Made by a program: the position numbers and the translations under genes
The notes under the pieces: generated by a model
The model's input: the letters and a program-made list of their open reading frames with translations, nothing else
Database searches by the model: none
Told to the model about the DNA's origin: nothing
Assembly: GCA_028714455.1 (NCBI GenBank)
Contig: JAQTMG010000006.1
Span: 1-56,443, forward strand
Direction: 5' to 3'
Source of the DNA: Patescibacteria group bacterium
Lineage (GTDB): Bacteria > Patescibacteriota > Patescibacteriia > CAIXNZ01
Length of the DNA: 56,443 bases
Part shown: positions 1 through 56,443 of the stretch, in pieces
Numbering within the stretch: position 1 is the stretch's first letter
Layout of the letters: each line of letters begins with the position of its first letter

Positions 1-434
1 TCAATGAAAGAAGCGCTGGTGGCGAAAATAAAAGTTTGTTTATTTATGTCTTGATAAGTAGCAATCCCCTGCGCCATTGAGGCCGAATAAGCATTTTTAA
101 TATTGTTTAATTTCATGATGGCCAGCCGGTCAGAATCCTTCAGTGTGGTCACTGTTATGCCCAGAGCCAAGCCAGCGGCATTCTCACTGGAGGTGTGAGC
201 GGTATTCGGCACCTTTATTTCAACCTGGATAAAATCAGTGCCAAAACTGGTCAGTTGCCCAACCAAAAATCCTTTTATCCCCTGCCCCACTGACAAAACA
301 ATAATCACGGCCGCGATGCCAATGACTACGCCCAAAATAGACAAAAGAGTTCTGACTTTATTTTTAAACAAAGAAGCCAGAGCCACCTGGGAGGGCGTTC
401 GATATTTTTCGATGGTTTGTTGGATACTAAACAT
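1..434 (-). CDS. ABC transporter permease, MacB/FtsX family, N-terminal part (gene runs off window start)
   Basis: Own translation from ATG 434..432: MFSIQQTIEKYRTPSQVALASLFKNKVRTLLSILGVVIGIAAVIIVLSVGQG... Same N-terminal TM helix plus extracytoplasmic domain layout as paralog 636..1877. Absent from ORF track because no in-window stop. Confidence 0.8.
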   Translation of the reverse strand, partial: MFSIQQTIEKYRTPSQVALASLFKNKVRTLLSILGVVIGIAAVIIVLSVGQGIKGFLVGQLTSFGTDFIQVEIKVPNTAHTSSENAAGLALGITVTTLKDSDRLAIMKLNNIKNAYSASMAQGIATYQDINKQTFIFATSASFI

Positions 435-442
435 AGAATGAC

Positions 443-620
443 AGGAGCTAAACGAACTACATGTTAATAGGAATTATAACTAATATGAGCTATAGGAGCT
501 ACAGGAGCTACGGGATAATAGGTGTGAAGAGATAATGGGCCGAAAGGTTTTACCTTTTTACCTATCAACCCTTAGCTCATATAGCTCCTCTAATCATTTA
601 GTTCATATAGCTCTTATAAT
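443..620. repeat. GAGCTA/TAGCTC word element, copy E1 (inverted and diverged relative to E2-E4)
   Basis: Left arm has GAGCTA x4 plus GAACTA. Right arm has TAGCTC/TAGTTC words at start spacings 9, 17, 9. Central AAAGGT..ACCTTT hairpin. Related to 34648..34796, 35445..35601, 38826..38942. Confidence 0.6.
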
Positions 621-635
621 AATAGTATTTCGTAC

Positions 636-1877
636 TTATTCGTAGCGCAAAGCTTCGATTGGGTTAAGTTTTGAGGCGCGTGAAGCAGGGTAAAGTCCGA
701 AAACCAGACCGACCACAATAGAAATAGAAGTCGCCAAAATTATGGCAAAGGGCGAGATGACCAGATCCCAGTTATAACTCAAGGCCCGAGCCACAAAAGC
801 GATTAGTGTGGAAAAAACCACGCCAATAACAATACCGATTATGCCGCCGACCAGCGTAATAATCACTGACTCGATCAAAAACTGGGACATAATGTTGCCG
901 TTTTTGGCGCCGACTGCTTTGCGCAAACCGATTTCTCTGGTTCTCTCATTAACCGCGACCAGCATGATATTCATAATGCCCACGCCGCCGACAATCAAAG
1001 AAATCGCCGCAATGGCCGCCAAAAAAAATTTCAGGGCGTTGGTCACGGCCAGCAAAATATCAAGTGAATCTTTTTGCGATCTGACCGTAAAATCATCATC
1101 GATCGGGTTAGTGATGCGATGATCTTCTCTTAGGGTCAACTGGGTATCTAAAATCGTCTCGTCAATATTTGCCTCGTCATCCACTTTAACGCGTATCTGC
1201 GAATAATAATTGGTGCCCAGTAAAATTTTCTGGGCTGTTTTAGCCGGAATATATACCAGACTGTCCACGTTCTGAAAACCCTTGACGCCTTCCTTGGGGT
1301 TAACGCCGATAACCGTGAAGGCTGATTTTTTTATTTTAATAACCTGACCAACTGCTTCCTGATCGGCAAACAGATCCTGTTTAGTCTGGTAGCCCAAAAC
1401 AACGACGCGAGCCAGAGACGCGTTTTCATCTTCGGTAAAAAATCTGCCCTCGGCCACTTGAGAATCCTCAACTTCGGGAAAATAACTGTTGACGCCGACA
1501 AATGTCCCGTCGATTTGCTGGTCGCGCCAGGTGATCGTGCCCACGCCGCGATTATAGCCGGTTACGGCAATGCCGTGCGGCACATTATTTTTGTTCAAAA
1601 GCGCGGTAATGTCAGCGTCTTTTAAACTGGTGGTAATCAAACCCAAAACCGAAGATGGCGGACCTTTGTCCTCGCTTTTCCCCGGGAAAACGGTGATAAA
1701 ATTCGTGCCGATGCTTTTTATTTGATTGACAATTAAACTCTGGGCGCCGGCCCCAGCCGACATAATAATAATCACCGAAGCAATACCAATAATAATCCCG
1801 AGCATTGTTAAAAACGTTCGGGATCTTTTAGCGCGCAGCGCGCGAAACGATATGTCGATGAGAATTGATGGACGCAT
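636..1877 (-). CDS. ABC transporter permease, MacB/FtsX family
   Basis: 413 aa. N-terminal TM ([21 protein letters not shown]), large extracytoplasmic domain, C-terminal FtsX-type 3-TM bundle. Follows an ABC ATPase. Confidence 0.9.
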
Positions 1878-1881
1878 TTTT

Positions 1882-2631
1882 TTATTTTCTCAAACCGTCT
1901 TCTTGTCTGGCGAAGTGCCGCTCTTTGACCTGCTCGTCCGAAACGATCTGTCCGTCTCTTATTTTAATAATTCTCTGCGCGTGTTCAGCCGTCTCCTGTT
2001 CGTGGGTGACTAAGATGATCGTCTTGCCCGCCGCGTTCAAATCTTGCAGGATCTCCATGATCTGTTTGCCCGATTTGCTGTCGAGGTTGCCAGTGGGCTC
2101 GTCGGCAAAAATAATCGACGGGTCATTAACCAGAGCGCGCGCGATGGCCACTCTTTGCTTCTCTCCGCCCGAGAGCTGGTTTGATAAATTATTTATTCTG
2201 TGAAAAAGGCCGACTCGCTTGATGGCCATTTCAACTTTATCTTTGTCTAACTTTTTATTGGCATAGACCAGGGGCAGTTTCACATTGTCATAAACATTAG
2301 TCCTCTGCAAGAGGTTGAAAGCCTGAAAAACAAAACCGACTTCAGTATTTCTGATGCCGGCCAGTTTGTCATCGTCAAAATTGCTCACATCCTGATCCTT
2401 GTAAAAATACTGACCAGAACTTGGTTTGTCTAAAAAGCCCATGATGTGCATGAGCGTTGATTTGCCCGAGCCCGAAGGACCCATAATGGAAACGAATTCA
2501 CCGGGTTTTATATCTAGGTTAATGTCATTTAGCGCAACAGTGCCTGATTCACCGCTCTCGTATTGCTTGCCGACATTGACCAGCTTGATTAATAGGTCAG
2601 CCATAATTTTATTTTTGATAGACAATGACAT
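1882..2631 (-). CDS. ABC transporter ATP-binding protein (MacB/LolD-like)
   Basis: Walker [10 protein letters not shown], signature [15 protein letters not shown], Walker [18 protein letters not shown] 5 nt upstream of ATG 2631; alternative start at 2604. Confidence 0.95.
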
Positions 2632-4441
2632 CCTGGCCCTCGCTCACGCCGCTCTTTATTTCGGTTCCCGTATCGCCCTTGAGTCCGGTCTCCACGTTGA
2701 TTTGTTTGACCGTGTTGTTGAAACCCAAAATCTCGACGTATTTTTGCCCGCTGTCTGTCTGCTTAATGGATCGCGATGAGAGATACAAAACATTGGGCGC
2801 GCTCGCCGTCATAATATCCACGTTGGCAGTCATGCCTGATTTAATTTCGTTTTGAGACGGATCGAGTTTAACCTTAACTTTATAATAGATGACGTCAGAG
2901 ATCACTGTCTCGGCCACGTCAATGGCTGAAACGGCGCCGGAAAATTTCACGTCATTGCCGTAAGCATCTAGGGTTATATTGGCCGCGTCGCCAATCTTTA
3001 CTTTAATAATGTCTGATTCTGGCACATCAACGTCGATCTCAAAGTTGCCGTTGCCCAGCATGGAAATAGCCGACTTAACCACACTGCTGGAACTCGCGCC
3101 CGAGACCGGACTGGCCTGTTCACCCACCTTGTAGTTTATGAAAGTGACCACGCCATCGGCCGGTGCCGTGATGGTATAATCAGCCAGATGATATTTGGCC
3201 AAATCCAGGGCGGCGGCGGCCTGCGAAACCTGCGCCTGATACGAAGCGATGTCAACTTTTCTGGGCGCGGCTTTTTTCAGGGACAGCTGCGCCTTGGCCA
3301 GATTGTAAGCGCCCAGAGCAGAATCAGAAGAAGCCTTGGCGTTAGCAAGCTGCGAATCTTTGCCGGCTAAAATAGAATTTAAACTATCCTGCGCATTTTT
3401 CAAATTTGCCTGCGCCGTATCAAGAGAGCTGGAAGAAGCCAGCGAAGTATTTTTATAAGCCTGATCAGCCGCCTGCAAAGTTGAGATGGCGGCGCTGTTG
3501 GTCGCTATCTCCGAATTCACCAACGCCTTGCTTTGATCAACCAGCGTCTGCGAGAATCTGCTATCAACTATAGTACTGCTTATAGCGTTGAAAAGATTAT
3601 TCAAACTTATGCTGATATAACTTAAAATAGTTTGGATATCATTTGAGGCAAGATTTAAATCACTTTCGCTGATTGAAACGTCTGCCTTGTCGAGCAAATT
3701 TTTAAGCGGCGTTTGAACGTCACGCGCCAGACCATAATAATACATGATATTACTTTCGGCCTGAATGTCGGCCACCACGCCAAGATTATTGTGCTGGTAA
3801 TTTATGAAATCGAGTGAGGAATTGGCGGCAATCGCCGTATTTCGGATCGTGGTAATTAATGACTGGCGGACATTCACGCCTGTCTGCCCGGTAGTGGCAC
3901 TAGCGTTATCAAGCGCTTTTTGCGCCGCCTCAACGGCGGCTTGATAAGTTTTTACGTCTGCATCAATTTTGGCAGAGAGCGTATCATAATTTATTTTGGC
4001 ATTATCATAAGCAATTTTGGCGTTGTTAACCGTCTCCTGCGTCACGTTCACGTCTTCCGGACTTGCTCCAGCCAAAAATTTCTGTAAATTGGCGCTGGCA
4101 ATATCTAAATTGGCCTGGGCTTGCTTGACTTGTAATTGCAAATCCTGCGCGTCTAGGGTAGCCAAAACCTGCCCGGCTTTCACCTGGTCACCTTCACTTA
4201 CTAAAATCTCTTTGATCGTACCCTGGGCTTGAAAATTTAAATCAAGCGCCTGTGGCGCGATGACCGTGCCTGTTTCCGAAACGGTTTGAACCAAATCCCC
4301 CCGCTTGACCTTTTCCGTTATAAATTGGGCCCGCTGGGTGTTATTGGCATTTACCATGAAATAAACAACGCCGCCGACTATCAAAATCAGCAGCACCCAA
4401 AATAGCTTTCTTTTCAATAATTTTTTGAAAAATTCTTTCAT
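2609..4441 (-). CDS. HlyD/MacA-family periplasmic adaptor with very long coiled-coil
   Basis: 610 aa. N-terminal TM, lipoyl-like motif (GDQVKAGQVLATLD), about 350 aa of Ala/Gln/Leu-rich helical repeats, C-terminal beta-barrel (VVTFINYKVGE...). Sits upstream of the ABC ATPase and permeases. Confidence 0.8.
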   Translation of the reverse strand: MKEFFKKLLKRKLFWVLLILIVGGVVYFMVNANNTQRAQFITEKVKRGDLVQTVSETGTVIAPQALDLNFQAQGTIKEILVSEGDQVKAGQVLATLDAQDLQLQVKQAQANLDIASANLQKFLAGASPEDVNVTQETVNNAKIAYDNAKINYDTLSAKIDADVKTYQAAVEAAQKALDNASATTGQTGVNVRQSLITTIRNTAIAANSSLDFINYQHNNLGVVADIQAESNIMYYYGLARDVQTPLKNLLDKADVSISESDLNLASNDIQTILSYISISLNNLFNAISSTIVDSRFSQTLVDQSKALVNSEIATNSAAISTLQAADQAYKNTSLASSSSLDTAQANLKNAQDSLNSILAGKDSQLANAKASSDSALGAYNLAKAQLSLKKAAPRKVDIASYQAQVSQAAAALDLAKYHLADYTITAPADGVVTFINYKVGEQASPVSGASSSSVVKSAISMLGNGNFEIDVDVPESDIIKVKIGDAANITLDAYGNDVKFSGAVSAIDVAETVISDVIYYKVKVKLDPSQNEIKSGMTANVDIMTASAPNVLYLSSRSIKQTDSGQKYVEILGFNNTVKQINVETGLKGDTGTEIKSGVSEGQDVIVYQK

Positions 4442-4446
4442 GATGT

Positions 4447-4677
4447 TTATTTTAAAGCCTTAAATACTTGAAGATGCTTAATTATATTATTAAGTATTTT
4501 ATCAAACTTTTCGGGTTTAATCATGGCAATCATCGAACCCTCTCTTGAAAAAACTAAAAACTTATCTCCTTTTTTAAGATCGAGCTTTTTTCTTATTTCG
4601 CTGGGAATGACGATCTGGCCCCGTTCGCCAACAGTCGTAACTCCATAACTTTTTAGTTCAAATGGTATCTTGGACAT
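4447..4677 (-). CDS. AbrB/MazE/SpoVT-family DNA-binding protein
   Basis: 76 aa. Swapped-hairpin motif VGERGQIVIPSEIRKKLDLKKGDKFLVF. First gene of the efflux operon, 6 nt before the adaptor gene. Confidence 0.75.
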   Translation of the reverse strand: MSKIPFELKSYGVTTVGERGQIVIPSEIRKKLDLKKGDKFLVFSREGSMIAMIKPEKFDKILNNIIKHLQVFKALK

Positions 4678-4706
4678 AAATATGAAAAATATGATTTATC
4701 ATATTT

Positions 4707-4735
4707 ATTATAATTCCTTGAATTATATTTGTCAA
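4707..4735 (-). promoter_or_regulatory. Consensus sigma70-type promoter (TTGACA-17-TATAAT) for the abrB-like/efflux operon
   Basis: Minus strand TTGACA (4735..4730), exactly 17 nt, TATAAT (4712..4707). About 30 nt upstream of ATG 4677. Confidence 0.65.
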
Positions 4736-4740
4736 ATATT

Positions 4741-5610
4741 TTACCGCACATTTACTTTCAGAGTAAACAAAATCGACGGGATGGCGCAGGCCGGCTTGCT
4801 CTGTCTGCAAAGAGGATCGCCAACCGCCGTCAGCGTGGCGCTGCCCGCCTTATGCGCTTTATAAACCCCCTGGGCTCCGCGGATAACCAAAATATTTACT
4901 TCCCTGCTCACGACCGACTGATCGGAAACGGAAATCGCCCAGTTGTAAACCTGATCGCCCAGATCCAACAAAAAATTGTCGCCGACTTTCATGTTAATCG
5001 TCTTGTTATTGTCGGCCAAGGTTATGTTACTTGAGCCAACGGTCTGGGCTAAAAATTGTATATCTCTGACCAAAACAACGCTGCCATTTTTAATTCCGCT
5101 GACAGTGGCCCGGTCTCCCTGATTAAAAGTTCCTGGCAAACATGGATTTGTCTGGCCGTTAATCTCACACATGCTCTTTTCATCAAAAGATAATTCAACG
5201 TTTAACGCGGGAGAGCCGACTTGCTCGTAAACCAGATACCAAATGTCCGTTTTGAATCCCGGGCTATTTTTGGCGATGTTTCCAGTCTGCGTAAAATTTA
5301 TTGTTTCAGCGGGAACGGAACTGGTCATGCATTTACTGCCATTGAAACATTGATTCGTACCACAGCCGCAAGTTTTTACCTGATGAGAACCAGTCGGTGA
5401 ACAGCCGCAGGCGCCGATCAGACAATTATTGGGAAAATCGCCGACGCTGGCACAGCACGAAGAGGTCGTAACCTGGCCACCCGAGTTCAAACAGCCCTGC
5501 TCGCTGCCAGTCGGCAGGTTCTGATTGTTTAAATTCGGAGTCGGTAGAACATTACAGCTCGACAAAAAAACAATGGAAATAATTAATAACACAATTTTGG
5601 TTCTGTCCAT
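4741..5610 (-). CDS. Secreted lipoprotein: Cys-rich region plus C-terminal chagasin/I42-like beta domain (tentative)
   Basis: Start chosen at MDRTKIVLLIISIVFLSSC (lipobox). About 16 Cys in 70 aa. C-terminal VGDNFLLDLGDQVYNWAISVSDQSVV resembles the peptidase-inhibitor I42 pattern. Confidence 0.6.
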   Translation of the reverse strand: MDRTKIVLLIISIVFLSSCNVLPTPNLNNQNLPTGSEQGCLNSGGQVTTSSCCASVGDFPNNCLIGACGCSPTGSHQVKTCGCGTNQCFNGSKCMTSSVPAETINFTQTGNIAKNSPGFKTDIWYLVYEQVGSPALNVELSFDEKSMCEINGQTNPCLPGTFNQGDRATVSGIKNGSVVLVRDIQFLAQTVGSSNITLADNNKTINMKVGDNFLLDLGDQVYNWAISVSDQSVVSREVNILVIRGAQGVYKAHKAGSATLTAVGDPLCRQSKPACAIPSILFTLKVNVR

Positions 5611-5641
5611 AAATTTAAATTTTATTATTATAAATGTAAAT

Positions 5642-6148
5642 TTAATACAGATTGATTCGATCAAATAAGCCATTGATAATTATCTTCAAAATACTCTGGA
5701 AAAAATCAGGGTTGATGATATAAACCGCGGTTAAAGATCCGATACAAATAACTACCGAGAGCCACTTAGTATAAATGCCGGCGGTGCGAAAAAACAGAAC
5801 CACGGCTAAAATGGCGGATAAAATCGGACCAAAAATTTTGATATCACCCAGGGGCAAATAATAACCGCCCACGTATTTACTTTCTTCGCCAAAAAAAGTG
5901 GCTAAATCAAAATTAACCTTGAAAATTATTAAAATAGCTTCCAAAACTAAAATGATCAGCAAGGCAATCGCGGAATATTGAGTAGTAGCGCCTTCTTCGG
6001 TGCGATAAATTTCGTAAATAACGGCGGGTAATAATCCGACTATAATCCACAAGGAATTATGGGAATAAAAAGAGATAATCGCCATAATCACGGTGAGGAC
6101 GGTTAGAAGCGTGCAATATAACGCGGCGTTTTTAGTAGGCTTGGCCAT
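5642..6148 (-). CDS. Hypothetical integral membrane protein (about 5 TM)
   Basis: 168 aa, hydrophobic throughout, no recognisable motif. Confidence 0.6.
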   Translation of the reverse strand: MAKPTKNAALYCTLLTVLTVIMAIISFYSHNSLWIIVGLLPAVIYEIYRTEEGATTQYSAIALLIILVLEAILIIFKVNFDLATFFGEESKYVGGYYLPLGDIKIFGPILSAILAVVLFFRTAGIYTKWLSVVICIGSLTAVYIINPDFFQSILKIIINGLFDRINLY

Positions 6149-6243
6149 AATTTTATTTTTTAATTAACTCCGCTTCCCGCTTTATTACGCGAGCCTGGCG
6201 GTTAAAATTTTAATTTTGTTTATATATTCTTCTTATAAATAAA

Positions 6244-8391
6244 CTAAAATAACACTTCCAGTTTCCCGACCATGGAATTTTGAATGGAAAAAGTCAGGTG
6301 CAGAGTCAGACCTATCCTGGAAACCCACAGATTTCCGCCCTCGGACTCGTCGATTTTATAACCCAGTCCTTCATAATATCTTTGTACCGCTTCCACGTCC
6401 GCCCGGGTGGTCTGTCTCGGAAAATAGTAAGTAAGCCACAAACCGCTTGTGTTATCGGTCATCTTCACCTGATTATTAAATAACTGATTGAGTATCGGTA
6501 AAAGCTCTTGATTAATCTGCTGGCTTTTTTCAGTCTCTATCTTGCCCGAAGTGGCATTTTCAAAATTTATCTGCGGCCAAGTTTTAGCGGTGGGCGGAAT
6601 ATTTGATTGGCCGCCGGTTGCAGAGGCGGGATTGGCTGGCGTCAAAAACGAACAGGTTGGCGTTACGGCAATCTTTTTATACAAGCAGATATTTCTCGCT
6701 GTATCACTGATGGCCCAGACTTTTTCTGCCACTTTTTTATTGACGCTTAAAGTCGCGTCACTACTCACGCCAACGCTCATGTTTTGTACGACTAGATATT
6801 GGCTTCTGTCCTCAAGAGTCGCTTCACGATAATCCGTCACAAAGACGCAAGCGCTCACTCCGCCGTTTGCGTCAACTTTTATCAGAGCCGCCTCTTTATA
6901 TGGTTCCATACTTAACAACACTTTGTGCATTTTGGTGGTCAACATACTCCCGGATACAACGACCCCCTTATCAGCCGTGGGGGCGATATTGAATCCGGAC
7001 AAGTCTCTTTCCAGATCAAATTTTTTAATCCAGATCGGATTAAATTCGGAGTCGACTTTAATTAGCTCAATGTTGGACGCCAGAGCTTTGGCTAAAACGG
7101 CCAGATCTTTCGAGTCTACTTTGGTGCTGTCGCGAACTATATCTTGCATAATGACAAAGTTATTGTCCGCCGTCTTAACCACCTGGAAATCATTGCCCGT
7201 GGTGCTCGAGGTCAAATTGATCGTTAATTTTTTGGCCCACTGATAATTGCCTGCCGCGTCAATCTTCACGGCTATGAACGGACGCGGGGTAAAACTTGTA
7301 ATCTGGCTACCGACTCCGCTGTTCAAACCCCGAGTCAAAAGCAGATTGTCAAAACCAATTGCCAAAAAACCGCCGTCGGCGGTTGGCTGAACCGCTCTGA
7401 AATCACCGCCCATAATGCGAATGACAGTTTTGCCAATAGTCAAACCGTTTTCATAGCTGGTCGGGGCGTTTATCTCCGAAGGAATCATTTCCAGGGTTTT
7501 AGCCCACTCCGTATTTAAACCACTATTTAATTTAATAACCGTCGGCAGATCGCCCATAGACACTTCTGGTCCCACCACATTTTCCGCGTGTTGAGTCTCT
7601 GGTAAAGCAATTTTGGCCAAGGCGATAAAGCCGCCATCAGACAGACGCTCCATGTCGACCGCCTCCCAATTCATTTTTTTAAGTGATGTTACCTTTCCAT
7701 TTTTATCAATAGTAATCAGGGCGCTGTACTTTGGCACGGCATCTATGTCAGCCACATCAAAACCATAGCCTGTCTGTGCCAGTCGCGCCAAAAGTATTAC
7801 GCTGTTGTCTGACAGAGCCCACATTTTTTGTGGACGATCCACACTATAATTGCCGAGCATTACTGACCAGGTTTGAGTGCCCTTGGCGTTAATTTTGGTT
7901 ACCAAAATATCGCCTGACACTTCCAAAACTTTTTCATATTTGGCATCAATGAAATCTACGATGTCGCTAGCCGTGACAATACCACCATCAGCCGTCTCTA
8001 CGGTTATGTGCGGCTCGTGACTAGTTGATGAATCGCGAGGCGGCAAACTCTTACTGCTAAACTGTCGGCTCCATAAAAGATTACCCTTTGAATCGGTTTT
8101 AATTAGAAAGGGGTTGGGAATCGCCATACCCGAACTGGCAATGGTATCGCCAGCCAATAAATATCCGCCATCTTTAGTGGGTAAAATATCAAAACCATCT
8201 GTGTTGTCGCGCAGATGATATGTCCTAACCAGCGTGGCCGAACTCACCGAACTAGTGGAACAAGTGCTGGCGATTTGAAATTGTTCTTTTGACAATACGC
8301 TCACGGCAATCCCTACCATGCCCAAAAATACCAAAAAAATCATGAAAGATTGCTTGGATAGAAAAATATTGGTTTTATGAGTTTTACGCAT
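6244..8391 (-). CDS. Secreted repeat protein, beta-propeller-like (DGG[YF]-type repeats)
   Basis: N-terminal TM/signal. Recurrent T/A-DGG-[YFI]-hydrophobic-AG blades (TKDGGYLLAG, TADGGIVTAS, LSDGGFIALA, TADGGFLAIG). The ORF-track start is TTG; first ATG is at 8391. Confidence 0.7.
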   Translation of the reverse strand: MRKTHKTNIFLSKQSFMIFLVFLGMVGIAVSVLSKEQFQIASTCSTSSVSSATLVRTYHLRDNTDGFDILPTKDGGYLLAGDTIASSGMAIPNPFLIKTDSKGNLLWSRQFSSKSLPPRDSSTSHEPHITVETADGGIVTASDIVDFIDAKYEKVLEVSGDILVTKINAKGTQTWSVMLGNYSVDRPQKMWALSDNSVILLARLAQTGYGFDVADIDAVPKYSALITIDKNGKVTSLKKMNWEAVDMERLSDGGFIALAKIALPETQHAENVVGPEVSMGDLPTVIKLNSGLNTEWAKTLEMIPSEINAPTSYENGLTIGKTVIRIMGGDFRAVQPTADGGFLAIGFDNLLLTRGLNSGVGSQITSFTPRPFIAVKIDAAGNYQWAKKLTINLTSSTTGNDFQVVKTADNNFVIMQDIVRDSTKVDSKDLAVLAKALASNIELIKVDSEFNPIWIKKFDLERDLSGFNIAPTADKGVVVSGSMLTTKMHKVLLSMEPYKEAALIKVDANGGVSACVFVTDYREATLEDRSQYLVVQNMSVGVSSDATLSVNKKVAEKVWAISDTARNICLYKKIAVTPTCSFLTPANPASATGGQSNIPPTAKTWPQINFENATSGKIETEKSQQINQELLPILNQLFNNQVKMTDNTSGLWLTYYFPRQTTRADVEAVQRYYEGLGYKIDESEGGNLWVSRIGLTLHLTFSIQNSMVGKLEVLF

Positions 8392-8407
8392 ATAAACCAA
8401 TTATATC

Positions 8408-8440
8408 ACAAAAAAGAGCGCAAATGAACGCTCTTTTTCT
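8408..8440 (-). terminator. Intrinsic terminator after tRNA-Glu
   Basis: Stem AGAGCG/CGCTCT (8415..8420 / 8429..8434) followed by a U-run on the minus strand. Confidence 0.5.
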
Positions 8441-8467
8441 TATAGAAAGATGAGCTTTAAAAAATTG

Positions 8468-8539
8468 TACCGCCTAGGGGAATTGAACCCCTGTTACTAG
8501 GTTGAGAACCTAGTGTCCTAGCCACTAGACGAAGGCGGC
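8468..8539 (-). tRNA. tRNA-Glu(CUC)
   Basis: 72-nt cloverleaf folded by hand: acceptor GCCGCCT/AGGCGGT, anticodon loop TTCTCAA, T-arm AGGGG-TTCAATT-CCCCT. No encoded CCA. Confidence 0.9.
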
Positions 8540-8580
8540 TTAGATACGAATTACTAATAGCTACGAATATACGAATAATT
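8540..8580 (-). repeat. ATTCGTA four-word module abutting the tRNA-Glu 5' end
   Basis: Minus strand ATTCGTAtATTCGTAgctATTAGTAATTCGTAtctaa then tRNA +1. Same architecture at 14851..14890 and 44454..44497. Confidence 0.6.
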
Positions 8581-8628
8581 AAAGATTTTAGCAATAATTT
8601 CACAAAAAATCAAGCCCAACAGCTCCTT

Positions 8629-8665
8629 TATTCTTTGTTCTATGTTCTAAATTCTATATTCTAAT
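8629..8665. repeat. ATTCT word module (opposite orientation to the copies at 12465 and 22908)
   Basis: ttattctttgttctatgttctaaattctatattctaatc aligns with the reverse complement of 22908..22960. Confidence 0.55.
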
Positions 8666-10003
8666 CTATCGTTTCTCCCATTCTCCTGTTTGTCTGACCA
8701 AAAGTTCCTTGGCTTTTTCCGGCTCGGCCATAATCTCTTTGACAATATTTTCCATTCTCATCCCCTGCGAACCCTTAACCAATATCAAATCGCCAGGCAA
8801 AATATGATTCTGCAAAGATACGCCTGCCTTTTCAGAATCCTCAAAATATTTAACTCTGTCAGCATTATTCGCGTTCATGCCCGCTTCAACGGCCGCGTCA
8901 GCCGTGGCTTTTGATTCTTTGCCAACGGCGAATAAATAATCAAAGCTTTCTTCGGCAATTTTGAAACCGATTTCACGATGAGCCTCGCTAGATTTTTCTC
9001 CAAGCTCAAGCATGTCGCCCAGGACAACGATTTTTCTTCTGCCCTCTGGCAAAATAATTGATTTCATCGCGGCCAAAGCGGCTTTAACCGCGACAGGTGA
9101 TGAATTATATGTGTCATCAATAATCAGGGTGTGTTTAAGACCGGCTATCAAATTCATTCTGCCTTTAGGCGCCCGATATTGTTTCAAACCTTCGGCGATA
9201 TCAACCAGATTAATTTTATGGGCGACGCCAACGGCAAAAGCGGCCAGAGCTGAATAGACGTTTTGTTTGCCAAAAGTGTGCGGCAAAAAGACAGGCACAA
9301 ATGAGCCGGCATAACTGACTTTAAGGCTAGTCCCCCAGGTTTTGCAATCCCATTCATACTGTGTTTCACAAAAATCTTGTTCCAGACCGGAAAAACTAAT
9401 GTCGCCGGCTTTCACGTCAGTGTTCTCGGCAAAACCAAAGGTAATTACTCTGGCTCGAAGCTTATCTTTCAGGGACATGACGTTTTCATCATCGGCATTC
9501 AAAATGGCGACTCCCTCTCTGGGTAAGTCGGTCACGATCATTTCTTTTTCTTTAAGCACGCCTTTCAGATCTTTAAAAACTTGTAAATGACTTTCAGCGA
9601 TAGCAGTCAGTACGCCAATTTTAGGCGGAGCCATCTTCACCAGATATTCAATGTCGCCAAGTTTATCAGCGCCCATTTCTAAAATCAAAATCTCGGGATA
9701 CTTTTCGTCTTTGGAAATTAAGAGCCGGCTGGCGTGGCCAAAAACTTTTAGCCAGCCCAAAAGCGATCGGCCGGCTGTTTCCACGCCAATAATCGTTAGG
9801 GGCAGACCGATTTCATTATTATAACTTTTAATATTGCGGCGGCAATTATGAGCGAGCGATAAAACTGAAAAAATCGCCTCCTTGGCCGAGGTCTTACCCA
9901 CGCTGCCGGCGATGCCGACAATCTCGGGTTGATATTTTTTTAAAATCGCGACCGTAAATTGTCGTAAAATAATTTGTAGAATTTTTCTCATGTTAAATTG
10001 CAT
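8666..10003 (-). CDS. murF: UDP-N-acetylmuramoyl-tripeptide--D-alanyl-D-alanine ligase
   Basis: 445 aa. Mur ligase P-loop GIAGSVGKTSAKE, central and C-terminal Mur ligase domains. Immediately downstream of ftsI. Confidence 0.9.
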   Translation of the reverse strand: MQFNMRKILQIILRQFTVAILKKYQPEIVGIAGSVGKTSAKEAIFSVLSLAHNCRRNIKSYNNEIGLPLTIIGVETAGRSLLGWLKVFGHASRLLISKDEKYPEILILEMGADKLGDIEYLVKMAPPKIGVLTAIAESHLQVFKDLKGVLKEKEMIVTDLPREGVAILNADDENVMSLKDKLRARVITFGFAENTDVKAGDISFSGLEQDFCETQYEWDCKTWGTSLKVSYAGSFVPVFLPHTFGKQNVYSALAAFAVGVAHKINLVDIAEGLKQYRAPKGRMNLIAGLKHTLIIDDTYNSSPVAVKAALAAMKSIILPEGRRKIVVLGDMLELGEKSSEAHREIGFKIAEESFDYLFAVGKESKATADAAVEAGMNANNADRVKYFEDSEKAGVSLQNHILPGDLILVKGSQGMRMENIVKEIMAEPEKAKELLVRQTGEWEKR

Positions 10004-11776
10004 TTATTTCTTATCGGGAGCGATGTGATAATAGTTGAGAATAAATTCGGAGAGGCGGCTGAAAAGCGGCGCGGCCGTGACCGAAGCGTAACTGCCCTTC
10101 TTGGGATTTTCAAATTTAATAATCATGACAAAAGCCGGATCTTCAATCGGCGCGTAGCCGATGAAAGAATGATTGGTGCGATTGGAATAACCGCCGTATT
10201 TATAATCGGGAATCTGGGCCGTACCGGTTTTGCCCGCGATATAATAGCCGGGAACTTTGGCCATCGTGCCCTCACCTCTTTCCACCACATTAACCAACAT
10301 GCCGGTCAGCAGCGTGGCGGTTTTAGAAGAAATTACCTGCACCGGTTTTGAAGGGCCATATTTTATTCTGGTCCCATCAGAAGTTCTGATTTCATCAACG
10401 ATGTAAGGTTTTACCAATTTACCGCCGTTGGCAATCGCCGAATAGGCCTGGACCATCTGCAAATTAGTCGCCGTGATGCCCTGACCAAAAGACGCGGTGG
10501 CCACCCAGATGTCGCCTTTCTTTTTTAAAGAATCAATATTGCCGGCGGCTTCGTTATCAAGTTGAATGCCGGTTTTTTGGCCAAAGCCGAATTTTTCCAC
10601 GTATCTTTTGAAATCATTCTTGTCCATCTGCTGAACCACGAAAATCGTGCCCAAATTCAGCGAATGCTGTAAGACTTCGGTCATAGTCTGAATTCCGTGA
10701 GATTTTTTATCCCAATCACGGATGGTAAAATCATCAATCGTCACTTGCCCCACGTCGTTAAAAGTAGTGTCTGGAGTTATGACGCCCAGGTCAAGGCCAG
10801 CGGCCATGGTCACAGCTTTAAAAATCGAACCAACCTCGTAAGGCTCTGAAACTCCCAAATTATTAAAGGCACTGGGGCTTTCTACTTTGTTATATTCATT
10901 TGGATTAAAATCCGGATAAGAACACATAGCCAAAATAGCGCCGGTTTTCGGGTCCATCACAATCGCTGAACCGCTGTCAGCTTCAATATTTTTTGCCTGC
11001 TCATTCAACTTGCTGCAAACCTGATATTCAATGGTTTTATCAATCGTTAAAATTATGTCTGACCCATCCTTTGAGGGTTCAAATTTTTTTTCGCCGACTG
11101 AAATCATGCGACCGGCCGTGTCTTTTTCTGATTGAATCACGCCGGTGATGCCCGAGAGATCTTTGTCAAAATAACCTTCAACGCCGTAAAGACCTTTTTT
11201 CAAACCATTGCTGTCGTAGCCCAAATAGCCCAGCACGTTGGCGCCGATATTATTTTCCGGATAATATCTGAATGTTTCCTTGGAAGAATTAACACCGAAT
11301 ATTCCCAAATTTTTCACTGTTTCGGCCACTTCATCAGAAACCTTATGTTTAAGCGGCTCATAAGCATCGTCTTTCTGCAACTTGGGCAGCAGTTCGCTTT
11401 CCTGCATTTCTAGAATCGGCGCTAAAAGTTTGGCGGCTTCCTCTGGAGATTTTTTTAAATATCTTGGCTCGGCGTAAATTAAATTATAATCTTTGTTAAT
11501 GGCCAGCGGATACAAATTTTCATCCTGATTAAACATGGGGTCGCTCTTGTCTTTAATGTAAATCGAGCCGCGCTCTGGAAAAAGCTTAGTGTAAATGTCG
11601 TGCTGGTCAGAGGCCAGGGCTGAATAAAAATCAAATTTCATAACCTGAAAATCAAAAAGCTTTCCTATAATCAAAAGAGCGAAGATAGCAAAAAAATAGG
11701 CCAAGAGCAGAAGACGCCAGTCCCTTTTTACTTTATTGCGAAAAAGCTTGGCCCGATTTTTTCCCAAAAAAAACAT
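10004..11776 (-). CDS. ftsI: Penicillin-binding protein 2 / FtsI-type D,D-transpeptidase
   Basis: 590 aa. N-terminal TM, PBP dimerisation domain, transpeptidase motifs (probable SxxK in GSIFKAV, KTGTAQ). Confidence 0.9.
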   Translation of the reverse strand: MFFLGKNRAKLFRNKVKRDWRLLLLAYFFAIFALLIIGKLFDFQVMKFDFYSALASDQHDIYTKLFPERGSIYIKDKSDPMFNQDENLYPLAINKDYNLIYAEPRYLKKSPEEAAKLLAPILEMQESELLPKLQKDDAYEPLKHKVSDEVAETVKNLGIFGVNSSKETFRYYPENNIGANVLGYLGYDSNGLKKGLYGVEGYFDKDLSGITGVIQSEKDTAGRMISVGEKKFEPSKDGSDIILTIDKTIEYQVCSKLNEQAKNIEADSGSAIVMDPKTGAILAMCSYPDFNPNEYNKVESPSAFNNLGVSEPYEVGSIFKAVTMAAGLDLGVITPDTTFNDVGQVTIDDFTIRDWDKKSHGIQTMTEVLQHSLNLGTIFVVQQMDKNDFKRYVEKFGFGQKTGIQLDNEAAGNIDSLKKKGDIWVATASFGQGITATNLQMVQAYSAIANGGKLVKPYIVDEIRTSDGTRIKYGPSKPVQVISSKTATLLTGMLVNVVERGEGTMAKVPGYYIAGKTGTAQIPDYKYGGYSNRTNHSFIGYAPIEDPAFVMIIKFENPKKGSYASVTAAPLFSRLSEFILNYYHIAPDKK

Positions 11777-12112
11777 TTAGATTACGTTAAAAATTGCCAG
11801 CAAAAAAATAATAACCCCGGCCACGAACAGGGTGAGAATCGTAGTCAAGACAGTTAAAATTGCTTCTTTTATTTTTTTAGTTAAAGCCAGATAAGCAGGG
11901 TAACCTAGAACCAAGAAGCCAGAAACAGCGGCGCTGAAAACAAAAAGGAGTAGCATTGAAAGCGCGCCCACGACCTGATTGATCATGATTGTAATTTCGT
12001 TTAGGTAATTCATCAGCAAAGCGATGAGCAAGATGTAGATAATCTCCAGGATTCCCCCGCCGATGCCGAACTTGTAAATGTTTTTCTTTTCGAATTTTCT
12101 GAACAAAGCCAT
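11777..12112 (-). CDS. Small membrane protein (3 TM), hypothetical
   Basis: 111 aa, hydrophobic. Occupies the ftsL position before ftsI but has 3 TM, so it is not called FtsL. Confidence 0.55.
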   Translation of the reverse strand: MALFRKFEKKNIYKFGIGGGILEIIYILLIALLMNYLNEITIMINQVVGALSMLLLFVFSAAVSGFLVLGYPAYLALTKKIKEAILTVLTTILTLFVAGVIIFLLAIFNVI

Positions 12113-12131
12113 AATTTTTTATTTTAGTTTA

Positions 12132-12464
12132 TTAAAATTCTAAATTTGCCATTTCAATTTTTTCCCAATTGTCGCCCGATTCGTCCCATTTGTAAGCCAC
12201 CATCCTTCTGACTTTTTCAGTATCTGAAGTGATGTACTCAACCTTGGTATCCGAGCCGATTCTTTTGGAATAAGTGGTTTTTTTATCAATAACCAAGGGT
12301 TTAACGATGTATTCCAACTTCATTTTGCCCAGCGGCCCGTTAAAAATTAATTCTTCTTTCGTACCTCCACCTTCAACTTCTGATAATTGCAAAACTTGAT
12401 TTTCTAAAATTCCAAAATTCTTTTTAACCAAATCTTTTATTTCACCCCATCTTTCCTCATTCAT
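12132..12464 (-). CDS. Hypothetical protein
   Basis: Start taken at MNEERWGEIK (ATG 12464). The longer ORF would run through the ATTCT word module. Confidence 0.55.
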   Translation of the reverse strand: MNEERWGEIKDLVKKNFGILENQVLQLSEVEGGGTKEELIFNGPLGKMKLEYIVKPLVIDKKTTYSKRIGSDTKVEYITSDTEKVRRMVAYKWDESGDNWEKIEMANLEF

Positions 12465-12502
12465 ATTTTTAGAATTAAGAATTAAGAATCTAGAATATAG
12501 AA
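12465..12502 (-). repeat. ATTCT word module abutting a start codon
   Basis: Minus strand aattctatattctagattcttaattcttaattctaaaaatATG. Confidence 0.55.
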
Positions 12503-13051
12503 TTATTTTTTGGAAAAAACACACCCGCAATAATCTTGTCTATACAAGCCCAATTGTTTAGCCAGCCAATCAGAAACCTGCACGCCAAAATTCTTTTTAA
12601 AATCCCAGTCGTAAAATTTCACTCTATATTTACTTTCGGCTTTGCGGCCAGCATCTAAAACCTGCAAAGAATTTTTCTGCCTGCCCATGGTTAAAGTCGT
12701 AGAAAACCAGTCAAAATTATTTTCTTTGGCATAACCGGCTGTTTTACCGAGGCGAAAATTAAAGCATAGATTGCAGCGAAATCCTTTTTCCGGCTCATGT
12801 TCAAAACCCCTGATAAAATTTAGCCAAGATTTGTTGTCATAATCTTCTTCAACATAATCAAGACCCCGACTCTGGCAAAATTTCTTAATTTCTGAAAGCC
12901 GCTGCAAATATTCTTCCTCGGGAAAAATATTGGGATTGAAAAAATAAACAGTCAGATCAAATTTATCCAAAAGCTGATTAATTATATAGATACTGCACGG
13001 CGCACAGCAAGTATGCAATAACAATTTTTGTTTATGATTTTCAGACACCAT
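12503..13051 (-). CDS. queH: Epoxyqueuosine reductase QueH (DUF208)
   Basis: 182 aa. N-terminal LLLHTCCAPCS and C-terminal YRQDYCGCVFS cysteine motifs typical of DUF208. Confidence 0.85.
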   Translation of the reverse strand: MVSENHKQKLLLHTCCAPCSIYIINQLLDKFDLTVYFFNPNIFPEEEYLQRLSEIKKFCQSRGLDYVEEDYDNKSWLNFIRGFEHEPEKGFRCNLCFNFRLGKTAGYAKENNFDWFSTTLTMGRQKNSLQVLDAGRKAESKYRVKFYDWDFKKNFGVQVSDWLAKQLGLYRQDYCGCVFSKK

Positions 13052-13085
13052 TCTTGCTAAATAAATTAATCAAAAATTGTAAACT

Positions 13086-13180
13086 CCAAGTTCCAAGCAC
13101 CAAATACCAAAAGTTTGGAATTTTTAATTTGAAAATTATAATTTGTTTGTTATTTGGAATTTGGTTATTGGAATTTCAAA
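13086..13180. repeat. TTGGAAT/TTCCAAG word-repeat spacer
   Basis: ccaagttccaag followed by three tttggaattt-type words in the intergenic spacer. Confidence 0.5.
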
Positions 13181-13187
13181 ATTCAAG

Positions 13188-13529
13188 TTAATCTCGTTTA
13201 AAAAGCCAGTTGGTCAGCCAGGAAACAATCCACATAATCAAAGCGCCAATAAAAGCGGCCTTAAAATCCGCTACCACAAAACCTTTGACAACAGTACTGG
13301 TCAGCCAAAACAGCAAGGCGTTGATAATCAAGGTGAAAAGTCCCAGAGTCAGGATATTCACTGGCAAAGTCAGAATAATCAAAATTGGTCTTAACAGGGC
13401 GTTGACTATACCCAAAACCAGCGCCGCGATTAAAGCGGCATAAAAACCTGACACGCCAATGCCTGGCACATAATAAGCAATGGCTAAAATGGCTAAAGCG
13501 TTGATTAGCCAGCGTAAAAGTAAATACAT
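13188..13529 (-). CDS. Phage-holin-4-like / DUF360 membrane protein
   Basis: 113 aa, 4 TM, LRWLINALAILAIAYYVPGI... typical of the YvlD/DUF360 family. Confidence 0.7.
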   Translation of the reverse strand: MYLLLRWLINALAILAIAYYVPGIGVSGFYAALIAALVLGIVNALLRPILIILTLPVNILTLGLFTLIINALLFWLTSTVVKGFVVADFKAAFIGALIMWIVSWLTNWLFKRD

Positions 13530-13574
13530 ACTTTTTGCTTAATATTTAGTTCTTATTTATATTTTAGCAAAAAA

Positions 13575-13606
13575 ACAACAAAAAAACCAGCGCCGTTAGA
13601 GCGCTG
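13575..13606 (-). terminator. Intrinsic terminator after rarA
   Basis: Stem CAGCGC/GCGCTG (13588..13593 / 13601..13606) followed by U7 on the minus strand. Confidence 0.7.
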
Positions 13607-13608
13607 AT

Positions 13609-14850
13609 TTAATCTAAATACTTTTTTCCTTTTAACTTTTCCGGTAAATAATCCTGTTTTTCTTCATAGTTATAATTCGGGGAATATTTATAATCTTTGC
13701 CATAACCCAAATTTTTCATCAAATCAGTTGGCGCATTTCTGATATGCAATGGCACTGGTTCATTAGGCAAATCTTTGATATCGCGCTTAACTTTATTAAT
13801 CGCCTCATACAATTTATTACTCTTGGGCGACTTAGCCAGGTAAGCCACGGCTTGGGCTAAAATAACATCACATTCAGGATAACCTAAATAATGACAGGCC
13901 GTGTAAGCCGAAACTGCCTGAATCAAAGCGTTGGGGTCTGCCAAACCAATATCCTCGGAGGCAAATCTAACCAAACGTCTGGCAACGTATAAGGGATCCT
14001 CGCCAGATTCAACCATTCTGCCCAGCCAATACAAAGCGGCGTTAACATCGGAACCGCGCATGCTTTTGTGCAGGGCGGAAATAATATTGTAATGCTCTTC
14101 GCCGGCTTTGTCGTACAAATAACTTTTTTGCAGAGCCTGTTCAATGACTTTTTTGTCCAAAGTTATCCCGCCGGTTTTATTTTTGCCAGTTGAATTAACG
14201 GCAAATTCCAAGGCGTTTAAGGCAGTACGCGCATCGCCGTTGGATAAATTAGACAAAAAATCTAAAATTTCATCTGAAATCTTTATTGATAAATTTCCCA
14301 AGCCTCTTTCCTTATTATTAATCGCCGCTTGTACAATTTTTTTAATCTGCTCATTATCAAGCTGGTTTAAAACAAAGACCCGACATCGGGAAAGCAGGGC
14401 TGAATTGACTTCGAATGAGGGATTTTCCGTGGTGGCGCCAATCAAAGTGACAATGCCCTTTTCCACGTAAGGTAAGAGCGCGTCCTGCTGTGATTTATTC
14501 CAGCGGTGGATTTCATCAATAAACAAAATGGTTTTTTGCAGTTTGAATTTCTTGCGATCAATCGCTTCTTTAATTACCTCGCGCAATTCTTTGACGCCAG
14601 TGGTCACGGCTGAAAAAGGCACAAAGACAGCTTGGGTTTTTTCAGCAATAATTTTAGCCAGAGTTGTTTTACCAGTGCCTGGCGGTCCCCAAAAAATAAT
14701 TGAAGGCAAATTATCACCATCAATTGCCTTGCGTAGTAAAGTGCCTTGGCCCACAATCTGCTGCTGACCGACAAATTCTTCAAAATTCAGCGGCCTCATT
14801 CTGTCGGCCAATGGCGCGTCCTTTTTTAAATTTTGTTCAAATAGATCCAT
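13609..14850 (-). CDS. rarA: Replication-associated recombination protein A (AAA+ ATPase)
   Basis: 413 aa. Walker A GPPGTGKTT, Walker B ILFIDEIHR, C-terminal MgsA domain (YDKAGEEHYNIISALHKSMRGSD). Confidence 0.9.
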   Translation of the reverse strand: MDLFEQNLKKDAPLADRMRPLNFEEFVGQQQIVGQGTLLRKAIDGDNLPSIIFWGPPGTGKTTLAKIIAEKTQAVFVPFSAVTTGVKELREVIKEAIDRKKFKLQKTILFIDEIHRWNKSQQDALLPYVEKGIVTLIGATTENPSFEVNSALLSRCRVFVLNQLDNEQIKKIVQAAINNKERGLGNLSIKISDEILDFLSNLSNGDARTALNALEFAVNSTGKNKTGGITLDKKVIEQALQKSYLYDKAGEEHYNIISALHKSMRGSDVNAALYWLGRMVESGEDPLYVARRLVRFASEDIGLADPNALIQAVSAYTACHYLGYPECDVILAQAVAYLAKSPKSNKLYEAINKVKRDIKDLPNEPVPLHIRNAPTDLMKNLGYGKDYKYSPNYNYEEKQDYLPEKLKGKKYLD

Positions 14851-14890
14851 AGGTTACGAATTTACGAAACTATACGAATATACGAATGTT
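14851..14890 (-). repeat. ATTCGTA four-word module abutting the rarA start codon
   Basis: Minus strand ATTCGTAtATTCGTAtagTTTCGTAaATTCGTAacctATG. Word starts at 0, 8, 18, 26. Confidence 0.6.
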
Positions 14891-14947
14891 CAAAAAAATG
14901 AATTAATAAGCATTATTAGGGTATTCGCATTTTAACAAAATTAATCC

Positions 14948-14989
14948 AAAAGAAAAAGCCCCGAACTTCTTTGGCAGAAGCGCGAGGCT
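14948..14989 (-). terminator. Intrinsic terminator after the GC-rich two-gene cassette
   Basis: AGCCUCG..CGGGGCU outer stem plus CUUCU/AGAAG inner stem, then a U-run (minus strand). Confidence 0.55.
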
Positions 14990-14997
14990 TGTTGAGG

Positions 14998-15267
14998 TTA
15001 ATGAACCGATGGTGGCGGCAGAATTTCTGCCCCGGCCATTTCTTCGGCACTGGGCGCCTGGCTAAGGCCAAGCAAGTTGTGCGGCGAGAAAATGTACCAT
15101 TTGTCATCGCCGTTGGTGCCGAGGCACGGCGAGGACAGCTCCGAGACCGGCATGAGCTCGACCCCGCCGAAATCCTTTTTCGGGATGAGAACCGAGACCC
15201 AACCCTGGACAAAAATGTCGCCGTTGGGCATTTCGAAAATTCCTTCGATCCCTCTGTTTCTTTCCAT
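14998..15267 (-). CDS. Hypothetical protein (orphan, GC-rich cassette gene 2)
   Basis: 89 aa. AAAGGAGGAC Shine-Dalgarno 4 nt before the ATG. No motif recognised. Confidence 0.55.
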   Translation of the reverse strand: MERNRGIEGIFEMPNGDIFVQGWVSVLIPKKDFGGVELMPVSELSSPCLGTNGDDKWYIFSPHNLLGLSQAPSAEEMAGAEILPPPSVH

Positions 15268-15293
15268 TTTGTCCTCCTTTATTGGGCTTGGGT

Positions 15294-15722
15294 TTACGCG
15301 GCCACCTTGATGAAATTCTGGTCAAAAAGGAACCAGTAGTTTTCCATGGTCAGGCCGCCTTTGAAAAGATCCGAGGTGAAATAATCGAGGATCCGATCAA
15401 GGACCTTTTTCTGGAGCCGGGGGTCCGAGTATTTTTCAGCTTCTGCGAAAATGTGCAACTGCTCCAGCATGATGAAAAAATTCATCTCCGCTTTTGCCGT
15501 TTCGCAGATCAGCCGACCATCGCGGTAGATGACCTCGTTGCAGCCCTGCTCCTGTTTAAGGAACGCAACCGGCACCTTGCCGCTGATTTCTGTTACGGTG
15601 TTGCCGATGATACGCAGTCCGATGGTATCGGGTTTTTTCAGCTTGTCCTCGGGCAAAGTCGCGATTTGGATCCCGGTTTGGGTTTTGCCGAAATAGTAAG
15701 CCAACTGTCTCATCTGCGCCAT
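15294..15722 (-). CDS. Hypothetical protein (orphan, GC-rich cassette gene 1)
   Basis: 142 aa. AAGGAGGGAAAACC-ATG Shine-Dalgarno. No motif recognised. The antisense ORFs look like high-GC artefacts. Confidence 0.6.
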   Translation of the reverse strand: MAQMRQLAYYFGKTQTGIQIATLPEDKLKKPDTIGLRIIGNTVTEISGKVPVAFLKQEQGCNEVIYRDGRLICETAKAEMNFFIMLEQLHIFAEAEKYSDPRLQKKVLDRILDYFTSDLFKGGLTMENYWFLFDQNFIKVAA

Positions 15723-15783
15723 GGTTTTCCCTCCTTGGGATTTATTCGGGTTTAATTTTAAATAACCTTTTTTATATTTTTAT

Positions 15784-15812
15784 ATCATATCACATTTTTG
15801 TGATTTTGTCAA
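15784..15812 (-). promoter_or_regulatory. Consensus promoter TTGACA-17-TATGAT for the GC-rich cassette
   Basis: Minus strand TTGACA (15812..15807), 17 nt, TATGAT (15789..15784). Confidence 0.6.
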
Positions 15813-15925
15813 TAGTAAAACATTCATAAAATCAAAAAAATGGCTAAAATTAGCCATCCTTGACTTCCGCAACTTATTGACGATTTTATGTTGCCTCAAT
15901 AAATTAAGGCATTCAAAGGGGGTGT

Positions 15926-17656
15926 TTATGATTTAAGCCATTTTTGCAATTTTTCCAAATCCCAGGAATTAATCACATCGTTTTTCGTGGCCCAGCCGCG
16001 GCGAGCCGTGGCAATGCCATATTTAATCAAATCCATGTGTTCAAGAGCGTGGGAATCAGAATCAATGCAAATTTTACAGCCATAACTTATGGCATCTTTA
16101 ATCAAGGTGTCTTTCAAATCCAAACGTTCTGGAAAGGAATTAACTTCAAGCGCGACTTTATATTTGGCACAAGCCTTAAAAACATCGACCCATTCAACGT
16201 CATAGCCGGGTCTGTGTCCAAGCAAGCGTCCCGAAGGATGACCCAAAACTTTAATCCCCTGTTTTATGGCGGAGATAATACGCTTGGTCATTTCCGCTTC
16301 TGTCTGGTTAAAAGCGGAATGAACCGAGCCAATGCCGTAATCAAGTTTTTTCAAAACTTCTTGGCTGATGTCTAATTTGCCGTCAGCGTTTATATTTATC
16401 TCGGCGCCAGCCAAAAGTTTAATGCCTTTTATTTTTTTATTCACCTTTTCAATCTCGGCTTTATGTTTTAACAGTTGTTGATTCGATAAACCGCGAGCCA
16501 CGCCCAGACCGTGAGTGTGGTCTGAAATGCCCAGATATTTATATTTTTTGGAGATGGCTTTCTGGGCCAATTCTTCAACCGTGTTATGTCCATCGCTGGA
16601 TTTAGTGTGGCAATGCAAATCACCTCGCAAATCATTATAGCCGATCAGCTTCGGCAGTTTGTGAGCCAGGGCCGCTTCAATTTCTCCCCTATCCTCGCGC
16701 AATTCCGGCTCTGGATAATCCAGACCCAAAAATTCATAAACCTTTTTCTCGTCGCTAAAATGATAAAGTTTATTTTTTCTCAAATCTTTAACGCCAAATT
16801 CTGATATCCTGATTTTATTTTTTTCAGCCCAGGTTCTCAAGTGAACATTATGCTCTTTGGAACCAGTAAAATGTTGCAAAAGCGAACCATAATCAATTTC
16901 AGGCAAAATTTCCACATCCATTCTGATATTTTTCTTATGCAAGATGGAAATCTTGGTATCGCCTTTCATCAAAATATCTTTCACAAAGGGCGCTTTGGCA
17001 AAATATTCCACAATTTCTTTTGGCTTTGGGGTTGAAGCAACCAAATCAATATCGCCAATCGTTTCCTTCATTCTGCGCAATGAACCAACCGCGTCACATC
17101 TTTTTACCAGTTTATTTTTCTTTAAATAATCAAGCGCCTCGTCTGCCAGCGGTCCAGCCGTGGTCAAAACCATGCGCTCGCGCTCTTTCATCTTGGCGCT
17201 TAATTGCTCAATTCCTCGCAAAATATTTTGAGCGGACTTTTCTTTAAAATGAGGCAGTTTTAAAAGCTCGCCGCTTTTGGCAGCTTTTTCAAGTTTGCTA
17301 ATGCTGTCTATTTTTAACTTTTTATAGAGCGCAAAAGCCGTCCTCGCCCCGATTCCAGGCACGCTTGTCAGCACTAGCATTTTTTCAGGGAACTGTTTTG
17401 TTAGTCGTTCATAATATTTCAGATGGCCTGTTTTTATCAGTTCCTCGATTTTCTCGGCAATACTTTCGCCGACTCCGGGAATTTCCTCAAGCGCCTTGAT
17501 TCCGCCTTCTTTATAAACATCTTCAACATCCTTAGTTAAACTGCCAATAATCTCGGCGGCTCGCTCATAAGCGATAACACGAAAACGAGTCTCACCTTTT
17601 ATCTCTAAAATTATGGAGATATTCTTAAAAATTTGGGCGAATTCCTGGTTGGTCAT
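15926..17656 (-). CDS. polX: DNA polymerase X family protein with C-terminal PHP domain
   Basis: HhH motifs, Pol-beta nucleotidyltransferase core (GSLRRMKETIGDIDLV), PHP histidines (DLHCHTKSSDGH). The ORF-track GTG start lies inside a terminator hairpin, so ATG 17656 (MTNQEFAQIF) is used. Confidence 0.9.
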   Translation of the reverse strand: MTNQEFAQIFKNISIILEIKGETRFRVIAYERAAEIIGSLTKDVEDVYKEGGIKALEEIPGVGESIAEKIEELIKTGHLKYYERLTKQFPEKMLVLTSVPGIGARTAFALYKKLKIDSISKLEKAAKSGELLKLPHFKEKSAQNILRGIEQLSAKMKERERMVLTTAGPLADEALDYLKKNKLVKRCDAVGSLRRMKETIGDIDLVASTPKPKEIVEYFAKAPFVKDILMKGDTKISILHKKNIRMDVEILPEIDYGSLLQHFTGSKEHNVHLRTWAEKNKIRISEFGVKDLRKNKLYHFSDEKKVYEFLGLDYPEPELREDRGEIEAALAHKLPKLIGYNDLRGDLHCHTKSSDGHNTVEELAQKAISKKYKYLGISDHTHGLGVARGLSNQQLLKHKAEIEKVNKKIKGIKLLAGAEININADGKLDISQEVLKKLDYGIGSVHSAFNQTEAEMTKRIISAIKQGIKVLGHPSGRLLGHRPGYDVEWVDVFKACAKYKVALEVNSFPERLDLKDTLIKDAISYGCKICIDSDSHALEHMDLIKYGIATARRGWATKNDVINSWDLEKLQKWLKS

Positions 17657-17687
17657 ATATAAACATTTTACCATTTTTAACAAAAAA

Positions 17688-17772
17688 GGGCGAAAACGCC
17701 TTGAATAAAAAGTAGAGACGCGGTGCACCGCGTCTCTACATAAAATTTAACATTGATATTGCGTTTTCGCCC
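17688..17772 (-). terminator. Nested double terminator: 12-bp hairpin inside a 12-bp long-range stem
   Basis: Inner GTAGAGACGCGG-TGCA-CCGCGTCTCTAC (17712..17739) plus U5. Outer GGGCGAAAACGC (17688..17699) pairs perfectly with GCGTTTTCGCCC (17761..17772), followed by U6 on minus. Confidence 0.65.
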
Positions 17773-17781
17773 CTTAAACCT

Positions 17782-18024
17782 TTATTTTATTTCCAGTTCT
17801 TTATCAATCGCCGGCTTGTCAAAACCCACGATAATTTTGCCCTCGATGTCCAAAACCGGTACGCCCATCTGACCTGATTTATCAATCATTTCCTGGGCCT
17901 TAGCATTGTCAGAGGTAACATCATAATTGGTAAAAGCAATTTTCTTTTCAGTCAGATAATCCTTGGCCTGATGGCAAAACGGACAAGTTGGCGTGGTGTA
18001 AATTAAAACTTTTTTCTGCGCCAT
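17782..18024 (-). CDS. Glutaredoxin/NrdH-like thioredoxin-fold protein
   Basis: Active site TCPFC, GVPVL motif. ATG at 18024; the longer ORF starts at TTG. Confidence 0.8.
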   Translation of the reverse strand: MAQKKVLIYTTPTCPFCHQAKDYLTEKKIAFTNYDVTSDNAKAQEMIDKSGQMGVPVLDIEGKIIVGFDKPAIDKELEIK

Positions 18025-18072
18025 ATAATTTATATGATTAATTAAACACAAATCTTTCGTGTATTTTGTGAA

Positions 18073-18558
18073 TTAATTCCGCGGTTCAGCCAACAATTTT
18101 CCAATCCATTCCTTGATCTGCGCTTCCACGCTGACTTTGTTCTTTTCAACCGCGCTGAAAAATTTCTGATCGATTATTTCGGCACCGCGAGCGAGTAAGC
18201 GCATGATATTCAAAGTTTTTTCCGCGCCCATACTGTCTTGCGTGCAAAACAGAACAAGTCTTTTTTTCTCTAAATTAGTTTTATCTAAAAATGTTCTTAT
18301 GGCCGGCGGAACACTAGCGACCCAGGTCGGACAGCCCAAAAAAATAATATCATAATTTTCTGGATTCAAATTTATTTCTTCTATCTCGGTCTTAGCCTTG
18401 ACAATCGTATCGTGTCCGGCCCAAAAATATCCCCAAAAACCCTGACGATTTTTTTTATCGATTATCTCTTTCAAATCGGCGCTAAGTTCTTGCGTGATTT
18501 TTTCAGCCACGAACCTGGTGTTGCCGCTTCTCGAATAATATATGACTAATGTTTTCAT
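18073..18558 (-). CDS. Flavodoxin-family protein
   Basis: MKTLVIYYSRSGNTRFVA FMN-loop motif. Start is 1 nt after the upstream stop. Confidence 0.8.
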   Translation of the reverse strand: MKTLVIYYSRSGNTRFVAEKITQELSADLKEIIDKKNRQGFWGYFWAGHDTIVKAKTEIEEINLNPENYDIIFLGCPTWVASVPPAIRTFLDKTNLEKKRLVLFCTQDSMGAEKTLNIMRLLARGAEIIDQKFFSAVEKNKVSVEAQIKEWIGKLLAEPRN

Positions 18559-18559
18559 A

Positions 18560-18808
18560 TTATTTTTTTCTTGGCAAAAACAACTCGATCTCGTCAATTA
18601 TTTTTTTGATATGTTCTATTTTGACGGCGATCAGAAAAGCCGAGAAAGATATTATGAAAAAACTAATGACAAAAATATAGAGTAAAATTGTCGGATAAAA
18701 AAGCATGGCCGCCGCTAAAATAAAAAACAGGATTCCGATTATAATCATGTGCCAGATTATCGAATTCAACTTACTGTTAATTAATTTTGTAATTTTTTGC
18801 TCAAACAT
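18560..18808 (-). CDS. Small membrane protein, hypothetical
   Basis: 82 aa, two TM helices. Confidence 0.5.
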   Translation of the reverse strand: MFEQKITKLINSKLNSIIWHMIIIGILFFILAAAMLFYPTILLYIFVISFFIISFSAFLIAVKIEHIKKIIDEIELFLPRKK

Positions 18809-18813
18809 ATATT

Positions 18814-19191
18814 TTATTTATTTTCTTTTTCTATCTGTTCACTAAAAAGAGGATTTGCTTCTATCATTTTTTTCTTACGCGATTTCTTGGCTTCTGCGAT
18901 AAAGTCACGCGGAGGAACCAAATCTTCGGGGATTTCCACCCCATTTTTTTTATTCGTCCCGTGCGGATTCATTTCTGCCGAATGTTTGCCCAAAATTTTG
19001 CCGATATCCGACCTTAAACGACCTCTTACTAGCGGATCATGGGTAATCCCCTGCTCGTCGAAAATATTATCGCAAGCTTCTCTAAAGTCTTTGCGTGTCT
19101 TGCGCAATTCAGCCGAGATTTCTTTCGCCAGATCCTCAATGGTTTTTTCTCTTTCTACTCCTGATTCAAATTTTGGTGCGCCTTCTGCCAT
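18814..19191 (-). CDS. Hypothetical charged protein
   Basis: Start at MAEGAPKFESG (ATG 19191), just after the upstream stop at 19196. Confidence 0.5.
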   Translation of the reverse strand: MAEGAPKFESGVEREKTIEDLAKEISAELRKTRKDFREACDNIFDEQGITHDPLVRGRLRSDIGKILGKHSAEMNPHGTNKKNGVEIPEDLVPPRDFIAEAKKSRKKKMIEANPLFSEQIEKENK

Positions 19192-19195
19192 AAAA

Positions 19196-20782
19196 TTATT
19201 GGAAAATATCCTCCTTCTTTTCTTTAAAAAAAGCCAGCCACTCTTCAATCGCCTGCAAAATTATCTTGAGTGGCGCTTCAATCATAAAGTCAAAGATAAA
19301 AACAAACACATTCACGCGTGAAAAATTCAAGGATAAAAATCTGCCCATTCTGATAAAGGGCAGCGTGAAAAAATCGAAAATCTCGCCGGATATATTCTCT
19401 CTTTTTTTCAAAACAATCAATTCGCGCGCCAAGCCACGGATGCGTACGCCGAAAAAACTGACTATGCTGACAAAAAGCACAAACAGCAAAATACTCAAAA
19501 GGCTAAACTTTATCATCAGCAAAAAATAAACAATCAGGGCGAAAGGGATAATAAAGGAAACCAGATAAAAAAGGTTGTAGATAAGCCAGGTGAACCAATT
19601 CCTTTTTTTGATTTCACGGATGTAATTTATCTCCGGTACTTTGCCGGAAAGCAAATCCTCGATGCCGGCGATCATGGCCTGGGTATTTTTTTCGCTTGGG
19701 GTTCTGATGGTCGTGGCAATTAAGATCATTAAAAGCGGCGGGAAAGTAACGTTAACAATAGCCGCTACCCAGCTGAAAGTATGCAGCAAATACATATCGA
19801 AAGGAATTTCTAAGATGAGCGCCAAAAGCATCTTGGTCAGAAAGACGTAGACAATCGCACGCCAGATGTGGGTTCTTAAACGATGTTTCGTGTCTGAATA
19901 TTTTTTTTGACAAACCGCCCTAATTTTACTTTCTAAAATCTTTTGATCGTTAACGAGCTCCTGCGCCTTTCTTAAATCATCGTAAATTACTTCGCGCAAA
20001 ATAATAACCATGGTCGCGTAACGCCGACAAAAAGCCAAGAGTTTATTGGCCAGGCGGTGATTTATCTGCTTATCAATACTTTCTTTAATCTGATAAATCT
20101 GGTCGATAAATTGCGGCAAAAAAATCTGATAGTTATTCTGCCAATCAGGATGCCACAATTTGAGAATTAAAAATTCAAGCATCGGCTTGTCTGATTTTAT
20201 CAAACTTCTGTTAACCGCCAGATAAAGCTGCAGGTTTTTTTCACTTTCAGCCATAGTCTGCGAAACAATTTCTGTCCTGGCTTTCATTTCCTCAAACAAA
20301 AAACGGACAAAAACTCTGTCCTTGTTGGCGGGCACGATTGCCTCTTCTATCTCACAGGCGGCTAGACCCAAAATCCAATCGTAAAGATTTAAAGCATTGG
20401 CCAAGCCCTTTTGTCCCTCGACTCCGCTGTAAAGCAAGTCGTATTTTTCCACGACTTTGGCGACGTCATCAATTTTTGATTCCGGATATTTATTAGTCTC
20501 GAGATAACCGGCCGAAACCAGTTCCTTTAAAACATTTTCTGAAATTTTCTGATAATCGCGGCTTTCTAAAAATCGTCTTTTTAATATTCTAAAAATAGCA
20601 CTCTTCCTCAATAAGTGCTCCTCTTTGTAATCAATAATCGTCCTAATTTTTTCGTACATGAGAGCGACGGCGCTGGTCATCAAATTGACCCTAATCAGCT
20701 CCTCGCCCTCTTTTTTAACGATTTTATCGCGAGAATCAGCGGCATATAAGCCGTCCAATATACCCGCCAGTTTTTGTATCAT
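19196..20782 (-). CDS. Hypothetical large membrane protein
   Basis: 528 aa. Soluble N-terminal half, about 5 TM in the C-terminal half. No family assigned with confidence. Confidence 0.6.
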   Translation of the reverse strand: MIQKLAGILDGLYAADSRDKIVKKEGEELIRVNLMTSAVALMYEKIRTIIDYKEEHLLRKSAIFRILKRRFLESRDYQKISENVLKELVSAGYLETNKYPESKIDDVAKVVEKYDLLYSGVEGQKGLANALNLYDWILGLAACEIEEAIVPANKDRVFVRFLFEEMKARTEIVSQTMAESEKNLQLYLAVNRSLIKSDKPMLEFLILKLWHPDWQNNYQIFLPQFIDQIYQIKESIDKQINHRLANKLLAFCRRYATMVIILREVIYDDLRKAQELVNDQKILESKIRAVCQKKYSDTKHRLRTHIWRAIVYVFLTKMLLALILEIPFDMYLLHTFSWVAAIVNVTFPPLLMILIATTIRTPSEKNTQAMIAGIEDLLSGKVPEINYIREIKKRNWFTWLIYNLFYLVSFIIPFALIVYFLLMIKFSLLSILLFVLFVSIVSFFGVRIRGLARELIVLKKRENISGEIFDFFTLPFIRMGRFLSLNFSRVNVFVFIFDFMIEAPLKIILQAIEEWLAFFKEKKEDIFQ

Positions 20783-20832
20783 ATGGCTTAATTATAGCAA
20801 ATATAGGCGAAAAATGAAAGGCTGTCGGGCAG

Positions 20833-20860
20833 ACAAAAAAGAAGCTGTTTAAGCTTCTTT
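20833..20860 (-). terminator. Intrinsic terminator
   Basis: AGAAGCT-GTTTA-AGCTTCT followed by U6 on the minus strand. Confidence 0.65.
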
Positions 20861-20869
20861 TTATAGAAA

Positions 20870-22219
20870 TTAATACTGTAAAACTGTTTTAACGGCCCTG
20901 GTTTCTGAATATTTATGCTCGATAATCTTTTCAATGTTGTAAGTTCCGTATTTGGGTCCTTCTAAAAATCCCTCCATGGCCGCCTCGGCAAACCAGCCGG
21001 AGTCCAGCCAATCAAAGAGCCACTGGTCAGTGTAACGCGGGTCTTCTTGGTCAGTGCCCGAAGCAATGGTCGTCAGCCATTTTCGGTTAAATTCTTCTTG
21101 AGAACCGATCGGCGGCGTCATGATAATCGGCAAGCCCAAGGCAGTGTAAAAAGATAATTCGCTGGGTTTTGTCCATAATATGTCGGTCGTTCTCAAGGCG
21201 TGATCGAATTTATTGAAATATTCTTCTTTGGAGCCGGCAAAAATTATTTTTATATTGTCCCCCAGATACCTGCCCAGACCCATCTCTTCTATTTTTTGCT
21301 TGAAATACTGATGGACTTCGTTGCGAATACCGGCGACCAGAATAATTCTCATCTGTTTTTTCATGATTTTTCGGCGCAAACTCGAAACGATCTTCACGCC
21401 GATGTCGCGCTGCGCGCCGGCGCCTCCCACCGCGAAGGTAATGGTCAGTGGGTGATGCTTGTGCGTGGGAAAATTCTTTTCTCCCAGCTGTTCGGATATC
21501 GTTTCTCTAAAATATTTCATGTACCTATTTTGCGGATCCAGGTTAAAAAGGCGGTGGCCCAAATCTTCTTTTAGAGTTGCGAGTCTTGGCCCTCCCAGAT
21601 TTTCAGTCGGCAGGGGAAAACCCGTTAAAAATATCTTTTCCGGACGAACCCCGTAAAGTTTCAGGCGCTGTTCGACGCGATAATTGGGCGCGAAGTAATT
21701 AATGCGGCTCTGGGCCGGACTAACAGAAGCCCATGTCCTGGAAACATCCGTATCAGTGGCCAGACAATAAATATCCTGGCTGTATTTGTAATGCTCGGCC
21801 ATAAAAGCGACCACAAAAAACGTCGTAACTATGGGGAGCGGTTTTTTCTCCAGACGCTGGATCAAGTCTCTGCCCCAGTTCTTTTTTTCAATCAGGCGCA
21901 TGAAATAATCCAACTGCACATTGGGTTTTGATAAGTCTCGCTTCGGATAAAAATTAGGAATCTGCTGAAACTTGTCAAAAAATTTCCAGATGGTTTCTCC
22001 GATTAGCGGCGTTTTTTTAAACTTTGAAATAAATTCGTAGGATTCTCGACTGTCGCGCCAGATTTTTCTGTCAGAACTGGTAATGCCCGGATAGCTGTTG
22101 GCGTTGATGATTTTCCCCTGATACGCCAAAACACGCAACGGATAAGCCGCGCGCTGATGTCCATAGCCCATATCAACTGCGATCACATAGGCCTTCGCAT
22201 TTTTTATTTTTTTTGGCAT
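20870..22219 (-). CDS. Putative GT-B glycosyltransferase (MGDG-synthase/UgtP-like), tentative
   Basis: 449 aa. N-terminal VIAVDMGYGHQRAA resembles the G-x-GH-xxAA loop of GT28-type lipid glycosyltransferases. Confidence 0.45.
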   Translation of the reverse strand: MPKKIKNAKAYVIAVDMGYGHQRAAYPLRVLAYQGKIINANSYPGITSSDRKIWRDSRESYEFISKFKKTPLIGETIWKFFDKFQQIPNFYPKRDLSKPNVQLDYFMRLIEKKNWGRDLIQRLEKKPLPIVTTFFVVAFMAEHYKYSQDIYCLATDTDVSRTWASVSPAQSRINYFAPNYRVEQRLKLYGVRPEKIFLTGFPLPTENLGGPRLATLKEDLGHRLFNLDPQNRYMKYFRETISEQLGEKNFPTHKHHPLTITFAVGGAGAQRDIGVKIVSSLRRKIMKKQMRIILVAGIRNEVHQYFKQKIEEMGLGRYLGDNIKIIFAGSKEEYFNKFDHALRTTDILWTKPSELSFYTALGLPIIMTPPIGSQEEFNRKWLTTIASGTDQEDPRYTDQWLFDWLDSGWFAEAAMEGFLEGPKYGTYNIEKIIEHKYSETRAVKTVLQY

Positions 22220-22265
22220 GGGAAATATCTTTATCTTATTATATCAAAAAATCCCCCTCTATTCA

Positions 22266-22907
22266 CTATTTTTCATTTTCAAATTCAATCGTGTCTTTTT
22301 TCGTGTTTAAAGCTCGCCAAAAACCAAGATGTTTAAAAAGGCGCAATTTTATTTTGGGAAAAACATCATATTCCAAACTGCCCGATTCTGGCAGATTTTC
22401 CAGCAGATTATTTTGGTTAAAAAAATACCAGCCAGTGCTCACCCACTCCTTCATGATTGGTTTTTCTTTAAAAACCGCGAAGCCGTTTTCTTCTTCAACC
22501 AAACCAAAGGGCAGACGTTGATGAGCCACGCAAATCACTTCTGCCGCATCTTTTACCAATTTTGAAATGTCTATATCCGTCAAGTCATCGCAGTTCAAAA
22601 CCAAAGCAAAATCTGACTGCCCAAAATTTTCTAGCGCCAAACGAAGCGCGCCGGCGGTGCCGATCGGCTCTTTCTCGATTGAAAAAAAGATGGGTACGTG
22701 ATAATCAGAATAATTTTTTTTAATAAAATCAATTACTTCATCAGCCCGATGACCCAGTGACAAAATTATTCTGTCTATTTCTTTAAATTTTTTCAGATAA
22801 TCAAACTGGTGAGCCAAGATGGCTTTGCCTCTGGCCGGCACAAGCGGCTTGGGTAACTCGTGCTCCATCCTGTTTCCCTTACCACCAGCTAAAATAATTG
22901 CGTCCAT
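22266..22907 (-). CDS. Sugar-phosphate nucleotidyltransferase
   Basis: MDAIILAGGKGNRM signature, 213 aa. Confidence 0.8.
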   Translation of the reverse strand: MDAIILAGGKGNRMEHELPKPLVPARGKAILAHQFDYLKKFKEIDRIILSLGHRADEVIDFIKKNYSDYHVPIFFSIEKEPIGTAGALRLALENFGQSDFALVLNCDDLTDIDISKLVKDAAEVICVAHQRLPFGLVEEENGFAVFKEKPIMKEWVSTGWYFFNQNNLLENLPESGSLEYDVFPKIKLRLFKHLGFWRALNTKKDTIEFENEK

Positions 22908-22960
22908 GACATTAGAATTAAGAATATAGAATTGAGAACAAAGAATATGGAATAAAAAAT
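22908..22960 (-). repeat. ATTCT word module abutting a start codon
   Basis: Minus strand attctttgttctcaattctatattcttaattctaatgtcATG. Confidence 0.55.
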
Positions 22961-23440
22961 TTATAATTTTCTGGAATCAGTTATTGGTTTTAAAATATCG
23001 AAACTGTTAAATTTACTTTCTTGAAAATCTTTAATCTCTTTTATGATATCTACGTCACGCAAATTTTCACCCAAAGCTCTTACTTCATCTAGGGAAAACC
23101 ACTTGGCATCCAATAATTCTTTTTTGTCAAAAGAAATTTTATCGCTTAAAGACTTAGCGGCGAAAATAAATTTAATCGCGTGGTGCAAGATGTCGTTATG
23201 AAATTTCAGAAGAGGATATATTCCCAATAAACCAATTATTTCTACATCTAATCCAGTTTCTTCTTTGGCTTCACGCCTAGCGCCCTCAATAATATCTTCC
23301 CCTAAATCTAACCAGCCGGCTGGTTGATTCCACTTACCTCGTTCTTTTTGCGCCTCCTGAACAAGTAAAAATTTTCCATCTTTTTCTATTATCATTCCTA
23401 CCACCACAAATGGTTGTGTAAAAACCCTTGTATTTCCCAT
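22961..23440 (-). CDS. NUDIX hydrolase
   Basis: Nudix box GGWLDLGEDIIEGARREAKEETGL. First ATG at 23440; the ORF-track start is TTG. Confidence 0.85.
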   Translation of the reverse strand: MGNTRVFTQPFVVVGMIIEKDGKFLLVQEAQKERGKWNQPAGWLDLGEDIIEGARREAKEETGLDVEIIGLLGIYPLLKFHNDILHHAIKFIFAAKSLSDKISFDKKELLDAKWFSLDEVRALGENLRDVDIIKEIKDFQESKFNSFDILKPITDSRKL

Positions 23441-23454
23441 AGTTAAAATGTTAA

Positions 23455-24852
23455 TTACCAAACTTTATCGATGACTGGAATATTTTTATTCAGGCCTCCG
23501 TAATGAAAAACAGTATAAAGTTTGCCCGAATTATTATCACCGTCAAAATAAAAGCCGACTCCCACGTGAGTCAGATGATCGTGCATAATTGTCTGATAAT
23601 GTATACCATTAGCCGCTTCTTCGCTCATGTAATAATCAAATAAATCATCCATGGAAGCCATGACGCTTTCATTGATTCCTTGAGTTCGGTTGTAATTTCC
23701 GCCGCCGATGTTTTCATAGAGCCAGCCCCAGGTTTCGCGAAAGCCGATTTTAAAATTCTGCCAGACCCATTCTCTGGCAATCATATTGACGGGCAACCTG
23801 GTGTGAGTAATTTGACCCTGATTATGCATTTCATTGGCCCAGACCGAAGCAGTATCAATCATTCTCTGGTCAGAAACAATGGCGGGTTTTCCCCTCTTTG
23901 TCCTTTCATAATTTATTCTATCCAAAACATGTTGCATGACAATTTTGTAGTTGAAACCGCTTGGCACACTGCCCTTTTGGAAAGTACCGTCACCGGGAAT
24001 TTGTGAACCTGTGGAAGTAAATAAAGCGCCAACAAAAGTGTCGGCAACTGACGAAGGGGTTGATGGGGTTTGTGAAGTTGATGGAGTTGAGCCGCTCGGC
24101 ACCACAACCAATTCAGCTGAAGCTAATCTGGCCAAATCAGAATCAGTAATGCCCAGACCCAGTGAACGCATAATTTCATAAGCAGCCGCGCCATCTTTCA
24201 GATAATATCTTTTGTTTGTTTTGGGATAAATATACCAGGCCTCGCCATGTTGCTGAACTTGTAGCAAAATTCTGCCGCTCAAACGGCTGCGCAACGCCGT
24301 ATCACCAGTAAAAGTATCAGTATTAGTTGGAATTTTAGCTAAATCCGCGTCGGTGATGCCAAGGCCAAAAGAGCGCATCATCTCATAAGCAATTGGGCCA
24401 TCTTTCATGTAATATCTTTTGAAATTTGTCGGATTGACATACCAGGCCTCACCTCGCTGTTGAACTTGGAGTAAAATATAACCCTTGAGCCAGGCCAAAG
24501 AAGTTGATGAGGTTGATGAGGTTTGTGGGGTTGATGGAGTTGATGGCGTTGATGAGGTTAAGGCCTTATCAGTGATGGTAAAAAATGTTTCGCCTGACCA
24601 GCCGATTGTGCCATTAGGCGCTATTACTTTATACCAGCCATCGGTTTTGTCAGTAATTTGCACAACCCAACCCTTTTGCAGAGTAGTTAAAATTTTACCA
24701 GTAGCTACACAAGCCTGGTCTCTGACCCAGACAGCCGATGTCACCTCTCCCTTGGCCGCGTAAGAATAAACCGGGTCACAACCGCAACAGCCGGCTTGAG
24801 AAATTAGCGGAATCAATAACCCTAAAGCTAAAAATATAATTATTTTTTTCAT
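23455..24852 (-). CDS. Secreted SH3-like plus tandem-repeat plus CAP/SCP-domain protein
   Basis: Signal MKKIIIFLALGLL. SH3b-like GWYKVIAPNGTIGW. Two about-70-aa repeats (ILLQVQQ[RH]GEAWY...GLGITD[AS]DLA). Ser/Thr/Pro linkers. C-terminal CAP motifs. Confidence 0.75.
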   Translation of the reverse strand: MKKIIIFLALGLLIPLISQAGCCGCDPVYSYAAKGEVTSAVWVRDQACVATGKILTTLQKGWVVQITDKTDGWYKVIAPNGTIGWSGETFFTITDKALTSSTPSTPSTPQTSSTSSTSLAWLKGYILLQVQQRGEAWYVNPTNFKRYYMKDGPIAYEMMRSFGLGITDADLAKIPTNTDTFTGDTALRSRLSGRILLQVQQHGEAWYIYPKTNKRYYLKDGAAAYEIMRSLGLGITDSDLARLASAELVVVPSGSTPSTSQTPSTPSSVADTFVGALFTSTGSQIPGDGTFQKGSVPSGFNYKIVMQHVLDRINYERTKRGKPAIVSDQRMIDTASVWANEMHNQGQITHTRLPVNMIAREWVWQNFKIGFRETWGWLYENIGGGNYNRTQGINESVMASMDDLFDYYMSEEAANGIHYQTIMHDHLTHVGVGFYFDGDNNSGKLYTVFHYGGLNKNIPVIDKVW

Positions 24853-24865
24853 AAAATCTTTAAAA

Positions 24866-25351
24866 TTATTTGGCAACCACTAACCCACCGTAAAAATTAT
24901 GGATAAAAACGACTTTATTTTTATAAAATATTTTTTCACTGCCTAAAAAATTCGTAATATCGCCTTGCCATTTACATTGATATAGCCAATCGCCCTGCTT
25001 AAATTTTTTGGGGCCGCGCGGCTGAAATAATTTTTTCTTTTCCCCGGCCGATAAAGCTTTCTTTAAAAAATTAAAAGTTTCATGGCTAAATTTAAAATTA
25101 TGGTGATATTTTTTTACCATACCTCCGCCATAAATCTGGTTCCAAACCGGTTTCTTTTTATACCAAACAACTTCCCTGCCCCAGGATTGAAAAAATCCAG
25201 TATAACTATCTTTATAAAACCAATCGCCCTGTTTGTATTCTAATTCTGTAAATCCCGGCTCCTCCGGGTCAACTTCTGGCCCACCACCAGCATAAGTAGC
25301 CAAGGCCGCTTTACCCAAGAATCTATTCAATTTCTTTAAAAAATCTTTCAT
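24866..25351 (-). CDS. Hypothetical protein with internal duplication (GDW[FL]Y..G motif twice)
   Basis: 161 aa. KQGDWFYKDSYTGFF and KQGDWLYQCKWQGDI half-repeats. Confidence 0.55.
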   Translation of the reverse strand: MKDFLKKLNRFLGKAALATYAGGGPEVDPEEPGFTELEYKQGDWFYKDSYTGFFQSWGREVVWYKKKPVWNQIYGGGMVKKYHHNFKFSHETFNFLKKALSAGEKKKLFQPRGPKKFKQGDWLYQCKWQGDITNFLGSEKIFYKNKVVFIHNFYGGLVVAK

Positions 25352-25403
25352 AATTTAATATTATTCTACCTTAATCATACTAAATTTAGCCCAAATTCAC
25401 AAA

Positions 25404-25431
25404 TGAAAAAGCGTCCCTTGCGAGACGCTTT
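25404..25431 (-). terminator. Intrinsic terminator
   Basis: AGCGUC..GACGCU stem followed by U5 on the minus strand. Confidence 0.6.
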
Positions 25432-25439
25432 TGGTGACG

Positions 25440-25769
25440 TTATTTCGGCAAATATTTTGCCAAATCTCTTAAGAGGCTGATCATACGGTTCTTCAACGAA
25501 TCATTGAGACGAGCAGATGCTTCTCTGGGATCGACCACGTCACAATCGTGTGGCGGCTCTTCTTCCGAAAGGACGTCCCAAACGATCAAAAAAAGACCTG
25601 GTCTGATGAACTTATCGCTCTCCTGAAAAATCTTGAAAATCATTTTTCTCGCTGCTTCCGTATCCGGTTCATGCCCGACCATGGCATAGAAAGAATCGAC
25701 AACGGCCTGGCGATACTTTCTGACGGCCTCCCGAAAATTTTGATCGGATTCCTCCTCCTTGTCTGACAT
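25440..25769 (-). CDS. Hypothetical acidic protein (orphan with strong SD)
   Basis: 109 aa. AAAGGAGGGTAAAA-ATG. Own promoter (TTGACA at 25842..25837) and terminator. Confidence 0.55.
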   Translation of the reverse strand: MSDKEEESDQNFREAVRKYRQAVVDSFYAMVGHEPDTEAARKMIFKIFQESDKFIRPGLFLIVWDVLSEEEPPHDCDVVDPREASARLNDSLKNRMISLLRDLAKYLPK

Positions 25770-25851
25770 TTTTACCCTCCTTTGCTTCGTTTTGAATTTT
25801 TCTATCTAATTAGTATTTATCATATTAAACTCATCCTGTCAAGCGTTCAAA

Positions 25852-25888
25852 AACAAAAAAATCGCTTCAAGCGAAGTGATTTTTTTCT
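25852..25888. terminator. Bidirectional-looking hairpin terminator
   Basis: 7-bp stem TCGCTTC/GAAGTGA with loop AAGC, flanked by A7 and T7. Confidence 0.55.
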
Positions 25889-25916
25889 TAGCAGGGGCTC
25901 GTAGAGGATGTTAGAA

Positions 25917-26297
25917 TTAAGCTTCAAGAACGTCCTTTAACCTTATTAAAACCGTTTGTTGGAATGGAGATTTAATGCCATTTTCATCCCATTCAAAATA
26001 AATTAGTTCAGTATTATTTGTGTCAATTGGCTTATAGGTATATCTAACATGATATGTTCCGTTAATCATTTTTAATTCAAACAGCTCGTTCTGCTTTAGA
26101 TCTATAACTTTATATTCATTCCAAACCCCATCATTGCCGATATTCCTATATCTAGATCCGACTTTTATCGGCCACTCATTTGTTTCCTCCTTCTGCACAT
26201 TATCAATCCAAAGATGAGTGTTTTTCGGGTTTATGGTGAATTCAAACACTTCACTAATAGGTCTTTTTATTTCTATTGAAATTTTATTCTCTTTCAT
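25917..26297 (-). CDS. SRPBCC-superfamily (START/AHSA1-like) protein
   Basis: 126 aa. Pattern IEIKRPISEVFEFTINPKNTHLW typical of SRPBCC N-termini. Confidence 0.65.
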   Translation of the reverse strand: MKENKISIEIKRPISEVFEFTINPKNTHLWIDNVQKEETNEWPIKVGSRYRNIGNDGVWNEYKVIDLKQNELFELKMINGTYHVRYTYKPIDTNNTELIYFEWDENGIKSPFQQTVLIRLKDVLEA

Positions 26298-26369
26298 ATT
26301 TACATTATATCACCTTGGTTCGATTCCTTTGTGGGTTACAAAAAAATAAATGTTAGTATTTATATTATA

Positions 26370-26392
26370 ACAAAAAAAGAGCAAATGCTCTC
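26370..26392 (-). terminator. Intrinsic terminator closing the tRNA-Trp transcription unit
   Basis: AGAGCA/TGCTCT stem followed by U7 on the minus strand. Confidence 0.55.
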
Positions 26393-26505
26393 TTCTTGTA
26401 AAATTTTTGCAGGTCTGCACCTGCCGAAGTCTGCCGAATTTTAACATGCGCGAAAGTCTGCCTTCGCAATCCCAGCCGTGCTGGTCTTGCTTCGGCAGAC
26501 GAAGG

Positions 26506-26576
26506 CAGGGGCGGTAGGAATCGAACCCACGTCCACGGTTTTGGAGACCGTCATACTACCATTGTACTACGCCCCC
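26506..26576 (-). tRNA. tRNA-Trp(CCA)
   Basis: 71 nt. Acceptor GGGGGCG/CGCCCCT, anticodon loop CTCCAAA, T-arm GTGGG-TTCGATT-CCTAC. Confidence 0.9.
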
Positions 26577-26691
26577 GGGAATAAATGCTATAAAAAAATT
26601 TTATCATTTTTTCAAAAAAATATCAATTGTATTGTATTTTATCCATTTTAAAGATAAAATTAAATTATTAATTGTGTTAACTACAACATAT

Positions 26692-26976
26692 ATGAAACCA
26701 GAACAACCGCCAGTAGAAAAGGAGCAAACACCAGAAGAAATAAAATCGATACTAGAAAGTGCTTTAAAAAATGAACAGCACGTTGATTTAGTAATTGTTA
26801 ATTCTGAAGGAAAACCAGAGCCAACCCCTGATTTAATTGTTGAAGAACTGGAAAATGACTACGCCATGATGACATATATTGATAGTGATGGCGACCTAGG
26901 AGAATCAATTCCTCTTGATTTGAAACGTGTAAAAAAAGCGACCTTAAGAGCCAAGGCAGAGAAAACTGATATATAA
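26692..26976 (+). CDS. Hypothetical acidic protein (only plus-strand CDS)
   Basis: Start taken at MKPEQPPVEKEQ. Followed by a terminator at 26988..27016. Confidence 0.5.
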   Translation: MKPEQPPVEKEQTPEEIKSILESALKNEQHVDLVIVNSEGKPEPTPDLIVEELENDYAMMTYIDSDGDLGESIPLDLKRVKKATLRAKAEKTDI

Positions 26977-26987
26977 CCTTCCATAAA

Positions 26988-27016
26988 TAAAAAACTCCCG
27001 CATGTAGGAGTTTTTT
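26988..27016. terminator. Bidirectional terminator between convergent genes
   Basis: AAAAACTCC-CGCATGT-AGGAGTTTTT. Confidence 0.65.
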
Positions 27017-27042
27017 ATTGTATCCAATGGCACGGTTTGCAT

Positions 27043-27198
27043 TTATTTTGTTTCTTTGTGTTCTGTGTGTTTTTTGCAGTGTTTGCAGTATTTATTCAAG
27101 TGCAATCTCTCCTTGAGAGTTTTTTTATTTTTGTAGGTATGATAATTGGTTTTCTTACATACCGTGCATTCTAACTTGATCAGGTTGTCTTGTGACAT
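27043..27198 (-). CDS. rpmG: 50S ribosomal protein L33
   Basis: Own translation, 51 aa: [51 protein letters not shown]. Cys-x2-Cys pairs and length typical of L33. Below the ORF-track size cutoff. Confidence 0.85.
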
Positions 27199-27218
27199 AA
27201 ATATACTATTAAATATTA

Positions 27219-27308
27219 AATTCTAAATACTAAATCCTAATTTCTAAACAAATTCTAAATTCTAATATACAAATGTTTTAGAGTTTAGATATTAGAGTTT
27301 AGGATTTA
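27219..27308. repeat. TTCTAAA/CTAAAT word spacer with inverted TTAGAG words
   Basis: attctaaatactaaatcctaatttctaaacaaattctaaattctaat followed by ttagagtttagatattagagtttaggattt. Confidence 0.5.
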
Positions 27309-27313
27309 CCGTG

Positions 27314-27386
27314 AGCCACCTCTCGGATTCGAACCGAGGACCTACTGTTTACAAAACAGTTGCTCTACCAGCTGAGCTAAGGTGGC
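27314..27386 (-). tRNA. tRNA-Thr(UGU)
   Basis: 73 nt. Acceptor GCCACCT/AGGTGGC, anticodon loop TTTGTAA, T-arm CTCGG-TTCGAAT-CCGAG. Confidence 0.9.
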
Positions 27387-27466
27387 AAAATTTTATTTTA
27401 TTTTCAAACTCTCGGTGTTGTTACCTTAGCGAAATCGTCCATAATTATTTAATATCTAGATGCCTG

Positions 27467-27512
27467 CCCCGCATATCGAGCGAAGCGAGATGTTGCGGGG
27501 AGCTAAGGTGGC
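27467..27512 (-). other. 13-nt duplicate of the tRNA-Thr(UGU) 5' end fused to a CCCCGCA/TGCGGGG hairpin
   Basis: Minus strand GCCACCTTAGCTC (27512..27500) equals the first 13 nt of the tRNA at 27386. It runs directly into CCCCGCA-21 nt-TGCGGGG. Confidence 0.6.
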
Positions 27513-27518
27513 AAATAT

Positions 27519-27998
27519 TTAAGCGAATTTTCCAACAAGGATCCCAATCAAAATTGCTGCGCCGCCAAGCACAACCATTCTGATGCCGCGGCTGATTAAA
27601 CTGACATTGGAAATTTTGGCCATGGCTATGCCGACAAAAAATAAAGCCAAAATGGAAAAGGCAATGGAAATATATAATGCTGACGACAGACCAAAAATTA
27701 TATACGGCAAAATCGGTATTAAGGATGCCAGTACAAATGAAACAAACATTACCAAAGCCGCCACATAAGGTCCTTTATGAAAAATTGATTTTTGGGCCTT
27801 ATATTCCAGAGTGCACTGCTCTGAAAGATAGCCGCCGACTGCCATGGAAAATGCCTCAACAAAAGCATAAATTAAACCAGTTGTAATAATGGCTATCCTA
27901 GTGGTACCGCTGACGTCAATGCCAGCGAGCAAACCAACAGTAGAAACTAAGCTGTCGGCGATGCCAAAAACTATATTTCTAACGTAAACTTCATTCAT
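27519..27998 (-). CDS. VIT1/CCC1-family iron/manganese transporter
   Basis: FGIADSLVSTVGLLAGI and VEAFSMAVGGYLSE motifs. Start at MNEVYV; the longer ORF runs through a perfect hairpin. Confidence 0.8.
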   Translation of the reverse strand: MNEVYVRNIVFGIADSLVSTVGLLAGIDVSGTTRIAIITTGLIYAFVEAFSMAVGGYLSEQCTLEYKAQKSIFHKGPYVAALVMFVSFVLASLIPILPYIIFGLSSALYISIAFSILALFFVGIAMAKISNVSLISRGIRMVVLGGAAILIGILVGKFA

Positions 27999-28011
27999 AA
28001 TTTTAAACTTT

Positions 28012-28035
28012 TTCGGTGGGTCTAGACCCACCGAA
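28012..28035. other. Perfect palindromic hairpin 14 nt upstream of the VIT1 start
   Basis: TTCGGTGGGTC-TA-GACCCACCGAA, 11-nt arms. No U-run in either direction, so it is not called a terminator. Confidence 0.6.
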
Positions 28036-28097
28036 GCCCGACTGATTATTTAATAATTATCTTGCCCTCCTTCGCATAAAGCTACGGAGGGCGAAGG

Positions 28098-28304
28098 TGG
28101 GCAGGGGTAGATTCGAACTACCGAAGGCTTACGCCAGCAGATTTATCCCGCACCAAAATACAACGACTATTGGGCGGAGTAGGATTCGAACCTACGAAGC
28201 CGTGAGGCAACAGATTTACAGTCTGTCCCATTTGACCGCTTTGGTATCCGCCCTTATTTATATTTTTGGTGCGGGACCCCAGTTGACCGCTTTGGTACCG
28301 ACCC
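28098..28304 (-). other. Split tRNA-Tyr-like gene whose halves are joined by a 13-bp helix enclosing tRNA-Tyr
   Basis: 5' half 28304..28277 (acceptor plus D-arm, 23/28 identical to the real tRNA-Tyr). Helix strands 28276..28264 and 28158..28146. 3' half 28145..28098 with variable arm, T-arm GGTAG-TTCGAAT-CTACC and acceptor strand. Confidence 0.6.
28171..28253 (-). tRNA. tRNA-Tyr(GUA), class II with long variable arm
   Basis: 83 nt. Acceptor GGGCGGA/TCCGCCC, anticodon loop CTGTAAA, variable arm TGCCTCACGGCTTC, T-arm GTAGG-TTCGAAT-CCTAC. Confidence 0.9.
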
Positions 28305-28403
28305 AGAGTTAATAAAAAGTTCTGATTAAAAAATCAAAACCTTTACAAACTCTATTATATAAAATTATTAAAAAAAAATCAAGGTCTATTGTCACTCTAA
28401 TAT

Positions 28404-28637
28404 TCAAGGATAATCTATGCAGCTTTCAAAATTATCGGGGCGGCACCTTTGCAGCCTTTGCCAACTTTTTTTACAACCCTTCCAAAAACCATATTTTTGA
28501 ATTGCCATAACTGCATATTCAGAACAGGTGGGATAAAAACGACAATGCACCCAGCGGCTCAAAATTTTGGATAACGTCTTTTGATAAAGAATAATTGCTT
28601 TTATGGCTATTTTTTTCTGCAAATTATTAAACTTCAT
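28404..28637 (-). CDS. yidD: Membrane protein insertion efficiency factor YidD
   Basis: CRFYPTCSEYAVMAIQKYGFWKG motif, 77 aa. Confidence 0.85.
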   Translation of the reverse strand: MKFNNLQKKIAIKAIILYQKTLSKILSRWVHCRFYPTCSEYAVMAIQKYGFWKGCKKSWQRLQRCRPDNFESCIDYP

Positions 28638-28968
28638 AATTTATCTGCTCCTTTATTATTGCTCTGGAATTGCATTTCGGACATTTATCAAAATTAACTA
28701 TATTCTTGTGATAAACATTTCCAGCGCCATAACAACCTAAACGGTAACAACCCAAATTATTTCTGGCATTTTCTTTCAGATCTTTTTTGCCATAATACCA
28801 AACATTACCGCAAGACTGACAAGTGCATTTTGTTTCCTGAATTTTTTTACCCTGATTATTAGGTGCAATATTCCCTGCGACTGGAGTATTATCAAATTTA
28901 GTTTTACAATATCGGCAAAAAATCGCTTCATCTTTTATTTCTTCAGCACAAGATGGACATTTTTTCAT
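28627..28968 (-). CDS. Multi-zinc-ribbon protein, hypothetical
   Basis: 113 aa. CPSC..CRYC, CQSC and CPKC pairs. Confidence 0.6.
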   Translation of the reverse strand: MKKCPSCAEEIKDEAIFCRYCKTKFDNTPVAGNIAPNNQGKKIQETKCTCQSCGNVWYYGKKDLKENARNNLGCYRLGCYGAGNVYHKNIVNFDKCPKCNSRAIIKEQINYEV

Positions 28969-29969
28969 AAAATTCTTTTTTTTAATAATAAAAGGTGATG
29001 ATTATATGCCTCTGTAAAATTATTAAATGCATCAAAATTACTAAACAAATATCCCTCTTCCAAACCATCTTCCGATTGAAATAATAATTGTCCATATTTA
29101 ACAATGGGAATTTGATAATTCGCGTTAAATCGCTTGTCCATAGTTCCATCTTTATTCGCCTTCTTCCACGTGTGGTTAATAATCTCAGTATCTTTTGGGA
29201 CACTTTCTTCTTCAATATATCCCGTAAGTTCAAAAACACCCTTTACATCTTTTAGGTCAAAAATGCCAAATTTCTGATTATCTTTAAATAAAACTATGAA
29301 AGTAGGATAAATAAATATATCAGCACCGTTAGCATTGGGGAGAAAAAGATAATCTAAATCACTTTTTATAAAATCAATATCCTTTCGAATATTACCGCTG
29401 ATTAGACTACGCTTTATTGAAGTTTTTGCAATTGTTCTCATCTTCACCCTGTCCGCATCTTCTGTATATGTTAAATCCCATATTTTTTCGCTTTTCATTA
29501 GTTCAATGAAGGCATCAGTACAATTTAACCAACTCTTTTCAATTTGAGATTTATCTAAAAAGGTAAGTTTTACATAATTTTCTGAAATTTGTTTTTCAAA
29601 TCTTTTTATCTCTATTCGTTGATTACTTCTAGCCTCTTTAATTTTTTTGTAGAAAAAACCAAATATTAAAATAAAACTAACAAAGTAAGCGAAATTTAAC
29701 CAAAAAAGTTTAAATTTTGCTGATTGTAGTTTTTTAAGGAGTTCTATTTTTTGATTATGAATTTCTGTTATCCGTTGACGTAATTCAACAAAATTTTTAC
29801 TTGTAACATCGAGAGCTTTATTAGAGCTTCTTATAACATTGCCTACATTAAAATCATCTTTGCTCTCATATTTTTCATTATTATCAGCCAAACTACTTCC
29901 ACAATGTTTACATTTTATAGCTTCATATTGTATTTCTTCAGCACAATAAGGACATTTTTTTGTAGCCAT
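28965..29969 (-). CDS. Zinc-ribbon / coiled-coil / single-TM protein with unknown C-terminal domain
   Basis: 334 aa. N-terminal CPYC..CKHC, TM FWLNFAYFVSFILIFGFFY. ATGA overlap with the next gene. Confidence 0.6.
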   Translation of the reverse strand: MATKKCPYCAEEIQYEAIKCKHCGSSLADNNEKYESKDDFNVGNVIRSSNKALDVTSKNFVELRQRITEIHNQKIELLKKLQSAKFKLFWLNFAYFVSFILIFGFFYKKIKEARSNQRIEIKRFEKQISENYVKLTFLDKSQIEKSWLNCTDAFIELMKSEKIWDLTYTEDADRVKMRTIAKTSIKRSLISGNIRKDIDFIKSDLDYLFLPNANGADIFIYPTFIVLFKDNQKFGIFDLKDVKGVFELTGYIEEESVPKDTEIINHTWKKANKDGTMDKRFNANYQIPIVKYGQLLFQSEDGLEEGYLFSNFDAFNNFTEAYNHHLLLLKKRIL

Positions 29970-29974
29970 AATAA

Positions 29975-30201
29975 TAAACTAGTAATTATTTATGATATGC
30001 CAGGGTATTACTTCTCACGATACCAGCTGCCATATTACTCAAAATTGAGCCGTTGCGCGGAATTGCCTGTCCGCCGACCTTCGTCGGTCGAAACCGACTT
30101 CGGTCGGTGAAGACCGAAGTGCAATAAAGGCGGAAACCGCGGACCTACTCCTTACTCCCGAACTATGCTTCGCAAGTTCGGGACAGGCATGGAGTTGCGG
30201 C
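29975..30201 (-). other. GC-rich structured trailer/leader RNA region (unclassified)
   Basis: Nested helices CCCGAACT/AGTTCGGG and CTTCGGTC/GACCGAAG, plus CCGAC/GTCGG words, in a region much more GC-rich than the flanking genes. Confidence 0.35.
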
Positions 30202-30309
30202 ATTTATCCCGCACCTTCTAAAAAAGCCCACGAGCAGATTTGAACTGCTGACCACCTCCTTACCATGGAGGTGCTCTACCAACTGAGCTACGTGGGCAGA
30301 AGGTGCGGG
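30202..30309 (-). other. 12-bp leader-trailer helix clamping tRNA-Thr(GGU)
   Basis: CCCGCACCTTCT (30309..30298) abuts the tRNA 5' end. AGAAGGTGCGGG (30219..30208) follows the tRNA 3' end after U5. Trailer continues ATAAAT. Confidence 0.7.
30225..30297 (-). tRNA. tRNA-Thr(GGU)
   Basis: 73 nt. Acceptor GCCCACG/CGTGGGC, anticodon loop ATGGTAA, T-arm AGCAG-TTCAAAT-CTGCT. Confidence 0.9.
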
Positions 30310-30325
30310 GCCAGCTGAGCTGGCA

Positions 30326-31117
30326 TTACAAATTATTTAATTCTTTTTCAAACTCAAGAATCTTTTGATTTTCAGGATTAACCTCCTTAAGGGTAGCTAG
30401 AGTACGACTGGCAGTTTCCTTGTCTTTCGCTAAAATGCTTGAGGTCAAAAGTAAATCAAGATACTTCGGATTGTTCGGTGCGCTTGCCAAGGCTTTAATA
30501 AGCTTGGCTTGAGCCTCTTCATGATTACCTGATGCTTCGGCAATTTCTCCCAAGCTGGCGTAAGCCAGAGCGTCTTGCTCGTTTAATTTAAGTACGTGCT
30601 CAAAGGTTTGCTTGGCTTCTTCATAGTGTTTTTGGTCTAGATAGATATTGCCTAGACCGCGATAAGCAGAAATATTTTTCGGGTCCAAGCCAATCGCTTC
30701 AATATATTTTTTTTCGGCTAAATCGTAATTTTCTTCTTTGGCCAGTTTCTCTGCTTCAGCGATGACCTCGTCTAAATTTTTCTCCAAACCCTCAAACTCT
30801 TTCTTGGTAACTAAAACTTCTTTTTTCGCTTTTTTTCTATTTCTTTCTTCCAGCGCCGCCATCTTATTTTTAAAATCGTCAATTTTTCTCGCCAAAAAAT
30901 TTCCTATGGTTTTGAAAATCGGGTGTATTTTGCTGTAAATGTGCTTGGCTTTTCTGATCAACCTTTCCTCCATTATTTTCTGCTTGGTCTCCGCCTCTTT
31001 TTCTTCCGGAATTGAATTAACGTCAAAAGCGGCCAGAAGCGGCAATTTCTTGGCGATGATAAATAAAATCACGGCCAAAGAAAGCAAAATAATAATAAGT
31101 GGAATGATGTTGTACAT
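30326..31117 (-). CDS. TPR-repeat protein with N-terminal TM anchor
   Basis: 263 aa. TM, Lys/Glu coiled-coil, then TPR units (AYRGLGNIYLDQKHYEEAKQTFEHVLKLNEQDALAY...). Confidence 0.75.
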   Translation of the reverse strand: MYNIIPLIIILLSLAVILFIIAKKLPLLAAFDVNSIPEEKEAETKQKIMEERLIRKAKHIYSKIHPIFKTIGNFLARKIDDFKNKMAALEERNRKKAKKEVLVTKKEFEGLEKNLDEVIAEAEKLAKEENYDLAEKKYIEAIGLDPKNISAYRGLGNIYLDQKHYEEAKQTFEHVLKLNEQDALAYASLGEIAEASGNHEEAQAKLIKALASAPNNPKYLDLLLTSSILAKDKETASRTLATLKEVNPENQKILEFEKELNNL

Positions 31118-31134
31118 ATTCCGATATTGTAAAA

Positions 31135-31878
31135 TTATTGTTTTATAATAGCATTAAAGTCAGAAATCTTCAAGCTCGAATTGCCCACGAGTGCGCCGTC
31201 GACTTGCTTGAGCGAAAAGATCTCGGCGCTGTTTTTTTTATTGACTGTCCCGCCGTACAAAATCTTTATACCCCCCGCCTTTTTGCCAAAAAATTGTACC
31301 AACAAATTTCTAATATACAGATGCGCCAGCACAATGTCTTTTTCACTGGCCGCCTTTTTCTTGGCGCTTTTTTGAAAAGTTGAAATGGCCCAAACCGGTT
31401 CATAAGCGATTATAATCTGAAACGGATCACTGATTTGCGCCAGAGCGCCTAAGAGCTGTTCTTTCAAAGCCTTGCTCATCTGGCCTCTGGCCTTTTGCTC
31501 TTCATTTTCTCCGATACACAAAATTGGTTTAATCTTATACTTCAAAAGGTTTTTTATTTTCAGGTTAATCTGCGAATCTGTTTCGTGATGATAGATTCTT
31601 CTTTCAGAATGGCCAACCAAGCAATAAGAGCAGCCAACTTCTTTGAGCATCTTGGCCGAAACATCGCCGGTGTAGGCGCCAACTTCAAATTCCGAGACAT
31701 CTTGCGCCGCCAACCTAAAGTCGCCTCTTTTTACTTTATCTCTTAAAGAAGCCAAAAAAGTAAAAGGCGCCGCCACGATAACCTGATTAGTTGAACGAGC
31801 TAAATTCTTGGCAAAGCGCAGGGCTTCAGAAATAGATAAATTCATTTTCCAGTTGGCGATGATGATTTTTTTTGACAT
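31135..31878 (-). CDS. tpiA: Triosephosphate isomerase
   Basis: IIANWKMN, LVGHSERR, AYEPVWAI, ILYGG motifs. Confidence 0.9.
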   Translation of the reverse strand: MSKKIIIANWKMNLSISEALRFAKNLARSTNQVIVAAPFTFLASLRDKVKRGDFRLAAQDVSEFEVGAYTGDVSAKMLKEVGCSYCLVGHSERRIYHHETDSQINLKIKNLLKYKIKPILCIGENEEQKARGQMSKALKEQLLGALAQISDPFQIIIAYEPVWAISTFQKSAKKKAASEKDIVLAHLYIRNLLVQFFGKKAGGIKILYGGTVNKKNSAEIFSLKQVDGALVGNSSLKISDFNAIIKQ

Positions 31879-31887
31879 ATTTTTTAA

Positions 31888-33156
31888 TCAATTTATGCTA
31901 AGCAAGCCCTTAAATTTATTCTCATCCTTAAAGGGACTGATAGCTGCCAGATTTATAAGGTTAAATTTGATTATATCTTTAGCCACTTCATCAACTTGTT
32001 TCTTGGTAACTTTCATTAGGCGCTTAATCTTTTCATCTGGCATCAAAACATCACCCAGGAAAATCTGTCGGCGCGCGTACCAAGAAGCGACATTGGCGTT
32101 GTCTTCCATTTCAATAATCATGTGGCCTTTGACCAACTCCTTGGTCACCTTAAGCTCGGCTTCGGTAATGCCCTCGTCGCTGATTTTTTTTAATTCACGC
32201 AAAATAACTCTGACTGCCTCTTCGATTTTATTTTTATCAAGTCCGGCTCTGATTAATAAATTGCCAGTGTCTTCATAAACATTTTCCTGGGCTTTAATAT
32301 AATAGCAAAGCCCTCTGCGCTCCCTCACTTCAATAAAAAGACGCGAGCTCATGCTGCCGCCTAAAATTGAAGCCAGAATCTGTAAGGCGTCTAATTTCGG
32401 ATCAGCGTAAGAATAGGCGGGAAAACCAATGCCCAAATGCACCTGCTCCGTCTCTTTATATTTTAATAAAATTCTGGGTTCGGTTTGCGATGTTTCAAAT
32501 TTATTTACCTTTGGCGCAATAAACTTTTCCTCTGTTTTTTTATCAAAATATTTTTCCACGATTTTTTTCGCTTCTTCTATCTTTCCCGCCACAACCAAAA
32601 CGGCGTTTGAGGGCTGATAAAATGAATTTTTATAAGCCAAAATATCTGACTGCGAAATGGCTTTGATGCTAAAATCTGTGCCGATAATATCGCGGCCCAA
32701 TTCGTTGCCTTCAAAGATGGAGCTTTCGAAAATATCTTCCAGGTAAAGGAGCGGGTTATCTTTGTACATATTAAATTCTTCCAAAATCACGCCTCTTTCC
32801 CTGTTAATTTCCTCTTCTTCAAATTTGGAATTATAAAGCATGTCCGAGATAATATCGCAGCCCAGATCCAAGTGTTCAGAATTTAATTTAACAAAATAGC
32901 CCGTGTGGTCCTTGGAAGTAAAAGCGTTGTAAACCGCGCCCACGCTGTCTAATTCCTTTGAAATATTGACTGATTGCGGCCTTTTTTTCGTGCCCTTAAA
33001 CATCATGTGCTCAATAAAATGAGAGATGCCGCCGATTTTGTCAGCCTCATTTCTTGAACCGACTTTATAAATTACCATCAAAGTAGCTGACTCGCTCTCT
33101 TTTTTTGGCACCAAAATAACGGTCAGGCCGTTTTTTAGCGTATATTTTTCAAACAT
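31888..33156 (-). CDS. M16-family zinc peptidase (insulinase-like)
   Basis: HxxEH inverted zinc motif in GISHFIEHMMFKGT; 422 aa. Confidence 0.85.
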   Translation of the reverse strand: MFEKYTLKNGLTVILVPKKESESATLMVIYKVGSRNEADKIGGISHFIEHMMFKGTKKRPQSVNISKELDSVGAVYNAFTSKDHTGYFVKLNSEHLDLGCDIISDMLYNSKFEEEEINRERGVILEEFNMYKDNPLLYLEDIFESSIFEGNELGRDIIGTDFSIKAISQSDILAYKNSFYQPSNAVLVVAGKIEEAKKIVEKYFDKKTEEKFIAPKVNKFETSQTEPRILLKYKETEQVHLGIGFPAYSYADPKLDALQILASILGGSMSSRLFIEVRERRGLCYYIKAQENVYEDTGNLLIRAGLDKNKIEEAVRVILRELKKISDEGITEAELKVTKELVKGHMIIEMEDNANVASWYARRQIFLGDVLMPDEKIKRLMKVTKKQVDEVAKDIIKFNLINLAAISPFKDENKFKGLLSIN

Positions 33157-33214
33157 AATTTAAATAATTATTCCTAAAATCCTAAATTAAGTTTATCACA
33201 AATAACATTTTTCT

Positions 33215-34612
33215 TCAGGATTTAAATTTATCGTCAATATAATCAAGCACCTCGCTGATGGCAACCCTATCTTGTTTCATAGTGTCTCGATCTCTAATAG
33301 TAACCTTTTTATCCTCCAATGACTCAAAATCAACAGTCAGACAATAGGGCGTGCCAATCTCATCTTGACGGCGGTAACGTTTGCCGATTGAACCAGTCAC
33401 GTCATACATGGTCATGTATGTTCCCCATAAATTTTCTTGAATTTTTTTAGCGACTTTTTCTAATTCTGGTTTTTTAGACAAAGGCAAAATAGCAATCTTA
33501 ATCGGAGCAAGGCGTTTATCCAAACGCAAAACAACCTCTACTTCTTTGCTGCTCTCCGTGGTGGTGGTTCTGCCACCCCTGATTTCTTCATAAGCGTCAA
33601 GCAGGAAAACCAAAGTCGCGCGATCAGCGCCGTCAGATGTCTCAATAATGTAAGGCATGAACTTTTCTTTGGTTTCGGGATCAGTATAAGATAAATCCTT
33701 GCCGGAAAATTTGGAATGGCGAGATAAATCCCAGTCGCCGCGATTGTGAATGCCGGCTAATTCTTTAAAACCGCCAAAGGGATAATTATATTCAATGTCC
33801 CAAGCCTCTTTGGCATAATGAGCTAGTTCATCCTGGCCGTGTTCACGCAAGCGCAAATTCTCTTTTTTCACGCCCAGATCCTGATACCATTTCAGGCGCA
33901 AAGGTTTCCAATATTCAAACCACTTCTTGGCTTCCTTAGGATTCACAAAGTATTGCATTTCCATTTGTTCAAATTCACGCATGCGGAAAATAAAATTGCC
34001 GGGGGTGATTTCATTTCTAAAGGCCTTGCCGACCTGGGCAATGCCAAAAGGAATTTTTAATCTCATTGAGTCCTTAACGTTTTCAAAATTAACGTAAATG
34101 CCCTGGCAGGTCTCGCCTCTCAAATAGGTAACCGCGGCTTCATTTTCAACCGGGCCAATAAAAGTTTTCATGAGTAAATTGAAAGTGCGGGGATTGGTCA
34201 ATTGCCCGCTACATTCTGGGCATTTTATTTCGTTGATAGCTTCGGGCTTTTCTTTAAGATAGCCGGGTTCTAAACCCTTGGCTTCCAAAAGATGGTCAGC
34301 GCGAAATCTTTTTTTGCAATCTTTGCAATCAACCAGCGGGTCAGTGAACGATTCCAAATGTCCGGAGGCCTCCCAGACTTTGGGGTGCATCAGAATGGAA
34401 GCGTCCAGACCGACCACGTCATCGCGCTGCCGCACCATGGCTTTCCACCATTCGCGCTTGATATTATTTTTTAATTCCACGCCGAGCGGGCCGTAATCGT
34501 AACATGAAGCAAAGCCGCCATATATTTCAGATGACTGAAAAACAAAACCGCGGCGCTTGGCCAATGAAACGATTTTTTCCATCATATTATTTTCTTCTTG
34601 ATTTTTTGACAT
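33215..34612 (-). CDS. glyQS: Glycine--tRNA ligase (homodimeric GlyQS type)
   Basis: RRGFVFQSSEIYGG, class II motifs, C-terminal anticodon-binding domain; 465 aa. Confidence 0.95.
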   Translation of the reverse strand: MSKNQEENNMMEKIVSLAKRRGFVFQSSEIYGGFASCYDYGPLGVELKNNIKREWWKAMVRQRDDVVGLDASILMHPKVWEASGHLESFTDPLVDCKDCKKRFRADHLLEAKGLEPGYLKEKPEAINEIKCPECSGQLTNPRTFNLLMKTFIGPVENEAAVTYLRGETCQGIYVNFENVKDSMRLKIPFGIAQVGKAFRNEITPGNFIFRMREFEQMEMQYFVNPKEAKKWFEYWKPLRLKWYQDLGVKKENLRLREHGQDELAHYAKEAWDIEYNYPFGGFKELAGIHNRGDWDLSRHSKFSGKDLSYTDPETKEKFMPYIIETSDGADRATLVFLLDAYEEIRGGRTTTTESSKEVEVVLRLDKRLAPIKIAILPLSKKPELEKVAKKIQENLWGTYMTMYDVTGSIGKRYRRQDEIGTPYCLTVDFESLEDKKVTIRDRDTMKQDRVAISEVLDYIDDKFKS

Positions 34613-34647
34613 AAATATAAATTATTTTAAAAATTCTAAGCATTAAT

Positions 34648-34796
34648 GCGCGTATCATAACTCGCAATAAGAGCTAAATGAGCTAAAGGCCGAAATGAGC
34701 TATAAGCTGATAGGCAAATAGGTAAATTAATCTTTAGACCTATTATCCTATCGCTCCTATTACCCTATAGTTCTTATCACACATGTAGCTCCTATA
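34648..34796. repeat. GAGCTA/TAGCTC word element, copy E2
   Basis: About 55-nt left block and about 55-nt right block nearly identical to E3 (35445..35601). Only the centre differs. Confidence 0.75.
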
Positions 34797-34841
34797 ATTA
34801 GAATCGGTTTAGTTTATAGCTCAAAGCCGCATTAAGTCAAG

Positions 34842-35405
34842 CTAAATAATCATGACTTCTTCTTCCTTTTTCTTGGCCTCGTCAAATACTTTTTTATTGT
34901 AATCGGTGATGAATTTCTCTAAATCATCCAGAAATTGAAATTTATCATCCTGGGTTATGCTCTTGTCTTTTTCGGCATTTAAAATTTCTTCTCGGATAAC
35001 ATCTCTTAACCGGCGCAAACCTATTTTAGCCGCCTCCAATTTCTGCCCAATAACTTTGACAAGCTCTTTTCTGTTTTCTTCGGTCATGGGCGGCAATTTA
35101 GCCACTAATTTGTCTCCGGAATTAACTGTTGATAAGCCCATGTTACTGTAACTGAAGGCTTTCTCAATATCTTTGAGAATACTTTTGTCCCAGGGCTGAA
35201 TTTGGATTGTCTTTGGTTCGGGAATACTAATAGCTGCCAAGGATTTTAACGGCTGTTGCGAGCCATAGGCCTCGACCATGATATTTTCCACGACAGCCGA
35301 TTGCGCCCTGCCAGTGCGCAAAGAACCGAGCTCTTGCTTAAAGTGCTCAATCGCCTTATCAAATTCTGTTTTATGTTTATCAATGAATTTGTTTGAATTT
35401 GCCAT
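34842..35405 (-). CDS. frr: Ribosome recycling factor
   Basis: 187 aa. LRTGRA, typical RRF three-helix bundle sequence. Confidence 0.95.
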   Translation of the reverse strand: MANSNKFIDKHKTEFDKAIEHFKQELGSLRTGRAQSAVVENIMVEAYGSQQPLKSLAAISIPEPKTIQIQPWDKSILKDIEKAFSYSNMGLSTVNSGDKLVAKLPPMTEENRKELVKVIGQKLEAAKIGLRRLRDVIREEILNAEKDKSITQDDKFQFLDDLEKFITDYNKKVFDEAKKKEEEVMII

Positions 35406-35444
35406 AAATGTGGTTATTTATTATAAATTTGAAGCACTGATATA

Positions 35445-35601
35445 AACGCGTATTCTAACTCGCAATAAGAGCTAAATGAGCTAAAGGCCGAAATGAGCTA
35501 TATGAGCTAAAGGTTTATATGTAAAAAGGTAAAAACCTTTTGACTTATTATCCTATCGCTCCTATTACCCTATAGTTCTTATCACACATGTAGTTCCTAT
35601 A
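35445..35601. repeat. GAGCTA/TAGCTC word element, copy E3
   Basis: CGCGTATTCTAACTCGCAATAAGAGCTAAATGAGCTAAAGGCCGAAATGAGCTATA ... TTATTATCCTATCGCTCCTATTACCCTATAGTTCTTATCACACATGTAGTTCCTATA. Confidence 0.75.
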
Positions 35602-35611
35602 TTTAAATGGG

Positions 35612-36709
35612 TTACTTAGTTATTGCCTTAGCTCCTAAATAAATAATATTCGTATCTTGCGGGTCAATCAGCAAAAAATTGGCCATCCCGCTAGTCGGTG
35701 ATTTTTGCGTGGACCAGTTTTTGCCAGCGTCAACTGATTTATAAATCGTGTTCTCGGTCGTGTAATAAATAATCTTGGCGTTCTTTGGGTCAATGGCCAA
35801 GCCAAAAATATTGGCGCTGCGTTCAGGCGTGATAAGAGGAATCGCCTGCCAGGTTGCCCCTCCGTCAGCCGTTTTCAAAAGGCCATATTTTGAGGCGAAG
35901 ACGTAGCTGTTCTTTTTCGTGCTATCCTGAACCATGTAAGAAGTCGTGCGCGATTCAGGAAACTGATCTAAACCCTTGTTAATATCCGTGTCTGGCTTAT
36001 CGTCTTTCCAGGTTTTACCGCCATCAGCGGTTTTATAGATGCCCGCGGTCTGGGTCAAAACATAAACGATTCTTGAGTCATCGGCGTCGATTACTAGCTG
36101 TTTGACTGGATTATTCAAGCGCTTAATTGTCTGCCAGGTTTTGCCCATGTCCAAACTCTTAAGAACTTCGCCTTTATTATTGCCGGCGTAAAGATACGTT
36201 TTATTGTAATGATCTGTCATGATTTGCGTTAATTGTACATCAGTCCTGCTGTCATAATAAGCGCTTTGCCAGGTGCGCAGACAATCAGTGCTTCGATAAA
36301 TATACTGGCCCAGAGCCACGAAGATATTGCATTTGTCAAAATAGTCCACGGCCACGTCGCTGATTTGAGAAGTGCCAAAGTTGGACACTCCCTGCCAGTC
36401 CTCGCCGCCGGTGTACGAGTAATAAAGTCCCTTATTAGTCACCAGATAAACAGCGTTCCTGTCCGAGGGATCCAATAAAATTTTACTGACGCTCACATCG
36501 CCGATGGTTAGAATTTTTCCCTGGTCATTAAGCAAAGAGATTTTTGAAGCCCAGCTCAAAGCTCCGTCCTGTGACTTATAAACGCCAAGCGGACCGCCCA
36601 CGTTAGCGCTAGGCTGCGACACCAAGCTGCAACCGGATAAAAACATAGTCAGGACAAGGCATGAAATCAATAAACCGATCTTGAATTGATTTGATTTAAT
36701 TTTTTTCAT
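35612..36709 (-). CDS. Lipoprotein, BNR/Ycf48-like beta-propeller
   Basis: Lipobox LSGC. Repeated S-x-D-x-G-x-T/S-W motifs (SQDGALSW, TGGEDW, LDMGKTW, ADGGKTW, ADGGATW, VDAGKNW). Confidence 0.65.
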   Translation of the reverse strand: MKKIKSNQFKIGLLISCLVLTMFLSGCSLVSQPSANVGGPLGVYKSQDGALSWASKISLLNDQGKILTIGDVSVSKILLDPSDRNAVYLVTNKGLYYSYTGGEDWQGVSNFGTSQISDVAVDYFDKCNIFVALGQYIYRSTDCLRTWQSAYYDSRTDVQLTQIMTDHYNKTYLYAGNNKGEVLKSLDMGKTWQTIKRLNNPVKQLVIDADDSRIVYVLTQTAGIYKTADGGKTWKDDKPDTDINKGLDQFPESRTTSYMVQDSTKKNSYVFASKYGLLKTADGGATWQAIPLITPERSANIFGLAIDPKNAKIIYYTTENTIYKSVDAGKNWSTQKSPTSGMANFLLIDPQDTNIIYLGAKAITK

Positions 36710-36711
36710 AT

Positions 36712-37728
36712 TTATAAAGTTAAAATTAAATTTTCAGCGGCCAAACGCTGGTTCACGTTAAAAGCCAGATATTTTTTTATTTCGTTCACTTTAGACAAAG
36801 CCGCCATTATCTTAGCTCTTGAATATTTGTCGGCCAGCGTATTTATCTCTTTCTCAAAATGCAAGTTGGTTATTAAGCCAGCCACGTTATTTTGGCACAA
36901 CAGAATGTCGCGCAAAATCAGTTGCCACAAATTCAGTTCATCGCTAAAACCAAAATTCAAATCCTCCTCATCGCTTTTTAACATCTCGCCAATCAGCTTG
37001 AATCTTTCGGCCAGATTTTCGTTAAATAAGGAGAGGTTTTCTTTCGTTTTCTCCAGCCGCGCGGAAAAAAGCTCCGGATTTTGAAAATAATTAATGGCCT
37101 GCCCAATTTGGCCGTGACAGGCGGCAGTCAAAATCTTAGCCTGCTCTCTTTTGGCGCCTAGCGTTACCAGATGGTCATAAATCTTGTCATCTGAAAGCGG
37201 ATAAAATCTGATGAGCTGGCAGCGCGAAACAATCGTGGGCACCAGCAGGTTGTGGTCAGAAACCAACAGAATTAAAATGACTTTATCGCCCGGCTCTTCC
37301 AAAATCTTTAAAAGCGCGTTTTGGGCGCCCTCGCTTAAGATTTCGGCGTTTTCCACCAAAGCGAAACGGTAAGAGTTAAGAAACGAAGTCAGGCCTAAAA
37401 ATTTTTTCATCTCTCTGACCTGCTCGACGCTAATATTTTTCTTTTCTTCTTCTTTTTTTAAAAAATAAACATCGGGATGAATCCCCTTTTTTAATTGCAG
37501 GCAAAAAGAACATTCACCGCAAGGGATTGACTTGATTGTTAAACCGTTGGCCTTGTGATAGTCGGCGCACAAAACCGAGGCGATAAAATTTTCAGCCAGC
37601 AATGTCTTGCCCAAATGCTCCTGCCCGGAAAATAAATAAGCATGGGCCAGTTTGTTTTGGTCCAGGCTTTTTTGCAAAAACTGGCTGATTTTCTCGTGGC
37701 CGACAATGGGCCGACTGATGTCTGACAT
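36712..37728 (-). CDS. holB: DNA polymerase III subunit delta'
   Basis: AHAYLFSGQEHLGK, zinc module CGECSFC, SRC motif (TIVSRCQ). Start at MSDISRPIVGHE downstream of the mreB terminator. Confidence 0.8.
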   Translation of the reverse strand: MSDISRPIVGHEKISQFLQKSLDQNKLAHAYLFSGQEHLGKTLLAENFIASVLCADYHKANGLTIKSIPCGECSFCLQLKKGIHPDVYFLKKEEEKKNISVEQVREMKKFLGLTSFLNSYRFALVENAEILSEGAQNALLKILEEPGDKVILILLVSDHNLLVPTIVSRCQLIRFYPLSDDKIYDHLVTLGAKREQAKILTAACHGQIGQAINYFQNPELFSARLEKTKENLSLFNENLAERFKLIGEMLKSDEEDLNFGFSDELNLWQLILRDILLCQNNVAGLITNLHFEKEINTLADKYSRAKIMAALSKVNEIKKYLAFNVNQRLAAENLILTL

Positions 37729-37806
37729 GGTTGAATTATAGCGAAAATACTTGTTTTCGTAAAGCAAAAACCTCGGCGTGACCGGGGTTTTTTATTTAAA
37801 ATAATT

Positions 37807-38811
37807 TTACGATCCAATAATTGATCTCTTGTAAAAATCAAGATTTTCCAGAGCAATGCCGGTTCCTTTAGCCACGCAGAAATAAGCATCATCAGCGATA
37901 TAAGTGGGCACGCCAGTAGCGCGGGAAATCAGCTGGTCAATATTTCTTAAAAGCGAAGTGCCACCGCTCATGATAATGCCCTTGTCAATGACATCGGCTG
38001 AAAGTTCAGGCGGCGTATTATGTAAAACTTCTTTAACTGTCTCAATAATTCCCTCTAGACATGATTCAATAGCTTCCACGACATCATTGGTTGTCACGGT
38101 AATTGTTCTGGGCAGGCCAGTGATCATATCGCGGCCTCTCACCTCCATGGTCAGCGGCTCATCCATGGTCAGAGCCGAACCGATATTTATTTTGATTGAT
38201 TCGGCGGTGCGCTCGCCAATCGCCAGATTAAATTTCCTTCGGGTGTGTTCAATAATCGCCTGGTCTAATTTGTTGCCGCCGATTCTGACCGAAGCGCAGG
38301 CCACGATACCGCCCAGAGAAATAACAGCCACTTCTGAAGTGCCGCCGCCGATGTCAATAATCATGTTGCCGCTCGGACTGCCAATCGGAATATTCGCGCC
38401 AATGGCGGCCACAATCGGTTCCTTAATTATATAAGCGGCTTTGGCGCCGGCGGCCATGGTCGCGTCAATCACGGCTCTTTTTTCCGTGGACGTAATACCC
38501 GCTGGCACAGCCACCATGACTTCGGGACGCAAAATTCTGATGCCGCCCAAGGCCTTATTGATAAAATAGCGCAACATCGCTTCAGTGGTTTTATAATCGG
38601 CAATCACGCCGTCTTTAAGAGGACGCAAAGCAATAATCGTATCCGGTGTCTTGCCTAACATTTCTTTGGCTTCCAGGCCCACGGCCATAATTTTTTTATC
38701 GATAGTTGAGATAGCCACCACAGAAGGTTCGTTAATCACAACGCCTTTCTTGGGTAGATAAACCAAGATATTGGTGGTGCCTAAATCGATGCCGATTTTT
38801 TTTCTGATCAT
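37807..38811 (-). CDS. mreB: Rod shape-determining protein MreB
   Basis: IGIDLGTTN, DIGGGTSEVAV and actin-fold motifs; 334 aa. Confidence 0.95.
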   Translation of the reverse strand: MIRKKIGIDLGTTNILVYLPKKGVVINEPSVVAISTIDKKIMAVGLEAKEMLGKTPDTIIALRPLKDGVIADYKTTEAMLRYFINKALGGIRILRPEVMVAVPAGITSTEKRAVIDATMAAGAKAAYIIKEPIVAAIGANIPIGSPSGNMIIDIGGGTSEVAVISLGGIVACASVRIGGNKLDQAIIEHTRRKFNLAIGERTAESIKINIGSALTMDEPLTMEVRGRDMITGLPRTITVTTNDVVEAIESCLEGIIETVKEVLHNTPPELSADVIDKGIIMSGGTSLLRNIDQLISRATGVPTYIADDAYFCVAKGTGIALENLDFYKRSIIGS

Positions 38812-38825
38812 AAATTAATAAATTT

Positions 38826-38942
38826 ATAAGAGCTACAAGAACTAAAGGTAAAAAAGAGCTAGAGGCAGATAGGCCCAGAGGTTTGTTTATTAACCTTTTA
38901 ACCCATAGCTCATCTAAACATGTAGCTCCTTTAGCTCCTATA
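38826..38942. repeat. GAGCTA/TAGCTC word element, copy E4
   Basis: GAGCTA/GAACTA/GAGCTA starting at 38830, 38839, 38856 (spacing 9, 17). TAGCTC starting at 38906, 38923, 38932 (spacing 17, 9). Confidence 0.65.
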
Positions 38943-38965
38943 CAAGTAAAATAAAGGGTAAAAAA

Positions 38966-41050
38966 TTATTGCAGATTGATATTAAACGTGCTGTCTTGAG
39001 TGAGCGCCTGAGATTCTTTATAACTGCTGGCAAACAAGCCGCCGGCCTGATTCGCGGGCGTGGCTGATTTAATATTTTTACCAAAATTCAGGTCCAAAGT
39101 CAAGTTGGGAGTCACGCCTGCCTGCTTCTGAATTAACAAATTATAATTGCCCGCGTTAACCTGGTTTTTAATGTTGTCCGGCAATTTGTATTCAAAGGTT
39201 AAGGTACCCACCTCGTGCGGTTCAATGGAAATGAAAGCGCCGAAATAGGCCTTGCCAAACTCGTTTGATGATTCAACTTGGCCTGGCGTGTGCGCCGGAT
39301 CCTTGATCTTGTCGTTTTCCATGGCTCCGCTTGAACTGACAAGCTGGCTGCCAGCCGGCACATAGACGCGAGTGTAACTTCTCAAACGAGTCGACTTCCA
39401 GGTGAAGTCGGCGTTATTTTTGTAAACGATGGAAATTTTGGCAATCAGATCATTATTTTTCCAACTTAAGGAATAATTAATAATGCGAGCCATGTATTGA
39501 TCGGTTTTTAAGCTGGCCAAATTACTGTCCACGACCATAAAATAATCACCGTCAAAAGATTTAACCTGGCCGCCCCAGTTTCTGCCTAAAACCAGCTGTT
39601 CAATAGATGGGTCAATAAAATATATTTGGACTGATTTTTTCAAAAGCGATTTGGTGACAATATCCAAGACATCGGCGTATTTTTGAGTGGGCAGAGCCAT
39701 AGCCTTTACCTCAAGCTGATTAGCTAAAAGCATAATTATTTCCTTGCGCTGTGAAGCCGGAATGCCCTGCTGTCTGAATTCTTGGCCGACCACACTTTCC
39801 AGTTGATCAACTAAATTCTGACTATCAAATGTCACTCCCTGAACCGTAATTGGTCCGGTCAATTTCAGGAGGTCGGCGATAATTTCTGGAGTGACGGCAA
39901 GCACGCCGTCAACATTTTTTTCATATGGAATTAAATCGCTCAAACTCAACACAGTGTTGCCTTCGCTTAAAATCGGCTTGCCCTGCGCTTTCAAATCAAG
40001 CAAGATTTGATTTTCTTTATCATACATATAAAGTGCTTTTTGCGCGGTGGTCGGAAAATCAGGCGCCCAGTTAATATCGCGTAGTGACCAATATTTTTGT
40101 TCCAGATATTTGGCGATTGGCAGCGGCGACGGCTCTTTGAGAATCGGCTGCGAGGATTTGTCCAGATTATAAATATTATCTGTCTCCAATTCTTTAATCT
40201 CGCCATCCTGGAGTTTTAAAATTCCGTAGGTGCCGATAAAGCCGCCAGTCGGGCGCAGCTCATAATTATTTTGCAAAAGTATCAGATAAGTCATCTGCTT
40301 GTTGAAACCGGCTATCTGCGGAATCGCTTTTAGCATCGGCAGCGACTGATCAATTAAATCTCTAACTTTGGGCAAAGCGTCTTTGAGCGGAGCGATGCCG
40401 TCAGCGAGCGGCTTAACCACGCCTTTGTCTGGAATCGAAACGATCGCGTCCGTCGCCTCGTCTATTTCTTTTTGAACGCCAAGCAACATGGCCTCCGATT
40501 GCACTATCTTGTTCAGAATTTCTTTTTTCTGAGCCGGAGTGATGGTTGAAAAAGTTATTGATTCATTTTTTAGTGGCGCCACAATGTCGTCGACCAAAAG
40601 CAAAACTTTCTGGCCGCTGTCGGTCAATTTTACGCCGGCCAGCAAAACGTTGCTGACGGCTCTCGCCTGGGTGCCGACGTAAGGTATATAATAAAAAATC
40701 GCCGCTTTATCCAGGTCGCTTTTGGCTGCCGTAAAATCGGTGTTGGCTTGCCCCATCAAAGTCGCGGCGCCGGCAAAATCGCGATTAGTCGCCGAATGGA
40801 TGGCCTGCTGCAATTTGTCTCTCGCGTCAAAAATAAGCGTGTAGGCCTGCTTCAGATCATTGTAATAGAGGACTGTTAAAACCGCGCCAAAAATCACGGC
40901 CGCAATTATCAGCGCCAGCAAAATTTTTAAAATCAAGAAGGCGATTTTTTTGAAACTCGTGCGTCTGGGCCTCTCCACGATTTTTGAAAAATCGGGCCGC
41001 GGCGTTTCCTGCGTCGGGGGAACTTGTAAATTGTTATTAAGATTGGGCAT
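38966..41050 (-). CDS. DUF4012-domain envelope protein
   Basis: 694 aa. N-terminal TM. NNYELRPTGGFIGTYGILKLQDGEI is the hallmark DUF4012 motif. Confidence 0.75.
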   Translation of the reverse strand: MPNLNNNLQVPPTQETPRPDFSKIVERPRRTSFKKIAFLILKILLALIIAAVIFGAVLTVLYYNDLKQAYTLIFDARDKLQQAIHSATNRDFAGAATLMGQANTDFTAAKSDLDKAAIFYYIPYVGTQARAVSNVLLAGVKLTDSGQKVLLLVDDIVAPLKNESITFSTITPAQKKEILNKIVQSEAMLLGVQKEIDEATDAIVSIPDKGVVKPLADGIAPLKDALPKVRDLIDQSLPMLKAIPQIAGFNKQMTYLILLQNNYELRPTGGFIGTYGILKLQDGEIKELETDNIYNLDKSSQPILKEPSPLPIAKYLEQKYWSLRDINWAPDFPTTAQKALYMYDKENQILLDLKAQGKPILSEGNTVLSLSDLIPYEKNVDGVLAVTPEIIADLLKLTGPITVQGVTFDSQNLVDQLESVVGQEFRQQGIPASQRKEIIMLLANQLEVKAMALPTQKYADVLDIVTKSLLKKSVQIYFIDPSIEQLVLGRNWGGQVKSFDGDYFMVVDSNLASLKTDQYMARIINYSLSWKNNDLIAKISIVYKNNADFTWKSTRLRSYTRVYVPAGSQLVSSSGAMENDKIKDPAHTPGQVESSNEFGKAYFGAFISIEPHEVGTLTFEYKLPDNIKNQVNAGNYNLLIQKQAGVTPNLTLDLNFGKNIKSATPANQAGGLFASSYKESQALTQDSTFNINLQ

Positions 41051-41843
41051 TATTTTTTACTCCAAAATATTTAGCGAAATATTTAAACCAGGAGGCGATG
41101 TGCCTTCTGGTCATTTTATTAAAAGTCCAAAATTTCCAGCCCTCCACGGCTGAAGCGCGCTCGTAAAGATGGACCATTTCGGTCTCGGCCAGATAATAAA
41201 CCTTAAAACCTTTTTCCCAAAATCGGCGGCACCAGTCCATGTCTTCGACGTAGAAAAAAAATCTCTCATCCAGTAAGCCCACTTTTTCCAAAGCGGATTT
41301 GCGAACCAGCATGCAGGCACCCATAACCCAGTCAACCGGACGGTTTGAGCGGTGATCAAAATCTGCCATCAGATGATCGCGCAGTTCTTTAGCGGCGGCC
41401 TTCAAATTTCCCAGCGGAGTTCGACGGTAAAGAATTAATTTAGGCGTTTGAAAAGTTCGGCAGGAAATCTGGTATGAGCCGTCCGCGTTAATGAGTTTAG
41501 GGCCAACCAAACCAACTTCGGCGTGCGCTTTCATAAAATCAACCATTTTTAAAATTGAACCCTCCAGCGCTGTCACATCCGGATTCAAAAGCATAATATA
41601 TTCACCCAAAGCTATTTTTATGCCAGCGTTATTGCCGGCCGCGAAGCCGATATTTTTTGGCAACGGCAAAAATTTAACGTCAGAAAAATTCTCCTTGATC
41701 ATTTCCCCGCAACCGTCGCCGGAACCGTTGTCAACCACGATTATTTCGTAATTCAAATCACCCACGGCAGATTTCGCGTTCCTGACGCACTGCTTAACCA
41801 AACCCTTGGTTTTATAATTTAAGATGATAATTGATAAATCCAT
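41037..41843 (-). CDS. Glycosyltransferase family 2
   Basis: LSIIILNYKT..VVDNGSGDG..; DxD-type motif in YVEDMDW. Confidence 0.85.
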   Translation of the reverse strand: MDLSIIILNYKTKGLVKQCVRNAKSAVGDLNYEIIVVDNGSGDGCGEMIKENFSDVKFLPLPKNIGFAAGNNAGIKIALGEYIMLLNPDVTALEGSILKMVDFMKAHAEVGLVGPKLINADGSYQISCRTFQTPKLILYRRTPLGNLKAAAKELRDHLMADFDHRSNRPVDWVMGACMLVRKSALEKVGLLDERFFFYVEDMDWCRRFWEKGFKVYYLAETEMVHLYERASAVEGWKFWTFNKMTRRHIASWFKYFAKYFGVKNNAQS

Positions 41844-41911
41844 ACTTTTTGAATTCTGAAATCTGAATTATGAAATATTAAAATTCCTAATTCATAATTC
41901 TTAATTCATAA
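41844..41911. repeat. GAATT/CATAATT word spacer
   Basis: gaattctgaaatctgaattatgaaatattaaaattcctaattcataattcttaattcataatt. Confidence 0.45.
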
Positions 41912-42940
41912 TTATTCAAACCATTTCCTCATTTCTTCGGCCCCAACCAAACAGTTTCGCATTATAATTTTTCTTTTTTCTTTCATCATACTTCGTTTTG
42001 AAAAAAAATCTTTTAACCCTGAAACAGTCTGATGTTCAAAGACAAAAATATAAAAAAATTTGGTAAATTCGTAAAAAGTGATCTGGAAAAAATATCTGAA
42101 AAAATCCTTGAGGCTTAAATTCTTCGAAAGCACGAATAAATGATTTTTATAAGAATGGTAATTGATAAATTTCGCCCTATGCTTACGCAGCCGTATCAGC
42201 TTTAGCCCCGATATTCTTTCCTGACTGATCGCCGAGCGTTCATGAAAGCAGACTGCCTCTGGCAGATAAAAACTTTTCCAGCCACGCCAGCGCAGACGAT
42301 AAGCCAGATCCACGTCTTCCTTATAGCTGAAAAAATCATTGTCAAAAAATTCATCTTGAAATCTCACCTCATTAAGCGCCTCGCGACGATACAAAGGACA
42401 GGTGGCTGAAACGCCGAAGACCTCTTTTTGTTCTTCGTATTGACCTTCGTCTTTTTCACCGGCGCCGATTTCCACGGCTCGCTGACTTTTAAAAATCTTG
42501 AGGCCGGTCGAATCGATTATATCGCTTTTTTTGATGTTTTTCAAGTCGTCCGCTTGTTCAAATTTCGCCCGCAAAATTTTGCCAGTCACCGCCGCCACCT
42601 TGTCATGTTCGTCAAGAAATTTAACTGCCTCTGAAACATAATTTTCACCTAAGATCACGTCCTGGTTGAGCGTCAAAACATAAACGGAATCGGTCCAAAG
42701 TATGGCCTGATTATGAGCCTTGGCAAAACCGAGATTTTCCTTATTTTTTATGAACCTAATTTTTTCGCCAAAAACCGGCACAAATTGCTGTTCGATGATT
42801 GAAACCGTTTTGTCTGATGAGCCGTTGTCAATGATCAAAAGAAAATAATCGGAAAAATCCTGTTCCAAAATCGAATTGAGACAAGCCTCGATAAACTTCT
42901 CGCCGTTCCAGGTCACTAAATTGATGGAAACTTTTGCCAT
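41912..42940 (-). CDS. Glycosyltransferase family 2
   Basis: VSINLVTWNG..IIDNGSSD..; probable acidic motif in YKEDVDL. Confidence 0.85.
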   Translation of the reverse strand: MAKVSINLVTWNGEKFIEACLNSILEQDFSDYFLLIIDNGSSDKTVSIIEQQFVPVFGEKIRFIKNKENLGFAKAHNQAILWTDSVYVLTLNQDVILGENYVSEAVKFLDEHDKVAAVTGKILRAKFEQADDLKNIKKSDIIDSTGLKIFKSQRAVEIGAGEKDEGQYEEQKEVFGVSATCPLYRREALNEVRFQDEFFDNDFFSYKEDVDLAYRLRWRGWKSFYLPEAVCFHERSAISQERISGLKLIRLRKHRAKFINYHSYKNHLFVLSKNLSLKDFFRYFFQITFYEFTKFFYIFVFEHQTVSGLKDFFSKRSMMKEKRKIIMRNCLVGAEEMRKWFE

Positions 42941-42950
42941 GAAAATTATT

Positions 42951-44453
42951 TTATCTTTTTTTAGGAGTTACAAAAAAGCCGAGATATTTTCCGAGCATCA
43001 GGCGGGTCTGCGCCTCGCACCAGGGAATGGCGCCAAAAATTACCAGATTTACCGGCAGCAAAATCCACTGTAAAAACATGATCAGCCATTTGTACTTTGG
43101 CTGCTGCTGCGGCCGCGGCGGTAAAAGGCGGATGCTCAAAATCGCGGAAACCAAAATGCCGACCATGCCTATTCTCATGATAAACTGTAAAATGAAAGGC
43201 GCGTTTTGGGCGATGACCGTGGCTTTGACTTCGGGTCCGGCCACGTAAAGAGGCAGACGGCCCAAAATAAAAAGCAGAATCGGCGCCGTGGCCAGAGAGT
43301 ACATGCCCTCGCCCAGGTTCCAAATATATTTAATTCTGGTTTTGAACGGAATCAGATCTTTTTTCTTGCTAAAGTGATAAAGCATATAAGGCATATGCTC
43401 GGCACTCCAGCCCCAGCGTCGCTGTTGTTTATACAAACTGGCAAAGCCGTCCCAGATTGATTTTTCTGGAATAACCGTGTCCATGGAAACCGGAATGTAC
43501 ATGGGCGTCACTTCATAATCGCCGTTGTAATGGATGAAACACTGCAAAAAAATGCGAGAATCATCGGTCACGATGTCTTTTTCCCAAAAGCCCACGTCAA
43601 CCAGCGCTTTGAAGCTCATGGCATGCGAAGAAAAAGTATAAAGACGATCCGGACGCATTAATTCGGCCAAAAGCCAAAATACAGTTGAGTAGGCAGTGAT
43701 GCGCATAGGCGCTGGCGCGTCCCAGATGTTGTTATTATATAAAACAGCCGGCTGAAAAGAAGAACGGGTCGGATTGGGATGAGTGGCGTAAACATAAGTC
43801 AGATAATCCATGTACTTGGGGTGAACAAAGGTATCGCAGTCAAAATATGAAACAATAACTTTTTCATAAGGAATAGCCAGCTGGTCAATTAATTCTTTGC
43901 ATTTCCAACCGACCCAATTAGCATTGGCGGCTTTGCCTTTTATTTCGCCGACCAAACCATCGGGATGTAAAGTAGTTAAAACTTTAAAAAATTTATCGCC
44001 GAATTTTTCCCTAATTTTCGGCTCAACCTCGTCGTAAACGTCTTTTCTTCTTTCCTCCCAGGAAATGGCAATGATTATTTTTTCAGTCGGATAGCCGCAG
44101 TTTAAAATCCCATTCAAAGAAGTTTCCAAAACGCCATATGGCTCGGAATAAGTCGGCAAAATAAAAAGATGATAATAATCCTGCCAGTTTGGCACGCTCT
44201 CTCTTTTTGTTTTCCAATCTACTTTAATCTGCTTATGAAAAGTGTAGGAAGAATAGATGCTGTAAAAAACAAAATAAAAAAGCCGCAAAACCCAGTATAA
44301 AGTAAAAAGGATTATGAAATAAATGACATAAAGAGGTTTGATAAAAGATAAAACAATTGAACCAATAAAAGTAACCCAGATCATTAAACCTGGGATATAT
44401 TCAAGCCGTCTGTATTTTTTACGGTCTTTCGGACTGAACTTATCTAAATGCAT
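42951..44453 (-). CDS. Membrane-embedded processive GT2 (cellulose/chitin-synthase-like)
   Basis: 500 aa. N- and C-terminal TM bundles, a D-x-D-like FDCDT motif, TDDS, and the Q-x-x-R-W signature as QQRRWGW. Confidence 0.8.
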   Translation of the reverse strand: MHLDKFSPKDRKKYRRLEYIPGLMIWVTFIGSIVLSFIKPLYVIYFIILFTLYWVLRLFYFVFYSIYSSYTFHKQIKVDWKTKRESVPNWQDYYHLFILPTYSEPYGVLETSLNGILNCGYPTEKIIIAISWEERRKDVYDEVEPKIREKFGDKFFKVLTTLHPDGLVGEIKGKAANANWVGWKCKELIDQLAIPYEKVIVSYFDCDTFVHPKYMDYLTYVYATHPNPTRSSFQPAVLYNNNIWDAPAPMRITAYSTVFWLLAELMRPDRLYTFSSHAMSFKALVDVGFWEKDIVTDDSRIFLQCFIHYNGDYEVTPMYIPVSMDTVIPEKSIWDGFASLYKQQRRWGWSAEHMPYMLYHFSKKKDLIPFKTRIKYIWNLGEGMYSLATAPILLFILGRLPLYVAGPEVKATVIAQNAPFILQFIMRIGMVGILVSAILSIRLLPPRPQQQPKYKWLIMFLQWILLPVNLVIFGAIPWCEAQTRLMLGKYLGFFVTPKKR

Positions 44454-44497
44454 AAGCTACGAATTTACGAATCTTTTACAAATATACGAATATTCCC
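44454..44497 (-). repeat. ATTCGTA four-word module abutting the GT2 start codon
   Basis: Minus strand ATTCGTAtATTTGTAaaagATTCGTAaATTCGTAgcttATG. Word starts at 0, 8, 19, 27. Confidence 0.6.
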
Positions 44498-44694
44498 CGC
44501 CGAGCTGTCATGGTGAGTCCTTCGGCAAAATCAGGACAAGCATTAAAGTTTACAGTGAGCGCAGTCGAACTAAACCATCAAGCGAGACGGTTTTCAAACC
44601 ATTTAAAGCATACATAATATAATGATTAAGTTAAAAATATCATTTTGGAGTAAAAATATCAAGATTGAATGGTTATAATTTGGCTAATTTTAAA

Positions 44695-44943
44695 TAAAAA
44701 ATAGCCGGAGTACGATGACTCCGGCTGGCAGCTTTTTTACGAATTGTCTCTTATGTTTCTCCGCGTCAAGGAACATGTGACCCACTTAAGGGCTCTTCGT
44801 CGCTACTTTGTCCGTGGTCCCGCCTAGTTGGGCAAGAGACCTGACCTCGGGCCGGAAAAAGCTGCCGCAAAAATAGTCCGAATTCTAGTCCCCTTCCCCT
44901 TTTTCGGGACTTCCACAAACTTTCGCAACGTTTCGCGAATGGT
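44695..44943 (-). ncRNA. Unclassified structured RNA, about 250 nt, with its own promoter and terminator
   Basis: Consensus promoter just upstream. 5' hairpin UUCGCGA-AACG-UUGCGAA. 11-bp long-range helix GGCAGCUUUUU/AAAAAGCUGCC (44866..44856 with 44737..44727). Terminator AGCCGGAG-8 nt-CUCCGGCU plus U6. Confidence 0.55.
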
Positions 44944-44946
44944 TGC

Positions 44947-44975
44947 ATCTTAGCACAACTTGAAAAAATTGTCAA
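44947..44975 (-). promoter_or_regulatory. Consensus promoter TTGACA-17-TAAGAT for the unclassified RNA
   Basis: TTGACA at 44975..44970, TAAGAT at 44952..44947, 17-nt spacer. Confidence 0.6.
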
Positions 44976-44977
44976 TA

Positions 44978-45013
44978 GAAAAAGGGCCCTGCACCATTTG
45001 GTGTCAGGGCCCT
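44978..45013 (-). terminator. Intrinsic terminator after the beta-barrel gene
   Basis: AGGGCCCTGACACC..GGTGCAGGGCCCT stem (one bulge) followed by a U-run on the minus strand. Confidence 0.7.
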
Positions 45014-45018
45014 TGAAT

Positions 45019-45618
45019 TTAGAAATTAAAGTTCAAAGTCGCCTTGTAAACATTGGAGTCCTCGGGCAACTCGCCGTAGGGCTCAAAAGCGTAGTAATAG
45101 TTCAGCTTCAAGCTCAGCTTATCATTGAACGGGATAGTCAGACTCGGTCCAATTTGATAGGACCTTGAGCCTTCATCCTCTACGCTCAAATAATGATAGT
45201 TGCGGCTATCCAGGCCAACTCGCATAAATCCGATTGGATAAGACAGGGAGCCGTAGATGAACAGAGCATCAAAACCGGCATAGTAGTAAAAGCTATCAAC
45301 CAATACCCACTTGCCAGATTTGAAGACTGAATCAGCTCCCGCAAACCAACCACGATCTTGCTCATCGGTTTCAAAACCGTAGCCCGCAAATCCATCAATA
45401 CTGAATTGATCGCTGAACTTATAACCCAAGCCCAATGAAGTGTAGGGAGAGTAGCCAGACATCAGGTTGATAAAACACATATTGCCCAGCAGGCTGAAAT
45501 TATTTTCCAGGTTCCTGCTGACGTTAAGCGAGACTCCCATTTGCGGATTGTCTTCAACCGCCTGAGCTTGAAATGAAACCAACATGGCGAGCGCCAAAAA
45601 TACGATTACCTTTTTCAT
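45019..45618 (-). CDS. Outer-membrane-type beta-barrel protein (OMP_b-brl-like), tentative
   Basis: Signal MKKVIVFLALAMLVSFQAQA. Alternating hydrophobic strands rich in Y/F/G. Ends ...YKATLNFNF with terminal Phe. GAAGGAGAACGACA-ATG SD. Confidence 0.6.
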   Translation of the reverse strand: MKKVIVFLALAMLVSFQAQAVEDNPQMGVSLNVSRNLENNFSLLGNMCFINLMSGYSPYTSLGLGYKFSDQFSIDGFAGYGFETDEQDRGWFAGADSVFKSGKWVLVDSFYYYAGFDALFIYGSLSYPIGFMRVGLDSRNYHYLSVEDEGSRSYQIGPSLTIPFNDKLSLKLNYYYAFEPYGELPEDSNVYKATLNFNF

Positions 45619-45688
45619 TGTCGTTCTCCTTCGCCAGGAGAACAGAACTCCTGGTTGTTAAACGGTTAGAGTTAAAAACCCTTGCCGC

Positions 45689-46924
45689 TCAAACAGCCAA
45701 GTAAATAGGGATATGCAAAATTCTATCAGGAAGTTTTTTGGGTTTCAGAGCCAAACCTTTGGGCTTTATAAATTCCCAAAGACCCGGAGAATCTATTTCT
45801 AGATTTTGCGAAATCATAACTGGCAATTCAAGCCAGTTACTGCCCTGGTCACTTGAGAAATCGTTGATTGGCCCATCTCGCACGTTGCAATCGTGCTTAA
45901 CAACCATTTCAATTCTGGCCTGTCCGTCATAAAAGTGGCTGTTCATTTTACTGGAACTCTTGGCCGCCAGAACGATCACTGGCTGCAAAAGTATTCCCAG
46001 AAGCAGCGACAAATAGGCAATAGCCAATGATTTTTTCATCAGACATGGTGAAATCTCAAACTCGCGCAATTCCTTCAGGGTTTTTTCAAATATCTTGATG
46101 GGCTGGCGAGCCTGGCTGCGCAACCATCTCTCCTCACTTTCCGAAAGCTGATAGGCAATGTGTTTATTTTGTAAAAACCTTACCTTCAACTTTAAGTAGC
46201 GGATTGCTTCAGCCGTATCTTCATGAAGGGGGTAGGTCAAGCACCACCTTGGCCAAAATAAAAGCCTTATGACAAAACGCTTGGGACAAATTATCAACTC
46301 GTCTTTTAAGGATAAGTTATTATATCCCTCATCCTCTTTAAAACGAATTAGAAACATCAGCAGCCAAAACAGCATGAGTTTGAGATAAATAATAGTCAAC
46401 CAACTTATGGCTGCCGTCATAGCTGTTTCAAAATTGAGAATCGTCCTATCAGGATTGTAAATACCATTTCTTTTACCTGCGCGCTCTTGCACCCTCGCGA
46501 TAAAGTCGTCTTTATTCTTATCACCGTAGTTTATTCCGCCGCGTAATAGCAGAAGATTTTGGAGCGGACCATTCTGTGGCGCAGTTAGCCATATGTGATA
46601 TTTGTCTTCAAGATTCATGAGGTTTTCATAGCCACGAAAGTAATCAGTAATAGTAAAGTCTTTTTTTCTTCCCGCTGCTTTTATAATTTCATTGCTTTCT
46701 TCCACGGCTTTTTGCTTACGAATCGCCCAGTCCTCAAATTTGGGACCAGAATATTCTGGCGGCCGATCAAAACTATCGAGCGTGCCAACGTAGCTTGGCC
46801 TGTCAATTTCTTCGCGGATATAAATATAGATATTCAGTCCGCCTAACCAGATAAAAAAGCTTATGGCCAAAAGAATCTTAGGAATCAAGCCATAGTTTCT
46901 CAACCATTTCTGCATATCTTTCAT
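45689..46924 (-). CDS. Hypothetical membrane protein (about 4 TM)
   Basis: 411 aa. ACGGAGGAAGAA-ATG SD. No family recognised. Confidence 0.6.
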   Translation of the reverse strand: MKDMQKWLRNYGLIPKILLAISFFIWLGGLNIYIYIREEIDRPSYVGTLDSFDRPPEYSGPKFEDWAIRKQKAVEESNEIIKAAGRKKDFTITDYFRGYENLMNLEDKYHIWLTAPQNGPLQNLLLLRGGINYGDKNKDDFIARVQERAGKRNGIYNPDRTILNFETAMTAAISWLTIIYLKLMLFWLLMFLIRFKEDEGYNNLSLKDELIICPKRFVIRLLFWPRWCLTYPLHEDTAEAIRYLKLKVRFLQNKHIAYQLSESEERWLRSQARQPIKIFEKTLKELREFEISPCLMKKSLAIAYLSLLLGILLQPVIVLAAKSSSKMNSHFYDGQARIEMVVKHDCNVRDGPINDFSSDQGSNWLELPVMISQNLEIDSPGLWEFIKPKGLALKPKKLPDRILHIPIYLAV

Positions 46925-46983
46925 TTCTTCCTCCGTTTATTTAGGGTTAAATTTAGTATCCCATTTTCAAGGTTCGATTCTCT

Positions 46984-47012
46984 ATTTTAGTACAAATTAT
47001 ACATTTTGTCAA
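46984..47012 (-). promoter_or_regulatory. Consensus promoter TTGACA-17-TAAAAT
   Basis: TTGACA at 47012..47007, TAAAAT at 46989..46984. Confidence 0.55.
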
Positions 47013-47057
47013 ATATAAAAGGACGAAGATTTCTCCTCGCCCTTACCCTATTTTAAT

Positions 47058-48002
47058 TTATAAAGTTGTTATTGGTCTTGATTGAACTATATAAAATTTA
47101 TTTTGGGCAAATCCCCACTCAATGTCGCAGGGAAAACCATAGTGTTTTTCGATATTAATGCAAATCTTGACCAGCTCAATTATCTGCTCATTGTTTAATT
47201 TTTGTTTTTCCCTCAAATCTTTTTCAACTAAAATCCAATGATTACCGCCATCGGGATTTCGTAAAATTTTCTTTTCTTGTTCTGTAATATTTATATCAAT
47301 TATTTTAAAATCGTCTTTGTGAATCACGTAAGAATCCGGCGTTATCTGGCCAGAAACAATGGCTTCGCCCAAACCATAACCTGCCTCAATAATCATTTGG
47401 TTTTTATCTTTTGTCACCGGGTGAACAGTAAAACAAATGCCTGAAACTTCAGATTGAATCATGGCCTGCACCACGACCGCCACTGAAACCTTTGTTTTTC
47501 TCATACCCTTTTCCATGCGGTAAACAATTGCCCGCGGAGTAAACAAAGAAGCCCAGCACTTTTTAATATTGCCCAATAAATGATCTTTGTCTGTATTTAA
47601 AAAGCTTTCCAATTCCCCTGCCCAGGATGCAGTTGAAGAATCCTCGGCTGTCGCTGATGAGCGCACTGCTACATATTCAATACCTAATTTTTCAAATTCA
47701 GAAAGAATTTCTTTTTCCAAATCTTTGGGAAATTTAGCATCATGAATCAAGTCGGCAATTGTTTTTGAGGCCTCTTCAGCCGAAGCTACGTCTTCATAAT
47801 TTACTTTATTTAACTGGGCCTCAATCTCTTGCGTTAAATCAGTTTCAGCCAAAAATTGGTCAAAAGTTTTTGCGGTTATGACAAAACCCGGCGGTACTGG
47901 AATACCAGCTTGTGTCATTTCACCTAATGAAGCGCCTTTGCCACCAGCCAAATGAATATCATTCTTACTTAATTCTGTAAAATTTTTAATAAAGTCAGAC
48001 AT
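47058..48002 (-). CDS. PEP/pyruvate-binding (PPDK_N, ATP-grasp) domain protein
   Basis: 314 aa. LAGGKGASLGEMTQAGIPVPPGFVI signature of the PpsA/PPDK/rifampicin-phosphotransferase nucleotide-binding domain. Confidence 0.85.
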   Translation of the reverse strand: MSDFIKNFTELSKNDIHLAGGKGASLGEMTQAGIPVPPGFVITAKTFDQFLAETDLTQEIEAQLNKVNYEDVASAEEASKTIADLIHDAKFPKDLEKEILSEFEKLGIEYVAVRSSATAEDSSTASWAGELESFLNTDKDHLLGNIKKCWASLFTPRAIVYRMEKGMRKTKVSVAVVVQAMIQSEVSGICFTVHPVTKDKNQMIIEAGYGLGEAIVSGQITPDSYVIHKDDFKIIDINITEQEKKILRNPDGGNHWILVEKDLREKQKLNNEQIIELVKICINIEKHYGFPCDIEWGFAQNKFYIVQSRPITTL

Positions 48003-48006
48003 AAAT

Positions 48007-49143
48007 TTATTTGTTTAAAATTTTTACTACACCATTATCCGCATCCACTTCAACCAAATCTCCGTCTTTTAAAACTTTAGTAGCAATTTTGGTACCGATT
48101 ATACAAGGAATACCTAATTCCCTAGAAACAATGGCAGCATGGCAAGTAATACCGCCTTCATCGGTTACAAATCCAAGAGCATTTTTTACATAAGGCACAA
48201 GTTTCGGCGTGGTCATCGGAGTCACAAGAATATATTGTTTTTCGCGGTTTAATGACTTTATCTTTTCTTTATTATAATAATCTTCTGCCCTTAAAATTAT
48301 TACCCTACCTATCGCCTGGCCCTTGTTACCCACTTTACCCTCAATAATACTTTCGCGCTTGGCCTTGACAGTGTTTGGTTCTTCAGCTCCTTGAGACCTT
48401 AAAAAATTAATAACTTCCATAGCATCATTACCGAATAAAACAGTCTTTTGCCCTTCGATAAAAATAAAAGCGATTGGCCTCTCAACCAGATACCTGAATT
48501 CATCTATCTCGTTTTTTTCTAGTAATTCAAAAATTTCAGACGTTGTCGCTCTCTCAATTATTTCACGAGGAAAGCTAAATTTATCTATTAATAAATGAAA
48601 AACCTTATCATAAGCCTTGAAAAGATAATTAGTGACAAAGTCATCCAGCCGCAATCTTGTTTCTTGAAGATTAATAATTATTTTCTCATCACTGATATTA
48701 AAAAGTTCATCGGTAAAAAAGATATAGCGGTAGTACATGGCACTCGAAATTTCATTTATCTTGTTTATGGCATTTCGAAGTTCAGACACGGAGAATGTGT
48801 CGTCGCTACTTTTACACACACCGCTCAAATATTCTCTCGATTTCGCCTGATATTCATCTGCGTCTTTACTAATTTGACTGATTAGCACTGGATCGGTAAC
48901 GATAACTTTTGATGTGAGATCAAGCCAGCCCTCGTAATTTTTCTCAAGAAAGATAACCCCAACCGGTGCATACTTAATGCCAAGTTTTTCCGCATAAACA
49001 TTTTTTTCATAGCCGGCGCCCATCGCTTCAAAATATAAAACTGGTATTTTGGGAAATTCAACAATACGCTCAAGCGGCTTTCTCTTCTTTAAAAACGCGA
49101 CTATGTTATTTGTATCTTCTGTAATTGTACTATCGCTAGACAT
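48007..49143 (-). CDS. Unknown N-terminal domain plus PEP-utilising-enzyme mobile (swivel His) domain
   Basis: 378 aa. C-terminal GFVTDEGGITCHAAIVSRELGIPCIIGT with the catalytic His. Confidence 0.8.
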   Translation of the reverse strand: MSSDSTITEDTNNIVAFLKKRKPLERIVEFPKIPVLYFEAMGAGYEKNVYAEKLGIKYAPVGVIFLEKNYEGWLDLTSKVIVTDPVLISQISKDADEYQAKSREYLSGVCKSSDDTFSVSELRNAINKINEISSAMYYRYIFFTDELFNISDEKIIINLQETRLRLDDFVTNYLFKAYDKVFHLLIDKFSFPREIIERATTSEIFELLEKNEIDEFRYLVERPIAFIFIEGQKTVLFGNDAMEVINFLRSQGAEEPNTVKAKRESIIEGKVGNKGQAIGRVIILRAEDYYNKEKIKSLNREKQYILVTPMTTPKLVPYVKNALGFVTDEGGITCHAAIVSRELGIPCIIGTKIATKVLKDGDLVEVDADNGVVKILNK

Positions 49144-49228
49144 AGTTTGAATTAAAAATCCCGTAAATTATTTTCTTCTCTCTTTTCAAATTGTAGTACA
49201 ATCTTTGGGTCTTAGCAATATCTTTAAT

Positions 49229-49266
49229 TAAAAAACTCCTTGCCGAAAGACAAGGAATTTTTTATA
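49229..49266. terminator. Hairpin terminator
   Basis: TCCTTG..CAAGGA stem flanked by A5 and T6. Confidence 0.6.
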
Positions 49267-49270
49267 AAAA

Positions 49271-49564
49271 CTATTTTTTCTTTTTGGCGGTTTTTTCTAC
49301 TTTTCTCTCTTTAAAAAACTCAACCATGCTGGTGACACTCTCCACAAACAATTTCATATAGCTGGAAGTGTGCTCTAATTTTTCCTTAAGGGTAAGTAAA
49401 ACCGTTTCCACAAGTTCAATCTTTTTGCGCACATCCGAAGCCAACTTTTTAAACTCCCGCAAAATCATGGCCACGTAATAAATCGCCCAGCTGGTAAAAA
49501 TTGTCAGCCACAAAATGCAGAAGGCGATGACGATGTACAAGATGTCTTTTGTCGAACTAATCAT
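49271..49564 (-). CDS. Small membrane-anchored coiled-coil protein, hypothetical
   Basis: 97 aa, one or two N-terminal TM. Confidence 0.5.
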   Translation of the reverse strand: MISSTKDILYIVIAFCILWLTIFTSWAIYYVAMILREFKKLASDVRKKIELVETVLLTLKEKLEHTSSYMKLFVESVTSMVEFFKERKVEKTAKKKK

Positions 49565-49642
49565 ATTTTTAATAAATTAAGAAATAAGAGAGACGAAAAT
49601 TAAGCCACTTATTAGTTTAATTCCTTAATATTATTATAGCAC

Positions 49643-49676
49643 AAAAAAAGAAAAGCTCCGATTTTGTCGGAGCTCT
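49643..49676 (-). terminator. Intrinsic terminator
   Basis: AGCTCCGA-5 nt-TCGGAGCT followed by a U-run on the minus strand. Confidence 0.65.
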
Positions 49677-49688
49677 TCTCTTATTATT

Positions 49689-51827
49689 TTACTTATTGAT
49701 TATTACATAGGGCGTGAGATTTTCGAATGGTACGTTCCAGATCGTAAGACCTCTATATTTTTCCCACAATTCTTTGAGTGTTTTGATGTGCCATAATGAC
49801 ATGTTCTTGCGGACGACAAAAATCTTGAAATCAGGAGTTCGGATTAGAGAACCAATCTCCCAGATCTTAACACCCAACACCTGGCCACCGGAAATCTGGC
49901 TCTCTTCGTTAATCGAGCCTTGATTCTCGATTGGCGGAACTGGCGTCACGGTGCAAGTTTGTTCGGTAGCGGCCGACTGGCTATCGGTTAATTGACAGCT
50001 GTCGGGCGTCTGGCTCAAAATAAGTCTAGTTTGTCTGCCAGCGCTACAACTAGTCCAATCGCCATAACTCACTGACTCGCACCAGATGGTGCTGCTGCCT
50101 CCGCCACCGGAGCCGCCGTAGTTTACTGATTCATTGTAAATCGTAAAACTGGAACCGCTGGTGATATTGGCTCCAATATCATTGGCGTCGTTAGAAAGTA
50201 TAATGGAAACCTTGGCCAGGGCAACATTGGAAGCGGGTACGGCAAAATCATATGAGTAACCATCCCTACTGTTTTGCATCTCGGCATTGACTAAGAGGCC
50301 ATTATCTATCGAGAGATAAATTTTATAGTGAATCGGAACCGTTTTAGAAAACTTGGCTACGATTTTCAGCGTATCGTTTTTATCCACAACCGCGCTGCCA
50401 GAAAAAGTTGAACCGCCATCCTTGGAATAAGTAACGTCAGCAGTCGGATTGCAATTGCCTCTTTCCTCGTCGGAAACGGCTGGATTTTGGGCGTGTCTAG
50501 CGATTAAGCTTTTTATCATGGTAATATCGGAACTGCTGATATCACCGTTACCATCCAGATCAGCGCTCAAATCGGGCGGACCTACCTTTAACACCATGAC
50601 TGCGCCGGCATTGGCATCATTGGCATCTATCCGATTATCGCCCGTAAGATCGCCAAAGGTGCAGATGGTACTCGGATTGACGGTTATGGAAATAGTAGCT
50701 GGTTCACTCCAGGCGTTATTGTTATCCTGCACGCGGAAAGTAAAACTATCGGCACCCACGTAACCAGAACTCGGTAAATAAATGACAGTGGCATAGGTGC
50801 TGTATTGTGAGTAGTTGAAATTCGTCAACGAACCATGCATGGGCTGATCTACGATTTCAAAGTTATTGATATTAAATGGCCAGATTTCGTTGCCTCGTTT
50901 ATTTTTATTTTGATCGGCATCAGCGCCTTTCAGAGTTATTTTTATGCCCGTGTTTCTCTTTACATTGACCGATTGAGCAGCCGCGACCGGAGCGTTATTT
51001 GGATCTTTCGGAGCCACGATAACAGTTCTTGACGCTGTGGTTGTCTGATTTGCCGAATCAGTCGAATAGTAATCAACCGTGTAAGTACCGGCGACATGAG
51101 TCCAGACATTATTTTCAGTGATCATCTGTAAGGTGATGTCTCCATCCAAATCATCGATGGCAGTGGCACCGGCGTCCGTATATAAATCATCAACTGTCAA
51201 ATTAACAGTGGCTGAACCATTTAACGTTATTACGGGTGGCAAATCCAGCGCTACGACCTTAACTAATTCCTCGAATATCGGCGGCAATTCAGTGATTACC
51301 GGCTCTTCATTGGTTACGGTTTGGTCGCCATTAGCATCAGTGGCTGGCGAATCATTATTACTATCGGCAGAATTTAAATCAGCGTCAGAACTGGCTGGCG
51401 TATCAGTGTTCTCCGAACCATTAGGCACAATCGTATTTTCTGGTTGCGAATTGTTTTCTGAATCAGCAACAGCCTCGCTTGAGCCGTTAGTATTTTCTGA
51501 AGTATTTTCTGATTGAGCTTCGCTTCCTGACTCAACGGCAGGAGCGGCTGTTTCGTCTCCCGAGGTGGCAGCCGAATCCGATGAATTTGCGGCCGAATCA
51601 GCCGTTGAATCAGCGGTTCCGGCATCACCGGCGCTCACGCTTGATTCACTGCTTGATTCACCGTTCGAAGCTGATGTCTGCGTCGAAGCAGAATCAGCCG
51701 ATTGATCGTCGGCCAAAACAGCGTAAACAGAGCAAAAATTAACAACAAAAATAGCCGCCATAAAAATATAAGCGACCTTTCTACGTAAAGCCTTCTGTTT
51801 AAGGCTATTTTTTGAATTTTTTTTCAT
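49689..51827 (-). CDS. Large surface protein: low-complexity Ser/Ala/Asp region, Ig-like (DUF5011-type) domains, dockerin-like repeats, TSP1-like Cys motif
   Basis: 712 aa. ITLNGSATVNLTVDDLYTDAGATAIDDLDGDIT. Dockerin pair GDLTGDNRIDANDA / DLDGNGDISSSDI. YGDWTSCSAGRQTR. Confidence 0.75.
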   Translation of the reverse strand: MKKNSKNSLKQKALRRKVAYIFMAAIFVVNFCSVYAVLADDQSADSASTQTSASNGESSSESSVSAGDAGTADSTADSAANSSDSAATSGDETAAPAVESGSEAQSENTSENTNGSSEAVADSENNSQPENTIVPNGSENTDTPASSDADLNSADSNNDSPATDANGDQTVTNEEPVITELPPIFEELVKVVALDLPPVITLNGSATVNLTVDDLYTDAGATAIDDLDGDITLQMITENNVWTHVAGTYTVDYYSTDSANQTTTASRTVIVAPKDPNNAPVAAAQSVNVKRNTGIKITLKGADADQNKNKRGNEIWPFNINNFEIVDQPMHGSLTNFNYSQYSTYATVIYLPSSGYVGADSFTFRVQDNNNAWSEPATISITVNPSTICTFGDLTGDNRIDANDANAGAVMVLKVGPPDLSADLDGNGDISSSDITMIKSLIARHAQNPAVSDEERGNCNPTADVTYSKDGGSTFSGSAVVDKNDTLKIVAKFSKTVPIHYKIYLSIDNGLLVNAEMQNSRDGYSYDFAVPASNVALAKVSIILSNDANDIGANITSGSSFTIYNESVNYGGSGGGGSSTIWCESVSYGDWTSCSAGRQTRLILSQTPDSCQLTDSQSAATEQTCTVTPVPPIENQGSINEESQISGGQVLGVKIWEIGSLIRTPDFKIFVVRKNMSLWHIKTLKELWEKYRGLTIWNVPFENLTPYVIINK

Positions 51828-51874
51828 AAAGTTCTATGAGTGATTTAAAATATCTTATTTATATGTATTCTACT

Positions 51875-51903
51875 ATATTAGCCTATTTTTATAATTTTGT
51901 CAA
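51875..51903 (-). promoter_or_regulatory. Consensus promoter TTGACA-17-TAATAT
   Basis: TTGACA at 51903..51898, TAATAT at 51880..51875. Confidence 0.55.
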
Positions 51904-51915
51904 GAGTCCGGCCGA

Positions 51916-53154
51916 TTAGAACAAAATCAAGATCGTCAGCAAGGCAATAAAGGCCAGGGACGGAACAATGACTTTGTATTGCCGTTTTTCAAAATTGACA
52001 AGTATATTCAAAAGTAAAGCGAAGATTACCAGCGCCAGCAGTATCTTGTAGTAAGCCATGCTGATGCTAAACAACCAGCCCAGATAATTATTATTGTGAA
52101 TCTGCTTGGCAAAAAAGTATTGATCGAGCAAGGAAGACTTGACCGGTTTAATGTTCTGCCATTTCAGATCAAAAGTCTCAACGGCGCCGGACGCGTCCGA
52201 GATGGTCAAAGTCGGCAAGACAACGGGATTAAAAATCTGTTCTTCGGCCTGCTGGAAAATAATCAAACTGCCGCTCCATAAGCCAGGAGTAGATTCGTCG
52301 GGCACCAGATTAATAAAGTAACTGCCAAAATTGACCTCGGCTTTAGTCACGTTATCGCTCGTGTAGACAACGGCCCTAACTATCTTTTGAGTCTTACCCT
52401 CTGGTTCATCGACCCAGACCTGCGTTTTCGAGAGATCAACTTCCAACGGCTTAGCGGCTACAACTTTTTCGCCCAACACTTTGTTATTGGCGTTTTGCTT
52501 CGACGTCTCCTTGCGTCCGTTGTTTTGAGTTGGAGAAGAAGTCTTGACTGCGACCTTTGAAGTCGCGCCAAAAAATTGAGCGACAAAAGTAGTGTTAAAA
52601 TTTTTATAATCGCCCGAAACCATGCCCACGCCGATTTCCGAAAAATCCGGATCGATTATGTTGGCGTAGTGCGTCTTGCTTCTGGTCCAGGCGTTAACGA
52701 CGTCGTCAGCTCCGCTAAAACCCATGGCCAGATTTTCGCCGGCGGTGGCATATTTATAATTAATTTGTTTCAAAAAATAATCGAGACCAAGTCCCTGCGG
52801 ACTGATGTGGGCAAAATACTGCGCGACTAGCATGTCCTGCGCCTTGGCTAAAGCCGCTTCGTCTAGCAATTTATTCTCCGTCAGTAATTTTATACCGGCG
52901 TTTTTTCTAACCTCGTTGGTCAGGACAATGATTTTCTTGCTCTGCTCGCTCGAAACGTCCGGCGTCAGATAAGCGCTGACCGGAATCAGAACAACGCCGA
53001 TCAAAAGAAGCGCCTTAAGAGCAATGGCGCTCACGGAATGAAAAAGTAATCTTTTGTGCTTTAAGATGTGAGGATGATAGTTGTTGCCCTCGTGCGAAAC
53101 AAAAAGATTCTTTAAACGCCCGTATATCTTTTTATCATTTTTTGCCTTGGTCAT
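51916..53154 (-). CDS. Membrane-anchored CAP/SCP (YkwD-like) domain protein
   Basis: CAP motifs YFAHISPQG, GENLAMGF, AWTRSKTHYANIIDPDFSEIGVG. Start set at MTKAKNDKK because the earlier ATG overlaps the -10 box. Confidence 0.7.
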   Translation of the reverse strand: MTKAKNDKKIYGRLKNLFVSHEGNNYHPHILKHKRLLFHSVSAIALKALLLIGVVLIPVSAYLTPDVSSEQSKKIIVLTNEVRKNAGIKLLTENKLLDEAALAKAQDMLVAQYFAHISPQGLGLDYFLKQINYKYATAGENLAMGFSGADDVVNAWTRSKTHYANIIDPDFSEIGVGMVSGDYKNFNTTFVAQFFGATSKVAVKTSSPTQNNGRKETSKQNANNKVLGEKVVAAKPLEVDLSKTQVWVDEPEGKTQKIVRAVVYTSDNVTKAEVNFGSYFINLVPDESTPGLWSGSLIIFQQAEEQIFNPVVLPTLTISDASGAVETFDLKWQNIKPVKSSLLDQYFFAKQIHNNNYLGWLFSISMAYYKILLALVIFALLLNILVNFEKRQYKVIVPSLAFIALLTILILF

Positions 53155-53173
53155 AGATGAATATTTATTACTC

Positions 53174-53202
53174 ATTATAACAAAAAAGAGTATAAAAGTC
53201 AA
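53174..53202 (-). promoter_or_regulatory. Consensus promoter TTGACT-17-TATAAT
   Basis: TTGACT at 53202..53197, TATAAT at 53179..53174. Confidence 0.55.
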
Positions 53203-53234
53203 CCCCCTTAAAATACTCTCTTTATCGCGAATCT

Positions 53235-54623
53235 TTATCTTCTTCTTTTTCTCTTTTTGAAATAATGAACCAGCAAAACGATCACCACGATCGCCAGCGC
53301 CAGAATTATGGCCGCGATGTTATACGGACTGATTTGCTTGGCCTCGCTCGGTTTTAAACCCGACTGATATTGCACGGTCTTGGTAATTTTATCAATGGCG
53401 CCAAAAGCGCTCTCGGCGCTCGCCGAAATTAAATTCGTGCCTGGAATTAAATTTACCGTGAAAGAAAAACTGCCCGTCCCCGGGTCAATTGATTTGACCG
53501 CGTCTTTCACTTCTTGATTATTCAAAGAGATGGCTATTTTCGCGCCCGTGTCGGAAATTCTGCCTGAAAAAGTCGCTAAACCGTTTTCTGACTGAACCTG
53601 CTGATTGTCATTGACGTAAAGTTCAAAATGCGGAATCAATTTGTATTCGCCCGCGTCTTTAAGTAAAAATGAAACCTCGGTCTGATTATCTATGATAAAA
53701 AATTTATAATTACTGACTTTGTCTTTGGTCAAAACTGTTTTGCCGTCTTTTAAAATATCCGGGTCAAAAATAAAAGGCACGTCATAATAAGTGACGGCCA
53801 GCGGCACTTTAAAATAATCCATCAATTGCTGATCGACTTTAAAATCCAGATGCTCGAAAACCATGTGCGAAGATAAGCTCGTCAGCAAATTGGCGGCCTG
53901 GGCTGGCGAAAGATCAATATTACCATTGAAAGTCACTCTTTCCTTGCCCAATAAATCGAGTGTGAAACCAGAGACCTTGGTCAAATCTTTAATGGCCGAA
54001 AGGTTGGTTGTCTTGGCTCCCTGCTGATAAAAAAGATCGTTTAAAACAATGCCGGCTATGCCCTCCCGCGTCTCTCCCTCGCTGGTGGCTGACGGCGGAA
54101 TTAGCTGTTCATCCGGAGCCACGGCTTCCAGTGGTAAAAAAATGTTGCTGGCTACGGAGATCAAAGTGCGCTGCGGATAAAGCGAGCCAAAAACATTGAT
54201 AAAGCTTAAACCGGTTTTATTTATGCTATTAGCGTTTTTAACACTGTTAACCGTGAAAACGATTTTTGTACTGGAATTAACCGTGCTTAAAGAATCAAAA
54301 AGATATTTGATATCATCGCAGTTGGACACACAACTTTTATTGGTTTTGCCGATAATGCCATGACCGCCGGAAAGCCCGGAAACAGTCAGGGTGGAATTGG
54401 CCAGACTCGGTTGTTCCCCGCCTAAAGAAATTTCGACATAACCGACGCGAGCGGTTTTGGGCAACTGAAAACTGATAGTCCAGGAAGAGAGCGCGTCTTT
54501 AACTCTTGGTTGGATTTCCAATCTCACGTTAGTTAGAGTTGGAGTGGCTCCGTAAGTAAAGCTTGGCGAAATAAAAAACAAACCAATGGCCAGTATTAAA
54601 AAGATTTTAAAAACTTTTTTCAT
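53235..54623 (-). CDS. Secreted protein with C-terminal TM anchor and basic tail, hypothetical
   Basis: 462 aa. Signal MKKVFKIFLILAIGLFF. C-terminal AAIILALAIVVIVLLVHYFKKRKRRR. Confidence 0.6.
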   Translation of the reverse strand: MKKVFKIFLILAIGLFFISPSFTYGATPTLTNVRLEIQPRVKDALSSWTISFQLPKTARVGYVEISLGGEQPSLANSTLTVSGLSGGHGIIGKTNKSCVSNCDDIKYLFDSLSTVNSSTKIVFTVNSVKNANSINKTGLSFINVFGSLYPQRTLISVASNIFLPLEAVAPDEQLIPPSATSEGETREGIAGIVLNDLFYQQGAKTTNLSAIKDLTKVSGFTLDLLGKERVTFNGNIDLSPAQAANLLTSLSSHMVFEHLDFKVDQQLMDYFKVPLAVTYYDVPFIFDPDILKDGKTVLTKDKVSNYKFFIIDNQTEVSFLLKDAGEYKLIPHFELYVNDNQQVQSENGLATFSGRISDTGAKIAISLNNQEVKDAVKSIDPGTGSFSFTVNLIPGTNLISASAESAFGAIDKITKTVQYQSGLKPSEAKQISPYNIAAIILALAIVVIVLLVHYFKKRKRRR

Positions 54624-54632
54624 ATTAGTTTG

Positions 54633-56443
54633 TTATTTGCGAATTTGAGCGTCAAACAACTTAACTAAAATCTGCAAAACCTTCTGATGAATAACCTGAA
54701 CTTCTTCCATGGTCAAGGTTTTATCATCAGAACGATAGATAATTCTAAAAGCAATTGATTTTTTCCCTTCGGGAATACCAGCGCCTTCGTAGACGTCGAA
54801 AAATGTGACTTCGCGGATCAAATCTTTTTCAACTTCACGGACCGCCGAAGCAATTTCCTCCCACAAAACATTTTTGGCAATAATCATAGAAACATCCAAA
54901 TCAATGCTGGGAAACTTTGGAATCGATTTATATTCTATTTCATCAGTATAAAATTCCGCTAGTTTACTAATATTTAATTCAAAGTAAGCAACTTTATTTT
55001 TCAAACCGAGTTTTTCGTACAGCTCATCGGGAAGTTCAGTTATATAACCAATTTCTCTATCAGCGACGATTATATCTACTGCCCTATTTTCTTTAACAAG
55101 CGGAATAAACTCGGTCATCTGACCCAGCCGATAATCAAAGTGCAGACGCGAAAGCAAGCCGGCCAATATATTTTTAGCGATATAAAATGGTTTGTCATTT
55201 TTCTTTTCGGTCACCAAGCAGCCAAGCCATTTATCCTGCAAGGGCAAAAAGTTTGCTTCTTTATCCGAGGTTATCTCGCCTTCATATTCGGGTATATAAG
55301 TCAGGCCAGACTCAAACAAACTAAAATCATCATAAAATCGCGCGTTCAATCTGGCGCTTTCTAATAGATTTGGAATTAACGAACGGCGCAATAAATTCCA
55401 TTCCTTGGCCTGTGGATTAGAAATTCTGACATGGTCTTCAACCCTCAAGCCCATTTTTTTCACCTGCTCTTCGCCCACGAATGAATAATTATAGACCTCG
55501 CTGGCCGCAAAGCCAAGCGACAAAATAGATTTTATTTTCTTTTCAAGTTCTCGCTCATAATTCACCTGCGGCCTGTCCATGGCAATCATGGGCATGGAAA
55601 TCGTCAGATTGTCATAACCGTAAATTCTGGCTACTTCTTCAATAATATCTTCGGGGATGGAAATATCTTTGGTGGCGCGCCAACTCGGTACTAAAATTTC
55701 CAAACCCTCTTTTTGTTTTTTTACTTCAAAACCAAGACTCTCCAAAATATCAATGATTTTATTTGGCGCAATCTGTTCGCCAATTCTTTTGTTCAAAAAA
55801 TCAAAGCTGACATTAATCGGTCCCTGATTTAATTTAAATTTCTTGACATCCTCAATTCGGGTGGCCAATTTCGCCTTGGGACAAACTTGAAAAATTAATT
55901 CAACCGCTCTTTTAATGGCCAAGTCAGTTAAATTCGGATCAAGTGATTTTTCAAACCTGATTGAGGCCTCTGACCTTAAGCCCAATTTAACTTCGGTTTT
56001 TCTGATGGAAACATGGTCAAAATTGGCTGACTCAATAATTATTTTTTTGGTTTGATTGTCTATCTCTGTATTGGCTCCGCCCATGACGCCGGCAATGGCC
56101 ACTGGCTTTTTGGCGTCAGCGATAACCAAAATGGAATCGTCTAATTTTCTTTTTTCATCATCAAGAGTTTCAATGGCTTCGCCATTTTTGGCGGTTCTGA
56201 CAATAATTTTATGGCCATCCAGTTTGTCATAATCAAAGGCATGCAACGGCTGGCCCAGCTCCCACATTACGTAATTTGTAATATCAACGATATTATTGAT
56301 TGATCTCATGCCCACGACTGATATTCTTTTTTGCATCCAGTTCGGCGAAGGCGCAATTTCAATTCCTTCAATTACCACACCCTCGTATCTCGGGCACAAT
56401 TTATAATCCTCAATCTTAATATCTAAATGAGGCCTGCCCTGAG
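54633..56443 (-). CDS. pheT: Phenylalanine--tRNA ligase beta subunit (N-terminus beyond window end)
   Basis: B3/4, B5 and FDX-ACB domain order. The frame stays open to the window edge (..QGRPHLDIKIEDYKLCPRYEG..), so the ORF-track TTG start is not the real start. Confidence 0.9.
   Translation of the reverse strand, partial: QGRPHLDIKIEDYKLCPRYEGVVIEGIEIAPSPNWMQKRISVVGMRSINNIVDITNYVMWELGQPLHAFDYDKLDGHKIIVRTAKNGEAIETLDDEKRKLDDSILVIADAKKPVAIAGVMGGANTEIDNQTKKIIIESANFDHVSIRKTEVKLGLRSEASIRFEKSLDPNLTDLAIKRAVELIFQVCPKAKLATRIEDVKKFKLNQGPINVSFDFLNKRIGEQIAPNKIIDILESLGFEVKKQKEGLEILVPSWRATKDISIPEDIIEEVARIYGYDNLTISMPMIAMDRPQVNYERELEKKIKSILSLGFAASEVYNYSFVGEEQVKKMGLRVEDHVRISNPQAKEWNLLRRSLIPNLLESARLNARFYDDFSLFESGLTYIPEYEGEITSDKEANFLPLQDKWLGCLVTEKKNDKPFYIAKNILAGLLSRLHFDYRLGQMTEFIPLVKENRAVDIIVADREIGYITELPDELYEKLGLKNKVAYFELNISKLAEFYTDEIEYKSIPKFPSIDLDVSMIIAKNVLWEEIASAVREVEKDLIREVTFFDVYEGAGIPEGKKSIAFRIIYRSDDKTLTMEEVQVIHQKVLQILVKLFDAQIRK

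Follow-up and report, generated by a model that had tools for sequence, protein, structure and literature searches.

Small palindromic elements of bacteria, such as REP sequences and REPINs, MITEs (among them the Correia elements of Neisseria) and the Rickettsia palindromic elements, are short, GC-rich, gene-less and bounded by inverted repeats. They occur in multiple copies with shared ends, form hairpins in transcripts and insert at structurally tolerated sites within genes. We know of none that carries a tRNA as cargo or is confined to tRNA genes. A different kind of cassette is built on free-standing homing endonucleases, for example the GIY-YIG enzyme SegB in the phage T4 tRNA gene cluster. 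To our knowledge, classical intron-less homing does not leave the target gene split around a full replacement copy.

Integrase-type elements in tRNA genes span kilobases and have an integrase gene of their own. They exchange just the 3' part of the tRNA gene, so that one end of the element bears an intact chimeric tRNA and the opposite end a 3' fragment (PMC9897764). For the disrupted tRNAs of archaea, including tRNA-Thr(GGU) of Caldiarchaeum, a mobile-element model was put forward by Sugahara et al. in 2012 (PMC3293823), and split tRNAs are described from Nanoarchaeum (PMC3491384). In the rRNA genes of CPR bacteria, intervening or insertion sequences are frequent, and RNase III probably excises some of them, the ends not being ligated afterwards (PMC11270868). 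Literature searches yielded no description of whole tRNAs nested in bacterial tRNA genes or of insertions in CPR tRNA genes.

Here, we analyze a complete tRNA-Tyr gene that lies within a split tRNA-Tyr gene in a 56,443-nt stretch of DNA from the Patescibacteria, a group of ultra-small bacteria; this stretch is referred to below in its entirety as the window. We consider it probable that a palindrome-ended cassette with a substitute tRNA-Tyr split the resident tRNA-Tyr gene, and that this cassette is a member of a family that enters tRNA genes.

A complete tRNA-Tyr inside a split tRNA-Tyr gene

The nest spans 28304..28098 and is read on the minus strand, where a tRNA-Tyr 5' part is followed by a 13-nt arm, 10 nt, a complete tRNA-Tyr(GUA), 12 nt, a second 13-nt arm and a tRNA-Tyr 3' part:

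28277..28304, minus strand: outer 5' part of the resident tRNA-Tyr (acceptor 5' strand, D arm and position 26), GGGTCGGTACCAAAGCGGTCAACTGGGG
28264..28276, minus strand: 5' arm of the insert, TCCCGCACCAAAA, with the conserved core CCCGCACC
28254..28263, minus strand: 10-nt A/T-rich linker from the 5' arm to the inner tRNA, ATATAAATAA
28171..28253, minus strand: inner complete tRNA-Tyr(GUA), acceptor GGGCGGA/TCCGCCC (ARAGORN, Rfam)
28159..28170, minus strand: 12-nt linker, ATAGTCGTTGTA
28146..28158, minus strand: 3' arm of the insert, TTTTGGTGCGGGA, with the core GGTGCGGG, complementary to the 5' arm at 13/13 positions
28098..28145, minus strand: outer 3' part of the resident tRNA-Tyr, from anticodon U35 to A73

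A first-pass annotation had already delineated these segments, and every one of its coordinates proved correct when the sequence was re-read. The inner tRNA-Tyr(GUA), which it had taken to be intact, is called by ARAGORN at exactly 28171..28253 on the minus strand and scores 61.4 bits against the Rfam tRNA family; it does not encode CCA and is the sole intact tRNA-Tyr within the window. The arms (28146-28158 and 28264-28276) are perfectly complementary, as claimed, over 13/13 positions at a distance of 105 nt, with a predicted duplex energy of -22.2 kcal/mol. Alignment also reproduces the reported identity of the outer 5' part to the inner tRNA (23/28), and 34 of the 48 positions of the outer 3' part are identical as well. 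The outer acceptor stem pairs at 6/7 positions, with one G-U pair and one C-U mismatch, and the outer 3' part contains both the GGC-GTAA-GCC variable arm and the perfect T arm (GGTAG TTCGAAT CTACC) previously assigned to it. The fold proposed earlier, an outer tRNA-like body in which the anticodon arm is replaced by a helix bearing a whole tRNA, agrees with the predicted fold. The 207-nt transcript folds around the long helix and five linker pairs (z = -4.55 against shuffles), five bases of the 10-nt linker 28254..28263 being able to lengthen the helix.

The insert totals 131 nt (28276..28146), of which 83 nt are tRNA, and there is no ORF inside it. The outer gene lacks the 7 nt CAGACTG, comprising the 5' strand of the anticodon stem together with C32, U33 and G34. 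Accordingly, the outer halves are unable to make a tRNA: ARAGORN finds nothing in the joined halves and calls a tRNA-Tyr(GUA) once CAGACTG is put back. No target-site duplication was found at the flanks of the insert, CTGGGG and TAAATC. The sequence TAAAT (28145-28141) is ambiguous, as it could belong to the anticodon loop of tRNA-Tyr or to the ATAAAT tail that follows the 3' arm in other nests. Its fit to both suggests joining at a microhomology.

Perfect 13-bp inverted repeats within 150 nt are not rare, at least one being present in 15 of 100 shuffled windows. What excludes chance is the context: the arms bracket the tRNA symmetrically, their motifs recur around tRNA-Thr(GGU) and the sites of the arm family are confined to tRNA-derived sequence.

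The insert lies in the anticodon-arm region, another nest described below (L137) is interrupted exactly between positions 35 and 36, and archaeal tRNA introns are able to carry other RNAs. These points are compatible with a 131-nt intron, removed by an archaeal-type endonuclease or by self-splicing, which would yield two working tRNA-Tyr molecules per transcript. Yet the joined exons are 7 nt short and are not a tRNA according to ARAGORN, and the outer gene is not called even with long introns allowed. By inspection, the junctions of the Tyr nest, the Thr nest and L137 show no bulge-helix-bulge motif; the 13-bp helix runs without a break, and the beginning of the insert forms no 4-bp helix with the 3' exon. 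Even at E values up to 5, 27800-30500 gives no match to a group I or group II intron, and a group I core does not fit into 131 nt, such introns being roughly 200 nt or longer. On these grounds, we reject splicing as extremely unlikely. The 55 window proteins scanned against Pfam include neither EndA nor an RNA ligase.

The outer halves are the resident gene

Neighboring proteins match Paceibacterota and Patescibacteria entries, with matches of L33 in Uhr-, Buchanan-, Falkow- and Magasanikbacteria. The genes of the window lie nearly all on the minus strand, and Pfam scans of 55 window proteins detected ordinary housekeeping genes and no integrase, transposase, recombinase domain or homing nuclease.

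Anchoring on rpmG identified L132 as the closest relative with the same gene order (L33 84% identical). The VIT-family neighbor of the nest (27519..28031) was discarded as an orthology anchor, its best match being 65% identical and located where the gene order is not kept. The locus of L133, from an independent sample, is identical to that of L132, and both have the order M16 peptidase, TIM, TPR protein, tRNA-Thr(GGU), tRNA-Tyr, tRNA-Thr(UGU), rpmG and tRNA-Trp. In L132, tRNA-Tyr is intact and un-nested; it has CAGACTG and equals the outer halves of the window at 75/76 positions (28/28 in the 5' part and 47/48 in the 3' part). The sole difference is a G to T change in the 3' part, which creates the C-U mismatch in the acceptor stem.

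An antisense ORF over the nest is present in the protein database, and a protein search with this ORF led to two further relatives, L130 and L131. The outer 5' part is 28/28 identical to the tRNA-Tyr of L131 and 27/27 identical to that of L130; un-nested tRNA-Tyr genes with the same 5' part are found in L130, L131, L141 and L142. The outer halves are thus the resident tRNA-Tyr gene of this genome, and the insert is derived, lineage-specific and recent. The Tyr nest is not conserved in relatives, an outcome that the first-pass annotation had said would count against its proposal.

The inner tRNA-Tyr differs from the outer one at 19/76 positions, including three compensated acceptor pairs. Since the inner copy is this divergent while the outer one is nearly identical to its L132 counterpart (1/76 changed), the inner copy is not a local duplicate. 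It is a different allele and a newcomer. One reading offered earlier, a decayed duplicate disrupted by an inverted-repeat-bounded insertion, is therefore half right: the insertion stands, whereas the supposed duplicate is the original gene, intact in L132.

In L130, an intact tRNA-Tyr is followed by a degenerate fragment, as might be expected if the nest had arisen by local tandem duplication of tRNA-Tyr and decay. The same divergence argues against this and against a chimeric assembly of two strain variants, as the outer gene is nearly identical to the single L132 ortholog and the inner one is not. In addition, the arms are not tRNA sequence and are common to other nests, the Thr nest described below is identical in the independent assemblies L132 (JGI) and L133 (Logan), and nests are present in five further contigs from other samples. 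Local duplication and assembly artefact are very unlikely, and we reject both.

A second nest at tRNA-Thr(GGU)

Checking leader-trailer pairing for all five tRNAs of the window revealed a second nest, 2 kb from the first. This recurrence, like that in other genomes, is absent from the first-pass annotation. The complete tRNA-Thr(GGU) is flanked by stretches that are complementary at 12/12 positions:

30324-30310, minus strand: left side of the nest, outer tRNA-Thr 5' remnant, GCCAGCTCAGCTGGC
30309-30298, minus strand: 5' arm, CCCGCACCTTCT
30225..30297, minus strand: inner complete tRNA-Thr(GGU) (ARAGORN, Rfam)
30046..30219, minus strand: right side of the nest, whole
30219-30208, minus strand: 3' arm, AGAAGGTGCGGG
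30207-30202, minus strand: ATAAAT after the 3' arm
30187-30156, minus strand: 32-nt hairpin insert in the anticodon of the outer tRNA-Thr
30134-30066, minus strand: 69-nt GC-rich insert in the T loop of the outer tRNA-Thr

The Tyr and Thr arms have in common the core CCCGCACC/GGTGCGGG and the trailing ATAAAT. The window contains the 14-mer GGTGCGGGATAAAT at exactly two places; besides the Tyr nest, this 14-mer and the 8-mer CCCGCACC are found in the window only around tRNA-Thr(GGU), at 30208-30309. The inner four arm pairs differ between the two nests yet still pair (AAAA:TTTT against TTCT:AGAA).

Upstream of the inner gene, the outer 5' part is reduced to the remnant listed above. The 3' part of the outer tRNA-Thr(GGU) reads ACTCC ATG[32-nt hairpin]GTAA GGAGT AGGTC CGCGG TT[69-nt insert]CAATT CCGCG CAACGGC T. 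An intact form of this outer tRNA-Thr (GCCGTTG...CAACGGC) is found in L135, L141 and L142, and the gene is without the inserts in L130, L135 and L141. The GC-rich 190 nt 3' of tRNA-Thr were also considered as a known RNA family. They have no Rfam match and correspond to the outer tRNA-Thr with its inserts; at a permissive threshold, tRNA-Tyr and tRNA-Thr are the sole Rfam matches in 27800-30500.

L132 has an orthologous Thr nest, with arms CCCCGCACCTTTT/AGAAGGTGCGGGG and the same anticodon hairpin, in which two compensatory changes are observed (stems TCCCGAACT/AGTTCGGGA in the window against CCCCGCACT/AGTGCGGGG in L132). Two further compensatory changes affect the outer T stem (CGCGG/CCGCG against ATCGG/CCGAT). 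Between the window and L132, the outer 3' part is as conserved as working tRNAs, whereas the outer 5' part has decayed. The conservation of the 3' part hints at a function rather than a relic.

The window contains one more feature of this kind, orthologous in L132 and L137, with the intact tRNA-Thr(UGU) about 80 nt downstream of it:

27461..27512, minus strand: 13-nt tRNA-Thr(UGU) 5' fragment GCCACCTTAGCTC, hairpin CCCGCAAC..GCGGGG and CAGGCA

Related nests in other genomes

Two contigs, L128 and L129, came out of a scan of metagenomes for GGTGCGGGATAAAT behind a T loop. Both were thus selected by the arm motif itself, and both contain nests. In L128, tRNA-Asn(GUU) lies between CCCGCACCAAAC.. 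and ..GTTGGTGCGGG, and the 3' arm is followed by ATAAAT GCCGC and then by the 3' two-thirds of a near-identical tRNA. In L129, tRNA-Thr(CGU) lies between TCCCGCACTTTTT and AAAAAGTGCGGGG within an outer tRNA-Thr whose D loop and T loop both contain GC-rich inserts and which has two 3' fragments in succession. L132 additionally contains cargo-less hairpins with the core CCCGCACC/GGTGCGGG inside tRNA fragments, one of them after a 13-nt tRNA-Thr(UGU) fragment, as in the window.

Across 186 kb of Patescibacteria loci, CCCGCAC..GTGCGGG forms eight distinct pairs (window, L128, L129 and L132), all in tRNA-derived sequence, and no such pair is found in 0.9 Mb of other bacterial loci. Within the window, neither the arms nor other GC-rich inverted repeats occur outside tRNA loci. 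The arm family brackets whole tRNAs of three identities in four genomes, at differing positions of the outer tRNA, and ATAAAT is kept after the 3' arm in four nests. The same arm family brackets whole tRNAs inside the remains of tRNAs of the same kind, both here and elsewhere. The base for judging prevalence is about ten lineages and about 8 arm-family sites.

Other nests have different ends. In L137, a tRNA-Thr(UGU) interrupts a second, identical copy exactly between positions 35 and 36; the GC-rich arms differ from those above, and two further 3' halves are present. In L136, an intact tRNA-Trp and a GIY-YIG ORF (Pfam E = 7.5e-15) are located inside a split tRNA-Trp, which has a 25-nt palindrome in its anticodon loop and is adjoined by a gene for a large serine recombinase. 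L142 and L130 contain isolated 5' or 3' tRNA fragments with GC-rich inserts next to intact genes. The insertion point varies from nest to nest (D loop, position 26/27, anticodon loop), and small deletions are frequent at the junctions. This pattern fits insertion of DNA and not a designed RNA.

Viral contigs contain no match to the arm patterns or to the inner tRNA-Tyr allele, and the 5' end of the inner tRNA-Thr matches there only ordinary phage tRNA arrays with other anticodons. GC-rich phage contigs often contain the short hairpin CCCCGCACY..RGTGCGGGG, which resembles a terminator there, so that the core alone is not diagnostic outside the clade studied here. Genome contigs were also searched for pairs of tRNA-Tyr D loops separated by 23-53 nt (AAGCGGTYAA..AAGCGGTYAA). 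Among the matches listed, at least 120, none is near a tRNA and all are chance occurrences or tandem repeats.

The cargo-less hairpins suggest a different order of events, in which the palindrome came first: a GC-rich hairpin without cargo would enter a tRNA gene, and a break at its center would be repaired with an intact tRNA gene as template, which would place the copy and part of its leader and trailer in the loop of the hairpin. A mobile unit with a tRNA would not be needed. Several observations agree with such a course. The cargo always has the identity of the disrupted gene, the linkers across nests measure 0 to 28 nt and resemble native A/T-rich flanks, the inner gene and outer halves of L137 are 100% identical, and the window encodes a family X DNA polymerase. 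At Tyr, the inner gene differs at 19/76 positions and the outer one has changed at 1/76 since the split from L132, which excludes the resident allele as the repair template; the inner alleles are likewise divergent in both Thr(GGU) nests. Moreover, an essential tRNA gene present in a single copy would have to persist in disrupted form until rescued. We consider this sequence of events distinctly improbable, and favor the arrival of a cassette with its tRNA already in place.

Transcription, folding and covariation

The best promoter-like site is found upstream of the resident gene, and none was found inside the insert:

28354..28382, minus strand: TTGATT-17-TATAAT, 10/12, about 50 nt upstream of the outer 5' part

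As this is the sole strong promoter-like site, the transcript that yields the inner tRNA probably begins in the resident gene. Judged by its sequence, the site probably drives the outer part and the inner tRNA together.

The arms covary: both sides have changed in 6/13 pairs, pairing is kept in 93.8% of cells and 0/500 shuffles reach the score. Such covariation could reflect selection at the RNA level or self-correction of a DNA palindrome, as either is compatible with it. If selection is the cause, the helix and the outer halves may be maintained as a processing scaffold, or as a two-piece tRNA-like RNA with its own function, clamped by the 13-bp helix after release of the inner tRNA by RNase P and RNase Z. 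The ATAAAT kept in four nests, the conserved outer Thr 3' part and anticodon hairpin with their compensatory changes between the window and L132, and a layout like that of the Nanoarchaeum split tRNAs (a half, then a GC-rich complementary stretch) all point in this direction.

At Tyr, the evidence is opposed to it, as the nest is absent in the closest relative, the resident gene is 7 nt short and its only substitution breaks an acceptor pair. In the Thr nests, the outer 5' parts (GCCA- in the window, GCCCGCC in L132) show neither conservation nor pairing with the acceptor 3' strand CAACGGC. The varying insertion points also speak against a selected RNA, and template switching could keep the arms of a DNA palindrome complementary without any RNA function. 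Finally, a helix that shields the folding of the inner tRNA from the outer halves was modeled with constrained partition functions and rejected: the cost and probability of the cloverleaf are the same with the arms intact, shuffled or deleted. We regard selection on the helix and outer halves as unlikely. The scaffold and two-piece readings had both been raised in the first-pass annotation; they gain no support at Tyr, with its missing nucleotides, broken acceptor pair, un-nested relative and lack of a folding gain, and what survives of them is the hint of constraint on the outer 3' part of the older Thr nest.

A related possibility is that of a helix-clamped precursor, a tRNA within a tRNA, that RNase P and 3'-end enzymes would process. 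Its outer pieces, joined by the conserved CCCGCACC/GGTGCGGG helix with the ATAAAT tail and additional hairpins, would persist as a two-piece tRNA-like RNA with a role of their own, for instance as decoy, regulator or processing platform. The sole hint of this is again the conserved outer 3' part of the Thr nest with its compensatory changes, and we think such a design improbable.

Proposed mechanism and significance

Under the cassette reading, which we prefer, a 131-nt insertion with 13-nt terminal inverted repeats would have split the resident gene at the top of its anticodon arm and deleted 7 nt of it (12 nt if TAAAT belongs to the insert). The supply of tRNA-Tyr would now come from the inner gene. 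The insert would belong to a non-autonomous cassette family with palindromic ends, whose members enter tRNA genes and may spread horizontally. Such cassettes would be tolerated and able to spread because a working copy of the destroyed gene comes along with them. New cassettes could hit a previous copy and thereby build up layers of 5' and 3' fragments; the layers of fragments in L129, L136 and L137 suggest successive replacements of this type.

At the RNA level, the resident promoter would give a transcript comprising the outer 5' part, an arm, the pre-tRNA, the second arm and the outer 3' part. The arms would pair over 13 bp, extendable to about 19 bp, and RNase P together with 3'-end enzymes would free the inner tRNA, leaving the outer pieces as by-products. 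Candidate movers are a homing-type nuclease, a hairpin-recognizing transposase acting in trans and microhomology-mediated joining. The first of these is represented by the GIY-YIG gene inside the L136 nest.

If this explanation is correct, essential tRNA genes of bacteria with reduced genomes have been repeatedly overwritten by tiny cassettes that bear their substitute. This would provide a simple path to horizontal replacement of tRNA genes, and would mean that selfish DNA can occupy an essential gene without splicing. The nest would also be a natural case of a tRNA expressed from within a tRNA-shaped scaffold, and a bacterial counterpart to the debate over the origin of split and intron-laden tRNA genes in archaea. 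For genome annotation, the outer halves and GC-rich inserts are a source of spurious ORFs and tRNA fragments.

Comparison with known systems

As in MITEs, the terminal inverted repeats described here are common to several copies. The nests differ from small palindromic elements in that the inner arm sequence varies between nests yet stays complementary, and in the lack of a target-site duplication. The likeness to homing cassettes is found in L136, where the gene of a predicted GIY-YIG nuclease lies beside a replacement tRNA in a split resident tRNA, and spread by homing with co-conversion would account for the replacement alleles. In contrast to homing cassettes, no nuclease gene is present in or near the Tyr nest.

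Like integrase-type elements, the insert targets a tRNA gene, is flanked by partial copies of that gene and maintains a working tRNA. Unlike them, it is only 131 nt long, its sole gene is the tRNA and this tRNA is carried whole; the repeats at its ends are inverted and not direct, and a 5' fragment is left behind together with a 3' one. The Tyr nest has neither an integrase gene nor direct repeats of the 3' part.

Among archaeal systems, the Caldiarchaeum case resembles the nests in having a 5' tRNA fragment upstream of a replacement tRNA of the same identity, beside mobile DNA. The complementary, GC-rich stretches of 12-14 nt that follow the 5' half and precede the 3' half in the split tRNAs of Nanoarchaeum have their equivalent in the arms. 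In the archaeal cases, splicing at bulge-helix-bulge motifs turns the pieces into working tRNAs, whereas the Tyr nest is bacterial and without the motif. It further differs from split tRNAs in being a single transcription unit around a whole tRNA, with 7 nt missing and with halves that make no tRNA.

The insertions in CPR rRNA genes (PMC11270868) are found in the same phylum and are likewise hairpin-like inserts in the loops of structural RNAs. That survey is concerned with rRNA genes, and the word tRNA is absent from it. A tRNA is no longer functional once it is cut in the anticodon loop; presumably for this reason, a replacement copy comes with the insert in the nests.

A second nest at tRNA-Thr(GGU)

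The window contains a second nest:

30046-30324, minus strand: tRNA-Thr(GGU) nest

The inner tRNA-Thr(GGU) is enclosed by a 12-bp helix, the core of which is identical to that of the helix in the Tyr nest, and is surrounded by the remains of another tRNA-Thr(GGU). This outer tRNA is itself interrupted twice: its anticodon contains a 32-nt hairpin, and its T loop a GC-rich insert of 69 nt. A 54-aa ORF overlapping the nest (30039..30203) is spurious. We also observe an 8-bp complementarity, GCCTGTCC/GGACAGGC (30181-30188 and 30065-30072), that joins the start of the anticodon insert with the end of the T-loop insert, and which may have arisen by chance.

In L142, a relative carrying an un-nested tRNA-Tyr, a 5' fragment of tRNA-Thr(GGU) is found at 3452-3515, where a 36-nt GC-rich insert separates positions 9 and 10. 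The intact tRNA-Thr(GGU) lies immediately downstream.

Fragments and hairpins at other tRNA genes

A composite feature is kept upstream of tRNA-Thr(UGU) in three lineages: the window, its closest relative sharing gene order (L132), and a relative with a similar nest but other arms (L137).

Window 27461-27512, minus strand: tRNA-Thr(UGU) fragment and hairpin
L132 4747-4800: the same feature
L137 1959-2045: the same feature

It is composed of a 13-nt 5' fragment of tRNA-Thr(UGU), a GC-rich hairpin, and CAGGCA, with the intact tRNA approximately 80 nt downstream. Downstream of the fragment in the window, GCTAAGGT (27428-27421) is complementary to ACCTTAGC, which is present in both the fragment and the tRNA, so that alternative pairings are possible.

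GC-rich hairpins, e.g., GTCTGCCG..CGGCAGAC, are also located immediately 3' of the window tRNA-Trp (26400-26503, minus strand), and tRNA-Tyr has similar CCTTCG.. hairpins after it in the window, in L132, and in L141 (a further relative with an un-nested tRNA-Tyr). These hairpins may represent conserved trailer structures.

Remnants of tRNA-Trp are layered in L136, another relative with a similar nest:

L136 5560-6230: layered tRNA-Trp remnants

The locus opens with GGGGGCGTAGTT, joined to a TCCGCC.. element that includes GGATAAAT, followed by the 5' portion of another tRNA-Trp, whose anticodon loop contains a 25-nt palindrome. After the intact tRNA-Trp and a GIY-YIG ORF at 5901-6149, the locus continues with the matching 3' portion, in which the 25-nt palindrome is repeated. 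The end of the locus overlaps with a gene for a large serine recombinase, on the minus strand at 6123-7679.

In L142, a tRNA-Trp-like sequence 3' of rpmG (4187-4265) received no call by ARAGORN. In its T arm (GGAGG GGCGGCA CCTCC), the TTCGAAT-type loop is replaced.

Gene content of the window and of the tRNA cluster

Among the proteins encoded in the window are a PHP-domain family X DNA polymerase (15926-17728), of the gap-filling or end-joining type, and the epoxyqueuosine reductase QueH (12503-13051). Queuosine modifies tRNA-Tyr and tRNA-Asn, and both are among the identities that occur in nests.

In L141, the interval between tRNA-Thr(GGU) and tRNA-Tyr contains a 23S rRNA intervening-sequence protein gene (3230-3586; PF05635, E = 3.6e-27), which has TTAAC-rich repeats on its flanks.

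Relative to L132, the window has additional genes in two of the gaps between its tRNAs. The gap separating the Thr nest from the Tyr nest (28404-29969) encodes two zinc-ribbon proteins along with yidD, and a VIT1/CCC1 transporter gene (27519-28031) separates the Tyr nest from tRNA-Thr(UGU). The tRNA cluster is an insertion hot spot.

Follow-up and report, generated by a model that had tools for sequence, protein, structure and literature searches.

A hairpin-ended, putatively mobile cassette carrying tRNA-Thr(GGU) lies inside a broken resident tRNA-Thr(GGU) gene of a patescibacterium

We analysed a stretch of 56,443 nucleotides (the window; contig C6 of a genome of 893 kb in 16 contigs, 41% G+C, scored 100% complete) in which a tRNA-Thr(GGU) gene is held between two complementary arms. 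The helix most plausibly represents the inverted-repeat ends of a small cassette that lies inside the resident tRNA-Thr(GGU) gene and carries a working substitute for it, a reading to which we give a probability of roughly 70%. With the same confidence, the sequences point to a whole family of such hairpin-ended cassettes, which would be mobile. The helix, the nesting of one tRNA gene within another, the derivation of the outer shell from the resident gene, the empty orthologous sites and the arms common to tRNA and nuclease cassettes are directly seen. An earlier sequence-only reading had offered two explanations of the clamp, a shared pre-tRNA processing signal or the terminal inverted repeats of a small tRNA-carrying mobile cassette. 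The broken resident gene, the empty orthologous sites, and arms that enclose GIY-YIG genes as well as tRNAs favour the second.

Results

The helix around tRNA-Thr(GGU)

On the minus strand, CCCGCACCTTCT (30309..30298) pairs with AGAAGGTGCGGG (30219..30208) in a perfect 12-bp helix. Its 5' arm directly adjoins base 1 of the tRNA whereas TTTTT sets the 3' arm off from the 3' side, so that the helix can stack on the acceptor stem without a break along one strand only. Its score is 32, where thirty shuffled trailers average 15.6 and reach 21 at most, and the cassette that the helix closes measures about 105 nt (30310..30206). The plus-strand 14-mer ATTTATCCCGCACC occurs both at 28141, at the tRNA-Tyr locus, and at 30202, at the tRNA-Thr locus, and the four outer pairs differ between the two (AAAA/TTTT at Tyr, TTCT/AGAA at Thr(GGU)) while remaining complementary. 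On all these points, that is the letters, their positions, the 12-bp helix, the core common to the Tyr locus and the changed outer pairs, the sequence-only reading was accurate. The core words CCCGCACC and GGTGCGGG occur 23 and 14 times in the 893-kb genome, where about 4 copies of each are expected by our own estimate from base composition, and the arms ATCCCGCACC and GGTGCGGGAT also flank GIY-YIG genes in L050 and L051. Features of the locus and its neighbours are collected in Table 1.

Table 1. Features of the nested tRNA-Thr(GGU) locus and of two related loci in the window.
Feature	Positions	Strand	Basis or remark
tRNA-Thr(GGU), cassette cargo	30225..30297	-	ARAGORN; Rfam tRNA 69.1 bits; complete; GCCCACG acceptor, foreign sequence type
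Left arm, 5' strand of clamp: CCCCGCACCTTCT	30298..30310	-	same arm in same-genus genome G002
T5 spacer, tRNA 3' end to right arm	30220..30224	-	sequence; four T in G002 and in contigs of runs X2 and X3
Right arm: AGAAGGTGCGGG plus AT of the GGGAT end	30206..30219	-	sequence and helix scoring
Resident 5' remnant, bases 1-3 and 9-19 (4-8 missing)	30311..30324	-	alignment to intact family-type gene, G012/L008
Junction letters AAATGCCGC, where resident bases 20-25 are missing	30197..30205	-	sequence and alignment
Resident tRNA-Thr bases 26-34 (AACTCCATG)	30188..30196	-	alignment
32-nt hairpin insert, CCTG and 8-bp stem, between anticodon bases 34/35	30156..30187	-	also in G002
Resident tRNA-Thr bases 35-55	30135..30155	-	alignment
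69-nt GC-rich insert (TCCGCC..GGCGGA and CAGG), T loop, between bases 55/56	30066..30134	-	absent in G002
Resident bases 56-73 plus one (T loop, T stem, 3' acceptor strand)	30047..30065	-	alignment
Sister cassette: arms GTCCCGCACCAAAA / TTTTGGTGCGGGAT around tRNA-Tyr (28253..28171)	28145..28277	-	sequence
13-nt copy of tRNA-Thr(UGU) 5' end, then hairpin CCCCGCA..TGCGGGG, then CAGG	27463..27512	-	

At both loci the trailer had been described as continuing into a small hairpin of its own. Its letters are partly right, but it is a junction and not a separate conserved module, since at the Tyr locus a broken resident tRNA-Tyr supplies the 3' half (AAATCTGC) with its anticodon loop and stem, and at the same position of the Thr locus the same-genus genome reads GGGGTAAATGCCGC. 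The degenerate third copy noticed near tRNA-Thr(UGU) is present as a stand-alone hairpin (27500..27467); together with the copy of the tRNA 5' end it lies about 75 nt upstream of the intact gene (27386..27313). Upstream of tRNA-Thr(UGU) in G002 there is no such 5'-end fragment.

The shell of a dead resident gene

Outside the helix, from 30324 to 30047 on the minus strand, lie the remains of the resident tRNA-Thr(GGU), its D loop split by the cassette. The GC-rich stretch downstream of the clamp reads, by alignment, as the rest of this dead gene. Inserts interrupt it in the D, anticodon and T loops, and once these three are left out, 60 of the 62 retained bases are identical in the alignment to the intact gene of G012, from a genus of the same family; the clamped inner tRNA matches this family-resident type at 60 of 73 positions. 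Eleven resident bases are missing, including most of the 5' acceptor strand, and the cassette stands in place of six of them. Taking out the 32-nt insert gives back ATGGTAA, the anticodon loop of tRNA-Thr(GGU). A contig assembled from run X4 omits exactly the 69 bases of the T-loop insert, the core of which matches loci in G004 and G011. G002, which belongs to the same genus and is 96% identical here, has the nest and the anticodon insert with an uninterrupted T arm, which indicates that the T-loop insert is recent. The 32-nt and 69-nt inserts are clean, and none of three clean junctions of inserts has a target-site duplication; one GIY-YIG cassette at a tRNA-Val does have a repeated GGTTA. 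At the tRNA-Tyr and tRNA-Phe cassettes, too, GGGATAAA comes after the arm. A known structured-RNA family was also considered for the downstream stretch and rejected, Rfam giving only tRNAs (gathering threshold and E <= 1, positions 26000..31000).

Orthologous sites in relatives

Where the order tpiA, TPR gene, tRNA-Thr(GGU) is kept (L080 and L081), the resident gene is intact and without a clamp; at L080, tRNA-Tyr and tRNA-Thr(UGU) come after it. The tRNA-Thr(GGU)/tRNA-Tyr clusters of four other genera of the same family (L006, L008, L011 and L012) are likewise intact and unclamped, and the intact resident tRNA-Thr(GGU) of these relatives is of a single sequence type with the acceptor GCCGTTG. 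At the orthologous Thr(GGU) and Tyr genes of L005 to L012, the best leader-trailer helices score 12 to 22, within the shuffle range. Presence and absence thus vary at two levels, the site of the tRNA cassette being empty in other genera and the T-loop insert being found in G000 and not in G002. The polarity, from empty to filled, is taken from the outgroup genera. The contigs of public runs showed neither a close strain with an empty site nor a polymorphism of the cassette, and most of the "joints" in these contigs stem from the tRNAs of other organisms. No second copy of the cassette came to light when JGI metagenome contigs were scanned for exact matches to the arm-tRNA junction and to the inner tRNA. 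By TpiA protein, the closest named relatives of this bacterium are Candidatus Buchananbacteria and Falkowbacteria bins, which places it among the ultra-small Patescibacteria (CPR); its source seems to be a landfill metagenome. A region taken from a second same-genus genome, G001, is a different tRNA cluster (Arg-Ala-Val).

Other nested tRNAs in the genome

The genome holds tmRNA and 46 tRNA genes, and nesting is repeated among them. The tRNA-Tyr of the sister cassette sits within a broken resident tRNA-Tyr (about 28306..28278 and 28144..28096), the GGGTCGG-type resident being intact in G002 and in other genera; a contig from run X2 omits 131 bases at this cassette. Genes for Ser(UGA), Ile, Phe, Tyr, Leu(UAG), Ser(GGA) and Cys all lie between pieces of a cognate tRNA, and in every nest that can be read the outer tRNA is cognate to the inner one. 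The outer halves of the Ser(UGA) nest, of 31 and 51 nt, are perfectly identical to the inner gene, while two compensated acceptor-stem pairs distinguish inner from outer in the Ile nest. The clamp of tRNA-Ser(GGA) has the CCAGCACC core. Beside other intact tRNAs, for example Lys, Leu(CAG), Leu(GAG), Thr(UGU) and Arg, there are partial self-copies joined by small GC hairpins, and Met is present as three tandem 68-nt units. CCTG or CAGG adjoins the strictly defined ends of 7 of 334 hairpins, a weak excess over the roughly 2 expected; a word-count test is clearer.

Spread, covariation and the question of tRNA processing

The sequence-only reading had named further clamped tRNAs with covarying outer pairs, in this and related genomes, as its test; there the motif is common, other tRNAs are clamped and the outer pairs do covary. 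A sample of 401 genomes of the class gave CCCGCAC-N80-140-GTGCGGG in 117 of them, in some with as many as 36 copies, and the reversed control pattern is rare. The arms enclose tRNAs for Ile, Lys, Val, Met, Gln, Glu, Gly, Pro, Thr, Leu, Ser and Ala, or else an A/T-rich body of about 100 nt or a bare loop, and outer cognate tRNA halves are visible in several of these genomes. Across 47 cassettes, pairing at positions +2 to +6 outside the core is found in 30 to 35 cases, compared with 18 to 22 when the arms are re-dealt; A-T and T-A are both frequent at these positions. Complementarity is kept in the extension, perhaps because it is the hairpin that matters and not its sequence, perhaps because one arm serves as the template for the other. 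That pairing itself is maintained, as had been proposed from the two loci of the window, holds for the cassette family as a whole and not for tRNA processing in particular.

Could the helix nonetheless be kept as an RNA processing stem that directs pre-tRNA maturation, for example through RNase III? Such a role would explain conservation as well as covariation of the arms, RNase III is encoded in the genome, and the predicted fold of the transcript closes the 12-bp helix on the acceptor stem (-137.5 kcal/mol, z = -7.8). The long helix formed from both sides of a stable RNA resembles the RNase III processing stems of rRNA and 23S intervening sequences, and the rRNA-hosted copies of the family may indeed behave as intervening sequences, to be extruded or cut out. 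But a leader-trailer helix well above the shuffle range is found at only 8 of the 46 tRNAs, the other 38 being without it, and the orthologous tRNA-Thr and tRNA-Tyr genes of six other genomes have none, in contrast to rRNA processing stems. The register is irregular, with 5' gaps between arm and tRNA of 0-29 nt and 3' gaps of 0-16 nt, and the T5 run separates the present tRNA from its trailer arm. Moreover, what lies between the same arms need not be a tRNA: a protein gene, tRNA-free bodies and bare loops are found there too. A shared processing signal is thus an unlikely reason for the helix; RNA processing could be a secondary benefit of the arms.

GIY-YIG nuclease cassettes with the same arms

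Eight GIY-YIG matches are found in the genome, seven of them in small ORFs. One of these, P0001, encodes 87 aa with a single GIY-YIG domain (PF01541, 63.2 bits over profile positions 1-73 of 78); against NCBIfam it gives only a weak match to TIGR01453, a group I intron endonuclease. Its ORF is flanked by TCCCGCACCTTTTTCA and TGAAAAAGGTGCGGGA, perfect inverted repeats of 16 bp, of which TCCCGCACCTTTTTCA consists of the clamp core and a T-rich extension, and the cassette as a whole, 329 nt in length, is inserted into this genome's 23S rRNA gene. Of the 32 homologues from other genera that match P0001 best, about 16 also lie inside perfect inverted repeats, of 13-23 bp and in most cases 0-25 nt from the ends of the ORF. 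The cores of these cassettes are CCCGCACC, CCCCACACC, CCCTCACAC or CCAGCACC, each with its own extension, and the places in which they are found include 16S and 23S rRNA genes, genes for RNase P-like RNA and the 5' ends of tRNAs. Most of the remaining homologues lie beside tRNAs, and the arms of two nuclease cassettes run into tRNA-derived letters. As judged from these sequences, the putative cassette family is widespread in this class of Patescibacteria, and its gene-carrying members hold a predicted single-domain GIY-YIG nuclease of about 87 aa.

In G183, CCCCACACC arms enclose a GIY-YIG cassette, a tRNA-Gly is clamped by CCCACACC arms, and there is no CCCGCAC clamp; in this single case tested, arm type appears to follow the type of the nuclease cassette. 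The tRNA-Thr(GGU) cassette itself has no nuclease gene inside, so its movement would have to be in trans. The genome also encodes five Y1_Tnp (RAYT-like) transposase ORFs. None of the five is flanked by CCCGCAC arms, and one has two motif words upstream; these transposases could be alternative movers of hairpin elements.

Discussion

A tRNA gene between the halves of its cognate may in principle arise with no mobile cassette at all. GC-rich hairpins that come to lie in tRNA genes may provoke errors of replication and repair, in which stalled forks, template switching or patch repair duplicate segments of a tRNA and selection retains whichever rearrangement gives an intact gene back. Many intact tRNAs adjoin hairpin-joined partial copies of themselves, Met included, and neither target duplications nor identical copies of the cassette were found, all of which such errors would account for. 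However, the inner Thr and Tyr genes are of another sequence type than their residents (for Thr, 60/73 identical bases as against 60/62 for the shell), the two Ile genes are told apart by compensated acceptor pairs, and inner genes that are not copies of the resident need an outside source. The arms, furthermore, form a conserved family common to nuclease cassettes in many genera. We regard repair by-products as improbable, to about the same degree as a processing stem.

Displaced 5' or 3' tRNA fragments beside intact genes are a classic mark of tRNA-targeting integrative elements, and such fragments are abundant in this genome. An element of this kind that carried a partial tRNA, integrated and then decayed would have targeted a tRNA gene, supplied replacement tRNA sequence and left the old fragment behind, as seen here. 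Yet the boundary repeats are inverted and not direct, the whole insert is only about 100 nt long, no integrase gene is seen at the loci that were read, and integration gives copies side by side, whereas here a complete tRNA is nested between both old halves; such a scar is very improbable. Least probable of all is that the outer tRNA is functional, as a split, permuted or intron-bearing gene whose inserts are removed from RNA: related inserts at several non-canonical positions of many tRNA genes and GC-rich complementary leaders do recall the multi-intron tRNAs of Thermoproteales and the split tRNAs of Nanoarchaeum (cited in PMC10714607), the D, anticodon and T loops are hit as in Thermoproteales and the anticodon loop is exactly restored, but this is a bacterium in whose genome, scored complete, the tRNA-splicing endonuclease PF01974 was not found, no junction has a bulge-helix-bulge (a 4-bp helix with 3-nt bulges), self-splicing would need larger inserts, the shell has lost eleven bases with most of its 5' acceptor strand, and an intact cognate tRNA is present in every case, so that the interrupted gene reads as dead and replaced.

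The closest likeness to the cassettes is found in the Ssn nucleases, single-domain GIY-YIG enzymes whose genes lie between hairpin repeats (NTS/SRM; NTS-ssnA-NTS units) and which cut single-stranded DNA near a hairpin, tolerating any loop, even a split or extended one (Chenal et al. 2025, PMC11893778). Both systems have a tiny single-domain GIY-YIG gene, flanking hairpin-forming inverted repeats that are also scattered over the genome and an architecture like that of an insertion sequence; for Ssn the content of the loop is irrelevant to recognition. By sequence, what matches in our system is the size of the gene and the recurrence of the flanking hairpin repeats (the core is found 37 times in this genome). 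The gene here lies in the loop of one large hairpin, whereas in Neisseria it lies between two complete hairpins, and copies here occupy genes for rRNA, RNase P-like RNA and tRNA, with a tRNA in place of the nuclease in some of them; the Ssn paper does not mention tRNA (PMC11893778). Insertion sequences encoding GIY-YIG have been described in rRNA genes of CPR bacteria as sparse, unlike group I and II introns, and at poorly conserved sites, either at the base of a stem-loop or at its top (Tsurumaki et al. 2024, PMC11270868). The 329-nt 23S insert of this genome is of the kind listed there, while inverted-repeat arms are not reported in that paper and the word tRNA is absent from its main text (PMC11270868).

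Like MITEs and other inverted-repeat transposons, the cassettes have terminal inverted repeats common to many copies and are present or absent among relatives; they differ in the lack of a target-site duplication at the inserts. They also resemble REP/REPIN elements and their RAYT partners, in being short GC-rich palindromes with variable centres and a short asymmetric tail (here CAGG), strand-specific and abundant, in a genome with five Y1_Tnp ORFs of the IS200/IS605 kind. The Y1 genes, however, lie outside CCCGCAC arms, and REPs, for their part, are extragenic elements, not known either to have tRNA genes as cargo or to be nested in them.

A question remains, how would such a cassette come to lie within an essential gene? 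The movement of the cassettes, the enzyme that moves them and the targeting of cognate genes are what we infer from the observations above. In the mobile-cassette reading, a cassette carrying a tRNA-Thr(GGU) of foreign type would have entered the D loop of the resident tRNA-Thr(GGU) and destroyed it, and the dead gene would later have been struck by two further small hairpin elements, in the anticodon loop and in the T loop. The cargo tRNA would take over the function of the resident, and because it does the resident's job, insertion into an essential single-copy gene could survive. Given that Ssn nucleases accept any loop, split or extended, which fits arms that enclose a bare loop, a tRNA or a gene, we propose that the arms fold to a hairpin in single-stranded DNA and that this hairpin would be the substrate of the nuclease; the cassettes are probably moved by an Ssn-like nuclease. 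They would enter the loops of hairpin-forming DNA, as offered by tRNA, rRNA and RNase P RNA genes, and in single-copy tRNA genes only insertions that bring a working cognate copy would be among the survivors. Whether the match of cassette to target comes about by such survivorship or by homologous replacement, both are guesses. One step further, cassettes driven into the loops of essential single-copy RNA genes by a family of hairpin-specific single-strand nucleases might act as self-compensating gene-replacement elements: a variant with an intact, cut-resistant copy of the tRNA that it ruins would kill and replace the resident allele, spread in this way through a population, and so move tRNA genes horizontally between lineages of Patescibacteria; we advance this tentatively, the odds being somewhat against it.

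Bacterial tRNA genes are usually regarded as the targets of integrase-type islands or group I introns and of nothing else. In the literature searched, of which the coverage was incomplete, we found no account of bacterial tRNA genes nested in one another. What is new here is the resolution of the tRNA-Thr(GGU) shell and the three inserts in it, the finding that the GIY-YIG cassette of the 23S rRNA gene has identical arms, and the family-wide statistics of the arms. An essential single-copy tRNA gene appears to have been destroyed by a hairpin-ended insert of about 100 nt that brings its own substitute, and through its ends this insert is linked to the cassette of a tiny GIY-YIG nuclease, which is found in rRNA and RNase P-like RNA genes as well. 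Should this link hold, Ssn-like single-strand nucleases would gain a biological role and a natural class of targets in ultra-small bacteria, and the unclassified GIY-YIG inserts in CPR rRNA genes would be explained. It would likewise open a route for the horizontal replacement of tRNA genes and carry a warning for annotation, in that a "structured RNA" next to a CPR tRNA can be the shell of a dead tRNA. A self-compensating element, if true, would account for the patchwork that foreign tRNAs and dead shells form.

GIY-YIG cassettes and transposase genes

The 23S rRNA gene of the genome under study (G000) is interrupted, in a variable helix region, by a cassette in which perfect inverted repeats of 16 bp flank an 87-aa GIY-YIG ORF. 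This cassette is of the same kind as the unclassified GIY-YIG rRNA inserts listed for CPR bacteria. In two other genomes, GIY-YIG cassettes with the arms CCCTCACAC and CCCCGCACC (loci L064 of G128 and L071 of G062) adjoin sequence containing GGAAAGTCCG and are apparently located inside RNase P RNA genes. Two further small GIY-YIG genes of G000 are bracketed by inverted repeats of the GTCATTC..GAGCG.. type, which are quite dissimilar in sequence. Possibly every nuclease gene goes with a repeat family of its own. This 0.89-Mb genome also carries five Y1 (IS200/RAYT-like) transposase ORFs, none of which is bracketed by the CCCGCAC arms that surround tRNA-Thr(GGU) in the window.

Features in the window and in G000 (C, contig)
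Feature	Position	Remarks
Hairpin insert and four-base tails of small hairpin inserts	window 30066-30134, 27463-27466, 30184-30187	
Three-gene segment	window 28404-29969	two zinc-ribbon proteins, YidD-like gene
Membrane-protein gene	window 27519-28031	170 aa
Partial-copy loci of tRNA-Met, Lys, Leu(CAG), Leu(GAG)	C3:44938-45140, C3:45234-45360, C5:55250-55337, C13:5742-5803	
GIY-YIG cassette in 23S rRNA gene	C5:50586-50912	329 nt; locus L043/L049
Further small GIY-YIG genes	C7:32600-33150, C2:161650-162250	
Y1 transposase ORFs	C3:93816-94397, C7:25780-26346, C3:77628-78305, C3:30516-31082, C7:19052-19495	

Comparison with a same-genus genome

The three-gene segment that separates the Thr(GGU) module from the Tyr module in the window is missing from the same-genus genome G002, where the two modules are about 300 nt apart. 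Where the window has the membrane-protein gene, between tRNA-Tyr and tRNA-Thr(UGU), G002 (locus L002) carries a GIY-YIG-like ORF that contains an in-frame TAA. Upstream of the intact tRNA-Tyr, G002 has a broken 5' tRNA-Tyr copy that is interrupted twice.

Partial tRNA copies and hairpin inserts

Behind each of the intact genes for tRNA-Met, Lys, Leu(CAG) and Leu(GAG), G000 has between one and three incomplete copies of that gene's T arm and 3' end. For Met and both Leu tRNAs, where the insertion point was read, a GC hairpin sits at the identical T-loop position (TT|C), and the tRNA-Lys partial copy is joined via a GC hairpin. The same pattern follows tRNA-Thr(GGU) in G002 and in the loci L011 and L086.

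In the small hairpin inserts the four-base tail is asymmetric: CAGG after the hairpin or, on the other strand, CCTG before it. By word count, CCTGCCC and GGGCAGG together occur 114 times in the genome, compared with 22 occurrences of CCCGTCC and GGACGGG, control words of equal composition. The tail asymmetry together with this excess hints at a strand-specific, single-strand mechanism.

Follow-up and report, generated by a model that had tools for sequence, protein, structure and literature searches.

A candidate stand-alone gene for a rod-shaped, lineage-restricted structured RNA in Candidatus Falkowbacteria

The genome of a Candidatus Falkowbacteria / Patescibacteria bacterium (assembly GCA_028714455.1, 0.89 Mb in 16 contigs, completeness scored 100%; G000 in our set) raises the question of what is encoded at positions 44695-44975 of contig JAQTMG010000006.1, the whole of which (56,443 nucleotides) was analysed and is called the window here. 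An initial annotation had proposed that a structured RNA of about 250 nt, outside the known families, is encoded here by a gene of its own, and had named a comparison with Rfam, a search for homologs and an analysis of covariation as ways of checking this. The proposal is borne out, as promoter and terminator are kept in seven homologs with differing neighbours and Rfam is negative for the RNA and its homologs. The best explanation as a whole is, with a probability of roughly 0.6, that a stand-alone gene with a strong promoter encodes a new structured non-coding RNA of ~245 nt, restricted to this lineage. The narrower statement that the gene is real and new and that its structured RNA has a rod architecture is very probably correct.

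Gene layout and comparison with Rfam

The gene is read from the minus strand. Its promoter (44975-44947) consists of the hexamers TTGACA and TAAGAT and a spacer of 17 nt that carries a TG extension; it is the top promoter-like site in the region, with 10 of 12 matches, and the terminator of the upstream 199-aa gene stops just before it, both in agreement with the initial annotation. Transcription is predicted to start at ~44942, and the resulting RNA of ~245 nt would end at the U run of a clean intrinsic terminator, which had also been recognized before and whose 9-bp, G+C-rich stem lies at 44726-44703; start, end and abundance of the transcript are predictions alike. The description of the transcript as GC-rich and poor in open reading frames holds as well: the RNA has 51% GC compared with 41% for the genome, and a credible ORF is absent within the gene, the sole long frame (69 aa) beginning inside the promoter. 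A small peptide from an x-A-A-F frame across GGCAGCUUU was considered and rejected, as the members show neither consistent start codons nor conserved peptides. The minimum free energy of the RNA is -83.2 kcal/mol (z = -2.6), and none of 200 dinucleotide shuffles folded as well. From 5' to 3', the proposed order of elements is a short A-rich tail, the rod, RAAG, P3, CAC, the A/C-rich linker, AAAGCUGCC and the terminator, with the following positions in the window:

44975-44947, minus strand: promoter, with the -35 element TTGACA at 44975-44970, the extended -10 TG at 44955-44954 and the -10 element TAAGAT at 44952-44947
44798..44930, minus strand: long imperfect rod of ~39 spanning base pairs in the constrained fold
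44930-44925 with 44803-44798, minus strand: base helix of the rod, CGUUGC:GCGACG, in the constrained fold
44854..44874, minus strand: apical loop of 21 nt, with UUUUU at 44873-44869, then GC, then GGCAGCUUUUU at 44866-44856
44795..44798, minus strand: RAAG element (here GAAG) joining the rod base to P3; GAAG, GGAAG or AAAAG in all eight members of the family
44777..44793, minus strand: hairpin P3, GCCC-UUAAGU-GGGU at 44793-44780, then CAC at 44779-44777; found by RNAalifold in every subgroup
44738..44776, minus strand: A/C-rich linker, poorly conserved, 36-47 nt in the family
44727..44737, minus strand: AAAAAGCUGCC, the 3' strand of the long-range helix P1 and exactly complementary to the apical-loop element
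44726..44695, minus strand: intrinsic terminator with a AGCCGGAGU / ACUCCGGCU stem, a 6-nt loop and a AUUUUUUA tail

When the whole window was compared with the 4,227 families of Rfam 15 at gathering scores, no family was found except five tRNAs. The RNA region gave only noise at E <= 10, and six homologous loci gave nothing relevant at E <= 0.1. The literature consulted contained no account of structured non-coding RNAs in CPR bacteria. The RNA represents a new family with no relative in Rfam 15, of a general kind that is already known, namely the orphan structured non-coding RNAs of bacteria. With the orphan RNAs of GC-rich islands (raiA-motif RNA, OLE, ROOL and GOLLD) it shares the stand-alone gene, a GC content above that of the genome, an intricate conserved fold and the lack of an ORF. 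However, it resembles none of them in sequence or by covariance model, the structure consists of a single rod plus a loop-tail helix, its occurrence is confined to one Falkowbacteria family, and it is much smaller than OLE, ROOL and GOLLD.

Homologs and genomic neighbourhood

Seven homologs were found, five of them in genomes from three genera of one Candidatus Falkowbacteria family and two on metagenome contigs. A DNA search detected the RNA in two other species of the same genus. A first covariance model (R1) added a second genus (G011); it was built from three sequences of one genus, proved too narrow and returned only noise over 150 genomes of the class. A pattern made from both strands of the long-range helix P1 added G012 and G008, which belong to a third genus. 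When promoter and both helix strands were combined in one pattern and applied to metagenome contigs, the two further members L079 and L082 emerged, the sole contigs of this kind to carry one, together with eight chance matches in coding sequence. In a scan of 17 genomes of the order with a second model (R2), the members scored 80-102 bits and the next match 29 bits. Weak R2 matches (<=29 bits) lack promoter and architecture and were rejected, loci L026, L059 and L060 being false positives. Over 400 genomes of the class, true matches to the P1 pattern occur in the family only, the ~20 matches elsewhere corresponding to the rate of a reversed-pattern control, and over genome contigs the pattern returned known Falkowbacteria contigs and chance matches only.

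The members are alike in promoter, P1, P3 and terminator. All eight transcripts would measure 229-263 nt, TTGACA-N14-TGnTA is invariant in the promoters of the seven homologs and the window RNA, and each gene ends in its own terminator at the equivalent place; the terminator sequence varies between genera and is different in G011, G008, L079 and L082. The RNA is single-copy in every genome that carries it. It is absent from the congeners G004 and G013 and from five of the eight genera, and in the RNA-negative genomes of the family the slot is filled by other genes and holds no diverged copy. Such a patchy presence, even within genera, suggests that the RNA is accessory and not essential. Among the public runs, the window stretch is present only in two landfill-metagenome DNA runs, which are possible source samples; no public RNA run was listed as containing it. 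L079:865-1166 (Ga0180437_10001304) and L082:1596-1908 (Ga0315268_10115975) come from samples other than these, and the RNA family is thus not limited to one habitat or study.

The RNA gene resides in a variable slot of a conserved block that is framed by genes for proteins of 97 aa (P0002) and 411-440 aa (P0001), neither of which has a Pfam or NCBIfam match:

45689-46924, minus strand: P0001 family, 411-aa multi-pass membrane protein, in 11 of 14 family genomes
49274-49564, minus strand: P0002 family, 97 aa, with an N-terminal transmembrane helix, a coiled coil and a lysine tail, in all 14 family genomes

A linkage of the RNA to these two proteins was rejected. Both also occur in RNA-negative genomes (P0001 is kept in G003, G005, G006, G010 and G013), so there is no obligate linkage. 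The immediate neighbours of the RNA, including the downstream gene, vary between members, and in most of them a TTGACA promoter of the downstream gene follows directly after the RNA terminator. Varying neighbours and downstream genes with promoters of their own point to a stand-alone gene and not to a leader; a riboswitch or leader would be expected to keep a constant relationship to a downstream gene, and none was found among the members.

Three observations on the surroundings deserve mention in their own right. In the window, the RNA terminator and the downstream glycosyltransferase gene are separated by a 240-nt AT-rich spacer (44454-44694, minus strand) in which only a weak promoter-like site is present, TTGATA-17-TATTTT at 44662-44634. 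The upstream 199-aa gene (45019-45618, minus strand) encodes a protein with a marginal match to the outer-membrane beta-barrel family PF13505 (29.3 bits versus a cut-off of 28.7); the gene is 87% identical in G001 and missing at the equivalent position of the other members. The lineage is generally regarded as devoid of an outer membrane, which makes this score odd. Finally, a leader of ~70 nt precedes a gene for a 351-aa MBL-fold (Lactamase_B_2) protein in G008 (L057:1391-1465, minus strand), and the same leader is situated downstream of the 97-aa gene in G005 (L124), so that it is conserved between two genera. Its consensus reads GGGGGAUYGAUC..UUUAAAUUGGG..AGGAGAUUCUC-AUG, it has a TTGACA promoter of its own and it is without Rfam match at E <= 0.1. 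Possibly, it constitutes an undescribed cis-regulatory RNA.

The rod and the complementarity of loop and tail

Nucleotides ~13-145 of the RNA form one long rod of ~40 bp in all eight members, the arms of which differ in sequence and stay complementary. In the window RNA, helices GUUUGUGG:CCACGGAC, GUCCC:GGGAC, AGGGGAC:GUCUCUU and UUCGG:CCGAG are present in addition to the base helix, and the arm-to-arm duplex has an energy of -36.0 kcal/mol compared with -22.8 kcal/mol for shuffles (p = 0.002). Against dinucleotide shuffles, the eight members yield p values of 0.002, 0.076, 0.006, 0.016, <0.002, <0.002, 0.116 and 0.558, i.e. p <= 0.016 in five of them and weak individual signals for G002, L079 and L082; the combined p of 4e-8 by Fisher's method overstates the significance because the eight sequences belong to one family and are not independent. 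Constrained folds, in which each RNA was folded singly and the invariant loop element was kept unpaired, give a single rod with 36-45 spanning pairs in six of the eight members and with 20-22 pairs in G002 and L079. The base helix next to RAAG varies by subgroup (CGUUGC:GCGACG, UGCUGU:ACAGCA, CCGCGUC:GAUGCGG and others). The rod is interrupted by small, non-conserved internal loops only, and ~100 nt at the 3' end lie outside it. In each of the eight members, the minimum free energy of the sense strand is below that of the antisense strand by 7-20 kcal/mol, and 48 of 288 rod pairs, a sixth, are G.U pairs. Sense-strand stability and the share of G.U pairs both indicate that the structure is selected at the RNA level, on the strand of the promoter.

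The arms also covary. Identity in the cross-genus alignment is ~53%, and consensus rods were obtained within subgroups, for which the alignment can be relied on: the rod of subgroup g7 comprises 42 pairs, 13 of them compensatory, with 79% paired compared with 33-46% for slid strands, while that of subgroup g3 comprises 28 pairs, three of them compensatory, with 100% paired compared with 24-48%. It should be noted that full-length RNAalifold runs on the subgroups miss the rod, since P1 competes with it and pseudoknots are not representable. Three helices are recovered by alignment-based folding everywhere, namely P1, P3 preceded by RAAG, and the terminator. P3 is paired in 81% and contains two pairs that are changed on both sides. 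No conserved helix was found in the linker between P3 and the tail, which is probably largely single-stranded.

Several details of the initial fold have to be revised in the light of the homologs. A 5' hairpin UUCGCGA/UUGCGAA is indeed possible in the window sequence, but it is absent from the closest homolog, G002, and its 3' half (CGUUGC) pairs with GCGACG instead, in the conserved base helix of the rod. Two helices that had been proposed to cross each other, GUCAGG/CCUUGAC and GUCUCUU/AAGAGAC, are not conserved; within the rod, GUCUCUU pairs with AGGGGAC and CCGAG with UUCGG. A pseudoknot between the 5' region and the centre was also considered and rejected, as p values for single sequences range from 0.03 to 0.5 and a control with other 9-mers was not significant; the helix in question is the nested base of the rod.

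The rod is capped by an apical loop of 16-23 nt that contains an invariant U-tract and GGCAGCUUU; the UUU and GGCAG-UUU columns do not vary in alignment A6. The exact complement of the loop element, AAAGCUGCC, follows ~115-135 nt downstream and adjoins the terminator in every one of the eight members. In the window RNA, this complementarity extends over 11 bp (GGCAGCUUUUU/AAAAAGCUGCC, 44866-44856 with 44737-44727). The long-range helix of the initial annotation is thereby retained as a conserved complementarity, but not as a simple closure of a 118-nt domain, its 5' strand being located in the apical loop of the rod. P1 as aligned consists of 10 pairs, with 94% of cells paired compared with 43-67% for slid strands. 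Six of the 10 pairs never vary; a compensatory change from C-G to U-A occurs in G002 and a change from G-C to G.U in two members. As P1 is almost invariant, the case for pairing rests on conserved complementarity, and pairing between molecules or with a target is equally possible on this evidence.

Possible modes of action

Within one molecule, loop-tail pairing would generate an H-type pseudoknot with the rod as stem 1 and the loop-tail helix of 9-11 bp as stem 2. Loop 1 would correspond to the U-tract (6-10 nt), loop 2 would measure 0-2 nt, and loop 3 would be made up of RAAG, P3 and the A/C-rich linker, which would have to run back along the rod. The complementarity of the loop to a downstream strand and loop lengths suitable for coaxial stacking are both found; the lengths given for loop 1, stem 2 and loop 2 apply to the six members whose apical loop is compact. 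We consider this intramolecular pseudoknot probable, judging from the sequences of the family. In such an arrangement the U-tract would lie parallel to an A-tract in stem 2, and major-groove U.A-U triples could possibly form, a suggestion derived purely from sequence pattern and topology; they would explain why the U and A residues at these positions never vary. Triples of this kind occur in the core pseudoknot of telomerase RNA, in the SAM-II and preQ1-II riboswitches and in ENE elements. The topology is the same in these triple-helix pseudoknots: stem 1 is followed by a U-rich loop 1, the 3' strand of stem 2 contains an A-tract, and loop 2 is very short. In the RNA studied here, however, a rod of 40 bp takes the place of stem 1, and loop 3, with ~60-70 nt, contains a hairpin of its own; there is no homology, and the comparison serves as a working analogy. 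The RNA would then make a closed particle, resistant to nucleases and active in trans, and a protein-binding or scaffold function would fit it better than antisense regulation. Such a function is proposed tentatively. CsrA (PF02599) and Hfq (PF17209), the partners of CsrB/RsmZ-type protein sponges and of Hfq-dependent sRNAs, respectively, were not found in the genome.

Antisense RNAs usually present their seed in an apical loop, and the RNA could accordingly be a trans-acting, base-pairing sRNA whose loop, with its U-tract and the YUNR-like kissing loop GGCAGCUUU, is the seed for AAAGCUGCC-like sites in mRNAs, the 3' tail being an anti-seed that masks or regulates it. An invariant loop in an RNA that otherwise diverges to ~53% identity would suit this idea, as would the lineage-specific, patchy distribution, which is typical of regulatory sRNAs. 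However, our search of this genome for trans targets by complementarity gave nothing convincing: there is no extended complementarity to any start region, the best match comprises 15 nt in the middle of an ORF (E = 0.17), and the 9-mers of loop and tail occur at chance frequency genome-wide. The lack of Hfq and a 40-bp rod that is far beyond the needs of a seed carrier also argue against this explanation, which we regard as unlikely.

The same complementarity could serve self-assembly, the loop of one molecule pairing with the tail of another to yield head-to-tail dimers, closed rings consisting of RNA only or larger assemblies. Two invariant, exactly complementary elements of 9-11 nt are held apart by a stiff rod ~110 Å long, one at either end, and an intramolecular helix requires that a linker of 36-47 nt spans the entire length of that rod. 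According to recent cryo-EM work, several large bacterial non-coding RNAs (OLE, ROOL, GOLLD and raiA) reportedly form homo-oligomers, and these would provide a precedent. If assembly took place, the RNA would be a small counterpart of the quaternary assemblies of OLE, ROOL and GOLLD, and a U.A-U triplex would lock the joints. Yet the loop lengths of 6-10 and 0-2 nt fit a classical intramolecular H-type pseudoknot and loop 3 can span the rod, so that we judge self-assembly to be rather improbable.

6S RNA is a widespread housekeeping RNA that binds the sigma70-RNA polymerase holoenzyme and templates pRNA, and no match to the 6S family (ssrS, RF00013) is present anywhere in the genome. An RNA of the 6S type, bound to the holoenzyme through mimicry of an open promoter, would fill this gap, and the likeness of the two is evident in a strong promoter, seeming abundance, a rod-like shape and a roughly suitable size (6S RNA comprises roughly 200 nt). 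Still, neither the RNA (at E <= 10) nor its homologs match any 6S family, a closing stem of the 6S type between the 5' and 3' ends is lacking, and the fold has small internal loops in place of a large conserved central bubble. The RNA differs further by its additional 3' domain of ~100 nt outside the rod and the loop-tail pseudoknot, and its absence from G004, G013 and five of eight genera is not what a global regulator would show. A 6S-like function is therefore very unlikely.

The DNA that encodes the rod amounts to a long imperfect inverted repeat, and the RNA gene sits in a variable slot and occurs patchily, features that would befit a transcribed remnant of a mobile inverted-repeat element such as a MITE or a hairpin-ended cassette; a leader or attenuator that acts in cis on the downstream gene may be considered alongside. 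Both are hardly credible in view of one copy per genome, the lack of flanking repeats and of a transposase, a strand-specific structure rich in G.U pairs, covarying arms, conservation of promoter and terminator across genera, and differing downstream genes with their own promoters right after the terminator.

A divergent SRP (4.5S) RNA, RNase P RNA or tmRNA, suggested by short look-alike fragments and by a genome without any match to SRP RNA, can be dismissed, as canonical genes for RNase P RNA (C5:22166-22607, 168.7 bits) and tmRNA (C10:5142-5490, 156.5 bits) reside on other contigs, ARAGORN finds no tmRNA in the window, and SRP RNA requires Ffh, which is not encoded in the genome and neither is FtsY. 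The resemblance of the fragments to RNase P CR-I, SRP helix 8 and the 5' end of tmRNA, noted by eye in the initial annotation, is due to chance, and the SRP-like ones are meaningless in a lineage without any SRP. Bacterial SRP RNA is likewise a single long hairpin rod with internal loops, and near the base, the RNAs of G000 and G002 contain an internal loop of the AGUA/GAA type that is reminiscent of loop-E motifs. On the other hand, the GNRA tetraloop that caps domain IV and the loops of that domain are absent, the apical loop with its U-tract and GGCAGCUUU being found instead, and neither RF00169 nor RF01854 is matched genome-wide or on the RNA region.

The state of the SRP in these organisms is an observation of its own: 4.5S RNA, Ffh and FtsY are not detectable in G000 or in any of the sampled Patescibacteria genomes. 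In G000, searches with PF00448 (SRP54 GTPase domain), PF02978 (M domain) and TIGR00959 (full-length ffh) were all negative, tblastn with E. coli Ffh gave a best E of ~1, and no frame joins a G1 motif with a G3 or G4 motif of SRP GTPases. Ffh and FtsY were also not found in 40 relatives from the class or in a phylum sample of 120 near-complete genomes, both of which gave only weak P-loop matches of <=26 bits. Nelson and Stegen found both ffh and ffs undetectable in Parcubacteria (PMC4508563). The sampled genomes suggest that loss of the SRP may extend through the phylum Patescibacteria.

We thus return to a stand-alone gene for a new structured RNA as the favoured reading. Despite their tiny genomes, CPR bacteria retain GC-rich genes with strong promoters whose folded RNA products are in no database. 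Each such RNA is likely to be part of a ribonucleoprotein or to represent an RNA machine, in organisms that cannot yet be grown alone. A rod of 40 bp and an invariant loop complementary to the tail of the same RNA make the molecule described here well suited for structure determination and for inclusion in Rfam.
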